A DNA stretch of 64,000 nucleotides from Squalus acanthias (Eukaryota). Location: assembly GCA_030390025.1 (NCBI GenBank), contig CM059432.1:57600001-57664000 (forward strand), in the 5' to 3' direction. Every line of letters begins with the position of its first letter. Within the stretch, counting starts at the first letter, position 1. Of the stretch, positions 1 to 64,000 are shown piece by piece. The notes under the pieces are model-generated. The model was not told where the DNA came from. It saw only the letters and a program-made list of their open reading frames with translations, and made no database searches. The position numbers were made by a program, and so were the translations under genes.

Positions 1-300
1 GGCATAGTTTCAGAATACAGGGTCGCCCTTTTAGAACTGAGATGAGGAGGAATTTCTTCTCTCAGAGTGTCGTAAATCTGTGGAATTCTCTGCCCCAGAG
101 AGCCATGGAGGCTGGGTCATTAAATACATTTAAGGTGGAGATAGACAAATTTTTGCAAGATAAGGGAATGAAGGGTTATGGGGAGTGGGCGGGGAAGTGG
201 CTTTGAGCCCAAGATCAGCCATGATCTTATTGAATGGCGGAGCAGGCTCGAGGAGCCAAGTGGCCTATTCCTGCTCCTATTTCTTATGTTCTTATGTTCT
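1..300 (+). mobile_element. CR1 LINE 3' end
   Basis: Translates HSFRIQGRPFRTEMRRNFFSQSVVNLWNSLP, matching the C-terminus of the intact ORF2 at 30842-33709. CR1 3'UTR and (TTCTTATG)n tail follow. Confidence 0.92.
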
Positions 301-302
301 TC

Positions 303-526
303 TGTAATGTAGGAAATGCAGCAGCCAATTTGCACACAGCAAGGTCCCACAAATAGCTATGTGATAATGACCAGATAATCTGTTTTACTGATGTTTGTTG
401 AGGGATTAATATTGGCCAGGACACCGGGGAGAACTCCGCAGCTCTTCTTTGAATAATGCCAGGGAATCTTTTACATCCACCTGAGAGGGCAGCCAGGGCC
501 CCGGTGTAACATCTCATCCAAAAGAC
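303..526 (-). mobile_element. Deu-core SINE (SacSINE1-like) fragment
   Basis: Homologous to copies at 16955-17378, 41985-42378 and 47065-47330. Family name is from recall of the shark DeuSINE consensus. Confidence 0.8.
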
Positions 527-659
527 TATCTCATATAAATGACAAATTAGCACCAACACAGTGTGCTGCTTCTGGGAACTTACATAAATGGAGGAAGGAC
601 GTATGAGCCTTGCTTCAACTGTTTAAATGACTACAGCAGCCATTTAAAGGTGAGCACAG

Positions 660-870
660 CTAGTTCCGCAAAATTTTCTGTGGAAGAAACTGACTGTAAA
701 GTTATAGAATTCCATAGCACAATAATTGCAATAAGTACTGATGCAGTGGAGGATAGCAATGAAGAATGTCTGGGAAGCATGGAGGCTAGAGTGAATGCTG
801 TCTCTAATGCTGAAAGGACTTGGAAGCAAATGTGCAAGAAGGTATCAGACCTGAGTAAAGGTAAGGCTAC
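660..870 (+). pseudogene. Harbinger-type Myb/SANT DNA-binding exon, decayed
   Basis: AKFSVEETDC...ARVNAVSNAERTWKQMCKKVSDLSK followed by a GTAAGG donor. Same pattern as the Myb exon at 62551-62789. Confidence 0.6.
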
Positions 871-2907
871 CCGACTGTTCCCTATACCAAATAAATGCCT
901 CAAGTTACATGCTATAAAGTCTTCCTCTAAACCTGCTGTCCCATTATACGCAACCAAATACTTAACATGAATGCCATACTGCAGTAACACACACATTCAA
1001 GCTGCAACTTGCACATGATACTCTCCTCACACTAACATTTTAAAACAAAAATCCTAACAAAACCTAGCAGTGGCCAATTTTCATTTTCCGGCGTAAGTCA
1101 GCTCTACTTTTGGCACTACTTTTACAACCATCTGAATCTCAAGTGTAAATTATACTTAAATCTTCAGTACTTAATTCACAACTCCAGGTGCAAACTCAGA
1201 TGTATCTAAGGATGACTCTGTAGTTGGAAAGAAAAATTGCATGTTTAGTGATATTTAAAGAGTGGGGACATTAACAGGGAGCTACACAATGGGGGTGGGG
1301 ACAAAAATTCAGAATGCATCGGGGAAGTTTTAAAAGATATCTCAATCCATCAACATCCTTTGCTGAGGCTGAGGGCAGAGAATTAAGAATTACCTGGCAA
1401 GAATGAAGGAAAAGGGAACCCCAGGTGCATGTATGGTTCTGCAGACAAATGACAGAGCAGTCAAGCTCCCAGTCCTCTGTTTGGAAGCTGCTGAAGTTGG
1501 GGTGATGTTGCGTGAGCTGCTTCTGATGAGGGTTGATCGCAGTGTTGCTCCAGAGCACCATCCATAGGTCAGCAGTGCACTACAGTATCGGTTTGACATT
1601 TTTCTCCTGCGTGGTTCAAGCTAAGGTACTGTCAGGGGTTAGGCTGAAGCCTGCTGTGCATTCCCTTTGTGTTAGTCTGCACATGTTTCTTTAAGGTTTG
1701 TGAATCACAGCAACAGTCCCAGAATCCTGAGGCAGGAATGACGTCCAATAGAGCTGTCCACACCTGCTCAGTGAGCAGGACGGGCCGGGTAGTAACAGAT
1801 AGGCTGCTCAGTACAATAACATTTGCAAACTGCAGGTAAACGTCACGTGATCAAATGTCACTTGATCAAACCTCCAGGAATACATCCAACCAGTGTAGAC
1901 AACCCTATCGCCAGCCGCATGCTAATACGGCTGGGCTGTAAAAATCGGCTGGGCCTCCCCACGGGCTGATCTCTCACTAGGCCACATTCCCACCTGGGAC
2001 TTAAAATCGACCCCTATGTCTTAAGCATACTGAATTTATTGTGACGATTCTAATTTTGGAGGTTTGTTTTGGTACCTTTCTACGTGTAGGCTTGCCAGGC
2101 AGAATAGATTAAGAATGGGATCCTGACCCTCTGATTTTGAGTGAATATGTTGAACCCCCAGGTGAAATATGTAACTCATGTTCTGGATGAGGAAACATTT
2201 TAACACAACACAAGGGAAATGCTGGCATTTTAAGCATTTATTTTTGAGTTCTGAGCTGTGTCCAAATAGCTTTGCAAAAGACAAATTTTGCTCTGTGCCG
2301 CCTAAAATATTTACAACAATACAATTCTCTAAAATTACACAGCTGAGTTCTACCAAACAAAACAATAAAAAGAAAAGTGAAAACTAAATAAGATAGGTTG
2401 CTCACTGAAGGCGTGGTAGTGCTTTGAATGAAACTCTCTATTATGTATCATAACAACTAGAAGGGAACATTTAACCGAACACGAAACCTCCAGCTGCATC
2501 TGATATATGTTATTTTTTTAATTGAAGAAACTGCTATTACAGACATGACAGTACAAAGTCCATTATTACTATTCAAAATTAGCTCAAAGGATTTGTTTAA
2601 ATTCCTTATTTTCTTGCAGTTAATTTACTTTCTGAATAGATATCTATTTATACAACCTTAAGCTATCTGTAGTTAAATCTATTGCAGCCACATCAACATA
2701 TCTTTGATCAAGGTCAATCCTACTTCACTGTAGGCTAGGCATATTCTTTATTTGCTCAGAAGGAGTTTGTGTTTATCTTTATGTGAGATAAGTGCCTGCA
2801 ATGTATACCTAACAATAAATGCGGGGAAGCTGCTACAGTGTCACTGCTATGAGAACTATCAGCCAGGCCTCGTAGCAGGACTGCTATGAAAGTAATAGGA
2901 CAGGTGA

Positions 2908-4800
2908 GGGGGCAGGAAATTGGGTGGGACACGTTACACCAGATTCCCCTCCCAATTTAACCTGTGTAGCGATTTTCCAGTGTCACTGCCAACAGGCGCC
3001 AGTTAGGCGGCAAGGTGACATCATATATTACATGTTCCATCATTACCGCCTTGGCAACGCAAGATGTTACTTATGCCTATACACAGCAAGTATCCAGCAT
3101 TGATAGGTGATGTGCAATACATTAAAGAATGTAAACGGCCTCAGTGGTCAGTGAAATCAATGCAGGGGACATTCGGTCAATAATTCCACAGTGGCAGTTT
3201 TTCACATATTTATCAGAGGGACTCTGTCACCAGCAATCGTTTCCTGCCCTACCCCCAGCGACAAACTCTGAATCACACCAGGAACCGAAGACACTTGTGG
3301 CAATGGACTTGACAGCAGAAAATTCACTGGGGTCAGCACCAACTACCTTGGGTTGGCGAAACGCCTGTCTCATCACACATCTGTTGGTAATCGGGCTGGC
3401 AAAGAAAAAATGCGCTACCATATTTTATAGAGCCTGATGCCTGGCACAGTGGCATCAGGACCACTGCTTTTCAGATGCCGCAGCCCCTGAGCAGAACTTG
3501 TGCAATAATGTGAGGTAAACTCATTTAATTTTCAGTGCTTCTTGTGCAAGAGGGATGACACGGGGGGGTCAGGGCCTGAGTTAGCCAGCGCCAACTGCTC
3601 TTAAAGGATGCTGGTTGTTCTTAAAAGGGAACTGCCTGCAAAATTAAAAGATGGCAGAAGCAAGACACAGAGGCAGAACAGAGCAATTCCAAGATGCTGC
3701 GTTGCTGCCTCAGAGTGCATTTGCTCTGTGGCCCATGAACTATGGTAAGTGACAAACACCAAGTATGCTACCCACACGAGCTACCTGCATGCTGCATGGT
3801 GACATACTCACACGAGGTGGCTGCCTGTCTAGGCACTTAGGTCACACACACACAACTTCTCTCATATTCCTTATTGCAACATATGTCCTTTTTCTATCTA
3901 ATTGCAGGAGAAGGCCACACATAAATGATGGCAGTGAATGCAGACAGGATGGAGTTCACCCAAGCTGTGACCTTTGACTCTGTATGATGACAGGGCCCTG
4001 GAAATTCTGAGCACGGAGATATTAGAGGTAGCGGGGGAAGGGGAGGTTGGATGCCTCCCGCAACCTCATGGCTAGTATCATCCTTTAGTTTTCATTCTGA
4101 CATTCATTCACTCACTCAGTTATGCACCTCTTCACACACTGAAATACCCTGCAGCCTAATTCATGATAATGATATGCTATGTAAAGCTGTAGTTCATGTG
4201 GTGCCTTACTGCTAGCATTCCAAAATATGCTCTTCCTCTGTTTCTTTAGGTGGGCAAAGGTAGGAGATGGCAGAGCCTAATGTGCAGTTTCAACTGAGCA
4301 TCTCACAGCATCCTGCATCACCCACTCTTACAGTGGCAAGCAGCATCAGTGTGAACATCAGTGATTTGCAAGAAGGAGCACTTAATGAAGCAGAAACCAC
4401 AAGTGAGGAACAAATACAGGTAGAATTGCAAGAGATGCAACTTGCTAGCTATAGAATAATCTCAAGGTCTCCAATGCCTGCTGAGCCTACAAATTCAAAG
4501 CTCCCAGAGCCTGCCTACAAGTGTAGTTTGAAAGCTCAGCATCAGCAGTTAATGAAGCCATTTGAAAGTGTGCCTAGCAGGCTGTATAGTTTTGAGGTGT
4601 CTATGAAGGAATCCACATTCTGTATCTTGACAATGCTGCATGGCCGCTTAACCACCTGAACGCCATTGGACAGTGTGGTCACTTTAGGGCCTTCTGCAGT
4701 GAAACCTTCCCCCTTTCCCAAGGTCTTAAGCTCAGGTGTAACTTCCATCATGAATGCTTTGACTGGGCTCTAGAGACCTTGGGCTGCAATCCACAGCAGT
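2908..4800 (+). mobile_element. Decayed PIF/Harbinger element with a multi-exon Myb-like gene (+) and a possible transposase remnant (-)
   Basis: ttgcag|GAGAAG acceptor at 3908, then EKATH...TG...LTLYDDRALEILSTEILEVAGEGEVG, homologous to exon 2 at 62088-62247. A TIR-like GGGGCAGGAAATT lies at ~2908. The transposase signal at 3050-3420 is weak. Confidence 0.55.
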
Positions 4801-4829
4801 CTGCACTCTCTGGATTAACTATGTTGGGG

Positions 4830-5135
4830 AATCATAGGAATAGGAGTAGGCCATTCAGCCCCTCGAGCCTGTTCCACCATTCAGTTAGATCATGGCTGAT
4901 CTGTATCTTAAATGCGTCTACCTGCCTTGGTTCCGTAACTCTTAATACCCTTGCCTAACAAAAATCTATCAAGCACAGTTTCAATTGACCTAGCCGCTAC
5001 AGCATTTTGAGGAAGAGAGTTCCAGATTTCCACTACTCTTTGTGTGAAGAAGTGCTTCCTGACATCACTCCTGAAAGGCCTCGCTCTCATTTTAAGGTTG
5101 TCCCTTGTGTTGGACACCCCCACCAGAGGAAATAG
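4830..5135 (-). mobile_element. CR1 LINE 3' fragment
   Basis: ORF 4908-5123 reads RARPFRSDVRKHFFTQRVVEIWNSLP. CR1 3'UTR and TTCCTATG-type tail present. Confidence 0.9.
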
Positions 5136-6011
5136 TTTTTATTTTTGTGGGCCCAGGAGAAGCAAGACTGCTGCTGGCCCATTCAAGGCCCCACCCTCCC
5201 TCCACAGGGTAATTCCCCCACCCCCACCCCCTTAGACCTGACCTAGCTGGTTCAGTGTGGGAGCTGGCTAATTTCCCGCCTTCCCACAGCCAGTGATCTA
5301 CAGTGGGGTGCCTGCTTGGTACCTGCAATTCACCAGAGGCATTTAAATATGGCCAAAATCCAAATTTGGTTTGGGCCTCATGCCAGCACAAGTGTGGGTG
5401 GGCAGAGAGGCCGCTCCGCCAACTTTGCGCCCATTTCTGGCGGAAGTCGAATTTCTTGGCCAAAAACTGTCTAAATACAGCCTGCAGTGCTTCTGACACA
5501 CCAAGGTGGGGGTGGGGGGGGGGGGGAGGGGGGGCGGGGGGGGGAAGATGGGTGGAAATCTCCTGCAGAGTCAGAAGTTAGGCTAAATAAGCCCCTTCTT
5601 CCTACAAATAAATAATGCGAGGATATTCTTAGTGGAAAACCCGTTGTGATTTCATTAGAATGTGAAAGATACAGAACTGGAAGCCCCACAGCAGACAGTG
5701 CACAAGTAGATATTGAAGCAGTAGTCAATCGTGAGAAAAAATTCATGGGCAAAGGGTTCGGGAATGGGACTAATTGGATAGCTCTTTCAGGGAGATGGCA
5801 TAGATGCAATGGGATGAATGGCTCCCTCTTGTGCTGTAAAGTTTGCTCATTCTATGAAACAAAAAAAACTGAAAATTGGTTTAGAAATAAGGATTCCCAC
5901 AAAAGATTTTACAGTACCTGCTGTGGTCCTTTAGCTCACTCACTGCCTAACAACGCTGGAAGCTTGCTTAATAGGAACTTGATTGACATCCAGGATAAAT
6001 GAGGTGATAAT

Positions 6012-6754
6012 GGCCCAGAAATTAAAGACGGAGCCTTCCTGCGGGGGTAAGGCTTCCCCGCGATATCTCACTGCGCGCCTGCCTTTTCATTCCGAGCTCA
6101 CACGAACTTTACTTTCAAGACTGCAGCTGTGCAGTGCTTGCGTATCCCACAGATGCAGTTAATTCGTGCGAGCTGTGGGATTACGTGATTCAGTTAGAGC
6201 CAATGGCAGCACACCATCTTTCATTCATAGTTTTCACAGCAAGGGCTGTGAAAGCTATGAATCTATACCCCCCCAAAAGAACAGCTAAACCTCAATTAAA
6301 TTTTAAAAAAAACCATCACATTAATAAAATAAGTATAGTTAAATAAATTAACCACTTTAAACAAAAAATTAAATTTTTGAAAAAATTTAAAATCTTTTTA
6401 AAAGTTATAAAAATAAACTTACCTTTCTTTAAAGTCTCTAAAAAAGATATACCTGTTGAAAAAAATTCAAAATAATACTTAATTAACTACTTACCTTGTT
6501 AAAAGAGGGTCTTACGCCTCCTTTCTTTATGTGCAAAATCTTCCATGCTTACCTGCGCGTTCAAAGCACTAAGTGCACTGCGTGCGCGCAGCCTGTAGCG
6601 CGCACGCGGTTCACTTAGGAACCGCCCCCTTTTGAAATCACCAAGTGCCGGTTTTCAGCGCATGCGCAGTGCATGCAGAAAACCGGCAATTGGAGACAGA
6701 ATACGCGAGAGTACACAGTGCGTACTCTCGCGTAGTGAGACTAATTTTTGGGCC
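6012..6754. mobile_element. MITE family A copy 1 (PIF/Harbinger-type, non-autonomous)
   Basis: TIRs GGCCCAGAAATT...AATTTTTGGGCC with a 3-bp AAT TSD. Full-length homologues at 26822-27584 and 53483-54226. Confidence 0.9.
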
Positions 6755-7294
6755 AATGATGGAAAATGGGAAGATGTCATCACATTATTACTACTTTATT
6801 TAAATATGGCAATCGCTTCTGCTACCTGATGGAAGTGATGCCAAAAAATAGTAAGTTGAAAAAAAGGATGGGGCTCTGGTGTAATGGGTCCCTGCCCCTC
6901 AAACCTCAATACCACCCAAAAAACGGGTGATAGGAAAAGGACAGTCTAGCCTTATGGTGATTGATATGTTTTAAAATTTCTAATCTTCAGGCAAGTGGAA
7001 CTATACAAATCCCAGAAAGAAATCTTTGTATAATCAATTAATAACTTCACAACGTATATGAGCAGTTGGTTGTGTGACAACTCTAATAGGCTTTAATGAG
7101 TATGACATTTTTGACTCAGTTCATAACTAATATGAGCTAACAGCACAAAACATCCTTTCATTCTACTCCAATTTCCCTGAAAGAGGCCAGAACGATGACG
7201 AGTTTAGAATTGGAAATGTAATACTGGGGCTCTAAAAGGTGTTTCTCTGATACTGGCTTTCAGGTAACATTGTATGGGTGATATAAAAGGACTT

Positions 7295-10032
7295 CATTCT
7301 ACATACTAGAATGGTTCCGGGGATGAGGGATTACAGTTACGTAGATAGACTAGAGAAGCTGGGGTTGTTCTCCTTGAAGCAGAGAAGGCTAAGAGGAGAT
7401 CTGATAGAGGTGTTTAAAATCATGAAGGATTTAGGTAGAGTAAATAAAGAGTTTGGCCCAGAAATTGGGCTACTTACCGCCATGAGTTACCGCCGCAATC
7501 CTTGCGAAAAATGGCAGCCGCCATTCTAACGCCCTTCTCTGGTGCGGCACTCGGCAGCCATCATTTTGGTGAGGGCCTTAGCACTGCCAACAGCAGCGCT
7601 GTCCCTGGAGATGCAAATATGGAGAGCGTGACATCAGTCGGCGTGCAACGTTGAGTTAACATCACGCTCTGCGAACTTGGACCTTAGCGCTGAGTTTAGC
7701 GCTGGGTCCTAAGCTCACTCTGAAAAGCGAGCATGCAGCAGACTAACAGATGCTGTCAACACTTCTTAAAGGGACACACACATCTTTCAGCTAAGTTTGC
7801 ATTTAAGCTTTTGGACTGGATTTTTTATATTTTGTTGAAGTAGTGGCTTGCTGCAATACATGTTAAACATTTTTTAAGTGTGCAGGGAGTGCAGGGACTG
7901 CTGCTGGATGCTTGCAAGGCCTCGGATAGTAAAGGAAGGCCTCTGAGAAGACAGAAAATGTTGGAAATATTCAGCAAGTCAGGCAATATCCATGGAGATA
8001 GAAACAGAGTTCACATGTCTCAGGTTAAAGATGCTGTCTGACTTGTTGAGTATTTCCAGCATTTTGTGCTTTTATTTCCAATTTACAGCATCCGCTCACA
8101 GAGGGAAGAGGAAGACGCAGAAGAGGAAGACGCAGAAGAGGAAGAGGCAGAAGAGGAGGAAGTAGAAGAGGAGGAAATAGAAGAGGAGGAAGCAGAAAAG
8201 GAGGAAGCAGAAGGAAGGAAGCAACCAAGTCAGCCCCTTTCTGGCCAGGATATCTAGGGTGGAATCATCCGCCTGTGGTCCCAGTGACCACAACCCCAAT
8301 TCCCTCTGTTACTGACTATCACAGCATCCTCTTGGCCACAATGCCGAAATATAAGCCACCACAATGCTAAGATTCCAATCCAACTTTATACATCTATCCA
8401 TCCAATATTACATCAAGAAATCAACTAATCACCTTTGTGCTTTCCCTTAGTGACTGTTTTGTGTGTGCTTTTGACTATCCTACTGATATCACACAGTGCT
8501 ACCCCAGTGGCTGCAGCAAGGCTGGTGGAAGGCTGCTGACTTTCAATGGGGGCCACTGCAAATGGCCTTGCAGGTTGACCTTGAGGAGCTGGTGGCTGGG
8601 AGTGTGAAATCGAGTGACAGTGTTTCTTCTTCTTCTTCTTCTCCTCTCCCTCTTCTTGGTCAATCACTGGCTGGGTAGGCTGGATTTCTTGAGTGTCTGA
8701 AATGAGGAAGGCACAAGGGTGGAGTTGTGGTGAAGGGAGGGCGGGAAAGCAAGAGGTCCATGCAAGAAGGAGGATAACGTATGAGGATACAAGCATCTTG
8801 TTTCCTTTCAGTCCCGCCGCTGGCCAAGGGCTCAGCCATGCCCCTGCCAAGAATGGCCAGCACCATCTCCTCCAAGGGGGTGAGGTGAGGCTAGGAATGG
8901 GAGGTGTGCCTCATGTTTGGTAGAGACTGTTGGTAGGTGAGTAATTGGAGGGGGGGGTGAAGTTGTGCATTAAGCAGTAAGTGAGGCTAGTGGTGCAGTT
9001 GGTAGGAGATGGCTTTTGAAGATGCATTCACTGACCTTGACCACTGGTCTGAGGTCATGAAGCTTCTTTGGGCACTGGAGCCAGAGGGTGAGGGTGACAC
9101 TGCTGGCAGTAACGGCCTCGGTGATGTGGTCCCACATCCTTCTTTCTGGAGGGCCTCTTGGCCCCTGTGGGTAGAGGACCTCTCTTGCAGTGTTGTCCTC
9201 CTGCACAAAGCTGGAGTGCTGCATGCGAGCCCCTGGGTAACCCTTCCCTGGCTTGCTGAGCCATTTGTGTTAGTGCTAAAGTACTTTTCCCATTCTTTTA
9301 GGTGCGGAAGGCAATTCAGCTTTAAGAGCTGAAGACTTCCAGTTGGGAATTCTTTTTAGTGTTAATTTTCTTTTCAGAAGGCAGTTGAGCTGTAAGCGCT
9401 AAAATTTTTTAATGATTTTTTTTTTCATTTTAGAAGGCAGTTCCTCTTTAAGGGACCAAAGTGCTCTCTAAAATGACAGCCTTGCTTTAAGATAAGGTTG
9501 TTCTTGCTGCAATGACACTACGGCCACGCTACATTGGCCTCCTCCAGGACTAATGCCATGAAAATGGCGTTGCACGGTAAGTTAAGTGCTGGGCTAATGT
9601 TAATTAGAAACCAGCGCCAATTTATCGGTCCTGCCAGCGCTATCAATTTTGGTGGCCATTAACTGCGGCCTGCAGTCGCACAAGCAGGTTTTTAGCAATC
9701 TCGAATTTCTAGAACATACTCTTTCAAATGACTAAAGGGTCAATAATGAGAGGGCACAGATTTAAGGTGATTGGCAAAAAAACAGAGGCGACATGAGGGA
9801 AAACATTTTTACGCAACGAATGGTTAGGATTTGGAATGTGCTGCCTGATAGGGTGGTGGATACAGATTCAATAGTAGCCTTCAAAAGGGAATTGAATAAA
9901 TATTTGAAGGAGAAAAATTTGCAGGGATATGGGGAAAGAGCGAGGGAGTGGGCCTAACTGGATTGCTCTTTGAAAGAGCCAGCGCAGACCCGATGGGCCG
10001 AATGGTCTCCTTCTGTGCTGTACTGATTCTAT
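7295..10032 (+). mobile_element. CR1 3' fragment split by a Harbinger insertion (7295-7451 and ~9716-10032)
   Basis: MVPGMRDYSYVDRLEKLGLFSLKQRRLRGDLIEVFKIMK...RVNKE resumes after 9715 with RGHRFKVIGK... and a CR1 3'UTR. Confidence 0.85.
7455..9715. mobile_element. Internally deleted PIF/Harbinger element with acidic tract (+), Myb/SANT relic (-) and captured PLE end
   Basis: Left TIR GGCCCAGAAATT and degenerate right AATTTCTAGAAC. Myb-like REVLYPQG...MWDHITEAV...WLQCPKKLHDLRPVVK|gt at ~9033-9224 (-). Glu-rich tract at 8100-8220. Inverted sister copy at 29215-30285. Confidence 0.8.
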
Positions 10033-11324
10033 GACAAAGCCTCTGCTGGGCATGGAATCCATGATGTGAACACTGGGGGATGAATCAGTGGTGTGGAGGG
10101 TTTTGGGCTCCTGCCAATATTTGTGCTGCCACCAGATTTCTCATCAGGTGGTGGGGGGAAGTGGGGGCAATGGCTGTGATGCCTGCAAAGTGTGCCGTGG
10201 CCAACAGCGCTGGCAGAAGACATTTATTTTTTATTTTATTAAATCCCCTGCCTTGCCGAGTTCAGTCGGTCACAGAGAGCACTGCACAAGGCTGCCTTTT
10301 AAATGTCAATCCTCCCCTCTGCTGCCTTGGTCTACTGCATATTAGGACCACAAAGCACTCCTGATGCCCAGCGTTGCTAAGGTGTTAATGACGTGATATC
10401 CATTGGATTACATTTTCCCATCATTAACCTCGCATTTTAATATGCCCAGCCAAATATGGGCTGACGTATTCGACGTCCCCCCTGCACCTCTGGTGGGAAA
10501 TGGCAGCTGCGGGGGAGCCAGTGGAACAGTGCCTGACCCATCTTCTGCCTCTGGTTTGGGATAGGTGCATCCATATCTGAATTGTGATATAATTTGCAAT
10601 TTTGCAAAGTAAATCAGAATTGGACCAACTTGGATCACTTTGGAGTTGAAATTCCATTTGAGCTCATCCCCCACAATACCTAGTTAGCACTTGCATTAAG
10701 TCACAGATATGCTAATACTGTTGGATACTAGTGTGTATGCATCTCCTTAAAAGTATCTGAACTGCAATTACTGAACTGTTCTCTAATCATGCATGACACA
10801 CAAGGGAAAATTGAGCCAATGTGCTCTCTATCAGGAGAACAAACTGTTCCAAAAATATAGCACCGCGCTTTGATCCAGTACAAAGGGTTTTAGCTGAAGA
10901 TGCGTGGGAAGTGGCCATAGTAACCAGTGCAATTAAAAGCATTTGAAAAATGATTTGTCCTTCAACTGAAAATTGTCTCGGGTGACTGCAAGAGCAGACT
11001 TGGCCTTTGCATGACTGATCTAAGAATATCTCCTGAGAACAGAGCGTGGTTAATGAACCAGTGTAACTGAGGACACACCAGCTTTTGAGCCTCAGCAGTT
11101 CAGTATATTTGCTTAAAGTGATTCACACAATTTCGCTTCAAAATTAATTTTTCGATGGTATGTTCATGTTCTGGGTAAGGTTGCATTATGGTGGTGTACA
11201 GCGTAGTAAATTACCCATGTAAACCACAATACAGCTTACACCTGCCTTGAAAATTTCCTTCAATACCTGTCATTTGTGCCTGTTTCCTCAATGAATAATC
11301 TTTGTGCTCTACTTTGAGAGGAGC

Positions 11325-11735
11325 TATGGGTATTTCTAAGGGCATATCTCTCTATTTGGAGGAGAAGGAAAAGGTGGAGGAGAATCACAGGATGCATACC
11401 ATATAGGTATTTTTGCATTCTTGGCACTCAATTAGGACCCATTTTATGCTATCACCTATGTTGCATGGCCAGTACATAAATAGAAAATCCTGGAAAGACT
11501 CAGCAGTTCAACCAGTATTGGATAAATTAATGTTTCAGGAGCAATCTTTCATCAGAAGCCAGGCTATTGTATCTGGACAAGACTGAAGACACCTGCATGA
11601 AAAGACTACAACTCCCAAAGAAGACCATTACAAAACTATGCACACTCCTGCAACCAGATTCAGGAAACCCTTCCAGGAGAGGAGCAGCTCTTTCAATGGC
11701 TCTGAAAGTAACAGCTGCATTGAACTTCATATGGC
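11325..11735 (+). pseudogene. Harbinger (HARBI1-like) transposase N-terminal relic
   Basis: YLDKTEDTCMKRLQLPKKTITKLCTLLQPD...ALSMALKVTAALNF resembles the N-terminal helical region of PIF/Harbinger transposases. Confidence 0.7.
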
Positions 11736-12494
11736 AGAACAAACTGCTCACTCAGCAGTAGACATCAAGCAGGATCTAATTAAACAAACATTTAATAGGA
11801 TAGGTGAAACATCCAATGCACAACAATTATTTTCACATGTGGCCAGTGCTCGTGCCATATTAAGCCTTTACATTTGTACCATCCACACCTGAAGACCCAC
11901 GAATGGCATATTCTCCCCAAGTACTGTAATCTACGTCATATGAAAAAGACATATGCTAGCATTAAGCACACACAACACATATTAACTCTTGCAGTGTGGG
12001 CTGTAGGTGTATGCAGTGTATTTTGTTCCAGTGCTAGTGACAGTATATGGTGTGTAGCTTCTACTTCCAAAATGACTGCTCCTTCCAAATGTTTCAAGAG
12101 GAAGTTAGGTGGATGGGTACTGGGTGTCAGTGTCTGCTTCTTTGGATAGAGATGGCTCAGTATCTGTGCGCTGGGTCAGTAGATGACACAGGGTGGTGGT
12201 AGCTGCCTGAAATATTCCAGCAGGGTGGCTGAGTGATACGGATATGGCATCACCCTGAGAGTCATTTCCTGTTCCCCTACTGCTGCCCACTCCCTCAATA
12301 CAGTTAGAGATCAGTGTGAAAACAGACCACTTGGCAGCAATAAAGTATTTGAAGCCCTGTGTTATGGCTATCTCAATCCAATTACCCATCATGCTGAGAT
12401 GAGATAAGACAGGTTTCTGTAGTTTGGAGCCCAAGGTCTCAAGAGCCCAGCGATAGCATTCATTAAAGAGCCAATGCTTAACCTTGGGATAGGA

Positions 12495-14010
12495 CCTCAG
12501 CCAAAGGGGCTCTGCTGCAGAGGGGCCACACTCTACAGCCCTCCATGGTGGTCAGCAGTTTGGTCAGGTTGTCTGGATAAAGTGGGAGAATGGAATAGAG
12601 TCCTTACAGGAAGCGGGGTGGAAGGAAGTGTAATCAAGGTAGTTGTGGGTGTCAGTGGGCTTATAGTAGATATTGGTTGATAGCATATTCCCGGAAATGG
12701 AGATGGAGAAGTTGAGGAAGGGAAGGGTAGAGTCAGAGCTGACCATGTGAAGGCAAGGGAGGGGTGGAAATTGGAAGCAACGTTGATGAAATTTACCAGT
12801 TCGGGGTGAGAGCAGGAAGCGGCACCGATACAGTCATCAATGTATCAGAAAAGGAGGTGAGAGAGGGACCTGTGTAGGATTGGAACAAAGAATGTTCCAC
12901 GTAGCCCACGAAAAGGCAGGCATAGCTAGTACCCATACGGGCTACCATAGCAACACCTTTTACTTGGAGGAAGTGAGTGGAGTCAAAGGAGAAGTTGTTC
13001 AAAGTAAGAACAATTTCAGCCAGGCGGTGGGTGTTGGTGGATGGAAACTGGTTGCGCCTCCATTCAAGGAAGAAGCAGAGGGCCGGCAGGCCGTGCTGGT
13101 GGGGGTTGGAGGTGTAGAGGGTCTGGACGTCAATGGTGAAAAGGAGATGTTTAGGGCCAGGAATCTGTAATACTGTTAAAATGTGGAGGGCGTTGGAAGA
13201 GTTGCGGATGTAGGTGGGAAGAGACTGGAGAAGGGAGAAAAAATAGAGTCGAGATAGGAAGAAATCAGTTCTGTCGGGCAAGAACAGGCTGAAACGATGT
13301 ATCTACCAGGGCAGTCCTGTTTGTGGATCTTGGGAAGCAGATAGAAGCGGGCTGTGTGGGGTTGGGTGACTATGAGGTTGGAGACTGTGGAGGTATGATC
13401 TCCGGAGGAGATAAGGTCAGTGACGGTCTGGGAAACGATGGTTTGATGTTCAGTGGTGGGGTCATGGTCCAGGGGGAGGTAGGAGGAGGTGAGAGAGAGT
13501 TGGCGTACAGACTCTGCAAGGTAGAGATCCGTTTGCCAAACAACAAGCGCCACGCTTGTCAGCAGGTTTAATGACAATGTCATGGATTGACCTGTGAGAA
13601 TGGAGTGCTGCAAGTTCAGAGGGAGATAGGTTAGAGTGAGTGAGGGGAGCAGAGAAATTGAGATGACCGGTGTCATGCCGGCAGTTCCCAATGAAAAGAT
13701 CTAGAGAGGGTAAGAGGCCAGAGGGAGGGGTCCAGGTGGAACAAGAATTCTGAAAACTGGAGAAAGGGTTCGCTGTGCAGGGGCAAGACTCCTGGCCAAA
13801 CAAATGGGTGCGGAGATGAAGGTGACAGAAGAAGAGTTCAGCATCGTGCCGAGCTCGAAATTCATTGAGGTGGGGGCTTAAGGGAATAAAGCTAAGGCCT
13901 TTGCTGAGGACTAATTGCTCGGGATCAGAGAGGGGAAGGTCAGAGAGGATAGTGAAAACACGGCAAAAGGTGAGATTGGAAGGATGGATGGGTCGGGGGA
14001 AAGTGAAGGG
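12495..14010 (-). mobile_element. Penelope-like element, RT region, frameshifted
   Basis: IVIKPADK, FYLLPKIHK..PGRYIVS, LFTIDVQTLYTS, NNFSFDSTHFLQVKGVAM, LPFL...YYKPTDTHNYLDYTSFHP spread across several frames. Confidence 0.93.
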
Positions 14011-16511
14011 GAAGAAGGATCCGAAGGGGCATATGTTGGAATAGGCTCTGCAATACTCCTCGAAGGAGGTACCGAAGAGTGACCTGCACATTATAATTTT
14101 ACTCCATCCCATGGGAACCAAATTTCCTATTTGCTTATGATAATCAGCGAAACAGGAGGGGTGGGGGTGATTGGGGGGGCCTGGAGGTCGGAGTCGGGAG
14201 TGAGGTTGGAGATCTCGGGACCGGGAGTGGCAGTGATTATGGCAAGTACTTACCTTTTTTCATGCTGTTTAGCGTAGTTTTCCCAGAGCAATCAGCATTG
14301 GTGCTGGCTGCCTCAGGCACAAACCAAAGTTGCAAGATGGAGCAGAAGCAGGCATTAGGCCCCTTATTTGCATATGTTAATGGCCTAACACCTGCTTCAG
14401 ATGTTGGTAAAGGACGCCTCTTGTTTGGCCTTTACTAAGATGGTGTCTGGCGCGGCCTGCACCAGAAGTGTGCGCGCGCGGATGCCATTTGGACATAAAC
14501 TAGCACCAGTAGTGCAGAATAACTGGTGCTACAGAACCGAATTACTGGCCCTAAGTCTTTGGAAAGGGTGCATGGCTCAGGTGGGTAGAGAGTGTCTGTA
14601 TCATGATGTGTACGGCATCACAGCTGCGTGAGACAGACTGGATGGACCAGTAGGTGTTTTCCTGTCTGTTTTTTCCGTATATTCATGTATAAAAATATTG
14701 GCCACAATTTCCGTAGGCATTTCCAGTGCACTCCCAGCGTACGTCTGCCAGGAGTATGGCAGAATCCCCAAGCCTTAGGCTAGGACCTGGATATATCAGA
14801 TCCCGGCATTGTTCTGAGCGTCTGAGGGGCATATTTGAGACAGAACCGCTGCTAGACCAATACATGACCGCTGCTGTTCGAGGGACCTGGGAGGGAACTT
14901 CCTTGGCCCAGGCTTGGGTTCTGCCAGGCAGCTGGTGCACTGGGAGAAATTTGCCAGCAGCATAAGTCGGCCTCACCTGGTGGTCCAGGCTTGGTTCCAG
15001 ACCTGGACTCCTGGAGAAAATCGCAAACCTCCATTCAGGGTCTGTCCCTTGTAAAGACCCTTTACAAATCCATGCTGACTCGCTTTTATCAGCTCATACT
15101 TGTCCAAGTGCTCAGTCACTCAGACTCCAGTATCAGACCAAAATTGCACCGGGGTCCGAAATACGGTGTAGAACCAGAAATTTGCATATTGTAAGCAGGC
15201 TCCCACCTGTTTTGGGCATGAGCTGTTTCCTGGCCGACACCAAAATTGTGGCAGGAATGGGGTGAAAAGTGCTGCACCATGATTTTTGGCCCACCACCTG
15301 TCTGAAAATGGGGACTAAAATTGCCGCCAAAGTCGCAGCTCATGTTGTTATGGAAAACTTCTAATGTGTGTTAAATATTTTTACTTGCAGTACTTATAAA
15401 AAGTCAAGTTCTGTTGACCTGCTTCTGTTCCCAACATCACCAGAGCTGCCAGACGGAATGAAAACTCATGGTGATTAGGATACCCATCGGCCCATAAAAT
15501 TTTACAGCACACGAGGGGACCATTTGGCTCATCATGTTTGTACTGCCTCCTTGCTAGACATTTTCAAAACGAATCCTTCTACCCTGCTCTCTCCCCATCA
15601 TGCATTTAACATAGCTCTGCAGAAACCTAGATTTTTTCCTTCTCAAAATTTAAAAATAATCGTAATTTATGAAATTGCTCAGAATCTAGATTTGCTGCTG
15701 AGAAATGCTGGTGGTAAGCAGTACAGTGATTGCTTCAGTTACTAGAAGCCTCGGTTAGGCTGTGCTGATAGCAAATAGATCATTTTATAAAGCACCAGCT
15801 TATAGCATGGTGGGGAATAAAACACATCGGCCTTAAAAATGCATGGGGCCATTTACGGTGATGTTGAACCCAGGAGGTGGCACTCCCACTCAATGAGCCA
15901 CTCCAGTGCTAACTTCACTTCTGGGGTTAGCTTATTTATATATATGATGATGTTGGCTGAGTACATCTCCCATGTAACACGGAAATGCTACCCTGGCTGC
16001 AATGCAAGTTGCAGGTACAAGCCTTTAAAGAGACTAGAATGCTGAAGATTTCAGCAATAGGAGGCAGAGGATGTTGAACAGGAGGAAGATGATGAGGAGG
16101 ACAAGGATCAGGCGGTCTTACAGGCCCTCAGGCTGTCAGGAACAAGTCCAGCTCTATTCAGAGGCAAGGCAAAAATACACTTTAAAAGTTCTTCTGTAAC
16201 TCCAGCAATCTCTCCTGAAAGTTTCTTCAGGCTACAGGTTCCAAAGTAAAGCACTTCCACCAATCTAAGCTGATGCTGGCAACAGGTATACCTAATTTAT
16301 ATCAGTTTTACTTACCACGGTGCATTGCAAGCGGAACCTCTGGGATTTCGAAGTGCTGACGCTAGCTCCCTTCATTTGCATATATTTAAAGTAGCTGCCT
16401 GCAGAATCGGCAGGTGGATTGTGGGGAGGCAAATTACATCGCTGTCATTATTGGGCAGTAAAACAGCAGAAAATGATCCCACCCTAGAATCCACTGCTGA
16501 AAATAGTGACA

Positions 16512-16680
16512 GGGCCTTGGTTTAACATCTCATCCGAAAGACAGCACCTCTGACAGTGCAGCACTCCCTCAGTAGCTCACTGGAGTGTCAGCCTAGATTC
16601 TTGTGCTCAAGTCTTGACTTGACTCCACAACCTTCTGACTCAGAGGCCAGAGTGCTACCCATCGAGCCACGGCTGACACT
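16512..16680 (-). mobile_element. Deu-core SINE 5' fragment
   Basis: Near-identical to 17205-17378. Confidence 0.8.
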
Positions 16681-16954
16681 GATATAAGTTGTTATTGTGC
16701 TGAATTAGCACCCCAGAAACACCAATAAAAATGAATAATTTAGGGGTTATCCATTTTAACACTAGCCACTGTTGGGTGGAATGTCCAAAGCAGATTCATA
16801 TGGTATCACTCTATAGTTCTTACATTGAACTTGTTTTAGGGTTCATTAAAATCCAAGTTTGAATGATAAAAGAACAAATTTATTAAGATTTAATACATAT
16901 TTGGTCAGACCACACCTTGAGTACTGTGTCCAATTCTGGCTACCAAGACACAAG

Positions 16955-17336
16955 AAAGAAAAAGACTTGCATTTATATAGCGTCTTTCATGACCACCGGA
17001 CATCTCAAAGTACTTTACAGCCAAATAAATACTTTTGGAGTGTAATCACTGTTGTAATGTAAGAAACACAGTAACTAATTTGCAAGCTCCCACAAACAGC
17101 AATGACCAGATAATCTGTTTTGTTATGTTGATTGAGGGATAACTCCCCTGCTCTTCGAAATAGTGCCATGGGATCTTTTACATCCACGTGAGAGAGCAGA
17201 CGGGGCTTCGGTTTAATGTCTCATCTGCAAGACAGCATCTCTGACAGTGCAGCACTCCCTCAGCATTGCACTAGAGTGTCAGCCTAGGTTTTAGTCCTCA
17301 AATCCCTGGAATGGGACTTGAGCCCACAACCTACTA

Positions 17337-17370
<34 letters not shown>

Positions 17371-17378
17371 GCTGACAC
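16955..17378 (-). mobile_element. Deu-core SINE (SacSINE1-like), near full length
   Basis: tRNA-like head (GTGTCAGCTGTGGCTCAGTGGG...GGCTCAAGTCCC on the minus strand), core, and tail TATATAAATGCAAGTCTTTTTCTTTC. Confidence 0.88.
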
Positions 17379-17476
17379 AAGGAAGATTTTCAAACACTGG
17401 AGGCACAACAAACTAGAGCCATGAGCTGACTCCAGTCTTAGAGGTCTCAGTTATGAGGAAAGATTGGAGAAACTAG

Positions 17477-17662
17477 AGCCCTGATTTTAGTCTAATCGGC
17501 CTGGCGGGAAAGTGCCGGGTATAAATCTGACGCCGTTTTACAGCCTGCTCGATTTCCCGCTCTATTGACTATAATGGAGCATAAAATCGGGTGGGTGTAA
17601 AACGGGCGACCGACCCGAACCCACCCCAATCCCGCTCGGCCGGTTAGGTTAAAATCAGGGCT
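17477..17662. mobile_element. Small MITE
   Basis: 13-bp perfect TIR AGCCCTGATTTTA/TAAAATCAGGGCT with an imperfect TAG/TTG TSD. It interrupts the CR1 reading frame. Confidence 0.82.
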
Positions 17663-17776
17663 TTGGGCTTTTCAACCTTGAATGAGATGTCTAAGAGGTG
17701 ATCTTGGAGAGAGGCATACAAGATTGTAAATGGTAAGGAAATGGTAAATCTGGAAAATGACTTTAAATTAAACTGT

Positions 17777-18287
17777 TCGGGGAACACTTCAGCAGTCAAG
17801 GACATTCAGCCTCGGATCTGCGGGTTAGCGTTCTCCAAGGCGGCCTTCGAGACACACGACAACACAAAATCATCGAGCAGAAACTGATAGCCAAGTTCCG
17901 CACCCATGAGGATGGCCTCAATAGGGATATCGGGTTCATGTCACGCTACAGAACGTGACTCGACATCGTTGTCTGTCTTTCCAGTTTAAAAAAAAACACC
18001 AAAAAAATAAACACAGAAAAAACCACAAAAAAAACTGCAGACAGCCGAATTTGACACGTTGGACCCCCTGTGACACATCTCATTGTCTTGGCTGTGCTCT
18101 TGGTGTGTCTTTGATAAGGACACCTTCCCTGAAAGATTGTATCTCTGCAGTTTCTGTGTTTATATACTGTGAAATATTGTAGATTCACCCATTGTAACTT
18201 TACCTGAGGAAGGGGCGACAGCTCCGAAAGCTTGTAATTTTAAATAAATCTGTTGGACTATAACCTGGTGTTGTGCGACTTCTCATT
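17777..18287 (+). mobile_element. 5'-truncated Penelope-like element (GIY-YIG C-terminus + 3' end) with 15-bp TSD
   Basis: GEHFSSQGHSASDLRVSVLQGG...IEQKLIAKFRTHEDGLNRDIGFMSRY. TTTAAATTAAACTGT is duplicated at 17762-17776 and 18288-18302. Confidence 0.9.
18200..18237 (+). ncRNA. Minimal type I hammerhead ribozyme motif (PLE-associated)
   Basis: TTAC-CTGAGGA-A-GGGGC(GACA)GCTCC-GAA-AGCT-T-GTAA: CUGANGA and GAAA cores, stem I TTAC/GTAA, 5-bp stem II, palindromic AGCT stem III. Confidence 0.8.
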
Positions 18288-20955
18288 TTTAAATTAAACT
18301 GTGAGAGTAGTCGAAGGGGCCACAGGTTTAAACTAGCAAAAGGCAAATTTAGAACTGATATCAGGAAGTTCTTCACACAAAGAGTGATCAACACGGAATG
18401 AACTCCTGCCGAGTGGTGGAGTGAAAACTTCGGAATCATTTAAGAATCAGTTGGATGCTGCAATGAGGGGACTTTAGGGTGATGAAATGGGCTGAATCAA
18501 TACTGGAGTGTTGTAATCCTATCTTTGATCCGCCCTCCCTTTGAGCTTGGGTCCCATTTGGGAGCGTAGGACTGGTGAATTTACCCATTATGCAGCTGAT
18601 ACTGATACCGATTGCTTACTGAGCTGAATACATCTGTCTGCTAAACACCCCCTCCACTCACCCTAATATAGAGTGCATTATCATCATGAAGCACGTGGCG
18701 CTGTACTTTCTTCATGGCAGTGGCGTGGGACTTCTGTCTACCCTTTCAATCCTGCCGCAACCCTGCCACATTTTCTTCAGTCAGGGATCATTTGCAATGC
18801 GCCAGCAGGGTGGCTCTTGGCAGAATCCCTGCCACCAAAAGGGTGCAAAATCTTGGCGTTGCTGCAGCAGCAGAAGTGGCAGCTGGGAAGTTAAAGGGAC
18901 ATAAAAGCCCCAAGGAGGAGAAAGGAAAATTCCTTTTTAGGCCTCAGCCGAAACCAAGGCCAAAAAGTTGGCTAATACAAGAGACCACTAATAGACCCTC
19001 TGCCTCCGTGTCAGTCCATCGGTGCCATTACTGCCACTACGCCAAGCCTATTGGCAACTTCCACCAGGCGGTCCCAGGGAACGACAATAAGAGGGGTGGA
19101 TGGGAGGGAAATGGGTTGAAAGGTCAAGCACCAACCACTTCTGGCATTTAATTATGACAGATGGGGTGGTGAGGGGTGGTCAGTGACGGCCTTGGTGGGG
19201 GATAGGGAGAGGGAAATTTAACTTGGGCGGAATGCGGCAGTAGGACTTACTGCCAAGCTCTGGTTCCCTTTCTCTCATAATCCTGCCTGAAATAGAATGG
19301 AACTGCAGAGGAAAATCTAACCCATGATTTAGTAGCTAAACTGTGAACTGGTGAAAGTTGGTAATTGATGGATAAACAAATTTCAATGTTAATTAGACTT
19401 GGGATTCAAATTCAGAGTCTCACAGAGCTAATTCTCCACAACTGAAACTAGAAGGTCATCATTAACATGATAATTTATCAAAGGAAGCTTCCATCCATAT
19501 CTTCCATGCAAGAATGACTTCATCAGGTGTATGAGACATTTTATTTATAATTCATAGAGGCTGAGTTCTTCTTAATACTCTGTCCTGCTCACATACAGCA
19601 GACACTTCAACCACTGACATTTCCTGAATAAAGATCAATTTTTAGTCTGTTTAATTTAACAGTAGATGTGAAAGTTATTTCTGGAAAATAAAATGTCACA
19701 TCCTATTTGCAAGTCAGTAAATTTACAATCATAATAAAACTTAAAGGTTCACATGATTATTCACTACCTAGCATGGAACTGTGCAGATTCTTTGATCAGT
19801 GTTGAGTTAGTTGATCTCACCCAGGTTGGCAGTAGAATGTTACAATTGGTCTCAATACTCTGGGACTAGGAGGGAAACAAATTGAAGGTTTAATTGGTAT
19901 TGTTCTGCTAATTGCAGGTATGACAGGAAACTTCCCATGGTTTATTTTAACTGTGTTTTATTTGGCTTTTCCAACGATGTATCTACGTTTTATGGATTGG
20001 ATGCAAATTTTATTAATAATCTTGTTCCATTTACTTACAGTGATAGCTAGCTGAAAATCAGACCATCAGACCATGCTTGGTACTCTTATCTCTAGGTAGA
20101 AGTTTCTCAATTGTTTATACAGCACCTGCAATCTGTATTCTCTGCGACCTATTCACCTTACCTGTCAATTAACTTTTCTTGTAATAAAGCCAGGTGATAT
20201 TGCCTGAGATCTGCCATGGCAGGCTTAACTCCCCCCATGCCAGGTGCTAGATAGACACAGCACAGCCAAAAAGTCAAGGCCTCAATCTGCCCGGTTTTGC
20301 TGCCCCTGACCATTAGCATGGCTCAGACACACTCCTGGCACAAGCTTGCTCCTGGGAAGGCAACAGCCAGAAGGTCTCAAGATTCAAAGTTTCTGCTGGA
20401 AATGTAAAAGATTTACTTACCTCGTGTGCTACTTCTGTTCTGCTTACCCCTCAGAGGTTGCGAACTGAGGAGGGTCCTAACTAAAGCCTCACCACCAACA
20501 TTTTGGGTCGTCCCTGCGTATGGCCGCCCCATGAACATGCATATCTGAAATTGAGGTGGAATGGCCGTGAATGCTCCCTCCTGCTTCATTTCTCTAGCAA
20601 GGTGTGGTTTGTGCCTATTGCAGACAACAGCTCAGGTTGGTCCACTGGGAAAAATCCCAGAAATCTCAATGCAGCATCCTGGGAGCAGAAACCTGATGCC
20701 CTCTTTTCCTCTCTGTAGCACCTTGGAACTGAGTGCTCGCCAGGTGCCATGATGAAGAAAAATGAGCCCTCTAAAATTTACACAGTATGAGAGACATCTG
20801 CCGAAAAAATGTTAAGAGCTCACATAAATTGTTAATGTAAAGAAGTGGAGTGCTCTCAGTATGCAATAGCATGAAGCATAAAGCACAAGAGTCAAAGCCA
20901 TGTGCGTCAATAGCCTTACTTGTGATGCTACATCAATACTAGTCAATGAGCCACT

Positions 20956-21284
20956 GTAATGATATAGGCTAATGGTACCTCTATACACGAACTCAGAAGT
21001 TGGATAGGAAAGAAAGAAAAACTTGCATTAATATAGCACATTTCACAACCTCAGGAAGTCCCAAACCTCTTCACAGCCAATGAAGTACTCTTGAAATGTA
21101 GTCACCGTCATTTCCTACATTACAACAGTGACTACACTTCAAAAGTACTTCACTGGCCGTGAAACGCTTTGGAATTTCCTGAGGTCATGAAAGGCGTTAT
21201 ATAAATGCAAGTCTTTCTTTCATATCGAACTCATATCCAACTTCTGAGTTAGTCTATAGATGTACCACTAGCCTATATGATTAC
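20956..21284. repeat. ~330-bp imperfect fold-back: SINE 3' tail plus flank in inverted duplication
   Basis: Outer arms GTAATGATATAGGCTAATGGTAC..AACTCAGAAGTTGGATA / TATCCAACTTCTGAGTT..GTACCACTAGCCTATATGATTAC. Inner arms are SINE tails in opposite orientations. Confidence 0.88.
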
Positions 21285-21309
21285 CTCCATTTTGAATTTA
21301 TCTGTCTGT

Positions 21310-21904
21310 GGACAGGTTTCGCACAATTCGTGAAACTCGGCAGTTAAACCGAGGCAGGGACTGCAGCATCCAGGAGGTAAGTGGCTTTATAACTACCTCC
21401 TGGATCAAAGGACCCTGCCTAACCCACCCCCCACAATCGGAGATGCCCTCACGAGGCCTCCAATAAGTCCCCCCAGGCCTCCGATCCCCACCATGAGGCC
21501 TCACCCCCCCACCCCACCAATGATGCTGAGGCTGGCCACAATCCTCCGGTGGCTGGCCCCGATCCTCTCTCTCCCTCGCCGATGCTCTGGCCGACCACCC
21601 CCTGCTGATCCCCAATTCCCTAGCCGACCACCCCCCTGCCAATCCCAATCCCCGGTGCCGACCCCCCTCCTGCGATCCCCGATGCCGAATGCCGACCCCC
21701 ACCCACCCCTCCGCCGGACCGACCCCTCACATCTGCAGGCCTACCCGCCCGCAGCCAGCCAGCCTCTCAATCTGGCTGGCTGCGGGTGGGAATCCGAGGC
21801 CGTTAAAGTCGGCAGGGCCTGCGGGAAACCCGGCCTCCCGGTTTTCGCGCCCGCCTCGGAGCCCACCCGCCCCCAACCCACCTCCCAGGAAAAAAATTCC
21901 GGCC
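21310..21904. mobile_element. GC/CpG-rich MITE-like fragment
   Basis: Ends AAAAAAATTCCGGCC, like the other GGCC-terminated Harbinger-type ends. Left TIR not identified. Confidence 0.45.
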
Positions 21905-22945
21905 AAAGAGTCACACATGCTTATCGTCAAGTTCACAGTTCAGTATCCTGTGAGCCACATCGGTCTTTCAGTATAAGCTGCCATTCAGCCCCTTTATGGT
22001 TATTTCTTTGCATCACCAAGAAGGATTGCTGCAATTTATGCTGCAGTTCAAACTGAGTCATTTTTGTTAATCAAAGCCTTTGCCAAGTGAATGTAGTGTA
22101 TCTCCCTTCCTTGAACTAAAACAAATTAATTTTCCCTACCAGATCAAAACATCTGCTGGCACCACATCCTTGGGGAAAGTGGCAGCCCAGTTGCTGCTGG
22201 AGCATCCCAGGAGGGAGAGGAAACCACAAACAAAATGATTATTGGAGCAACAGCTCTGGGTCAGGGTGGCTGGCTTTACCCATGAACCCTTGACCCAGAA
22301 GATTCTCTCACTAGCACCTTACAATTCAATGAAAGGCCAGATGCAGCGCAGAATAAGAAATGTCCATTTAGCCTATTAAACTTGATCCTTTCGCAGACCA
22401 TGTAAAATCTCCAGTGAAAATAAACGGAAGTCTGCAAGACTCTTCAAAATTTAGAACACTAAGCCCCAGAATCATTTTCTGCAACACAACATTGGTTCCG
22501 AAAACCCACGGACCTTCCAGCACACTCCTGCAGTAAATTAAGTGAGAGTGCAGCTGAAGGCCTAGGAAATCGGCCAGAACCCAGATAATCTGGGCACGAC
22601 TTCTGCTGCTACTTTCTGTGGGGAACGGAATTTCCATCTGCTCCAAACATGGTCCCCTGCATCAGAGGGGAGTTTCCTTGGCCCCAGCCTGAGATCTGCT
22701 AGGCGGATGGTATGCCATGTGAAAGGAGGTGTATTAGTCACTGCATGTTCACTGAGACGGTAGTGAGAGGGTGTTAGATGTGAGGGTCGGGGTCAGTGAT
22801 TTGTAGGGTATAATATATGTGGGTAGAACAAATGAAGGACAGAGACCTGATGAGTTGCTAGTCCATGTGCTTGCTTTATTTCGCCAGAGCGAACTGAGCA
22901 TGCTCATACCAAACCACGTGATAATACATTACATAGGGTCCTTAC

Positions 22946-23195
22946 TTTGTCACTCTTCCTTAGACCTGAGGTCTTTTTGCGGATTTGCTCAAATGGCCAA
23001 TGGACATGGAAGACTGCATTCACTCTGTTCACCATCTCCTGCCATGACATCCATGCAAGAGCTCTGTTCAGCGGTTCCCATCTGCCTCAAATATAACTAT
23101 TTTCCTGAGCACCACCCCCTCTTGAAGGGTCTCCAATCTCCCCTCCTCCCCTCAGGGAAGAGAGCAGCTCCTTTAACCGTCAGCCTCCACCAAAA
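22946..23195 (-). pseudogene. Harbinger-type Myb/SANT exon, decayed
   Basis: Minus strand reads ...WQEMVNRVNAVFHVHWPFEQIRKKTSGLRKSDK followed by a GTAAGG donor. Confidence 0.65.
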
Positions 23196-23889
23196 CGGCA
23201 TAATACCCCTTTAAATGCAGCAGCTTTTTAAGTGTTACTGTACTTCAGCTTTCCCATGAATTTCCCTTTCAGGTTATTCAGTGCTCTATGCGCACATCAA
23301 AAATGTGCAGGAACATTTTGCAAATGAATTAAACAAGCTGAACCTGCCAATCACACAACCAGCATGGGTCTGTCTGCAAGCGTTGTGAGCCTGGGCTATT
23401 TTTCTCTGGCCTGATTGTGGAATCGGCCTTAATATTTCAAAAGCGGCTTGATCAATAACCTGAACAAGATGCAGTTATATTGCCACTTGTGCGTCAGTGC
23501 AAAGTGATTTTTTGTTTATCGGTGATGCAAATGTGACAGTATAACTCCAGAATGAGTCCCGATCTGACTCTGGAATACAACAGCGAGAGACCACCTTGGA
23601 GAAGGCATCTGACATTGCTTGGGCTTGACGCTGCATGGACTACATTGTGAGGCTGGGTTTAAAAGTGCTCAATTTATAAACTGAAGCAGAGCTTTTTTTC
23701 TCCAATGTTTTGAGAAAATGGATGCTCCCTGCCTGAGCTCCCATACATTCAAAATTTATTAACCAGGAGCAGATTTCTGCCGAAGCACATGAACGCATAT
23801 AGCTCTCGTCCAGCTGCAAGACTGCAATTCTGGACAAGCAGTGTAAATCAAGTGTTGCCAGCTGCAAATCAATCTTCAACTTGGCTCAT

Positions 23890-24145
23890 CTGCTTAATTG
23901 GTGCAGATCTTTCTGAATGCTGTTTATCGCCCTTACATCTGGCACCTGCCCACATAGCATGGAATCATCTTCCAAATCATTTATGAATATTGTGAACAGT
24001 AAGGAGCTGAGACCAGACCCCTGCAGAACGCCTCTATCTATTTCCCCAAGGTGGAGTTTATTGTATTGATCACTACTTTCTGTTTCCTATTTCCAAGACA
24101 TTGTGCCATCCAGTTAGCTATTTTTCCAACAATCCAATGAACTGC
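23890..24145 (-). mobile_element. Very old CR1-group RT fragment
   Basis: Minus strand reads GVLQGSGLSSLLFTIFINDL, a decayed [19 protein letters not shown] motif. Confidence 0.6.
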
Positions 24146-24579
24146 GCAGATTAGTGAAGCATGGTGCTGCTGACTGTTTCTTATGGATCTGTAAAATGCT
24201 TGTTAAGCACTTTTCCCATCATTCCTTTCAACGGGGACACATGACCAAAACCAGAGACACTTTAATTTACTATACATAGCAACATGACTATTCAGTTTAC
24301 CTAATATAGTCATTTATAGTACTAGGTTTGTAATTTTACTGAATTTAGTGCATTGGTTGTGGTTCCTCAAGTTTTAATGTTCTTTTTATTGTGCCTGTAA
24401 TGTGAATTGTAATTTAGGCTCTAAAATTCCATGGGACTTTTTGCCCTGATGATGCGCTGCAAGCAGAGGACTTCAACCCATTTCAGCACTGGCTCTGCTG
24501 AAGAACACAGCTCATTTGCATTCCCACTGTTGTTGGTTGATCGCAACAACCAAGTAACATGGGAGTACTGTGCGGGGAT

Positions 24580-26660
24580 GGAGAAGGTTGGAAATTGCAG
24601 GTAGAGCCTTGAAATAGCTAGGAATGGATGAAGGTTTCAGCGGCAGGCTGAGGGAGCAGCAGTAGTGAACCTTGTGCAAGACTCGGTTTATTGGGAGGTA
24701 GTTCCAATAGATGGCTCATGTGAGATTTTGTGGCACTTTAAAGATGGAGGCAGAGAAGAAGTGATCAAAATTTTAATGAGGTCGACATGCAGCCACTCTT
24801 GAACGAAATACAGCAAAGAAGGGGGCCAAAGATAGATCTGGAGGTAATGGTCTGGGGGTGGGAAGAGAAGCCATTGCTGACAATGTTCTGGAATCTGATC
24901 TGAAAAGTAAGAGTGGAACCAAGTGAGGATATTCCCACTGAACTGGACAACGGAGCAGAGGTGTGGGAGGAGGATGGTGTGGTCACCCAAGGCTGTAGGA
25001 AGGTTGAGGAAGTCAACTAACAAGAGGACCAGGAAGGAAAGTTGTGGGGCGAGGGGGGCGACCAGGAAGGAAAGTTGTGGGGCAAAGGGGGGGGGGGGGG
25101 GGGGGGGGGCGGTGACCAGGAAGGAAAGTTGTGGGGCAAGGGGGGGGGGGGAACCAGGAAGGAAAGTTGTGGGGCGAGGGGGGGGGGGAACCAGGAAGGA
25201 AAGTTGTGGGGCGAGGGGGGGGGGGGGACCAGGAAGGAAAGTTGTGGGGCGAAGGGGGGGGGGGCGGTGACCAGGAAGGAAAGTTGTGGGGCGAGGGGGG
25301 GGGACCAGGAAGGAAAGTTGTGGGGCAAAGGGGGGGGGGGGGGGGGGGCGGTGACCAGGAAGGAAAGTTGTGGGGCGAGGGGGGGGGGGGGGAACCAGGA
25401 AGGAAAGTTGTGGGGCGAGGGGGGGGGGGGGGACCAGGAAGGAAAGTTGTGGGGCAAGGGGGGGGGGGGAACCAGGAAGGAAAGTTGTGGGGCGAGGGGG
25501 GGGGGGGGGAACCAGGAAGGAAAGTTGTGGGGCGAGGGGGGGGGGGGGGACCAGGAAGGAAAGTTGTGGGGCAAGGGGGGGGGGGAACCAGGAAGGAAAG
25601 TTGTGGGGCGAGGGGGGGGGGGGGACCAGGAAGGAAAGTTGTGGGGCGAGGGGGGGGGGGGGACCAGGAAGGAAAGTTGTGGGGCGAGGGGGGGGGACCA
25701 GGAAGGAAAGTTGTGGGGCGAGGGGGGGGGGGGGGGCGGTGACCAGGAAGGAAAGTTGTGGGGCGAGGGGGGGGGGGGGGACCAGGAAGGAAAGTTGTGG
25801 GGCGAGGGGGGGGGTGGGGGGGACCAGGAAGGAAAGTTGTGGGGCGAGGGGGGGGACCAGGAAGGAAAGTTGTGGGGCGAGGGGGGGTGGGGGGGACCAG
25901 GAAGGAAAGTTGTGGGGCGAAGGGGGGGGGGCGGTGACCAGGAAGGAAAGTTGTGGGGCGAGGGGGGGGGGGGGGGGACCAGGAAGGAAAGTTGTGGGGC
26001 GAGGGGGGGGGGGGGGGGGCGGTGACCAGGAAGGAAAGTTGTGGGGCGAGGGGGGGGGGGGGGGACCAGGAAGGAAAGTTGTGGGGCGAGGGGGTGGGGG
26101 GGACCAGGAAGGAAAGTTGTGGGGCGAGGGGGGCGACCAGGAAGGAAAGTTGTTGGGCGAGGGGGGGGGGGGACCAGGAAGGAAAGTTGTGGGGCGAGGG
26201 GGTGGGGGGGACCAGGAAGGAAAGTTGTGGGGCGAGGGGGGGGGGGGGGGCGGTGACCAGGAAGGAAAGTTGTGGGGCGAGGGGGGGGGGACCAGGAAGG
26301 AAAGTTGTGGGGCGAGGGGGTGGGGGGGACCAGGAAGGAAAGTTGTGGGGCGAGGGGGGGGGGGGACCAGGAAGGAAAGTTGTGGGGCAAGGGGGGAGGA
26401 GGGAGGTGGGGGAGCCAGTAGTTTAGTCAGAATGGGATCAAGGGAGAAGGAGTTGGACATGGGGTGGGGGGGCGGAGAGATAGAAGAGAAATGAGAAAAG
26501 ACACAGGTTTAGGGCGAGGGGAGGATGGGGCAGGTTTGGTTCAGTGGACAAGGGGAAGAGGTAGAGGCAGCTGAAAAGGATAGTCTCAATCTTACTAATA
26601 AAGAAGTCCATGACCTTCTTGAAAAAAAGCTCCAAAATTTCTCCTGTAACTGAGGCAATC
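24580..26660 (-). mobile_element. L2 LINE ORF2 relic containing a minisatellite expansion
   Basis: MDFFISKIETI, SFSLDPILTKLL...QLSFLVLLLVDFLN and DHTILLPHLCSVVQFSGNILTWFHSYFSD are L2-type motifs flanking the array. Confidence 0.75.
25027..26395 (+). repeat. Minisatellite, ~35 copies of ACCAGGAAGGAAAGTTGTGGGGC(G/A)A + variable poly-G
   Basis: About 35 units counted by eye. Linkers are G-runs with variants GCGGTG, GTG or GA. Confidence 0.97.
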
Positions 26661-26821
26661 GTTCTTCAAAGCTCCTGTAAGCTGCAAACTTCAAACTAAA
26701 GTAACATGCCAGTATCAGGTGATGGTGGCAACAGGTATGGCTCTTTTCATTCGTCCTAAATTACCCTTGGTACATTGGGGGTGCAAGTCATCGGTTCTGG
26801 TCAGTCCTATTTACATATATT

Positions 26822-27584
26822 GGCCCAGAAATTGGAGTTCGATGGTTGCCGCGGGGGTAAGGATCCCCCGCGATATCGCACTCCGCGCCTACCTTATGGT
26901 TTTGGCCCACACGAACTTCAGTTCCTGGGCCTCTCCCTGGTGCTGGCACGCAGTGTGTGCGTGTCCCAGAGGCGCAGTTAGTTCGATGCTACCTCTGGGA
27001 TCACGTGGGCCAGTTAGAGCCAATGGCAGCACACCATCTTTCATTCATAGTTTTGACAGGAAGAGCTGTCAAAACTATGAATACAACAAGCCCCCAAAAG
27101 AACAGCTAAACCTCAATTAAATTTTTAAAAAAAACCATCACATTAATAAAATAACTATAGTTAAATAAATTAACCACTTTAAACAAAAATTTAATTTTTG
27201 AAAAAATTAAATTCTTTTTAAAAGTTATAAAAATAAACTTACCTTTCTTTAAAGTCTCTAAAAAAGATAAACCTGTTGAAAAAAATTTAAAATAATACTT
27301 CATTAACTACTTACCTTGTTAAAAGGGGGTCTTACGCCTGCTTTCTTTATGTGTAAAATCTTCAACACTTACCTGCGCGTTCAAACCTGAAAAAAAAACT
27401 AAGTGCGCTGTGTGCGCACAACCTGTAGCGTGCACGCGGTTCACTCAGGAACCGCCCCCTTCGCAATACCCGAAGTGCCGGTTTCCCGCGCATGCACAGT
27501 GCATGCAGGAAACCAGCACTTCGGGACCTAATACGCGAGAGTACACAGTGCGTAATCTCCCGTATTAGGTCTAATTTTCGGGCC
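26822..27584. mobile_element. MITE family A copy 2
   Basis: GGCCCAGAAATT...AATTTTCGGGCC with an ATT TSD. Confidence 0.9.
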
Positions 27585-29214
27585 ATTAAAATGACTTCCC
27601 AGTGGGATCAGCTTGCACACACATGGAAAGTCTTAGAAACCCATGCAACCAACAGAATTGAGTCCTGCCCCAAAATGGACTCTAAAAAATGCCACTATAT
27701 TGGTTTTATGCCCCAAACTCACTTCAAAATGCAAGTATATTTGGGGCCAAAAATTCTACCATAGCGGGGTGTGTTTTGTAATTACATTTGGTGCCCACAT
27801 CTTACTTCAGCTCCTGATAAATTAATGCTCTTGAAATTGATATCTTACTTGACAACTTGACATGAATGAATGGATCTCTCGCAGCTGACACTTATCACTG
27901 GGCCTTCAAACGTTCATTCGATTACCTTATTCTTTGAATGTCTGATGTCCAAATATTACCTCAGGATCATAGTCCTTGACTTGATTTAGCTCAAATGTGT
28001 GACCTCATTCTAATGCCACATCTCAGCTAAGACCAGTGGTCCTTCGGAGGGAACATTCCATGTTTCCATTGAATCAATAGATTAATTGATAAAGTTTCAG
28101 ATCACCTTTGGGTCCTGAAAGTACCATATGGGATACCATTTTTGTCTGTAATGTGTTTGTCTGAAATTCATCTTTCTGCTATTTTTGCAGAGAGGCATTA
28201 ACCCATTTATTTTAAGTGGGTTAATGCATCTACCAATGTAGTAAGCGTCCTTTCAATAGTATCCCATGGTGACAATTCAGACCCCAAATAATAACGTACA
28301 TTGGGTAATATATCAAAAGATGGTTTTGTCAATGCACATCTACAAAGAGATGACTACATATTGGTTATTGATAAAAAAAATCATGGCTGTATGGTGATAA
28401 CTTATTGAATAAGGAAATTCTCACTAATAATCATCAATAAGAGTTAATCAGTTCAAGAATTCTGATTTCACATAAATGAATAAAACAAGTAAGTTCATAC
28501 TGCTTTGAGGTTATTATTCAGCCATTAAAAGAAATACTAAAGCTACTTGATTTGATTATTAAACAAATAAAAATATATTAATTGCTGATCTTAGTGATTA
28601 CTAACCTCTTGCATGAGAATACCACGCAAATAAATAATTAGGAGCTCTAGGTAAATAAAGTTACTGCTGTAGTTTGTGTGTCGATAGCTGCCACATTAGC
28701 TGGTGCGGCACAATCAATTACTGTAGATTGACTAATTGATTCCTTTTGAAGGAACCATTTATCACTCCTAAATTCACTCTTTTGCAGTTGTGTGGGTGTG
28801 TGTGTGAGATGTCTCTGATTTGAGAGGCTGTATTTCTGTTCTCCAGCTTCAGGCTGAGGCCAGGTTCTGTGTTGGTGTGACGTCAGGCTATTGTGAGGTG
28901 CAGTACCTGATCAGAGTGCAGTTATACCTGGCCAGCATGTTCTCCAACTTCAGGCTTAGCATCTGCTTCATAATATTTGTTGATCTACAAAAAGGATCAT
29001 GGCAGTCGCTGTCACTGTGCATTGGATTAATTGATACATTTTTCTCACCACTCCTTAAAAAATCCTTCCTGCAATTGATCTTGTTGCCCTCACAGCCCCT
29101 CCCTGTTATTTGATGGTGGACTGACCCTTCTTATCCTGCCCTGTAGTCTGAATTTTGAGCTTAACTGGAGGAATTCACAAGCCTCATACTGACTAGTCTG
29201 GCATTAAACATCAA

Positions 29215-30285
29215 GGCCTAGAAATTCCACATCGTAAACAACCTGCTGGTGCCACCGTGGGCCGGTGTTAATGGCCGCCGAAATTGATGGCGCTGACAGG
29301 ACGGGTAAATTGGTGCTGGTGGCTAATTAACATTACTGTCACTGCCAGCAGTGTTGCCCCCACCACCTGGCACCAGTGCCCAAAGAAATTTCATGACCTC
29401 AGACCACTGGTCAAGGTCAGTGAATGCATCTTCTAAAGCCATCTCCTATCAACTGCACCACTAGCCTCACACACTTCTCAATGCACGACTTCACTCCCCT
29501 AATCACTCACCTACCAACAACCTGTACCAAACACGAGGCACACCTCCCATTCCTAGCTTCAACTCACCCCCTTGGAGGAGGCATTCTTGGCAGGGGCATG
29601 GCTGAGCCCTGAGCCAGCAGCGGGGCTGAAAGGATAAAAGATGCTGGTATCCTCATACGTTATCCTGCTTCTCGCATGGACCTCTTGCTTTGCCGCCCTC
29701 CCTTCACCACAACTCCACCCTTGTGACTTCCTCATTTCACACACTCCCAGCCAAGGTCGACCTGCAAGGCCATTTGCAGTGTCTCCCACTGAAAATCAGC
29801 AGCCTTCCACCAGCCATGCTGCAGCCACTGGAGTAGCACTACGTGATAGCAGTATGATAGGCAAAGGCGCACACAAGACAGTCACTAAGGGAATACACAA
29901 AGGTGATTAGTTGATTTCTTGATGTAATAATGGATGGATAGATGTATAAAGTTGGATTGGAAAATTTGTTTTGTGGTGGCTTTTATTTAAGCATTGTGGC
30001 CAAGAGGATGCTCTGATGGTCAGTAACAGAGAGAAGGTAAGGTGTGGGTTAAATATTGAAAGGGGAATTGGGGTTGTGGTCACTGGTACCGCAAGCGGAT
30101 GATTCTATCCCGGATATCCTGGCCAGAAAGCGGCTGTCTGGGTTGCATCCTTCCTTCTGCTTCTTCCTCTTCTGCACATTTCTCTTCCTCTGCGAGCAGA
30201 TGCTGTAAATCTGAAATAAAAGCACAAAATGCTGGAAATACTCAGCAGGTCAGGCAGCATCTCGACCTGAGATGTGAACTCTGCT
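29215..30285. mobile_element. Inverted, further-deleted sister of the 7455-9715 Harbinger element
   Basis: Starts GGCCTAGAAATT. ORF 29641-29910 nearly duplicates part of ORF 8425-8850 (MLVSSYVILLLAWTSCF...). Confidence 0.85.
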
Positions 30286-30287
30286 TC

Positions 30288-30515
30288 AGGTCAGGCAGCA
30301 TCTGTGGAGAGAGAAACAGGGTTAATGTTTCAGGTCGATGACCTTTCGTCAGAACTGGAAAAAGTTAGAGATGTAACAGATTTTGAGCAAGTGTAGGGGC
30401 AGGAAAATGGAGGAGGGGAAAGAAGAACAAAAAGGGAAGGTCTGTGATAGGGTGGAAGGCAGAAGTGATTAAATGACAAAAGGGATGATTGTACAAAGCA
30501 AAAAGAGATGGTAAT
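30288..30515 (-). mobile_element. PLE 3' end with hammerhead motif (30320-30356)
   Basis: About 10 differences from 40567-40795. Minus strand reads CTGACGA-A-AGGTC(ATC)GACCT-GAAACATT. Confidence 0.85.
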
Positions 30516-30767
30516 TTCACATTAAGTTTGAGAGTGACTTGCCTAAGTCCAAAACGTGCTAGTAAGAGTACAGAGAACAGGATAGTTAGGCTAAATACGT
30601 GGCTTGAGCAGTGGTGTAAGAGGGAGGGTTTTAAATTTTTGAGGCATTGGAACCAGTTTTGTGGTAGGTGTGACCTATACAAAAGGGACGGTCTACACCT
30701 GTGCAAAGATGGAACTGATGTTCTCGGGGTAATTTTTGATAAAGCAGTTCGGGAGCATTTAAACTAG
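30516..30767 (+). pseudogene. C-terminal part of CR1 ORF1 (SGNH/GDSL esterase-like domain), 5'-truncated
   Basis: NRIVRLNTWLEQWCKREGFKFLRHWNQF...LYKRDGLHL; DxxH block V of SGNH hydrolases, directly upstream of ORF2. Confidence 0.85.
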
Positions 30768-30841
30768 TATGGCAGGGGGCTAGAAACCTATGTAGTGAAA
30801 TAGAGGAAAGTGAAAGGCAGACAGAAATAAATGGTAAAAGG

Positions 30842-33709
30842 GTGAGGAACAAAAAACAAAGGGCCAAACTAATTCATAAAAAATGTGAGCATAAAAAAAA
30901 CCTGAGGGTTTTATACCTTAATGCGAGAAGCATCAGGAACAAGGTAGATGAATTAGCTGTGGAAATAGAGGTTAATAATTATGATCTAATTGGGATTACG
31001 GAAACATGGTTGCAGGGTGAGCAGGGCTGGGAGCTTAACATACAGGGGTATTCAGTATTTAGGAAGGATCGACAAAAAAGAAAGGGAGGAGGGGTAGCAT
31101 TGCTGGTAAAAGAGGGGATAAATGCAATTGAAAGGAAGGATATTAACTCAGTTAATACAGAATCTATATGGGTGGAGCTAAGAAATAGCGAGGGGCGAAA
31201 AACATTAATAGGAGTGGTATATAGGCCTCCAAATAGTAAAATAGAGGTTGGGGAGGGCATCACGAGGGAAATTAGAGAAGCGTGCAATAAGAGCACAGCT
31301 GTCATCATAGGTGACTTTAACTTACATATAGATTGGACTAGCCTAATCAGTAAAAATAATGAGGAGGAGGAATTCCTTGAGTGTTTAAGGGATGGTTATC
31401 TGGATCAATATGTCGAGGAACCAACTCGGGAACAGGCTATATTGGACTGGGCACTGTGCAATGAGAAGGGACTAATTATTAATCTTGTTGTACGGGGACC
31501 CTTGGGTCAGAGCGATCATAACATGATCGATTTCTCACTCGAAATGGAGAGCGAAGAAATTGACTCAGAGACTAAGGTCCTGAATTTAAACAAGGGGAAT
31601 TATGATGCCATTAGACGGGAACTGAGTAGGTCTGATTGGACAACGTTCCTGGGAGGACTGGAGGTAGATAAACAATGGCAAGCATTTAAAGATAGAATGA
31701 CAAAATTGCAAAAATTGTTTATACCAATCTGGCATAAAAGGAAATCTAAAAAGGTGACTCAACCGTGGATAACAGGGGAAATTAGAGACAGCATAAAATC
31801 CAAAGGTAGGGCGTATAAAATAGCCAAAAAAAGCGCCAGAGCGGAAGATTGGGAACAGTTTAAGATAGAGCAAAGGAGGACAAAGGGCTTAATCAAGAGG
31901 GGCAAAATAGCTTACGAAAGCAAGCTGGCGGAAAATATAAAAACTAACTCCAAAAGCTTTTATAAGTATATCAAGAGGAAAAGACTGGTGAAAACCAAAG
32001 TTGGTCCATTGCAGTCAGATACGGGGGAATATATAACGGGAAATAAGGAAATGGCAGACCAACTAAATGCATACTTTGGGTCAGTCTTTACGAAGGAAGA
32101 CACAAAAAACCTCCCTGGGATATCGGGAAAAATAGGGACATTGGCAAAGGAGGAACTGACGCAAATCAATATCTCTAAGGATATGGTGTTAAGGAAGCTA
32201 AAGGGATTGAAGGCGGACAAATCCCCAGGGCCTGATAACATGCATCCTAGGGTACTGAAGGAGGTGGCCCTAGAGATAGCGGATGCACTAAGTATGATTT
32301 TTCAGAATTCATTAGACTCGGGAACAGTGCCCATGGATTGGAGGGTAGCTAACGTTACCCCACTATTCAAAAAGGGGGGTAGGGAAAAAGCAGGTAATTA
32401 CAGACCTGTAAGCCTTACATCAGTTGTGGGCAAAATGCTGGAGTCCATCATTAAGGATGAAATAGCGGAGCACTTAGCAAATGGGGACAGGATAGGACAG
32501 AGTCAACATGGATTTACAAAGGGTAAATCGTGCTTGACTAATCTATTGGAATTTTTTGAGGGAGTAACTGGTAAAATAGATGGGGGAGAGCCAGTAGATG
32601 TGGTGTACCTGGACTTCCAAAAGGCCTTCGATAAGGTCCCACATAAAAGATTAGCATGGAAAATTGAAGCTCATGGGATAAAGGGGAAAGTATTGACGTG
32701 GATAGAGAACTGGCTGTCAGATAGAAAACAGAGAGTTGGAATAAACGGCTCATTTTCTGAATGGCAGGCAGTAACAAGTGGGGTACCACAGGGATCTGTC
32801 CTGGGTCCCCAGCTGTTCACAATTTACATTAATGACCTGGATCAGGGAGTCGGATGCAGCATTTCCAAATTTGCAGATGACACTAAACTAGGAGGGGGGG
32901 TGGGCTCAGAGGAGGAGACCAGGAAGCTCCAGAGCGATTTGGACAGACTGGGTGATTGGGCGGATAAATGGCAGATGCACTATAATGTGGACAAGTGCGA
33001 AGTTATCCACCTTGGGTGCAGGAACGGGAGGGCAAATTATTATTTAAATGGCAATAAATTGGGAGAGGGTGAAGTACAGAGAGACCTGGGTGTTCTTGTA
33101 CACCAGTCACTGAAGGCGAGCATGCAGGTGCAACAGGCGGTCAAGAAGGCAAACGGTATGCTGGCCTTCATAGCAAAAGGGTTGGAATACAGGAACAGGG
33201 ATACCTTGCTGCAGCTGTACAGGGCACTGGTGAGACCACACCTCGAGTACTGTGTACAGTTTTGGTCGCCTCATCTGAGGAAAGATGTTCTTGTCATGGA
33301 GGGGGTGCAGCGGCGATTCACCAGGCTGATACCAGGAATGGCGGGATTGACCTATGAGGAGAGACTATGTAGTTTAGGGATGTACACACTGGAGTTTAGA
33401 AGATTGAGAGGGGACCTCATAGAAGTGTATAAAATTCTGACAGGTCTAGACAGACTAGATGCAGAAGGAATGTTTCCCTTGGCGGGTGAGAACAGAACTA
33501 GAGGACATAATTTAAGGATAAGGGCTAAACCATTTAGGACAGAAATGAGGGGGAATTTCTTCACTCAGAGGGTGGTGAACCTGTGGAACTCATTGCCACA
33601 GAGGGCAGTGTACGCCAGCTCATTAAATATATTTAAGAGGGAATTAGATATATTTCTACAGGCAAAAGGGGTTAAGGGTTATGGAGAGAAGGCGGGGACG
33701 GGATACTGA
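30842..33709 (+). CDS. CR1 LINE ORF2: AP-like endonuclease + reverse transcriptase, uninterrupted 955 aa
   Basis: EN motifs LYLNARS, ITETWL, VYRPP, GDFN and SDHN. RT motifs [17 protein letters not shown] and FADD. 3'UTR and (TATCTATG)n tail to ~33810. True start codon uncertain. Confidence 0.96.
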   Translation: MRNKKQRAKLIHKKCEHKKNLRVLYLNARSIRNKVDELAVEIEVNNYDLIGITETWLQGEQGWELNIQGYSVFRKDRQKRKGGGVALLVKEGINAIERKDINSVNTESIWVELRNSEGRKTLIGVVYRPPNSKIEVGEGITREIREACNKSTAVIIGDFNLHIDWTSLISKNNEEEEFLECLRDGYLDQYVEEPTREQAILDWALCNEKGLIINLVVRGPLGQSDHNMIDFSLEMESEEIDSETKVLNLNKGNYDAIRRELSRSDWTTFLGGLEVDKQWQAFKDRMTKLQKLFIPIWHKRKSKKVTQPWITGEIRDSIKSKGRAYKIAKKSARAEDWEQFKIEQRRTKGLIKRGKIAYESKLAENIKTNSKSFYKYIKRKRLVKTKVGPLQSDTGEYITGNKEMADQLNAYFGSVFTKEDTKNLPGISGKIGTLAKEELTQINISKDMVLRKLKGLKADKSPGPDNMHPRVLKEVALEIADALSMIFQNSLDSGTVPMDWRVANVTPLFKKGGREKAGNYRPVSLTSVVGKMLESIIKDEIAEHLANGDRIGQSQHGFTKGKSCLTNLLEFFEGVTGKIDGGEPVDVVYLDFQKAFDKVPHKRLAWKIEAHGIKGKVLTWIENWLSDRKQRVGINGSFSEWQAVTSGVPQGSVLGPQLFTIYINDLDQGVGCSISKFADDTKLGGGVGSEEETRKLQSDLDRLGDWADKWQMHYNVDKCEVIHLGCRNGRANYYLNGNKLGEGEVQRDLGVLVHQSLKASMQVQQAVKKANGMLAFIAKGLEYRNRDTLLQLYRALVRPHLEYCVQFWSPHLRKDVLVMEGVQRRFTRLIPGMAGLTYEERLCSLGMYTLEFRRLRGDLIEVYKILTGLDRLDAEGMFPLAGENRTRGHNLRIRAKPFRTEMRGNFFTQRVVNLWNSLPQRAVYASSLNIFKRELDIFLQAKGVKGYGEKAGTGY

Positions 33710-33824
33710 ATTGGAGGATCAGCCATGATCTCATTAAATGGCGGAGTAGGCTCGAAGGGCCGGATGGCCTACTCCTGCTCCTATCTTCTATGTATCTATG
33801 TATCTATGTAAAACTAGAGTCTTA

Positions 33825-34594
33825 GGGGGAAAAATTGAGTCGCGCCCCCTTTGGGGCGCTGACTTCGCCGGGGCGCTACTTTTAGAGCCCCAAAAAAAGT
33901 AGCACCCCTGCGGCCGAAATGCATTGGTAGCGCCCCAAGAGATAAGCAGGGCACTACTGGAAGTGCCCCGCCTCCCTCTTGGGGTGCTGCAAGGGAATAT
34001 CACAGCACTATGTGCCACAGCACCATGCGCTGCGGCACGTCGCGCTGCGGTACTGCAGGCCTTCCTCCCCTTCTTAAAGGGGAGGGGCCTTGCGCAGTGC
34101 GACCCGGTGCCCAGCAGGGCCACCAGGGATTGGAGTGCCGGCAAAAGAGCCCGGCCCGCAAGAGAAGTGCCGGGCTCATGGAGGGCAGCCGGCACTCCGT
34201 GGGGGGGCTGCTCAGGAGGCCGGGAACGGCAACAGGGGCAGGTGCTGGCAGGCGGCCAGCAACAAAAATGGCCGCCCGGCACCTCGCCTTTAATTGGCAC
34301 CGCCCCGGCCGCAGGTAGGCCCCCCTGACCCCATCGGACATAGCGTCCGGCGGTAAGTCAAGGGGCACTACCGAAGATCGTGGTTGGCACGCGAGCGGGG
34401 CGCTGCGCACGGCAATGACATCATCGCCAGCAGCGCAGTGCCGCGGGGCGCTAACGGTTACCTCCACCGCTAACCTCCTGCTGAATTTCGCGGGAGGCAC
34501 TGACAGGCACTGCGCCAGGGCGCTAGTTGCTTTGTGCCCCGTTAGCGCCCTTAGGGCGCTAATGGGAGGCACAAAGCAACCGAATTTTTCCCCC
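33825..34594. mobile_element. GC-rich MITE, family B
   Basis: Perfect 12-bp TIR GGGGGAAAAATT/AATTTTTCCCCC with a TTA TSD, the canonical PIF/Harbinger target. Confidence 0.93.
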
Positions 34595-34638
34595 TTAAAC
34601 TTAAATAAAGCTAATTACATAGGGATGAGGGGCGAGTT

Positions 34639-37600
34639 AGAGTCATAGGGGGAGAAATTCAGTATCGCCCCATTTGGGGCGCAATTATCGGCTGGGCGCA
34701 AAGATTAGCGCCTGGCGCTAATTATCGCCACCGACTGCAAACTTGACTTTTATCGCCCCTGGAGGTGATTGCAGCGCTATATCAGGCGCTTCACACCTGT
34801 CTTAAGGCGCAAAGGCCGAGGAGCGAGGCGCTACCTCAGAGCGCTGGCGAAGCTCATGTAATGTCAGTCAGCAATGGAACACACACACAATGGCACGGGC
34901 TAGTTCTTAAAGGGGATGGTTAATCTTGCTTTCCATCCACATCCTGCTCATTGCAGCCTTGAATCTCGGCCTGGAGAGACTTGCACATCAAATGTGCTGG
35001 AAAGAACAATGGAGAGTACCAGGCAAAGAGCTCAGAGTGCAGCCCCCACAGTCTCTGCTAAATCAATACAAGGAATGGCAAATCAAAATGAACCTGCAAA
35101 GTGCTGCTCAGTACCCAAAACCCCTTCACACAATGTTGAATCTCTCCAGAAGTCTCTCCCTCTCTCTCTCAGAATGCGTAGTTCAAAAATGGCACCAACA
35201 ATAAAAGGCAGGAAGCGGTCACCTTTAAATAGCGCTCCCCCTTTCCCTTCATGACTGCAGAATGTTCCCCTCAACCTGTCGTTGCTAGCGTCAGGCGGTA
35301 AGGCAGGGGGCGCCACTCAATATCCGCTCCGGGGCGATACCGGGGCGTTGCGCACTCGAGTGACGTCATGATCTGCCGGCGCAGGAGATCGTGGCGGTAG
35401 TGTTTAGCGCCGCCGCAAAATGTCTAATTAATTTCGCGAGCGGCGCAAACTTCGCCGCGCCTGGGCGCTAGATGCTTTGCGCCCCATTAGCGCCCTCATA
35501 AGGCGCTAACGGGAGGCGCAACCAACTGAATTTTTCCCCCATAGAGTTTATACAGCACAGAAAGAAGCCCTTCGGCCCATCGTGTCCGCACCGGCCGTCA
35601 AACCCTGTCTATTCTAATCCCATTTTCCAGCACTTGGTCCGTAGCCTTGTATGCTATGGCGTTTCAAGTGCTCCATCTAAATGCTTCTTGAATGTTGTGA
35701 GGGTTCCTGCCTCTACCACCCTTTCAGGCAGTGAGTTCCAGATTCCAATCACCCTCTGGGTGAAAAAGTTTTTCCTCAAATCCCCTCTAAACCTCCTGCC
35801 CCTTACCTTGAAACTATGCCCCCTAGTTATTGACCCATCTACTAAGGCGAAAAGTCCCTTTCTATCTACCCTATCTACGCCCCGCATAATTTTGTACACC
35901 TCAATCAGGTCCCCCCTCAGCCTTCTCTGCTCTAAGGAAAACAACCCCAGCCTGTCCAGTCTCTCTTCATAGCTGAAATGCTCCAGCCCAGGTAACATCC
36001 TGGTGAATCTCCTCTGCACCCTCTCCAATGCAATCACATCCTTCCTATAGTGTGGCGACCAGAACTGCACACAGTATTCCAGCTGTGGCCTATCTAGCGT
36101 TTTGTACAGCTCCATCATAACCTCCCTGCTCTTATATTCTATGCCTCGGCTAATGAAGGAAAGTATCCCATATGCCTTTTTAACCACCTTATCTGCCTGT
36201 CCTGCTGCCTTCAGGGATCTATGTACATACACACCAAGGTCCCTCTGATCCTGTGTCCTTCCTAGGGTCCTACCATTCATTGTGTATTCCCTTGCCTTGT
36301 TAGTCCTCCCAAAATGCATCACCTCACACTTTTCAGGGTTAAATTCCATTTGCCACTGTTCTGCCCATCTAACCAACCCGTCTATATCGTCCTGTGGCCT
36401 GAGGCTTCCCTCCTCGCTATTTACCACTCCACCAATTTTCGTGTCATCTGCGAACATACTGATCATACCTCCTACATTCATATCTAAATCATTAATGGAC
36501 ACTACAAACAGCAAGGGACCCAGCACCGATCCCTGCGGTACACCACTGGACACAGGCTTCCAGTCACAAAAACAACCTTCGACCATCACCCTCTGCCTCC
36601 TGCCACTAAGCCAATTTTGGATCCAATGTGCCAAATTGCCCTGGATCCCATGGGCTCTTACCTTCTTGACCAGTCTCCCATGTGTTACTTTGTCAAAAGC
36701 CTTACTGAAGTCCATGTAGACTACATCAACTGCATTACCCTCATCCACACAACTAGTCATCCCCTCGAAAAATTCAATCAAATTGGTCAGACATGATCTC
36801 CATCTGACAAAGCCATGCTGACTATCCTTGATTAATCCTTGCCTCTCCAAGTGGAGACTAATTCTGTCCCTCAGAATTTTTTCCAATAATTTCCCTACCA
36901 CTGATGTTAGGCTCACTGGCCTGTAATTCCCTGGTTTATCCCTACTACCCTTCTTGAATAATGGTACTACGTTAGCTGTTCTCCAGTCCTCTGGCACCTC
37001 CCCTGTGGCCAGAGAGGTTCTGAAAATTTGCGTCCTCCCTTGCCTCACACAGCAGCCTGGGATATATCTCGTCTGGGCCTGGGGATTTATCCACTTTTAA
37101 GCCCGCTAAAACCGCTAGTACCTCCTCCCTCTCAATACTAATTTGTTCAAGTATATCACAATCTCCCTGCCTGATTTCTATGCCTACATCGTCCTTCTCT
37201 ATAGTGAACAGAGATGCAAAATATTCATTTAAAACCTCACCTACATCTTCTGGCTCCACACACAGATTGCCACTTTGGTCCCTAATGGACCCTACTCTTT
37301 CCCTGGTTATCCTCTTGCCCTTAATATACTTATAAAGCACCTTGGGATTTTCCTTTATTTTGCCCGCCAGTGTTATTTCATGCCCCCTCTTCACTCTCCT
37401 AATTTCTTTTTTAAGTACCCCCCTGCACGTTCTATACTCCTCTAGGGCTTCCACTGTTTTTAGTCCTTTGTATCTGCCAAAAGCCTCCCTTTTTTTCCTA
37501 ATCCATTCTTGTATATCCCTTGACATCCAGGGTTTCCTGAGTTTGTTGGTCCCACCCTTGATCTTTACGGGAACATGTTGGCGTTGTACTCTCTCTATTT

Positions 37601-37794
37601 CCTTTCTGAAAGTCTCCCACTGCTCTGATGTGGATTTTCCTACAAGTAGCTGATCCCAGTCCACTTTGGCCAGATCCTGCCTTATCATATTAAAATCGGC
37701 CTTCCCCCAATTTAGAACCTTTATTTCCAGTCCCTCTATGTCCTTTTCCATGACTACCTTAAATCTCACCGAATTATGGTCACTGTCACCAAAA
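34639..37794 (-). mobile_element. CR1 LINE (different subfamily), 5'-truncated, nested in the second CR1
   Basis: ORFs 36972-37769 and 35654-37048 ([14 protein letters not shown]). The 3' tail is interrupted by the MITE at 34648-35540. Confidence 0.93.
34648..35540. mobile_element. GC-rich MITE / deleted Harbinger with family-B-like ends
   Basis: GGGGGAGAAATT/AATTTTTCCCCC with an ATA TSD. Subterminal GCGC-rich sequence resembles 33825-34594. Confidence 0.9.
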
Positions 37795-39957
37795 TTGGCT
37801 AAGGTAGATCGGAAAAATAGATTAAAAGGTATGGTGGTAGATAAGCAGTGGCTAGCATTTAAAGAAATATTTCTTAATTCTCAACAAAAATACATTCCAT
37901 TGAGAAACAAAAACTCCATGGGAAAAGTGTTCCATCCATGGCTAACTAAAGAAGTTAAGGATAGCATTAGATTGAAAGAAGAAGCTTATAATGTTGCAAA
38001 GAATAGTAGTAAGCCTGAAGATTGGGAGAGTTTCAGAAACCAGCAAAGGATGACCAAAAAATTGATAAAAAGGGAAAAAATAGAATATGAGAGAAAACTA
38101 GCAAGAAATATAAAAACAAATTGTAAGAGCTTCTACAAGTATGTAAAAAGGAAGAGAGTAGCAAAAGTAAACATTGGTCCCTTAGAGGCTGAGAGAGGCG
38201 AAATTATTATCGGGAATAAAGAAATGGCAGAAAGGTTAAACAAAAATTTTGTATCTATCTTCACAGTAGAAGACACAAAAAGCATACCAAAAATGGTGGG
38301 GAACAAAGGGGCTAATGAGGGTTAGGAACATAACATAATTAATTTAAGTAGAGAAAAAGTACGAGAGAAACTAATGGGATTAAAAGCCGACAAATCTCCT
38401 GGACCTGATGGCCTACATCCTAGGTTTCTAAAAGAGGTGGCTACAGAGATAGTTTTGATCTTCCAAAATTCCCTAGATTCTAGAATGGCCCCAGCGGATT
38501 GGAAGGTAGCAAATCTAACACCGCTATTTAAGAAAGGAGGGAGAGAGAAAGCAGGAAACTACAGGCCAATTAGCCTGACATCATTCGTTGGCAAAATGCT
38601 GGAATCCATTATTAAGGAAGTGGTATCAGGGCACTTAGAAAATCATAACATGATTAGGCAGAGTCAACATGGTTTTATGAAAGAGAAATTGTGTTTAACA
38701 AATTTATTGGAGGTTTTTGAAGATGTAACTAGCAGGGTAGATAGAGGGGAACCAGTGGATGTAGTACATTTGGATTTACAAAAGGCATTCGATAAGGTGC
38801 CACATAAAAGGGTATTACATATGATAAGGGCTCATGGGGTTGGGGGTAATATAATAGCATGGATAGAGGATTGGTTAACAGACAGAAAACAGAGAGTAGG
38901 GATAAACAGAACTTTTTCAGGTTGGCAGGCTGTAACTAGTGGGGTGCCGCAAGGATCAGTGCTGGGGCCTCAGCTATTTACAATCTATATTAATGACCTC
39001 GATGAAGGGACTGAGTGTAATGTATCCAAGTTTGCTGATGATACAAAGCTAGGTGGGACAGTAAGCTGTGAGGAGAACACAAAGAGTCTGTAAAGGGATA
39101 TAGATAGACTAAGTGAGTGGCCAGTAAGGTGGCAGATGGAGTATAATGTAAGGAAATATGAGGTTATTCACTTTGGTAGGAAGAATAGAAAAACAGAATA
39201 TTTTTTAAATGGTGAGAAACTTTTAAATGTTGGTGTTCAGAGAGATTTGGGTGTCCTCGTGCAAGAAACACAGAAAGCTAGCATGCAGGTACAGCAAGCA
39301 ATAAGGAAGGCAAATGGCATGTTGGCATTTATTGCAAGGGTGTTGGAGTATAAGAGTAAGGAAGTCTTGCTACAATTGTACAGGGCCTTGGTGAAACCAC
39401 ACCTGGAGTACTGTGCACAGTTTTGGTCTCCTTATCTAAGGAAGGATATACTTGCCTTGGAGGCGGTGCAACGAAGGTTCACTAGATTGATTCCTGGGAT
39501 GAGGGGGCTGTCCTATGATGAGAGATTGTGTAGAATGGGCCTATACTCTCTGGAGTTTAGAAGAATGAGAGGTGATCTCATTGAAACATGCAATATTCTG
39601 AAGGGGATTGACAGGGTAGATGCTGAGAGGTTGTTTCCCCTGGCTGGAGTGTCTAGAACTTGGGGGCATAGTCTCAGAATAAGGGGTAGGCCATTTAAGA
39701 CTGAGATGAGGAAGAATTTCTTCACTCAGAGGGTTGTGAATCTTTGGAATTCTCTGCCCCAGAGGACTGTGGATGCTGAGTCTTTGAGTATATTCAAGGC
39801 TGAGTTAGATAGATTTTTGGACTCTAGGGGAATCAAGGAGATCGGGCGAGAAAGTGGAGTTGAGGTTGATGATCAGCCACGATCTTATTGAATGGCAGAG
39901 CAGGCTCGAGTGGCCGTATGGCCTACTCCTGCTCCTATTTCTTATGTTCTTATGTTA

Positions 39958-40535
39958 AGGTGACATCAGGGAAAAATAGAAGAAAGTTAAAGCTAAAGGC
40001 GCTATATCTGAATGCACGAAGCATTCGCAACAAAATATTAATAGCTCAGATCAAAATAAATGGGTTTGATCTAATCGTCATTCGGGAGACGTGATTGCAG
40101 AGTGACCAAGGTTGGGAACGAAATATTCCAGGATACTTGACTTTTAGAAAAGATAGGCAGAATGGAAAAGGAGGGGGTGTAGCCCTGATAATAAAGGATG
40201 GATAAAGACAATAGAGAGAAAGGATCTTAGCTAGGAAAAACAAGATGTAGAATCACTTTGGGTAGAGCTAAGAAACAACAAGGGACAGAAAACACTGGTG
40301 GGAGTAGTTCGTAGGCCCCCTAATAGTAGGTGTAGTGTCGGGCAGAGTATAAATCAGGAAATTAGAGGTGCATGTAACAAGGGTAATACAGTAATTATGG
40401 GGTCTTTTTTTTCATATAGACTGGGCAAACCAAATTTGCAGTGATAGCGCAGAGGACGAGTTCATGGAATGCATTCAAGATAGTTTTCTAGATCAGTAAG
40501 TCAAGGAACCAACCAAGGACCTGGTTATTTTAGAT
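39958..40535 (+). mobile_element. CR1 ORF2 endonuclease fragment, decayed
   Basis: KLKALYLNARSIRNK, RKDRQNGKGGGVAL, VELRNNKGQKTLVGV and EPTKDLVILD. Confidence 0.88.
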
Positions 40536-41205
40536 ATAAAAATAGAAAATGCTGGAAATGCTCAGCAGGTCAGGCAGCATCTGTGGAGAGAGAAACAGAG
40601 TTAACGTTTCAGGTCGATGACCTTTCGTCAGAACTGGAAAAAGTTAGAGATGTAACAGATTTTAAGCAAGTGTAGGGGCAGGGAAATGGGGGAGGGGAAG
40701 GAAGAACAAAAAGCGAAGGTCTGTGATAGGGTGGAAGGCAGGAGTGATTAAATGACAAAAGGGATGATTGTACAAAGCAAAAGGAGATGTTAATGGGACA
40801 AGTAAAGAAACAAAAGATGGGTCTAGAAGTGGTGTCAATGGGAATATCAGAATCATCAACAGCTGCCGTCTGGAAAAATTGGGAGCAGAGGTTATGGTCT
40901 GAAATTGTTGAACTCGATATTGAGTGTAGAAGGCTGTAAAGTGCCTAATCGAAAGATGAGGTGCTGTTCTTCGAGCTTACGTTGAGCTTCATTGGAACAG
41001 TGTAAGAGACCGAAGACAGAGAGGTCCGAGTGGGAGTGGAGAATTAAAGTGACAGGCAACCGGAAGCTTGGGGCCACACTTGAGGACTGAATGGAGGTGT
41101 TCCACAAAGCGGTCACCCAATCTGCGTTTGGTCTCCCCAAATTAAAGGAGACCACATCGTGAGCAGCGAACACAGTATACTAAATTGTAAGAAGTACAAG
41201 TAAGT
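40536..41205 (-). mobile_element. PLE GIY-YIG C-terminus + 3' end
   Basis: CTSYNLVYCVRCSRCGLL...HSHSDLSVFGLLHCSNEAQRKLEEQHLIFRLGTLQP. Confidence 0.92.
40599..40635 (-). ncRNA. Minimal type I hammerhead ribozyme motif, best-preserved copy of PLE family 2
   Basis: Minus strand reads AGTT-CTGACGA-A-AGGTC(ATC)GACCT-GAA-ACGT-T-AACT, with stem I AGTT/AACT and palindromic ACGT. Confidence 0.8.
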
Positions 41206-41219
41206 AAGCACAAGTAAAT

Positions 41220-41970
41220 TAAGTACTCTAGCTGTGGCCTAACTAGTGTTTTATACAGTTCAAGCATAACCTCCCTGCTCTTATATTCTATGCCTTGGCT
41301 AATAAAGGAAAGTATCCCGTATGCCTTCTTAACAACTTTATCTACCTGTCCTGCTACCTTCAGGGATCTTTGGACATGCACTTCAAGGTCTCTCTGTTCC
41401 TCTACATTTCTCAGTATCCTACCATTTATTGTGTATTCCCTTGCCTTGCTAGCCCTCCCCAAATGCATTACCTCACTCTTCTCCAGATTGAATTCCATTT
41501 GCCACTTTTCTACCCACTTGACCAGTCCATTGATATCTTCCTGCAGTCTACAGCTTTCTTCCTCACTATCAACCACATGGTCAATTTTTGTATCATCTGA
41601 AAACTTTTAATCATGCCCCTACATTGAAGCCTAAATCATTGATATATACCACAAAAAGCAAGGGACCTCGTCCTGAGCCCTGCGGGACCCCTCTGGAAAC
41701 TGCCTTCCAGTCACAAAAACACCAGTCGACCATTACCCTTTGCTTCCTGCCACTGAGCCAATTTTGGATCCAACTTGCCACTTTCCCTTAGATCCCATGG
41801 GCTTTTACTTTTCTGACCAACCTGCCATGTGGAACCTTGTCAAAAGCCTTGCTGAAATCCATGTAGACTACCTTTCCTTAACAAATCCATGCTGACTGTC
41901 CTGGATTAATCCGTGCCTTTCTAAATGACGATTAACACTGTCCCTCAGAATTTTTTCCAATAATTTTCCA
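41220..41970 (-). mobile_element. CR1 RT fragment
   Basis: LQEDINGLVKWVEKWQMEFN...ELYKTLVRPQLEY. Confidence 0.9.
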
Positions 41971-41984
41971 ATAATAGGCTGAGA

Positions 41985-42378
41985 AAGAAGGAACTTGCAT
42001 TTATGTAGTGCCTTTCACGACCTTGGGATGTCCAAAGCGCTTTACAGCCAATGAAGTACTTTTTTGAAGTGTAGTCACTGTTGTAATGAATTTGTGCACA
42101 GCAAGCTCCCACAAACAGCAGATAACCTGAGTACTGCCCCTCCGACAGTGCAGCACTCTCTCAGTACTGCCCCGCGACAGTGCCGCTCTCCCTCAGTACT
42201 GCCCCTTTGACAGTGCAGCACTCCTTCAGTACTGCCCCTTCGACAGTGCAACACTCCCTCAGTACTGCACTGGAGTGTCAGCCTAGATTTTTGTGCTCAA
42301 GTCTCTGAAGTGGGACATGAACGCACAACCTTCTGACTCAGAGGCGAGAGTGCTACCCACTGAACCACGACTGACACT
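41985..42378 (-). mobile_element. Deu-core SINE with an internal 4x ~32-bp tandem amplification
   Basis: CAGTACTGCCCCTCCGACAGTGCAGCACTCCCT-like unit repeated at 42129-42266. SINE head and tail both present. Confidence 0.85.
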
Positions 42379-42588
42379 TTTCACAAGAGAAATCATTTTT
42401 ATTTGACTGGGATTGAAGATTATTGATATGAACCAATCAAATCAGTTGGAGGGCAGGCCTGCAGCTTATCAGAACCAATCAAACTGGTTGTCGGGTGGGA
42501 CTTTGTCTCTCAAAGCAAGTCAGATTGGCTGCAGGATGGGATTGGAGTCTGTCAAATTAATCAATCAATCAATCAATACCTTCTCTTA

Positions 42589-45500
42589 GGCTGCGATTTT
42601 ATCGGCACTGAGAGGGCGTGTTTGGAGGCGGGTCAAGGGTCAAAATAGTTTTGATTGATGGCGGGGTCCGATCCTGCCGTCAACCCGCCTCCAAACAATT
42701 TTCCCAAGTGTCAGGTCCCCGGTTTGCGCATGGACCCGACACCTAGCGGCGGGAAGAGGATTAAAGTCACTTACCTTCCTGTTAACAGGTACTTGATAGT
42801 TGTTAACGGGCTCTTTTTCAATTTTGCCGCTTCTGGCTCGGGTTTCCCGATGTCCGAACACCACGCCAGGTAAGTGTGGCATGTTGTGAGTCTGCTGTAG
42901 TGTTTCTGCATTGATGACAACTGCAGAAGTGGGGTGAAGGATCCAATGGTGCACTGGTGAGTTTCAGAGGTAAGCAAATGTTGGGAAAATAATTTTTAAT
43001 GCTTTTACACTTTTCTGTAGGTAAAAAGTTTTGAAATCGATGTCTAGTCCCACCTCATTGGGAGAACCTCTCTCACTAGTGACAGATCGCTTCTGTAACC
43101 TCACCTGCAGCTGCCATCTGTTCCAGCCTATGGAGGGAGTGTGTGTGCTAGGCCGATGTAGCAGAGCCTGGTCTCCAATCGTCTTGGATCCCCTTGCCAT
43201 TGGACCAAGACCTTGCTCTGTCAAGCCCCTGTGGTAGCTGGTGGGCAACGGCCACCCCACATTAAAAGAATTCACGCACAGGCATCTTCCACCCTTTAAA
43301 ATGAAGTTCGGGACCTGGAACATCAGGACCCTCATGGACAACCCCAACAGTGACAGACCTGAACGCTGCACTGCTATCATTGCCCGAGAGCTCAGACGTT
43401 TCGACATAGACATCGCCGCCCTAAGTGAGACCCGGTGGGCTACACCTTCTTCTGGAAAGGCAAACCTGAAGAAGAATGGCCGACTCCATGGGGTAGGCTT
43501 CGCCATAAAAAATGAGCTAGTTAAACGTCTCAGAGACTCCCCTTGTGGAATAAACGAACGCCTCATAACTCTACAGCTCACCCTAGCCCGGAACCAGTGC
43601 GCTACAGTCATCAGTGTGTACGCCACAACACTGGAAGCCACAGACGAGACCAAAGAGGAATTCTACTCCAGCCTCGAACAATCCCTGTCCCGAGGCCCAA
43701 TGGGCGACAAGCTGATCCTCCTTGGTGACTTCAACGCCAGAGTTGGAAAGGACACAGACCACTGGGGAGGTGTTATCGGCAGAGAGGGGGTAGGGAAAGC
43801 CAACTCCAACGGTACCCTCCTCCTGACGAAATGCTTAGAACATGGCCTTGTCATAACCAACACCTTGTTCCGTCAGAGAGACAAGTACAAGGCTTCATGG
43901 CAACACCCTCGCTCCAAGCACTGGCATCTGCTGGACTACGTTATCATCCGAGCGAGGGACCGCAAGGACGTCCGCATCACCCGCGCCATGACAGGAGCTG
44001 ATGACTGCTGGACAGACCACCACCTAATCTGCTCTTTCATCTCCATCAACGTAGCCCTAAAACAGCGGCAGCAACAGAAGCAATGCTGCAGGAAAATCAA
44101 CGCTGGAGCACTCAAAGACCCTGCTAAGAAAGCCCTATTCAGCCTGCGCCTCACAATCAACCTGACGACTCCCAGTGATTCAGAGACACAGAGTGTCCAC
44201 AGCGCCTGGTCTGCACTCAAGGCCTCCATAATCAGCACCTGTGAAGAGACGCTCGGTCACTCGACCAGGAAACACCAAGACTGGTTCGACGAGAACGACC
44301 AGGAGATCCAGGAGCTAATAAGCCGCAAGCACAAGGCATTCCTGATCTGGAAACAGCAACAGAACTTGAGAGCAAGAAAGCAGCTCTACAGACGCCTGAA
44401 GGCCGAGGTCCAACAAAAAACTCGCGACCTAAAGAACAGATGGTGGGTGGAGAAAGCGCAGGAGATCCAGCAGCTAGCCGACAACCACGACGTGCGTGGA
44501 TTCTTTAGCACAGTCAAGACCACCTACGGCCCAAGCACCCAAGGTCCCTATCCCACTGCGGGCCAAGAACGGAGAGGTACTCATCAAGGACAGAGAGGCA
44601 GTCAGTGCCTGCTGGAAGGAGCACTTCGAAGATCTCTTTAACCGAGACTCTATCTTAGACGCAAGTGTCCTCAACTCCATCCCGCAGCACGCTACCCACC
44701 ACCACCTCAACACAACCTCAGCCCGGCATGAGGTTGAAAAGGCCATCCGACAACTGAAGAACAACAAGGCCTCAGGAGCAGATGGAATCCCCACCGAGGC
44801 GCTAAAACGTGGCGGAGAAGCACTATTGGTGCGAATACATGAACTCATTTCTCTTATTTGGAAGGAGGAGAGCATGCCAGGGGATCTCAGAGATGCCGTA
44901 ATTGTGACCCTCTTCAAGAAAGGTGACAAGTCCGATTGAGGTAATTACAGAGGAGTCTCCCTGCTGTCTGCCACAGGGAAAGTCATTGCAAGAATCCTCC
45001 TCAATCACCTTCTCCCAGTGGCTGAAGAGCTCCTCCCAGAGTCGCAATGCGGATTCTGCCCACTAAGGGGCACAATGGACATGATCTTCACTGCGCGTCA
45101 ACTGCAAGAGAAATGCAGGGAACAGCACCAACCGCTGTACATGGCCTTCTTTGACCTCACAAAGGCCTTCAACACCGTCAACCATGAGGGATTATGGAGT
45201 GTCCTCCTCAAATTCGGCTGCCCTCAAAAGTTTGTCACCATCCTCCGCCTGCCTCACGACGACATGCAAGCCGTGATCCTGACCAACGGATCCACCACAG
45301 ACCCAATTCACGTACGGACCGGGGTCAAGCAAGGCTGTGTCATCGCACCAACGCTCTTCTCGATCTTCCTGGCTGCAATGCTCCATCTCACCCTCAGTAA
45401 GCTCCCTACTGGAGTGGAGATAATCTACAGAACAAAAGGGAAACTGTTCAACCTCCGTCGCCTCCAGTCCAGATCCAAGGTCGTCCCATCCTCTGTCATC

Positions 45501-46819
45501 GAATTACAGTATGCAGACGACGCTTTGCGTCAGCGCACACAATGAGGCCGAACTCTAAACCATCATCAACACCTTCACCGACGCGTACGAGAGCATGGGC
45601 CTTACACTAAACATCCGTAAGACAAAGGTCCTCTACCAACCTGCCCCCGCCACACAGTACTGCTCCCCGATTATCAAAATCCATGAAGCGGCCTTGGACA
45701 ACGTGGACCACTTTCCATACCTCGGGAGCCTACTGTCAACAAGGGTAGAGGCCGATGATGAAGTCCAACACCGCCTTCAGTGTGCCAGTGCAGCCTTCGG
45801 TCGCCTGAGGAAGAGAGTGTTTGAAGACCAGGACCTCAAACCCAGCACCAAGTTCATGGTCTACAGAGCAGTAGTGATACCCACCCTCCTGTATGCCTCA
45901 GAGACATGGACCATGCACAACAGGCACCTCAAAGCACTGGAAAGGTACCACCAAGGCTGCCACTGCAAGATCCTGCAAAACCATTGGCAGGATAGGCCCA
46001 CCAACATCAGTGTTCTCGCTCAGGCCAACATCCCCAGCATCGAAGCTTTGACCACGCTCGATCAGCTCCGATGGACGGGCCACATCGTCTGCATGCCCGA
46101 TACGAGACTCCCAAAACAAGTGCTCTACTCGGAGCTCCGACACGACAAGAGAGCCCCAGATGGGCAGAGGAAATGCTTCAAGGACACCCTCAAATCCTCC
46201 TTGAAAAAGTGCAACATCCCCACCGACACCTGGGAATCCCTGGCCCAAGACCGCACAAAGTGGAGGAGAAGCATCCGGGAAGGCACCGAACACCTCGAGT
46301 CTCTTCACCGGGAGCAAGCGGAAGCCAAGCACAAACAGCGGAAGGAGCGCACATCAACCCAAGCACCCCACCCACCCGCCCCTTCAACCACCGCCTGCCC
46401 CACCTGTGACAGAGACTGTAGGTCCCGCATTGGACTCATCAGTCACCTGAGAACTCATTTTTAGAGCGGAAGCAGGTCTTCCTCGGTTCCGAGGGACTGC
46501 CTAAGAGAAGAGGAGGGAGTCTCTGGAGAGCCTGAGTGCAAGAGCTCACCTTTGTACAGTGATTGTCAGTGTTTGCAGCACCTAAATGCAGTCAAACACT
46601 GAGAAATGAGCTGTCAAAGAAAGCTGGCAGATGACGCGCCATCAAATGACGTCATCTGACCGGCTTCCTCTTAATTGGCCGGCAAGCCCGCAGGGCGGGC
46701 TTAACAAGGTCAATCGACGTAAAATCACGTCCGTGGGCCAGATGTAGTTGGGGGCGGGACTGGAAGCCGGAAACCACCTGACCCGCTCCCAACCTGCATC
46801 TATTTACAAAATCGCGGCC
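42589..46819. mobile_element. MITE family C hosting the RTE insertion
   Basis: GGCTGCGATTTT/AAAATCGCGGCC with a TTA TSD on both sides. About 800 bp once the RTE is removed. Confidence 0.85.
43065..46515 (+). mobile_element. RTE-clade LINE, near full length, disabled
   Basis: EN MKFGTWNIRTL, ALSETR, GDFNARVG, TDH. RT GVKQGCVIAP, YADD. C-terminal CPTCDRDCRSRIGLISHLRTH zinc finger. Lesions: frameshift ~44545, stops 44937 and ~45543. Confidence 0.93.
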
Positions 46820-47064
46820 TTAGTGTTGGTTGCACATGAGCCTCAGGAATAACAGTTTTAACATGAGGTGTATTATTTATGTGTTTATCCCTAAATAATT
46901 TATATATAATAAACTGCTAAGTGCAACTTTTAGAAACGTTTTATTTTCCTTTAAACGCACTTTCTGGGGCATGCTTGGCTGCTATCTTATGTGAAGGGTT
47001 ATTTTCTACAAGACTGGTTGCGGCCACATTTTTGAGCTAAAGAGGATGTTTTCTTGTGTAAATG

Positions 47065-47330
47065 TCAACCTCGGGTCGGTGGTAGCATTCTTGCCTCTCA
47101 ATCAGAAGGGTGTGGATTCAAGCCCCATTCCAGAGATTGAGTACATAATCTACGCTAACAAACTGCTGGGGGAGTGCTCCACTGTTTTGAAGTGCTATCT
47201 TTCAGATGAGCTGTTAAACTATCCACACTCAGGTGGGTGTAAAAGATCCTGTGGCACTATTTGAAGAACAGCAAGGGGATTCTCCTGGCGTTCTAGTCAA
47301 TAATTATCCCTCAACCAACATCACTAAAAC
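47065..47330 (+). mobile_element. Deu-core SINE fragment
   Basis: Head GGATTCAAGCCCC and core GTAAAAGATCCTGTGGCACTATTTGAAG. Confidence 0.75.
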
Positions 47331-48090
47331 AAATTCTGGAAACACTCAGCAGGTCAGGAAGCATCGAGGAGAGAGAAACAGAGTCAGTTTCGAGTCGGGG
47401 CCCCTTCGTCAGAACTGGAAAAGGTTAGAGAAGAGAGATTTTTAAGCAGGGGCAGGGAGGAGGGGAGGAAAGAACAAAGGGAAGGTCTGTGATAGGATGG
47501 AAGGCAGGAGAGATTGACTGACAAAAGGGATGATGGTGCAAGGCAAAAGGAGGGATAATGGGACAAGTTAAGAAACAAAAGATGACTCTTGATGAGGTGT
47601 GAATGATGATGCAGCATCATTAACAGCTACCATGTGAGAAAACAAGAGAAAAAAATAAAAAATATAAAGAAATACAGGTTATCGTCTGAAATTGTTGAAC
47701 TCGATGTTAAGTTCAGAAGGCTGTAAAGTGCCTAATAGAAAGATCAGGTGCTGTTCTTCGAGCTTACGTTGAGCTTTGTTGGAACAGTGTAAGAGGCCGA
47801 GGACGGAGAGATCAGAGTGGGAGTGGAGCGGAGAATTAAAGCGACAGGCGACCGGAAGCTCGGGGTCACGCTTGCGGACTGAACGGAGGTGTTCTGCAAA
47901 GTGGTCACCCAATCTGCGTTTGGTCTCCCCAATGTAGAGGAGACCGCATTGTGAGCAACTAATACAATATACTAAATTGCAAGAAGTACAAGTAAATCGC
48001 TGTTTCACCTGGAAGGAGTGTTTGGGGCCCTGAACGGTGGGAAGGGAGGAGGTAAAAGGGCAGGTGTTGCATCTCCCTGTGCTTGCACTT
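47330..48090 (-). mobile_element. PLE GIY-YIG endonuclease + 3' end (degenerate hammerhead 47382-47416)
   Basis: FTCTSCNLVYCISCSQCGLLYIGETKRRLGDHFAEH. Confidence 0.92.
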
Positions 48091-48125
48091 GTACTGTCCC
48101 GTTTCCCGCCCGCCCCCCCCCCCCC

Positions 48126-48918
48126 CCGTGCTCACTGACTTACATTGACTCCCGGTCCAGCAACGCCTCGATTTTAAAATTCTCATCCCTCCATGGACTG
48201 TCCCCTCCCTAGCTCTGTAACCTCCTCCAACCCTACAACCCCAAAATCTCTGCACTCCTCCAATTCTGACCTCTTGAGCATCCCCGATTTTAATCGCTCC
48301 ACTATTGGTGGCCATGACTTTAGCTGCCTGGGCCCTAGGCTCTGGAATTGCCTCCCCAAGCCTCTCCGCTTCTCTACCTCTCTCTCCTCCTTTAAGAAGT
48401 TTTCATGATATTAAGGGGAACTGATAGGGTAGATAGAGAGAACCTATTTCCGCTGGTTGGGGAATCTAGGACAAGGGGACATAGTCTAAAAATTAGAGCC
48501 AGGCCTTTCAAGAGTTAAGTTAGGAAACACTTCTACTCGCAAAGGGTGGTAGAAGTTTGGAACTCTCTTCCGCAAATGGCATTTGATGCTAGGTCAATTG
48601 TTAATTTGAAATCTGAAATTGATAGATTGGTATTAAGGAATATGGGACAAAGGTGGGTATATGGAGTTAGGTCACAGATCAGCCATGATCTCATTGAATG
48701 GCGCAACAGGTTCGAGGGGCTAAATGGCCTATTCCTGTTCCTATGTTCCTATGTAAGACGCTCCTTTAAACCTACCTCTTTGACCAAGCTTTTGGTCACC
48801 TTTCCTAGTATCGTCTTATGTGGCTCAGCGTCAAATTTTGTTTCATAACACTCCTGTAACGTGCCTTGGGACGTTTTACTATGTTAGAGTCGCTACATAA
48901 ATGCAAGTTGTTGTTATT
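48126..48918 (+). mobile_element. L2 3' fragment with nested CR1 3' fragment (48405-48753)
   Basis: L2 motifs VLTDLH*LPVQQRLDFKIL and FSCLGPRLWNCLP, with tail ATAAATGCAAGTTGTTGTT. The CR1 piece has a TTCCTATG tail. Confidence 0.8.
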
Positions 48919-49341
48919 GAGTGCAATGTCACTGTTGGTGCATTTTCAGTGCCTACCTGCTCCATGCAGCTGTAAAATCTGGTGCCTGTCCACTACTAGG
49001 GTAGGGTTGTGCAGACTACTGCCCAGATCCCAGCCATGTCCCCCTTGGCCCATTATGTAAGGAGGCCAATATTTAAAACAAAATGCACTGTTTCTTTTGG
49101 GTTCTAGGCTGTTTCCCTGCCCTGGATACCCCTGCTGGGGCCTGCTTTCACTCAGCTGGAGGCCAATACTCCTCATCTCACTTCTCATGGCAGCCTCAGA
49201 GATACACCGGATCCCAGTTGAGCCAAGTAAACAGGGAATTCCTGGCATAGGAAGTTCCCACCCCCGGCTCCACCCTCCAATTACATTTGTCTTATTCCGG
49301 CTGGCAGAGGTTCCACCAGTTACGAGATATGTTGGAAATGC

Positions 49342-49710
49342 ACTTTACAGCCTTCCGGACTCAACATTGAGTTCAACAATTTCAGATCATAACCACTGTT
49401 CCTATTATTTCCGACAGCGAATGTTGGTGCTGATTCTGCTATTGCCATTTACTTGTCCCATTACTATCCTCTTTTGCCTTGCAACATCATCCCTTCTCTC
49501 TTGCTGTCCCCCCTATCATAGACCTTCCCTTTTGTTCCTTCCTCCCCTTCCCCTGTTCCCTGCCTCTGTACTTGCTTAAAACCTATTACATCTCTAACTT
49601 TTTCCAGTTCTGATAGAAGGTCATTGACCTGAAATGTTAACTCTGTTTTTCTCTCCACAGATGCTGTCTGACCTGCTGAGTATTTCCACCATTTTCTGTT
49701 TTTATTTCCA
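49342..49710 (+). mobile_element. PLE 3' end (hammerhead variant 49606-49642, core altered to CTGATAG)
   Basis: LQPSGLNIEFNNFRS* followed by the same 3' end as 40536-40900. Confidence 0.88.
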
Positions 49711-50307
49711 ATATAGACACGCCTGGTGATGCAAGTTCAGAACCAAGCCAACTCTCTGTGGCAGACTCAGTAATTCAGTACCTGAACTAGGCAGATCCAT
49801 AGTACTTCAGGGCACTGTTTAAATGATCAACCTACCAGCCTGGCTCACTAATAGAACTTGGAGGGCTAGTCCTCTCGGCGGGGTGGTGGGTGGGGGGGGG
49901 GGAGGGGGGGGCGGGGGTGCGCAGGATTCTTCCCATTTTTCTCCAGATAACTCTGCAAGCTAATGTACTAACAGATAGGGTGGTCCTAGGTGGACGAGTA
50001 GTGTGTGTGTGTGTGGGCAGGGAGGTGGGGTCGGGGTTTGGGGGGGTGAGGCAGGGAGGTGGGATCGGGGGTTGGGGGGTGACCTGTTTTCTTGAAGACT
50101 CTTAAACATGGTGATGAGTTTCCAGATCTGTCAGCCATCCGAGTCACCAAAACATTGTCTTGAGCTGTCAGCATTTTGTTTTGAAGCTTTTGGCTAGCTT
50201 AATCTAATTTTCTATGTAGGCATATATGTGCGAACCAATTGTCAAAGTGCCAGTGTATTTCCTCCCCACTCCCACACAATAACAATAATGCCAGTAATAC
50301 TGTTAAA

Positions 50308-50679
50308 GGTACCATAGCATAGTGGTTATGTTACTGGACTAGTAATCCAGAGGCCTGGACTAATGATCCAGAGAGATGAGTTCAAATCTAGTTAATTAAA
50401 TAAATCTGGAATAAAAAGCTAGTATATTAATGAAACTACCGGATGTTGTATAAAACCCATCTGGTTCACTAATGTCCTTTAGGGAAGGAAATCTGCCGTC
50501 CTTACCTGGTTTAGCCTATATGTGACTCCAAACCCAGAGCAATGTGGTTGATTCTTAACTGCCCTCTGCAGTTCAAGAAGGTGGCTCACCACCACCTTCT
50601 TGAGGGCAATTATAGGGATGGGCAATAAATGCTGGCCTTGGCAGCGATGCCCACAACCCATGAACGAATAAAAAAAAAA
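50308..50679 (+). mobile_element. tRNA-derived SINE with LINE-derived 3' tail
   Basis: A-box-like TAGCATAGTGG and B-box-like GAGTTCAAATC. Last ~105 bp match the 3' end of the LINE at 57570-59875. Poly-A end. Confidence 0.85.
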
Positions 50680-52726
50680 CTGTTTGCAGGGCTCCAAAAC
50701 AGACTGTTTCTTAACCTCTCCATGGAGCAGTGTTACTTACCCCCTCTCAAAACTTCCCTATTCAGGCACAAGGAATTATTTATCCAAAACATCTCTAATT
50801 TGTGATATGGTCTGCTGCACCATTAGCATCCTCTTCAGGCTTACTTGAATTGCAAGACCACCTACTCCATCCATCAGATGGCTGCACAATCATGGAGAAT
50901 TAATGACGTCAGCTAAAGGACCTCGACTTGTATAAAGCCTTTCCTTCCCATTAAGCAGATTAAAATTTCATGATTACCAAACTAAATGAGTCAGAAGCAG
51001 TTACAGCAAAAACAGCACATTTTGCAGCTGTGTTATAAATACTACTTAATAATGGGGAGGTCGAGTATGGCAAGTCTTTTTATCTATCTGATTTTCCTAA
51101 TAATTAAGCTGCCATGCCTAAATTATCAAGCTCTTTGAATAATCTACTGTCTAAACAGTGGCAAAGAACATGTGACTATTCTTGTAACCAAAACCTATAA
51201 TTTAATTTTACACCCCCTGCTGATTCATACGTAAAACTCCATGTGAGAAACGACCTTCTCTGTCTGAAGGTTAAGTTTATATTTGGTTATTCAACTTAGT
51301 GGTTTCAAACTTTTTTTTGAGTTTATCTATAGCAGCATCATTCTTGGAGTCGTCAACTCCACAACCTTCTCACAGATTGCCATGTAATACTGTGTTAAGC
51401 ATTTGTCTGCAGAGTGTGAATTTTCAGTTCTAATGTATTACTTCCTCATCATCCAACTGTTAATTACCACTCAAGAAAACATTTTGTTGAGAAACAAAGC
51501 TATAGTGTAGGACATCATCAAGGTTAGAAAGAGTAAAAAGGAAGACGAGATCAGGAAATAGTGATGAACTGACACAAAACCTAACTTTTAACAACATGAA
51601 ATTGTTGGAGGAAAGAAATACTGAGAGAAGTAAAGAAGCTTCACAGTTCTGAGGTCCTGGGAAAGAATGAGCTAGAGTAGGAGATGATTCTTGATTTCAA
51701 TATAATGGGGATATAGGGAGGAGGAAGGGCATGTTGGATGATATATTTGGAGCTTAGAAGGAATAAGAGTGAAAAGTTCAGAGGAACACCGACTATAACA
51801 GGAATAAAAGAAATGAGAAAGTTAATGACAGAGAGAGAATAGAAAGGAATTGCCTTTTTGAAGTGATTACCTCACTATTGTTGTTCTTTCCTGGTGGATG
51901 CCATCATGCACTAATAACACATATCACAAACTATATTACCTGAGTGATTTCAAGATTGTAACCTTACTTTGTGGCTCAGGAAAAGGAAAAGGGAACATCA
52001 CCTATAATTTATAACGTCACAAGATTGCTGTTTTGTAATCACTCCCAGATATCCATTGTGTGTTATTTAATGATAGGAGTGCTGTTTAACCTGCTCTCAC
52101 ACTCTCCCTATTTTTACATTATGTTTACAAATGATCTAAAAGCCAAGTATCCACAAGCAGCTTTGAAATTCTTGGCAACGGATTAATTTGTAATGGCTGA
52201 CTGCAGTGCTGAGAATGGTGACTGGATACTGTATTCAATGTGACATTCTTGGTGGACTTATATCATTTTTACAGCAGTTTCCAGCAGTTTCTGACAGTAG
52301 CACAATTTTTTTCTTGTGATTTGCTTTTTGCTATTAAGGTTAAGGATATCAGTGCTGGAAAATGGAACATTTATCTGCTTAGGTCATCTAATGCCGACAC
52401 TGAGCAATCCTCAGTCTGATACCAATACTGGGTGATAAAAGTGGGAAAAAGCATTCAATTTCCCAATACTAACATCTCTCACTGTGAAGGGCTAAACAAA
52501 AAAAGTTACCCTAAAACACTAAAGAAAAAACAAGGGGATGAATTTCCTCGCCATTTCTGGTTTACATCTGGTGCTGGAATGGCAAAGAATCAATTTCAAA
52601 CGAGGAAACTCGGGTGGGAGCAATTTCCACCACTTGTGCACCTCGAAACTGCTTCCTGTGAGTTTCCTCCATCTTTTTTGCCCCTCCCACAATCTGCTCG
52701 ACAAGCCCCCGGAGCAGACTAGTGCT

Positions 52727-54790
52727 CATACGAACGTACGAATTTGGAGCAGGAGTAGGCCACTCGGCCCTTTGAGCCTGCTCCGCCATTCAATAAGATC
52801 ATGGCTGAACCGATTACTCCACATTCCCGCCTACCCCCGATAACTTTTCACTCCCTTGCTTACCAAGAATCTATCTACCTCTGCCTTAAAAATATTCAAA
52901 GACTCTGCTTTCACCGCCCTCTGAGGAAGAGAGTTCCAAAGACTCGCGACCCTCTGTGAGAAAAAAATTCTCCTCATCTCTGTCTTAAATGGGCAACCCC
53001 TTATTTTAAAACAGTGACCCCTAGTTCTAGATTCTCCCACAGGAGGAAACATCCCCTCCACATCCACCCTGTCAAGACCCCTCAGGATCTTATATGTTTC
53101 AATCAAGTCACCTCTTATTCTTCTAAACTCCAGCGGATACAAGCCTAGCCTGTCCAACCTTTCCTCATAAGACAACCCGCCCATTCCAGGTATTAGTCTA
53201 GTAAACCTTCTCTGAACTGCTTCCAACGCATTTACATCCTTCCTTAAATAAGGAGACCAATACTGTACACAGTACTCCAGATGTGGTCTCACCAATGCCC
53301 TGTATAACTGAAGCATAACCTCCCTACTTTTGTATTCAATTCCCCTCGCAATAAACGATAACATTCTATTAGCTTTCCTAATTACTTGCTGTACCTGCAT
53401 AGTAACCTTTTGCGATTCATGCACTAGGACACCCAGATCCTCTGCATCTCAGAGCTCTGCAATCTCTCACCATTTAGATAATGGCCCAGAAATTGATCTC
53501 GCTCTGTTCCCGCGGGGGTAAGGCTTTCCCGCGATCTCTCACCTCGCTTGTGCTTTTTCAGATCCAGCTCGCACGAACTTCATGTTCTAGAGATCAGCTG
53601 GGCAGTGCTTGCGTATCCCAGCGGCGTAGTGAATTCGTGCGAGCTGTGGGATCACGTGACTCAGTTAGAGCCAATGGCAGCACACCATCTTCCATTCATA
53701 AGTCTCACAGCATAGCTGTGAAATCTATGAATCTTACACCCCCCCAAAATAACAGCTAAACCTCAATTAAATTTTAAAAAAAACCCATCACATTAATAAA
53801 ATAAGTATAGTTAATTAAATTAACCATTTTAAATAAAAAATTAAATTTTTGAAAAAATTTAAAATCTTTTAAAAAGTTATAAAAATAAACTTACCTGTCT
53901 TTAAAGTCTCTAAAAAAGATATACCTGTAAAAAAAAATTCAAAAAAATACTTAATTCACTACTTACCTTCTTAAAAGCGGGTCTTACTCCTCCTTTTTAC
54001 ATTTCCAAAATCTTCCGTACTTACCTGCGCGTCCAAAGCATGAAGTGCACAGCGTGCACGCAGCCTGTAGCACGCACGCGATGCACCGAGGACCCGCCCC
54101 CTTTTCAGAAGAGCAATTGCCGGTTTTCAGCGCATGCGCAGGGCATGCAGAAAACCGGCAATTGGAGTGGGAATACGCGAGAGTACGCAGTGCGTACTCT
54201 CGCGTCCCGGGATCAATTTTCGGCCCAATATGCTTCTTTTTTATTCTTCCTGCCAAAATGGACAACTTCACATTTTCCCACATTATACTCCATTTGCCAG
54301 ATCTTTGCCCACTCACTTAACCTATCTATATCCCTTTGTAGCCTCCTTATGTCCTCTTCACAATTTACTTTCCTACCTATCTTTGTGTCATCAGCAAATT
54401 TAGCAACCATACCTTCGGTCCCTTCATCCAAGTCATTTATATAAATTGTAAAAAGTTGAGGCCCCAGCACTGATCCCTGTGGCACACCACTCGTTACATC
54501 TTGCCAATCAGAAAATGATCCATTTATGCCTACTCTCTGTTTCCTGTTAGCTAGCCAATCTTCTATCCATGCCAATATGTTACCCCCTACACCATGAGCT
54601 TTTATTTTCCGCAATAACCTTTGATGTGGCACCTTATCAAATGCCTTCTGGAAATCTAAGTACAGTACATCCACCGGTTCCCCTTTATCCACAGCACATG
54701 TTACTTCCTCAAAGAACTCCAATAAATTGGTTAAACATGATTTCCCTTGCACAAAACCATGTTGACTCTGCTTGATTACTTTGAACTTTT
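52727..54790 (-). mobile_element. CR1 RT + 3' end, split by MITE A copy 3
   Basis: ORFs 54213-54752 and 52831-53424. KKEAY|YLNGE is restored when the MITE and one AAT are removed. Confidence 0.93.
53483..54226. mobile_element. MITE family A copy 3
   Basis: GGCCCAGAAATTGATC/GATCAATTTTCGGCCC with an AAT TSD inside CR1 coding sequence. Confidence 0.93.
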
Positions 54791-54799
54791 CTCATCAGG

Positions 54800-55290
54800 T
54801 AATGGCACTATAGACACTCCGCACTCCGGCATTTGCCACTCTCTCAGCTCTTCATGGGAAGAAAAGCATCTACTGGTTCGTTACTGGGCGATAAGGCTGC
54901 TGCCATGGCTAAAGACCTTACTCCGACTACCTTGAACATGAGCAGATGAGCAGTGCAATGAGGCCCATGCAGCTACCAGGCCAGTGGTTTGAGAGGACTA
55001 CTGGGATGCTGAAGGCATGCTTTCGATGCCTGGATAGGTTGGGTGGAGTTCTACAGGAAGCGCCAGCAAGGGTCTGCAGAATCATCATCACCTGCTGTGC
55101 CCTTAACAACTTTTGCCACGCAGGAAGGGCTGCAGTTTGTCATGACTGAAGAGGTGGCGCGGTTCCAGAAGAACCTGAACTGCAGGGACCAGAACATGTG
55201 GACAACATCCACTCAGAGGAGACCTCGCTGATAGAGCATCAAAGGGCAGATCCTCTCCAAATTCTTCACTATATGATTCAGTCTACCTGG
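54800..55290 (+). pseudogene. Harbinger transposase C-terminal relic
   Basis: LLGDK...ERTTGMLKACFRCLDRLGGVLQEAPARVCRIIITCCALNNF. Confidence 0.85.
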
Positions 55291-55407
55291 ACACCACAGC
55301 CTGACCTTCTTTTCCCCCACTTGCCAGTAATTTCCCCCACCTCACACCAGGACAGGTTACATAGACTAGGCTTGTATTTCCTTGAGCATAGAAGATTAAG
55401 GGGTGAT

Positions 55408-57332
55408 GTTCATTGTGCGGCAGTCCTCTGTGCCAGCTGTATTTGAAACACCACAGAAAGTCAGAGGCTGGCTACTGGGTGACAAGGGTTATCCATTCAT
55501 GACATGGCTCATGACTCCTGTCCGGAACCCACGCACATGTGCACAGCAGGCATACAGTGAGAGCCATCCTACCACAAGGTACATTATAGAGCACAACATT
55601 GGCATCATCAAGCAATGCTTCCGCTGCCTTGACCGCTTTGGAGGAGCCCTGCAATACTCAGCTGAGTGTGTATCAAGATTTGTGGTAGTATGCTGCACAC
55701 CCTGGACATTATGAGGGATTGCCACCATTGCCACCACCTATCAGACGAGAAGCTGAGGAGCAGGAGCGCAAGGAAGAGGAAGAGGAGGAGGAGCAGGAGG
55801 AGAAGGAAGTGCAACAGAAAGTGGAGGAACAGGAAGAGGAAGGGAGGCTACAATGTGGACAGCCTCTTTCTGCCCGGGCTCTACGTGATTAAATAATTAA
55901 TGAGCGAGACCAGTAAGCTCAACCGCACCTCCCCATTCACCAACAGTCCCACGCTCCTTACCTTTCCTCTATCACTGACCATCACATCGTCCTCTTTCCA
56001 AAAACACTAATGTGCAACCTCGCCTTCCGGTAAGCTGACACCTGCACTATCCTTTCCCCCTGCCCTGGCTGCAGGCCACTCGTGCCCGGTGTCTCACCAC
56101 GTGCATCTCCCTCCTCTAGCCTAGCCTCTAAAATACACCCAGTTTCAGTATCTGAGTTGATGGCTGCGACTGTAAGATCAAGTGACGGCGTCTGTTCATC
56201 TTCACTTTCTTCTTCCTCCTCCACCACTGACTGGGCAGGGTTCTAGTTCTTGGGTATCTGAAATGAAAAAGGGACAAGAGTTGGGATGTGGAGAGGGGAA
56301 AGGCGAAAGTAAGATTGCATGTTTACACCCTCTGCAGCTTCTCAGTCAAAAGAGATTGAAGGATGAGAGAGAAGCGAGATAAGAGAAGGAGGATTAGGTA
56401 TGCTGATACCCACATCATTGATCGTTCCAGTGGCCACAGCCTCAATGATGCCCTTTCCCATGATGGCCAGCACTGTCTCTCCATGGGTGTTAAACCGTGC
56501 AGGCACACTTGTCCTCCTCCAGTTCATTGCTGTTGCCTGCTGGTATGCGCCACTTTCTCCTGCACGAAAGAGGGAAGAGTGTCAGGGAGTTTTGTGCAAT
56601 ATGTTTGTCTGATGTAGCTGTCATGGTTGAATAGCTGCCAATGTGTGCGAGTTATGAATTGTGGGTGCAAGGCTTGCAACAGTGCTAAATGTGTGAGGGT
56701 GAGGTAAAAGCATATCAATCATTACACAACCCTACAATTCTTAAGTGGGTGATGGGGGTGTAGTGAATTGAACAGTGGATGAGGCTAATGTTGCAGTTTG
56801 TAGGATGTGCCATTTGAAGATGAACACACTAACCTTGGCAACTCGTGTGAGATCATTAAACTGCTTCCTCCACTTCCTCCAGGTTCTAGGAGAAACACTC
56901 CTGTCATTGGCCTCTGCTACTTTTTTCCACTGCCTCCTGCCCTCCTTCTTTCCCCCTCTTCCACCAAGACCTCCAGTGGGTTGTTTGAAAACCTTGGTAC
57001 ACGCTCTCTCGCATATTCAGCCATTGCGCAAAGTATCACAGCACAGATTGAGATTTCAAATGACTCCCACCACTTCTTGCAGCCACAATGCACCTCCCCT
57101 TTAAGAGGTGCAGGCTGCCTTTAAGTAGCGCTAGCCGCTCGCGATATCGAGCCCCGTGATGATGCGTGCAGCCAATGAACAGCGTGGATAGCACTGGCTA
57201 CATGCAGCAATCATGCAAAGCAGCAGGCAACACAAATTTACCGTGCTGCCTGCGACCCAATGAATAGGGGCAGGATAATCGCGCATAATGATCCCTGCAC
57301 CCATTTTTGGGATATTAGCCAATTTCTCCCCC
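55408..57332. mobile_element. PIF/Harbinger element: transposase C-terminus + acidic tail (+), convergent multi-exon Myb gene (-), right TIR
   Basis: GWLLGDKGYP...IEHNIGIIKQCFRCLDRFGGALQYS. Myb exon 57024-56834 MAEYARERVPRFS...RTWRKWRKQFNDLTRVAK|gt, acceptor at 56559 (EKVAH). TIR AATTTCTCCCCC. CR1 pieces flank both sides. Confidence 0.88.
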
Positions 57333-57444
57333 ATAAACTATTTCCTTTGGTGGGGGAGTCCAGAAACAAGGGGGCATAACCTTAAAATTACAGCTAGGCC
57401 ATTCAGGGGTGATGTGAGGAAGCACGTCTTCACACCACGTCCTC

Positions 57445-60067
57445 GAGTGCCGGGCTCTTTTGCCGGCACTCCACTCCCCAGTGGTCCAGCAGGGCCCCAG
57501 TACGTGCTGCGCTAGGCCCCTCCCCTTTATTCAGGGGAGGGAGGCCTGCAGTACTGCAGCGCTACGTTTTTTAAAATCATTTATGGGATGTGGGAGTCGC
57601 TGGCAAGGTCTGCATTTATTGCCCATCCCTAATTGCCCTTGAGAAGCTGGTGGTGAGGCGCCTTCTTGAACCGCTGCAGTCCGTGAGGTGAAGGTACTCT
57701 CACAGTGCTGTTAGGGAGGGAGTTCCAGGATTTTGACCCAGCGACGATGAAGGATCGGCGATATACTTCCAAGTCAGGATGGTGTGTGACTTGGAGGGGA
57801 ACTTGGAGGGGATGGTGTTCTCATGTGTCTGCTGCCCTTGTCCTTCTATTGGGTAGAGGTCGCGGGTTTGGGAGGTGCTGCCGAGGAAGCCTTGGCGAGT
57901 TGCTGCAGTGCATCTTGTAGATGGTACACACCGCATCCACAGTACTCCGGTGGTGGAGGGAGAGAATGTTTAAGGTGGTGGATGGCGTGCCAATGAATCA
58001 GGCTACTTTGTCCTGGATGATGTTGAGCTTCTTGAGTGTTGTTGGAGCTGTACTTATCCAGACAAGTGGATAGTATTCCATCACTCTCCTTACTTGTGCC
58101 TTGTAGAAGGTGGAAAGGCTTTGGGGAGTCAGGAGGTGAGACACTCGCCACAGAATACCTAGCCTCTGACCTGCTCTTGTTGCCACAGTATTTATGTGGC
58201 TGGTCCAGTTAAGTTTCTAGTCAATGGTGACCCCCAGGATGTTGATAGTGGGGGATTCGGCGATGGTAATGCCGTTGAATGTCAAGGGGCGGTGGTTAGA
58301 ATCTCGCTTGTTGGAGATAGTCATTGCCTGGCACTTGTGTGGCGCGAATGTTACTTGCCACTTATCAGCCCAAGCCTGAACGTCGTCCAGGTCTTGTTGC
58401 ATGCGGGCAAGGACTGCTTCCTTATCTGAGGAGTTGTGAATGGCACTGAATACTGTGCAGTCATCAGCGAACATCCGCATTTCTGACCTTATGTTGGAGG
58501 GAAGGTCATTGATGAAGCAGCTGAAGATGGTTGGGCCTAGGACACTGCCCTGAGGAACTCCTGCAGCGATGTCCTGGGGCTGTGATGATTGATCTTCAAT
58601 CACCACAACCATCTTCCTTTGTGCTAGGTATAACTCCAGCCAGTGGAAAGTTTTCCCTCCTGATTCCCATTGACTTCAGTTTTACTAGGGCTCCTTCATG
58701 CCACACTCGGTCAAATACTGCCTTGATGTCAAGGGCACTCACTCTCACCTCACCTCTGGAATTCAGCTCCTTTGTTCATGTTTGGATAAAGGCTGTAATG
58801 AGGTCGGGAGCCAGTGGTCTTGGCAGAACCCAAACTGGGCATCGGTGAGCAGGTTATTGGTGAGTAAGTGCCGCTTGATAGCACTGTCGATGACACCTTC
58901 CATCACTTTGCTGATGATTGAGAGTAGACTGATGGAGCGGTAATTGGCCGGATTGGATTTGTCCTGCTTTTTGTGGACAGGACATACCTGGTCAGTGTTC
59001 CACATTGTCGGATAGATGCCAGTGTTGTAGCTGTACTGGAACAGCTTGGCTAGAGGTGCGGCTAGTTCTGGAGCGCAAGTCTTCAGCACGATAGCCGGGA
59101 TGTTGTCAGGGTCCATAGCCTTTGCTGTATCCAGTGCGCTCAGCTGTTTACTGATATCATGTGGAGTGAATCAAATTGGCTGAAGACTGGCTTCTGTGAT
59201 GGTGGGGACCTCAGGAGTAGGCCGATATGGATCATCCACTCGGCACTTCTGGCTGAAGATGGTTGCAAATGCTTCAGCCTTGTCTTTTGCACTCACATGC
59301 TGGGCTCCACCATCATTGAGGATGGGGATATTCATGGAGCCTCTTCCTCCCATTAGTTGTTTAATGGTCCACCACCATTCACGACTGGATGTGGCAGGAC
59401 TGCAGAGCTTTGATCTGATCCGTTGATTGTGGGATCGTTTAGCTCTATCTATAGCATGCTGCTTCCGCTTTTTAGCATGCATGTAGTCCTGTGTTGCAGC
59501 TTCCCCAGGTTGGCACCTCATTTTTAGGTACGCCTGGTGCTGCTCCTGGCATGCTCTTCTACACTCGTTGTTGAACCAGGGTTGGTCCCCTGGTTTGATG
59601 GTAATGGTAGAGTGAGGGATATGCCGGGCCATGAGGTTACAGATTGTGGTGGAATACAATTCTGCTGCTGCTGATAGCCCACAGCGCCTCATGGATGCCC
59701 AGTTTTGAGCTGCTAGATCTGTTCTGAATCTATCCCATTTAGCACGTGGTAGTGCCACACAACACGATGGAGGGTGTCCTCAGTGTGAAGACGGGACTTC
59801 GTCTGCACAATGACTGTGGGGTGGTCACTGCTACTAATACTATCATGGACAGATGCATCTGCGACAGCTAGATTGGCGCGCATGATGCTGCTGCAAATAG
59901 CGGCGTGATATTCAATGGGAGTGCCCCAAGAGGGAGGGGGAGCGCTTCCAGTAGTGCCCTGCCTCGTGCTTGGGGCGCTACCATTGAATTTTAGGCGCGG
60001 GGGTGCTAACTTCTAGCACCCCGGCGAAGTTATCGTTCCAAAGGGGGCGCGACCCAATATTCCCCCC
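57445..60067. mobile_element. Partial family-B MITE (inverted) split by a LINE
   Basis: 57445-57566 and 59876-60067 are reverse-complement homologues of 33825-34180. Confidence 0.75.
57570..59875 (-). mobile_element. Non-LTR LINE (CR1/L2 group, distinct family), RT + 3' end, frameshifted
   Basis: [45 protein letters not shown] and FADD. Confidence 0.9.
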
Positions 60068-60074
60068 GAGGTGC

Positions 60075-60872
60075 CATTCCTCGAGCTTCATTAGAATAGT
60101 GTAGGAGGCCGAGGACAGAGAGGTCTCAGAGTGGGAGTGGGGTGGAGAATTAAAATGACAAGCAACCGGAAGCTCAGGGTCACGCTTGTGGACTGAATGG
60201 AGGTGTTCCACAAAGCCAATCTGCATTTGGTCTCCCCAATGTAGAGAAGACCGCATCGTGAGCAGCGAATACAGTATACTGAATTGAAAGAAGTACAAGT
60301 AAATCGCTGTTTCACCTAGAAGGAGTGTTTGGGGCCCTGGACAATGGGAAGGGAGGAGGTAAAAGGGCAGGTGTTGCATCTCCTGCGCTTGCATGGGTAG
60401 GTGCCGTGGAGGGGGAGGGGATGTTGGGGGTGATTGAAGAGTGGACCAGGGTGTCGCAGAGGGAACTGGAATGCTGGGAGGGGAGGGGAAGATGTGTTTG
60501 TAGGTGGCATCACGCTGGAGGTGCCAGAAATAGCGGAGGATGCTTCTTTGAATGTGAAAGCAATGGGTGGAAGATGAGGACAAGGGGGACCCTATCGTGG
60601 TTCTGGGAGGGAGGGGAAGGGGTGAGAGCAGAAGTGCGGGAAATGGGACAGACATAGTCGAGAACCCTGTCAACTATGGTGGAGGGGAATCCTCGGTTGA
60701 GGAAAAAGGAAGACATATCGGAAGCACTGGTATGTAAGGTGGTATCATCAGAATAGATGCGGCAGAGGCAGAGAAACTGGGCAGAATGGAATAGAATGTT
60801 TACAGGAAGTGGGCTGGGAGGAAGTGTAGCCAAGGTTGCTGTGGGAATCAGTGGGCATATAGTAGATAAGCC
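60075..60872 (-). mobile_element. PLE RT-thumb / GIY-YIG fragment
   Basis: FFLNRGFPSTIVDR, CKRRRCNTCP and VYCIRCSRCGLLYIGETK. Confidence 0.9.
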
Positions 60873-61507
60873 CACTATAAGCACACTGACTCCCAGAGCA
60901 TTAAGAAGGCCATAAAGATGATTGGCGTAGGAAACAGACAAATTCACAGGGGGCACTTTTGTGAAGGTTGAGGTTTAAAAAACATTTTTGGGCAGAATGC
61001 AGGAAACATTATTGTGAATACAGCCTGTGTCATAATCTAACCTGGGAGTACTCAATGGGTGCCAGAAATGGAAAAATGTTCCAGTGTTGACATCCCTCGT
61101 GTATGTTCTCAGTATTGACATCCTTCTCCCTGATGAGAGAAACTAAATTGAACCCACATGGAAAAAATTGCTGTCAGAAGTAGCTTGAAACTGTTCCAAG
61201 AGCAATGCAAACCCCAAAAGAAGATTAGTTTTAATACAGAATGATATCAAATGAACCAGCTGATTAATAGAGCAACATCCATATGGAATGAAAATATATG
61301 AAAGTCATCTGAGGTACCGTTTTTATTGACTTATTGCAGAGTTCATTTCATCCTCAGCACAAAAATGTTTGACTGTTTAACAAGAACATTGAGAGCAATT
61401 GAAAGCATTGAGAGTCTATTGATTTGGAAATAGCATCTTGACAAATCCATTTAGAACATTGCAGCCAATATTATGGTGCCCCAGTTCTTCAGGTTTTCAA
61501 ACATTAT

Positions 61508-63070
61508 GAGGGGAATTTTAACATCAAAAAATGAGCGGGTTTGGGAACGGTTGGGTAGTAAAAAGTGCTGAAATTGACAGCGCGTCGGGAAGCTGGCTCC
61601 AATCCGCCGACTTCCGCATTTCACTGGAGCGCGTTTGGCAGCGTGCAAGAAACCTCCTCAGGAGAGGCGGATCACCAATTTAAAGCAATTAAGAGGTAGT
61701 TAACAGGGGTTTTCAACTTTCACTGTGGGTCCATGGGTTTCCTGAGCTTCCTGGACCTCAGCAGTGAAAGCAAGGTGAGAGCACAGCAGCAATTGAGGAG
61801 CTGAAGAAATGACAGGCAAAACGAGATCTGGTGAATGGTGTGCATGCGTCCTGTGCACCCTCAGAGTTAGTGACCTTCTCTGAGGAGTCTTCTTCCTTCT
61901 CCAGCCCCACCGCCTGTTGGACACTTGATGGGCCTGTGGACGATTAAAGACGTGAATTAGAACTGTCATGGTAAGAATGTTTGAAGTTAACATTATGCAC
62001 ATGATCATATTTCACTGGCTGCTGACATCAAGTCAACATGAGTGAGTGTTGTATGCCATATGGCTATGAGACATTTAATTCTGTCACCAGGTAGCTGGGA
62101 GCTCCCCATCTCTCCATCTCCCACCGCCAGGCATGCTGACACTCCACTTATTTCAAGTGCCTCCTCCTCTGCAGCTGTGAGCGTTGTGATGACTGGAGGA
62201 CCACCTCTGGTTCTCTGCCTCGCCCTGGTGTTCTGTGCTGTCTTCTCCTGCAAGGAGGGAAACAAGAGACCTTTGAGGGAGAGTGATGGAATGATTGGAA
62301 TGGATGGATTGAGAACATCAGTTGAAGGTGACTATGAGGGAGAGGTGTGACATTTTATTGAGATGAGGGTGAGTGTCAGTGGTGGATGGTCAGTTGGGGA
62401 TGAGGAAGTGCATAGACAAAGAGGAATGGGTCCACCTGCAAGGTACGTTGGTGTGAGGAGTGATGTGCAGGAGCAGGCTTGGGAAGGCAGAGTGAGGGGG
62501 TTGGGGTGACATGCACATCAGGATGTAGTTGAATGTGGCATTGTATTCACCTTTCCTGCCCTCATGAGGTCATTAAATCTTTTCCTGCACTGTATCCAGG
62601 AGCATGACACCGCACTCCTGCTGCTGACCTCCTTCGCTATCTCCAGCCATGCCTTCTTTGTCAGTGAGGCTGGCTTCTTCCTCCCTTCGGCAGGAAATAA
62701 AACCTCCCTGTGGGCCCTTACACCTCGCAGCATGCGTTCCAGGGAGGCATCACTAAAGCGAGGGCAGCTTTGGAATGTTGAGACTCCATTGTTAGCACCT
62801 ACCTATCTTTCTCCCACCTCCACAATCCCTCAAATGTCACCTTTAAATACTTCAGCTGAAATAGACCCATGTATGTCGTCATCATGCCCGCTTGTGTTAA
62901 TTATTCGTGAATCCCGGAAGTCAGATGCAAATGCAGCGACTGGGTTAAAAAGCCACTGACAGATGCACTGCAGTAACTTCCAGGTTTCCCCAGCGCTTCC
63001 AGACACCGCGCCCCCCGCCCCCCCCCCCCGCACCCCACTCCCAGCGCGTTGCCAGGTAACTATTCCGGCC
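61508..63070 (-). mobile_element. Harbinger derivative carrying a 3-exon Myb/SANT gene (NAIF1/MSANTD-like domain)
   Basis: Exon 1 at 62789-62551 RFSDASLERMLRGVRAHREVLF...KKAWLEIAKEVSSRS...WIQCRKRFNDLMRAGK, with an apparent 1-bp frameshift near the ATG. Exon 2 at 62247-62088 EKTAQN...RTRGGPP. Exon 3 from 61933. GT-AG introns. TIRs degenerate. Confidence 0.82.
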
Positions 63071-64000
63071 AAAGAATCCCATGTTCATCTTTTTACAGCT
63101 GCTGCTTGTGCGAACCACATTCCCGAACATATCTCTCATTTTAAGGTTCTAATCATGCACAGCATTTCTGGCTTCTGATGGACCCCGTGAAAAGGTGTGA
63201 CTTCTCATCTTGGCATTTTACAGGAAAGATTATGTATATTATTTTTAACTCTGAATTGTGCACACACATTACAACATTATCTTCACAAAGAGAACAGCTT
63301 GGTCAGTTTATTGACATTACAACACCTCTTTCTGCACAATCGACTTGTCAATTTTAAGTCCGTTCGACCACTGCATGAACAACCAGCCACTGGTCTTATT
63401 TGGATGCAAAGCCATCACTTTACAGTTTGTTCCAATGAAATGAAATAATAGATGAAAGCAAAGTGGTGTAAATTCAGTAATTATATAATTGATAGGGCAA
63501 CAATGTGTTTATTTTTCATAGATTTCAAAGTGGAAGTTTCAGGAAAACAGATACTGTCATTTTCAATAAAATATTTGTTTCTTTGCACTCATCTTAACAT
63601 TTTTAAAATTGGAATATCATACACCTTCAGCTTCTTGTGACATGTCCTTTTAAAAATCAATGCAGAATAATAGTTTAGCCTGTTATTTCTTAAACAAGCC
63701 AACGTACCACCACAATTCATAAACATTGCAGACCTTCATACAGGGGAGGCCATGAACACTGCACATTGCTCTTTCATTTATTATAATATCTCTATAAAGC
63801 AAAAGTAGGCAGCAAACTTGCAATCAGTTAGGGGCAGTCATACAATATATCATTTACTGTTGTAAGAATCTACACTTCATGTAGTGATTGCATTTTACTA
63901 TTGTCTTGGGGTTTTGTTTATAATCTAATACATAAAGAAGTTCCTTTTGCCTCCTGTGATTCATGAAAACGTTATCTTTTCAATTCATGCTTCTCTGTGT

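Follow-up and report, generated by a model that had tools for sequence, protein, structure and literature searches.

We give a probability of roughly 0.86 to the following reading of positions 18200-18237 in the 64,000-nucleotide stretch of Squalus acanthias DNA analysed here (the window): an intact minimal hammerhead lies in the 3' pseudo-LTR (pLTR) of a truncated Penelope-like copy, cuts only with a partner and is inert alone. The motif is inherited cargo of the element and not a device of the locus. It extends a class of ribozymes known since 2014 by a shark family, and is confirmed but ordinary.

Structure of the motif

A descriptor search of the window recovered a complete minimal type I hammerhead of 38 bases on the forward strand at 18200-18237. 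The 5' arm of stem I (TTAC, 18200-18203) leads into the core CTGAGGA (18204-18210), which is followed by an extra unpaired A (18211) between positions 9 and 10.1. Stem II joins GGGGC (18212-18216) to GCTCC (18221-18225) across a GACA loop, and its closing pair, G10.1-C11.1, is G18212-C18225. The GAAA core (18226-18229) shares its last base with the palindrome AGCT (18229-18232), which ends at U16.1 (18232); H17 is T18233, and the 3' arm of stem I (GTAA, 18234-18237) completes the motif, with all parts on the forward strand. Cleavage is predicted 3' of 18233, where an earlier first-pass annotation had also placed it, in agreement with the published minimal-hammerhead consensus.

That annotation had named both cores (CUGAGGA and GAAA), the stems, the extra A and the palindrome, and the descriptor search finds each of them where it had been placed; the 4-bp stem I is borne out by the TTAC and GTAA arms. 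Two of its points need qualification. The 5-bp stem II is present, but one of its pairs is a G.U wobble that had gone unmentioned, the other four being Watson-Crick. The AGCT palindrome is present as well, but it leaves no loop III, so that the proposed 'stem III' can form only between two copies of the motif. The motif does end 50 nt before the end of the element, as had been claimed, since the insertion stops at 18287. An AATAAA had been noted just 3' of the motif, and it is there (18243-18248, forward strand), but it occurs in 0 of the 2 distant relatives described below. We therefore consider a poly(A) signal tied to the ribozyme unsupported, and the hexamer probably just belongs to the AU-rich flank.

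Statistical support and covariation

The descriptor asked for both cores, a stem II of at least 4 pairs, the palindrome and a stem I of at least 3 pairs. It matched twice in the window (at 18204 on the forward strand and at 40631 on the reverse strand) and not once in 60 block-shuffled windows. A minimal hammerhead also occurs in a second Penelope-like family in the window, where it is intact at 40599-40635 on the reverse strand; there the palindrome AGCU is replaced by ACGU and an A-U pair stands at the base of stem II.

Two more distant relatives, L001 and L002, were found among 41 stretches in a metagenome scan by protein pattern alone; none of the 9 pattern matches from a protein scan of viral contigs was a relative. 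Both loci (2/2) carry a hammerhead behind the ORF, at a distance of 278 nt (L001) and 209 nt (L002) from the stop codon; they share the AGCT-T junction of the window motif and differ in their stems. Covariation was assessed across the window motif, L001, L002 and the second-family motif at 40599-40635, the structure being read from these same four. All 42 of 42 cells are paired, and 8 of the 11 pairs have changed on both sides. None of 500 shuffles scored as high, and slid controls were 19-51% paired. The extra base before stem II is invariant in 4/4 motifs, and the invariant positions among the four are those of the catalytic core. Position N7, by comparison, takes all four bases across the window copy, the sister copies, L001 and L002. 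The covariation that the first-pass annotation had proposed to look for is thus seen, in that the stems covary and the core is kept, in a set of four sequences only.

A covariance model built from the three other motifs, with 18200-18237 left out, gave the window motif 38 bits (E 2.4e-9, by a rough calibration).

Could the motif nevertheless be a chance match in AT-rich repeat DNA? Two observations lean that way. Rfam returned 0 matches at the gathering threshold in the 64 kb window and, around the motif at E up to 10, 4 chance-level unrelated matches and no hammerhead family; in addition, the folding energy of the motif is ordinary (z -0.83). Both, we infer, are what would be expected of a 38-nt motif without a stem III. 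A chance origin is refuted by the shuffles, by the positional conservation and covariation in the relatives, and by the match to the leave-one-out model, and we leave it almost no probability.

The insertion and its element

Perfect 15-bp repeats, the two copies of a target-site duplication (left, 17762-17776; right, 18288-18302), bracket a 511-bp insertion at 17777-18287. Besides a SINE pair, these are the only 15-mers repeated 300-800 nt apart in 15-21 kb. Sister copies match to 18290, so that the three T at the start of the right repeat are compatible with both element and target. On the forward strand, the insertion begins with the 5'-truncated 3' end of a Penelope-like ORF (17777-17958; 93% identity to residues 586-642 of the protein P0001), which comprises ~57 codons at the end of the GIY-YIG endonuclease region and runs in frame to a stop codon at 17956-17958. 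The 3' untranslated region or pLTR follows (17959-18287, forward strand), with the same layout in L001 and L002; here the distance from stop codon to hammerhead is 246 nt.

The insertion interrupts a LINE remnant, found at 17690-17761 on its left and 18303-18480 on its right, both on the forward strand. One reading frame of a LINE-type C-terminus spans the two sides, resuming to the right of the insertion, and contigs that skip the insertion are seen for the right-hand part. The remnant had no library match; judging from its peptide, we take it to be CR1-like. A self-inverted, MITE-like insert of ~190 bp (17477-17662) lies in the same LINE remnant, ~100 nt to the left of the insertion.

The first-pass annotation called the insertion clean. 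This holds for its junctions, but the copy is heavily truncated at its 5' end, as can be told from other copies that continue upstream of 17777, and the 3' tail of other copies is absent. Such a copy would have arisen by nicking of AT-rich DNA by the endonuclease, followed by target-primed reverse transcription. Reverse transcription would have begun at the inner of two 3' start sites, leaving no tail, and would have stopped after about 510 nt.

Protein matches were obtained for 18 among 28 candidates; all named ones are from sharks, and the best reaches 93%. P0001 itself is a 643-aa shark protein with an RT domain, a GIY-YIG-like motif and a CX4CX2C linker. This linker is also found in 11 of the 12 relatives checked, and the region that holds it is lost from the window copy. 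The 60-aa piece encoded in the window had no Pfam match on its own, and a further protein, P0004, matches Pfam GIY-YIG (E 2.3e-5). In the available part of Craig et al., a CX2-5CxxC linker between RT and EN marks the Neptune and Nematis clades. The endonuclease remnant ends the ORF, which is the C-terminal GIY-YIG arrangement of the Neptune clade. The element is likely a member of that clade, an assignment that depends on the linker of a relative and not on a tree.

Copy number and sister copies

We aligned contigs of four public runs to 17690-18400. In run X1 the summed contig depth rises to as much as millions inside 17786-18289 and amounts to thousands to tens of thousands in the flanks; the element family has a very high copy number. 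Most of the joints listed (13 of 15) skip the insertion and represent other LINE copies without it. Other copies of the element extend past 18290 by an AC-rich stretch of ~30 nt, an optional tail that is absent here.

Among the differences listed, two fall inside the motif. One is 18208 G>C, at the free core position N7, with 50-66% of the depth in 4/4 runs, and the other is 18217 G>A, in loop II; the listed differences alone do not show that the core is invariant throughout the family. The contigs of run X9 bear the label 'RNA?', which is a guess, so that neither expression nor a cut end can be read from them. In run X6, a loose end before 18222 points to a sister family that shares the 3' half of the motif and has a different loop II, with C for U at core position 4 (a CCGA core start).

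Sequences flanking the hammerhead

A TATA-like box lies at 18161-18166 on the forward strand, 43 nt before the core; the corresponding distance is 39 nt in L001 and 40 nt in L002. TATA boxes have been described in pLTRs (PMC3846280), and we assign the box a putative promoter role, in which case transcripts would be initiated immediately 5' of stem I.

On the other side of the hammerhead, a conserved motif of ~20 nt occupies 18252-18272 (forward strand) and recurs in L001 (1029-1080) and L002 (934-987). Its exact pattern had 0 matches in the metagenome and 0 in the viral contigs. For both L001 and L002, a helix is predicted between the first half of the motif and an AGTCCA word located ~45 nt beyond it (z -3.2 and -1.6, respectively); this word can also be made out by eye in the tail of the shark sister copies. 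Because the words hardly differ, there is no compensatory change in the helix, and the pairing is a prediction only. The copy in the window ends before the tail and therefore cannot form the helix. In Neptune elements, the helix may correspond to the AC-rich stem-loop in which reverse transcription starts in an anole element. By eye, the second half of the L001 motif may also pair further on, as a pseudoknot; the supplement text of the study on PAc, the anole element, makes no mention of a pseudoknot or tail.

One could imagine the Neptune-type end as a three-part module, made up of a TATA box ~40 nt upstream, the hammerhead, and a motif whose pairing with the tail would create a stem, or perhaps a pseudoknot, as the starting point of reverse transcription. 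In that case pLTR transcription would start just 5' of stem I, cleavage would remove a capped leader of ~40 nt, and tail-less copies, unable to close the stem, would be dead ends. This scheme is a speculation built on sequence, and we think it rather doubtful.

Activity of the lone copy

If stem III requires two motifs, the first consideration is whether a partner is at hand. No second copy of the 30-nt core was found in the window with up to 11 mismatches allowed. The only other forward-strand motif at E below 0.01 lies at 49606-49642, 31 kb off, and we rejected it as a partner in cis: it belongs to another family, its core is broken and its stem I is different. Computed energies, which ignore tertiary contacts, put the active dimer fold at -16.9 kcal/mol and two separate monomers at -17.8 kcal/mol, so that the dimer is no more stable than its parts; the AGCU duplex contributes only -2.5 kcal/mol, and the best two-strand fold reaches -26.4 kcal/mol.

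As a cleavage triplet, CUU is slower than GUC. Cleavage by dimers is reportedly treated in work by Lunse et al. In the available text of Cervera & De la Pena 2014 (PMC4209133), single minimal hammerheads (min-HHR) showed no cleavage, and dimers and trimers little. For the anole motif, the accessible parts of PMC11167929 describe cleavage only with the element's protein. With no compatible partner to be found in the window, and in view of the dimer energies and of these published monomer and protein-dependent results, the lone copy at 18200-18237 is probably inert.

In full tandem elements, by comparison, two motifs on one RNA could pair through the AGCU palindrome. The resulting dimer would have a shared stem III of 4 bp and would exchange stem I between the copies; with this pairing, possibly aided by the element's protein, the precursor RNA would be cut. 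The Penelope-like context and the dimer logic put forward in the first-pass annotation agree with the published consensus and with the covariation among relatives.

We see only a slim chance that the lone copy is active, being cut at 18233 through RNA from sister copies in trans or with protein supplied by an active element. The motif has no defect in core or stems, its family is extremely numerous, and the anole motif, in what is available of that study, cleaves once the element's protein is added (PMC11167929). These points are countered by the fold energies, in which the dimer falls short of the monomers and far short of the best two-strand fold, and by the behavior of the motif in 121 nt of context, where even stem I is unstable in the centroid. 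They are also countered by the anole system itself. As far as the accessible text of PMC11167929 goes, insertion by the anole protein depends on RNA 3' of the motif, and no anole RNA reads ended at the cleavage site; the copy here has no tail.

A second alternative concerns the family and not the copy: the motif may be kept for a role other than cleavage in the transposition cycle, such as protein binding or folding for the start of reverse transcription, or simply as a passenger. We regard this as improbable, albeit less so than activity of the lone copy. In its favor, core mutants of the anole motif left insertion in vitro unchanged (PMC11167929, in the part available), and the motif here is flanked by two other conserved features, the TATA-like box on one side and the tail-pairing motif on the other. 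Naiad elements, moreover, thrive without a hammerhead, and authors have suggested that hammerheads may parasitise elements. The invariant positions, however, are those of the catalytic core, with N7 free, as expected from selection on the hammerhead fold. In addition, the same accessible portion of PMC11167929 reports that anole core mutants abolish cleavage and that a compensatory pair partly restores it. We therefore retain the reading of a partner-dependent hammerhead that is inert as a single copy.

Relation to known systems

Minimal hammerheads of metazoan Penelope-like pLTRs, some with the same GAAA-GC-U-U junction, were published in 2014 (PMC4209133, as far as its available text shows). 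All six testable sequence features of that min-HHR consensus are present in the window motif, including the core CUGANGA...GAAA...UH, a palindromic 15.2-16.2 without loop III and a location in a pLTR behind an RT/GIY-YIG ORF. In the portions of PMC4209133 available to us, the likeness extends to the type I topology, the CUGANGAH core, the extra base before stem II, G10.1-C11.1, the absence of loop III with a palindromic 15.1-16.1, the short stem I and the AU-rich flanks. A single 3' copy in a 5'-truncated element is also shared, Table S1 of that paper showing only the 3' motif in 5'-truncated elements.

Among the individual examples in Fig. S3 of the same source, the turtle Chrysemys has the same GC-U-U junction and is also followed by AAUAAA, the rotifer Philodina shares the junction, and the coral Acropora has a GGGC/GCUC stem II, its element being called Neptune in Table S1. 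The stem sequences are family-specific, and there is no shark among the min-HHR examples in the parts available. Our literature search, with subscription journals outside its scope, found no shark-specific report of a Penelope hammerhead.

The Poseidon element PAc of Anolis carolinensis (Frangieh et al. 2024, PMC11167929, again from its available text) resembles the present one in its pLTR hammerhead and AT-rich target. The optional tail of PAc is defined by a pair of sites, in an AC-rich stem-loop, at which reverse transcription can start, and the sister-copy tail here is AC-rich too; the two-start-site model proposed for PAc predicts tail-less copies. PAc, however, is a member of the Penelope/Poseidon clade with an ORF that begins within its hammerhead, whereas 18051-18300 contains no ATG, and a zinc-finger linker of the Neptune/Nematis kind is present in relatives of the window element.

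Retrozymes of the animal non-LTR kind, a subject also of PMC7229834, are described in the accessible parts of a 2026 preprint (bioRxiv 10.64898/2026.07.22.740005). They also carry a type I hammerhead derived from pLTRs, and the preprint reports them in one chondrichthyan. Retrozymes, however, are non-coding tandem units with a hammerhead each. The motif here is a single copy that comes with an endonuclease remnant, and retrozyme identity fails on both counts.

As one of very many in its lineage, the single copy matters little. For the role of these ribozymes in the transposition cycle, a family with a promoter box, a hammerhead and a tail helix is usable material, although an entire element in tandem form would be more useful for it than the truncated copy studied here.

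Other elements in the window

Further copies of the second-family hammerhead, changed in core, palindrome or stems, lie at 30320-30356, 47382-47416 and 11525-11559 on the reverse strand and at 49606-49642 on the forward strand. pLTR-like ends of this family stand head to head in inverted orientation at 7950-8100 and 30190-30290, mirrored between the 8-kb and 30-kb regions, an arrangement that resembles the inverted pLTRs described for Penelope-like elements. A further Penelope-like RT survives as a frameshifted remnant at 12573-13641 on the reverse strand, with about 32-36% identity to P0001, and additional endonuclease-region remnants are found at 41040-41201, 47742-48071 and 60113-60402, all on the same strand. 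The window also contains a G-rich minisatellite at 25009-26440, with a period of about 38 nt and some 37 units, and a 988-codon open frame at 30743-33709 (forward strand) with AP-type endonuclease and RT domains, which represents a near-intact LINE ORF2.
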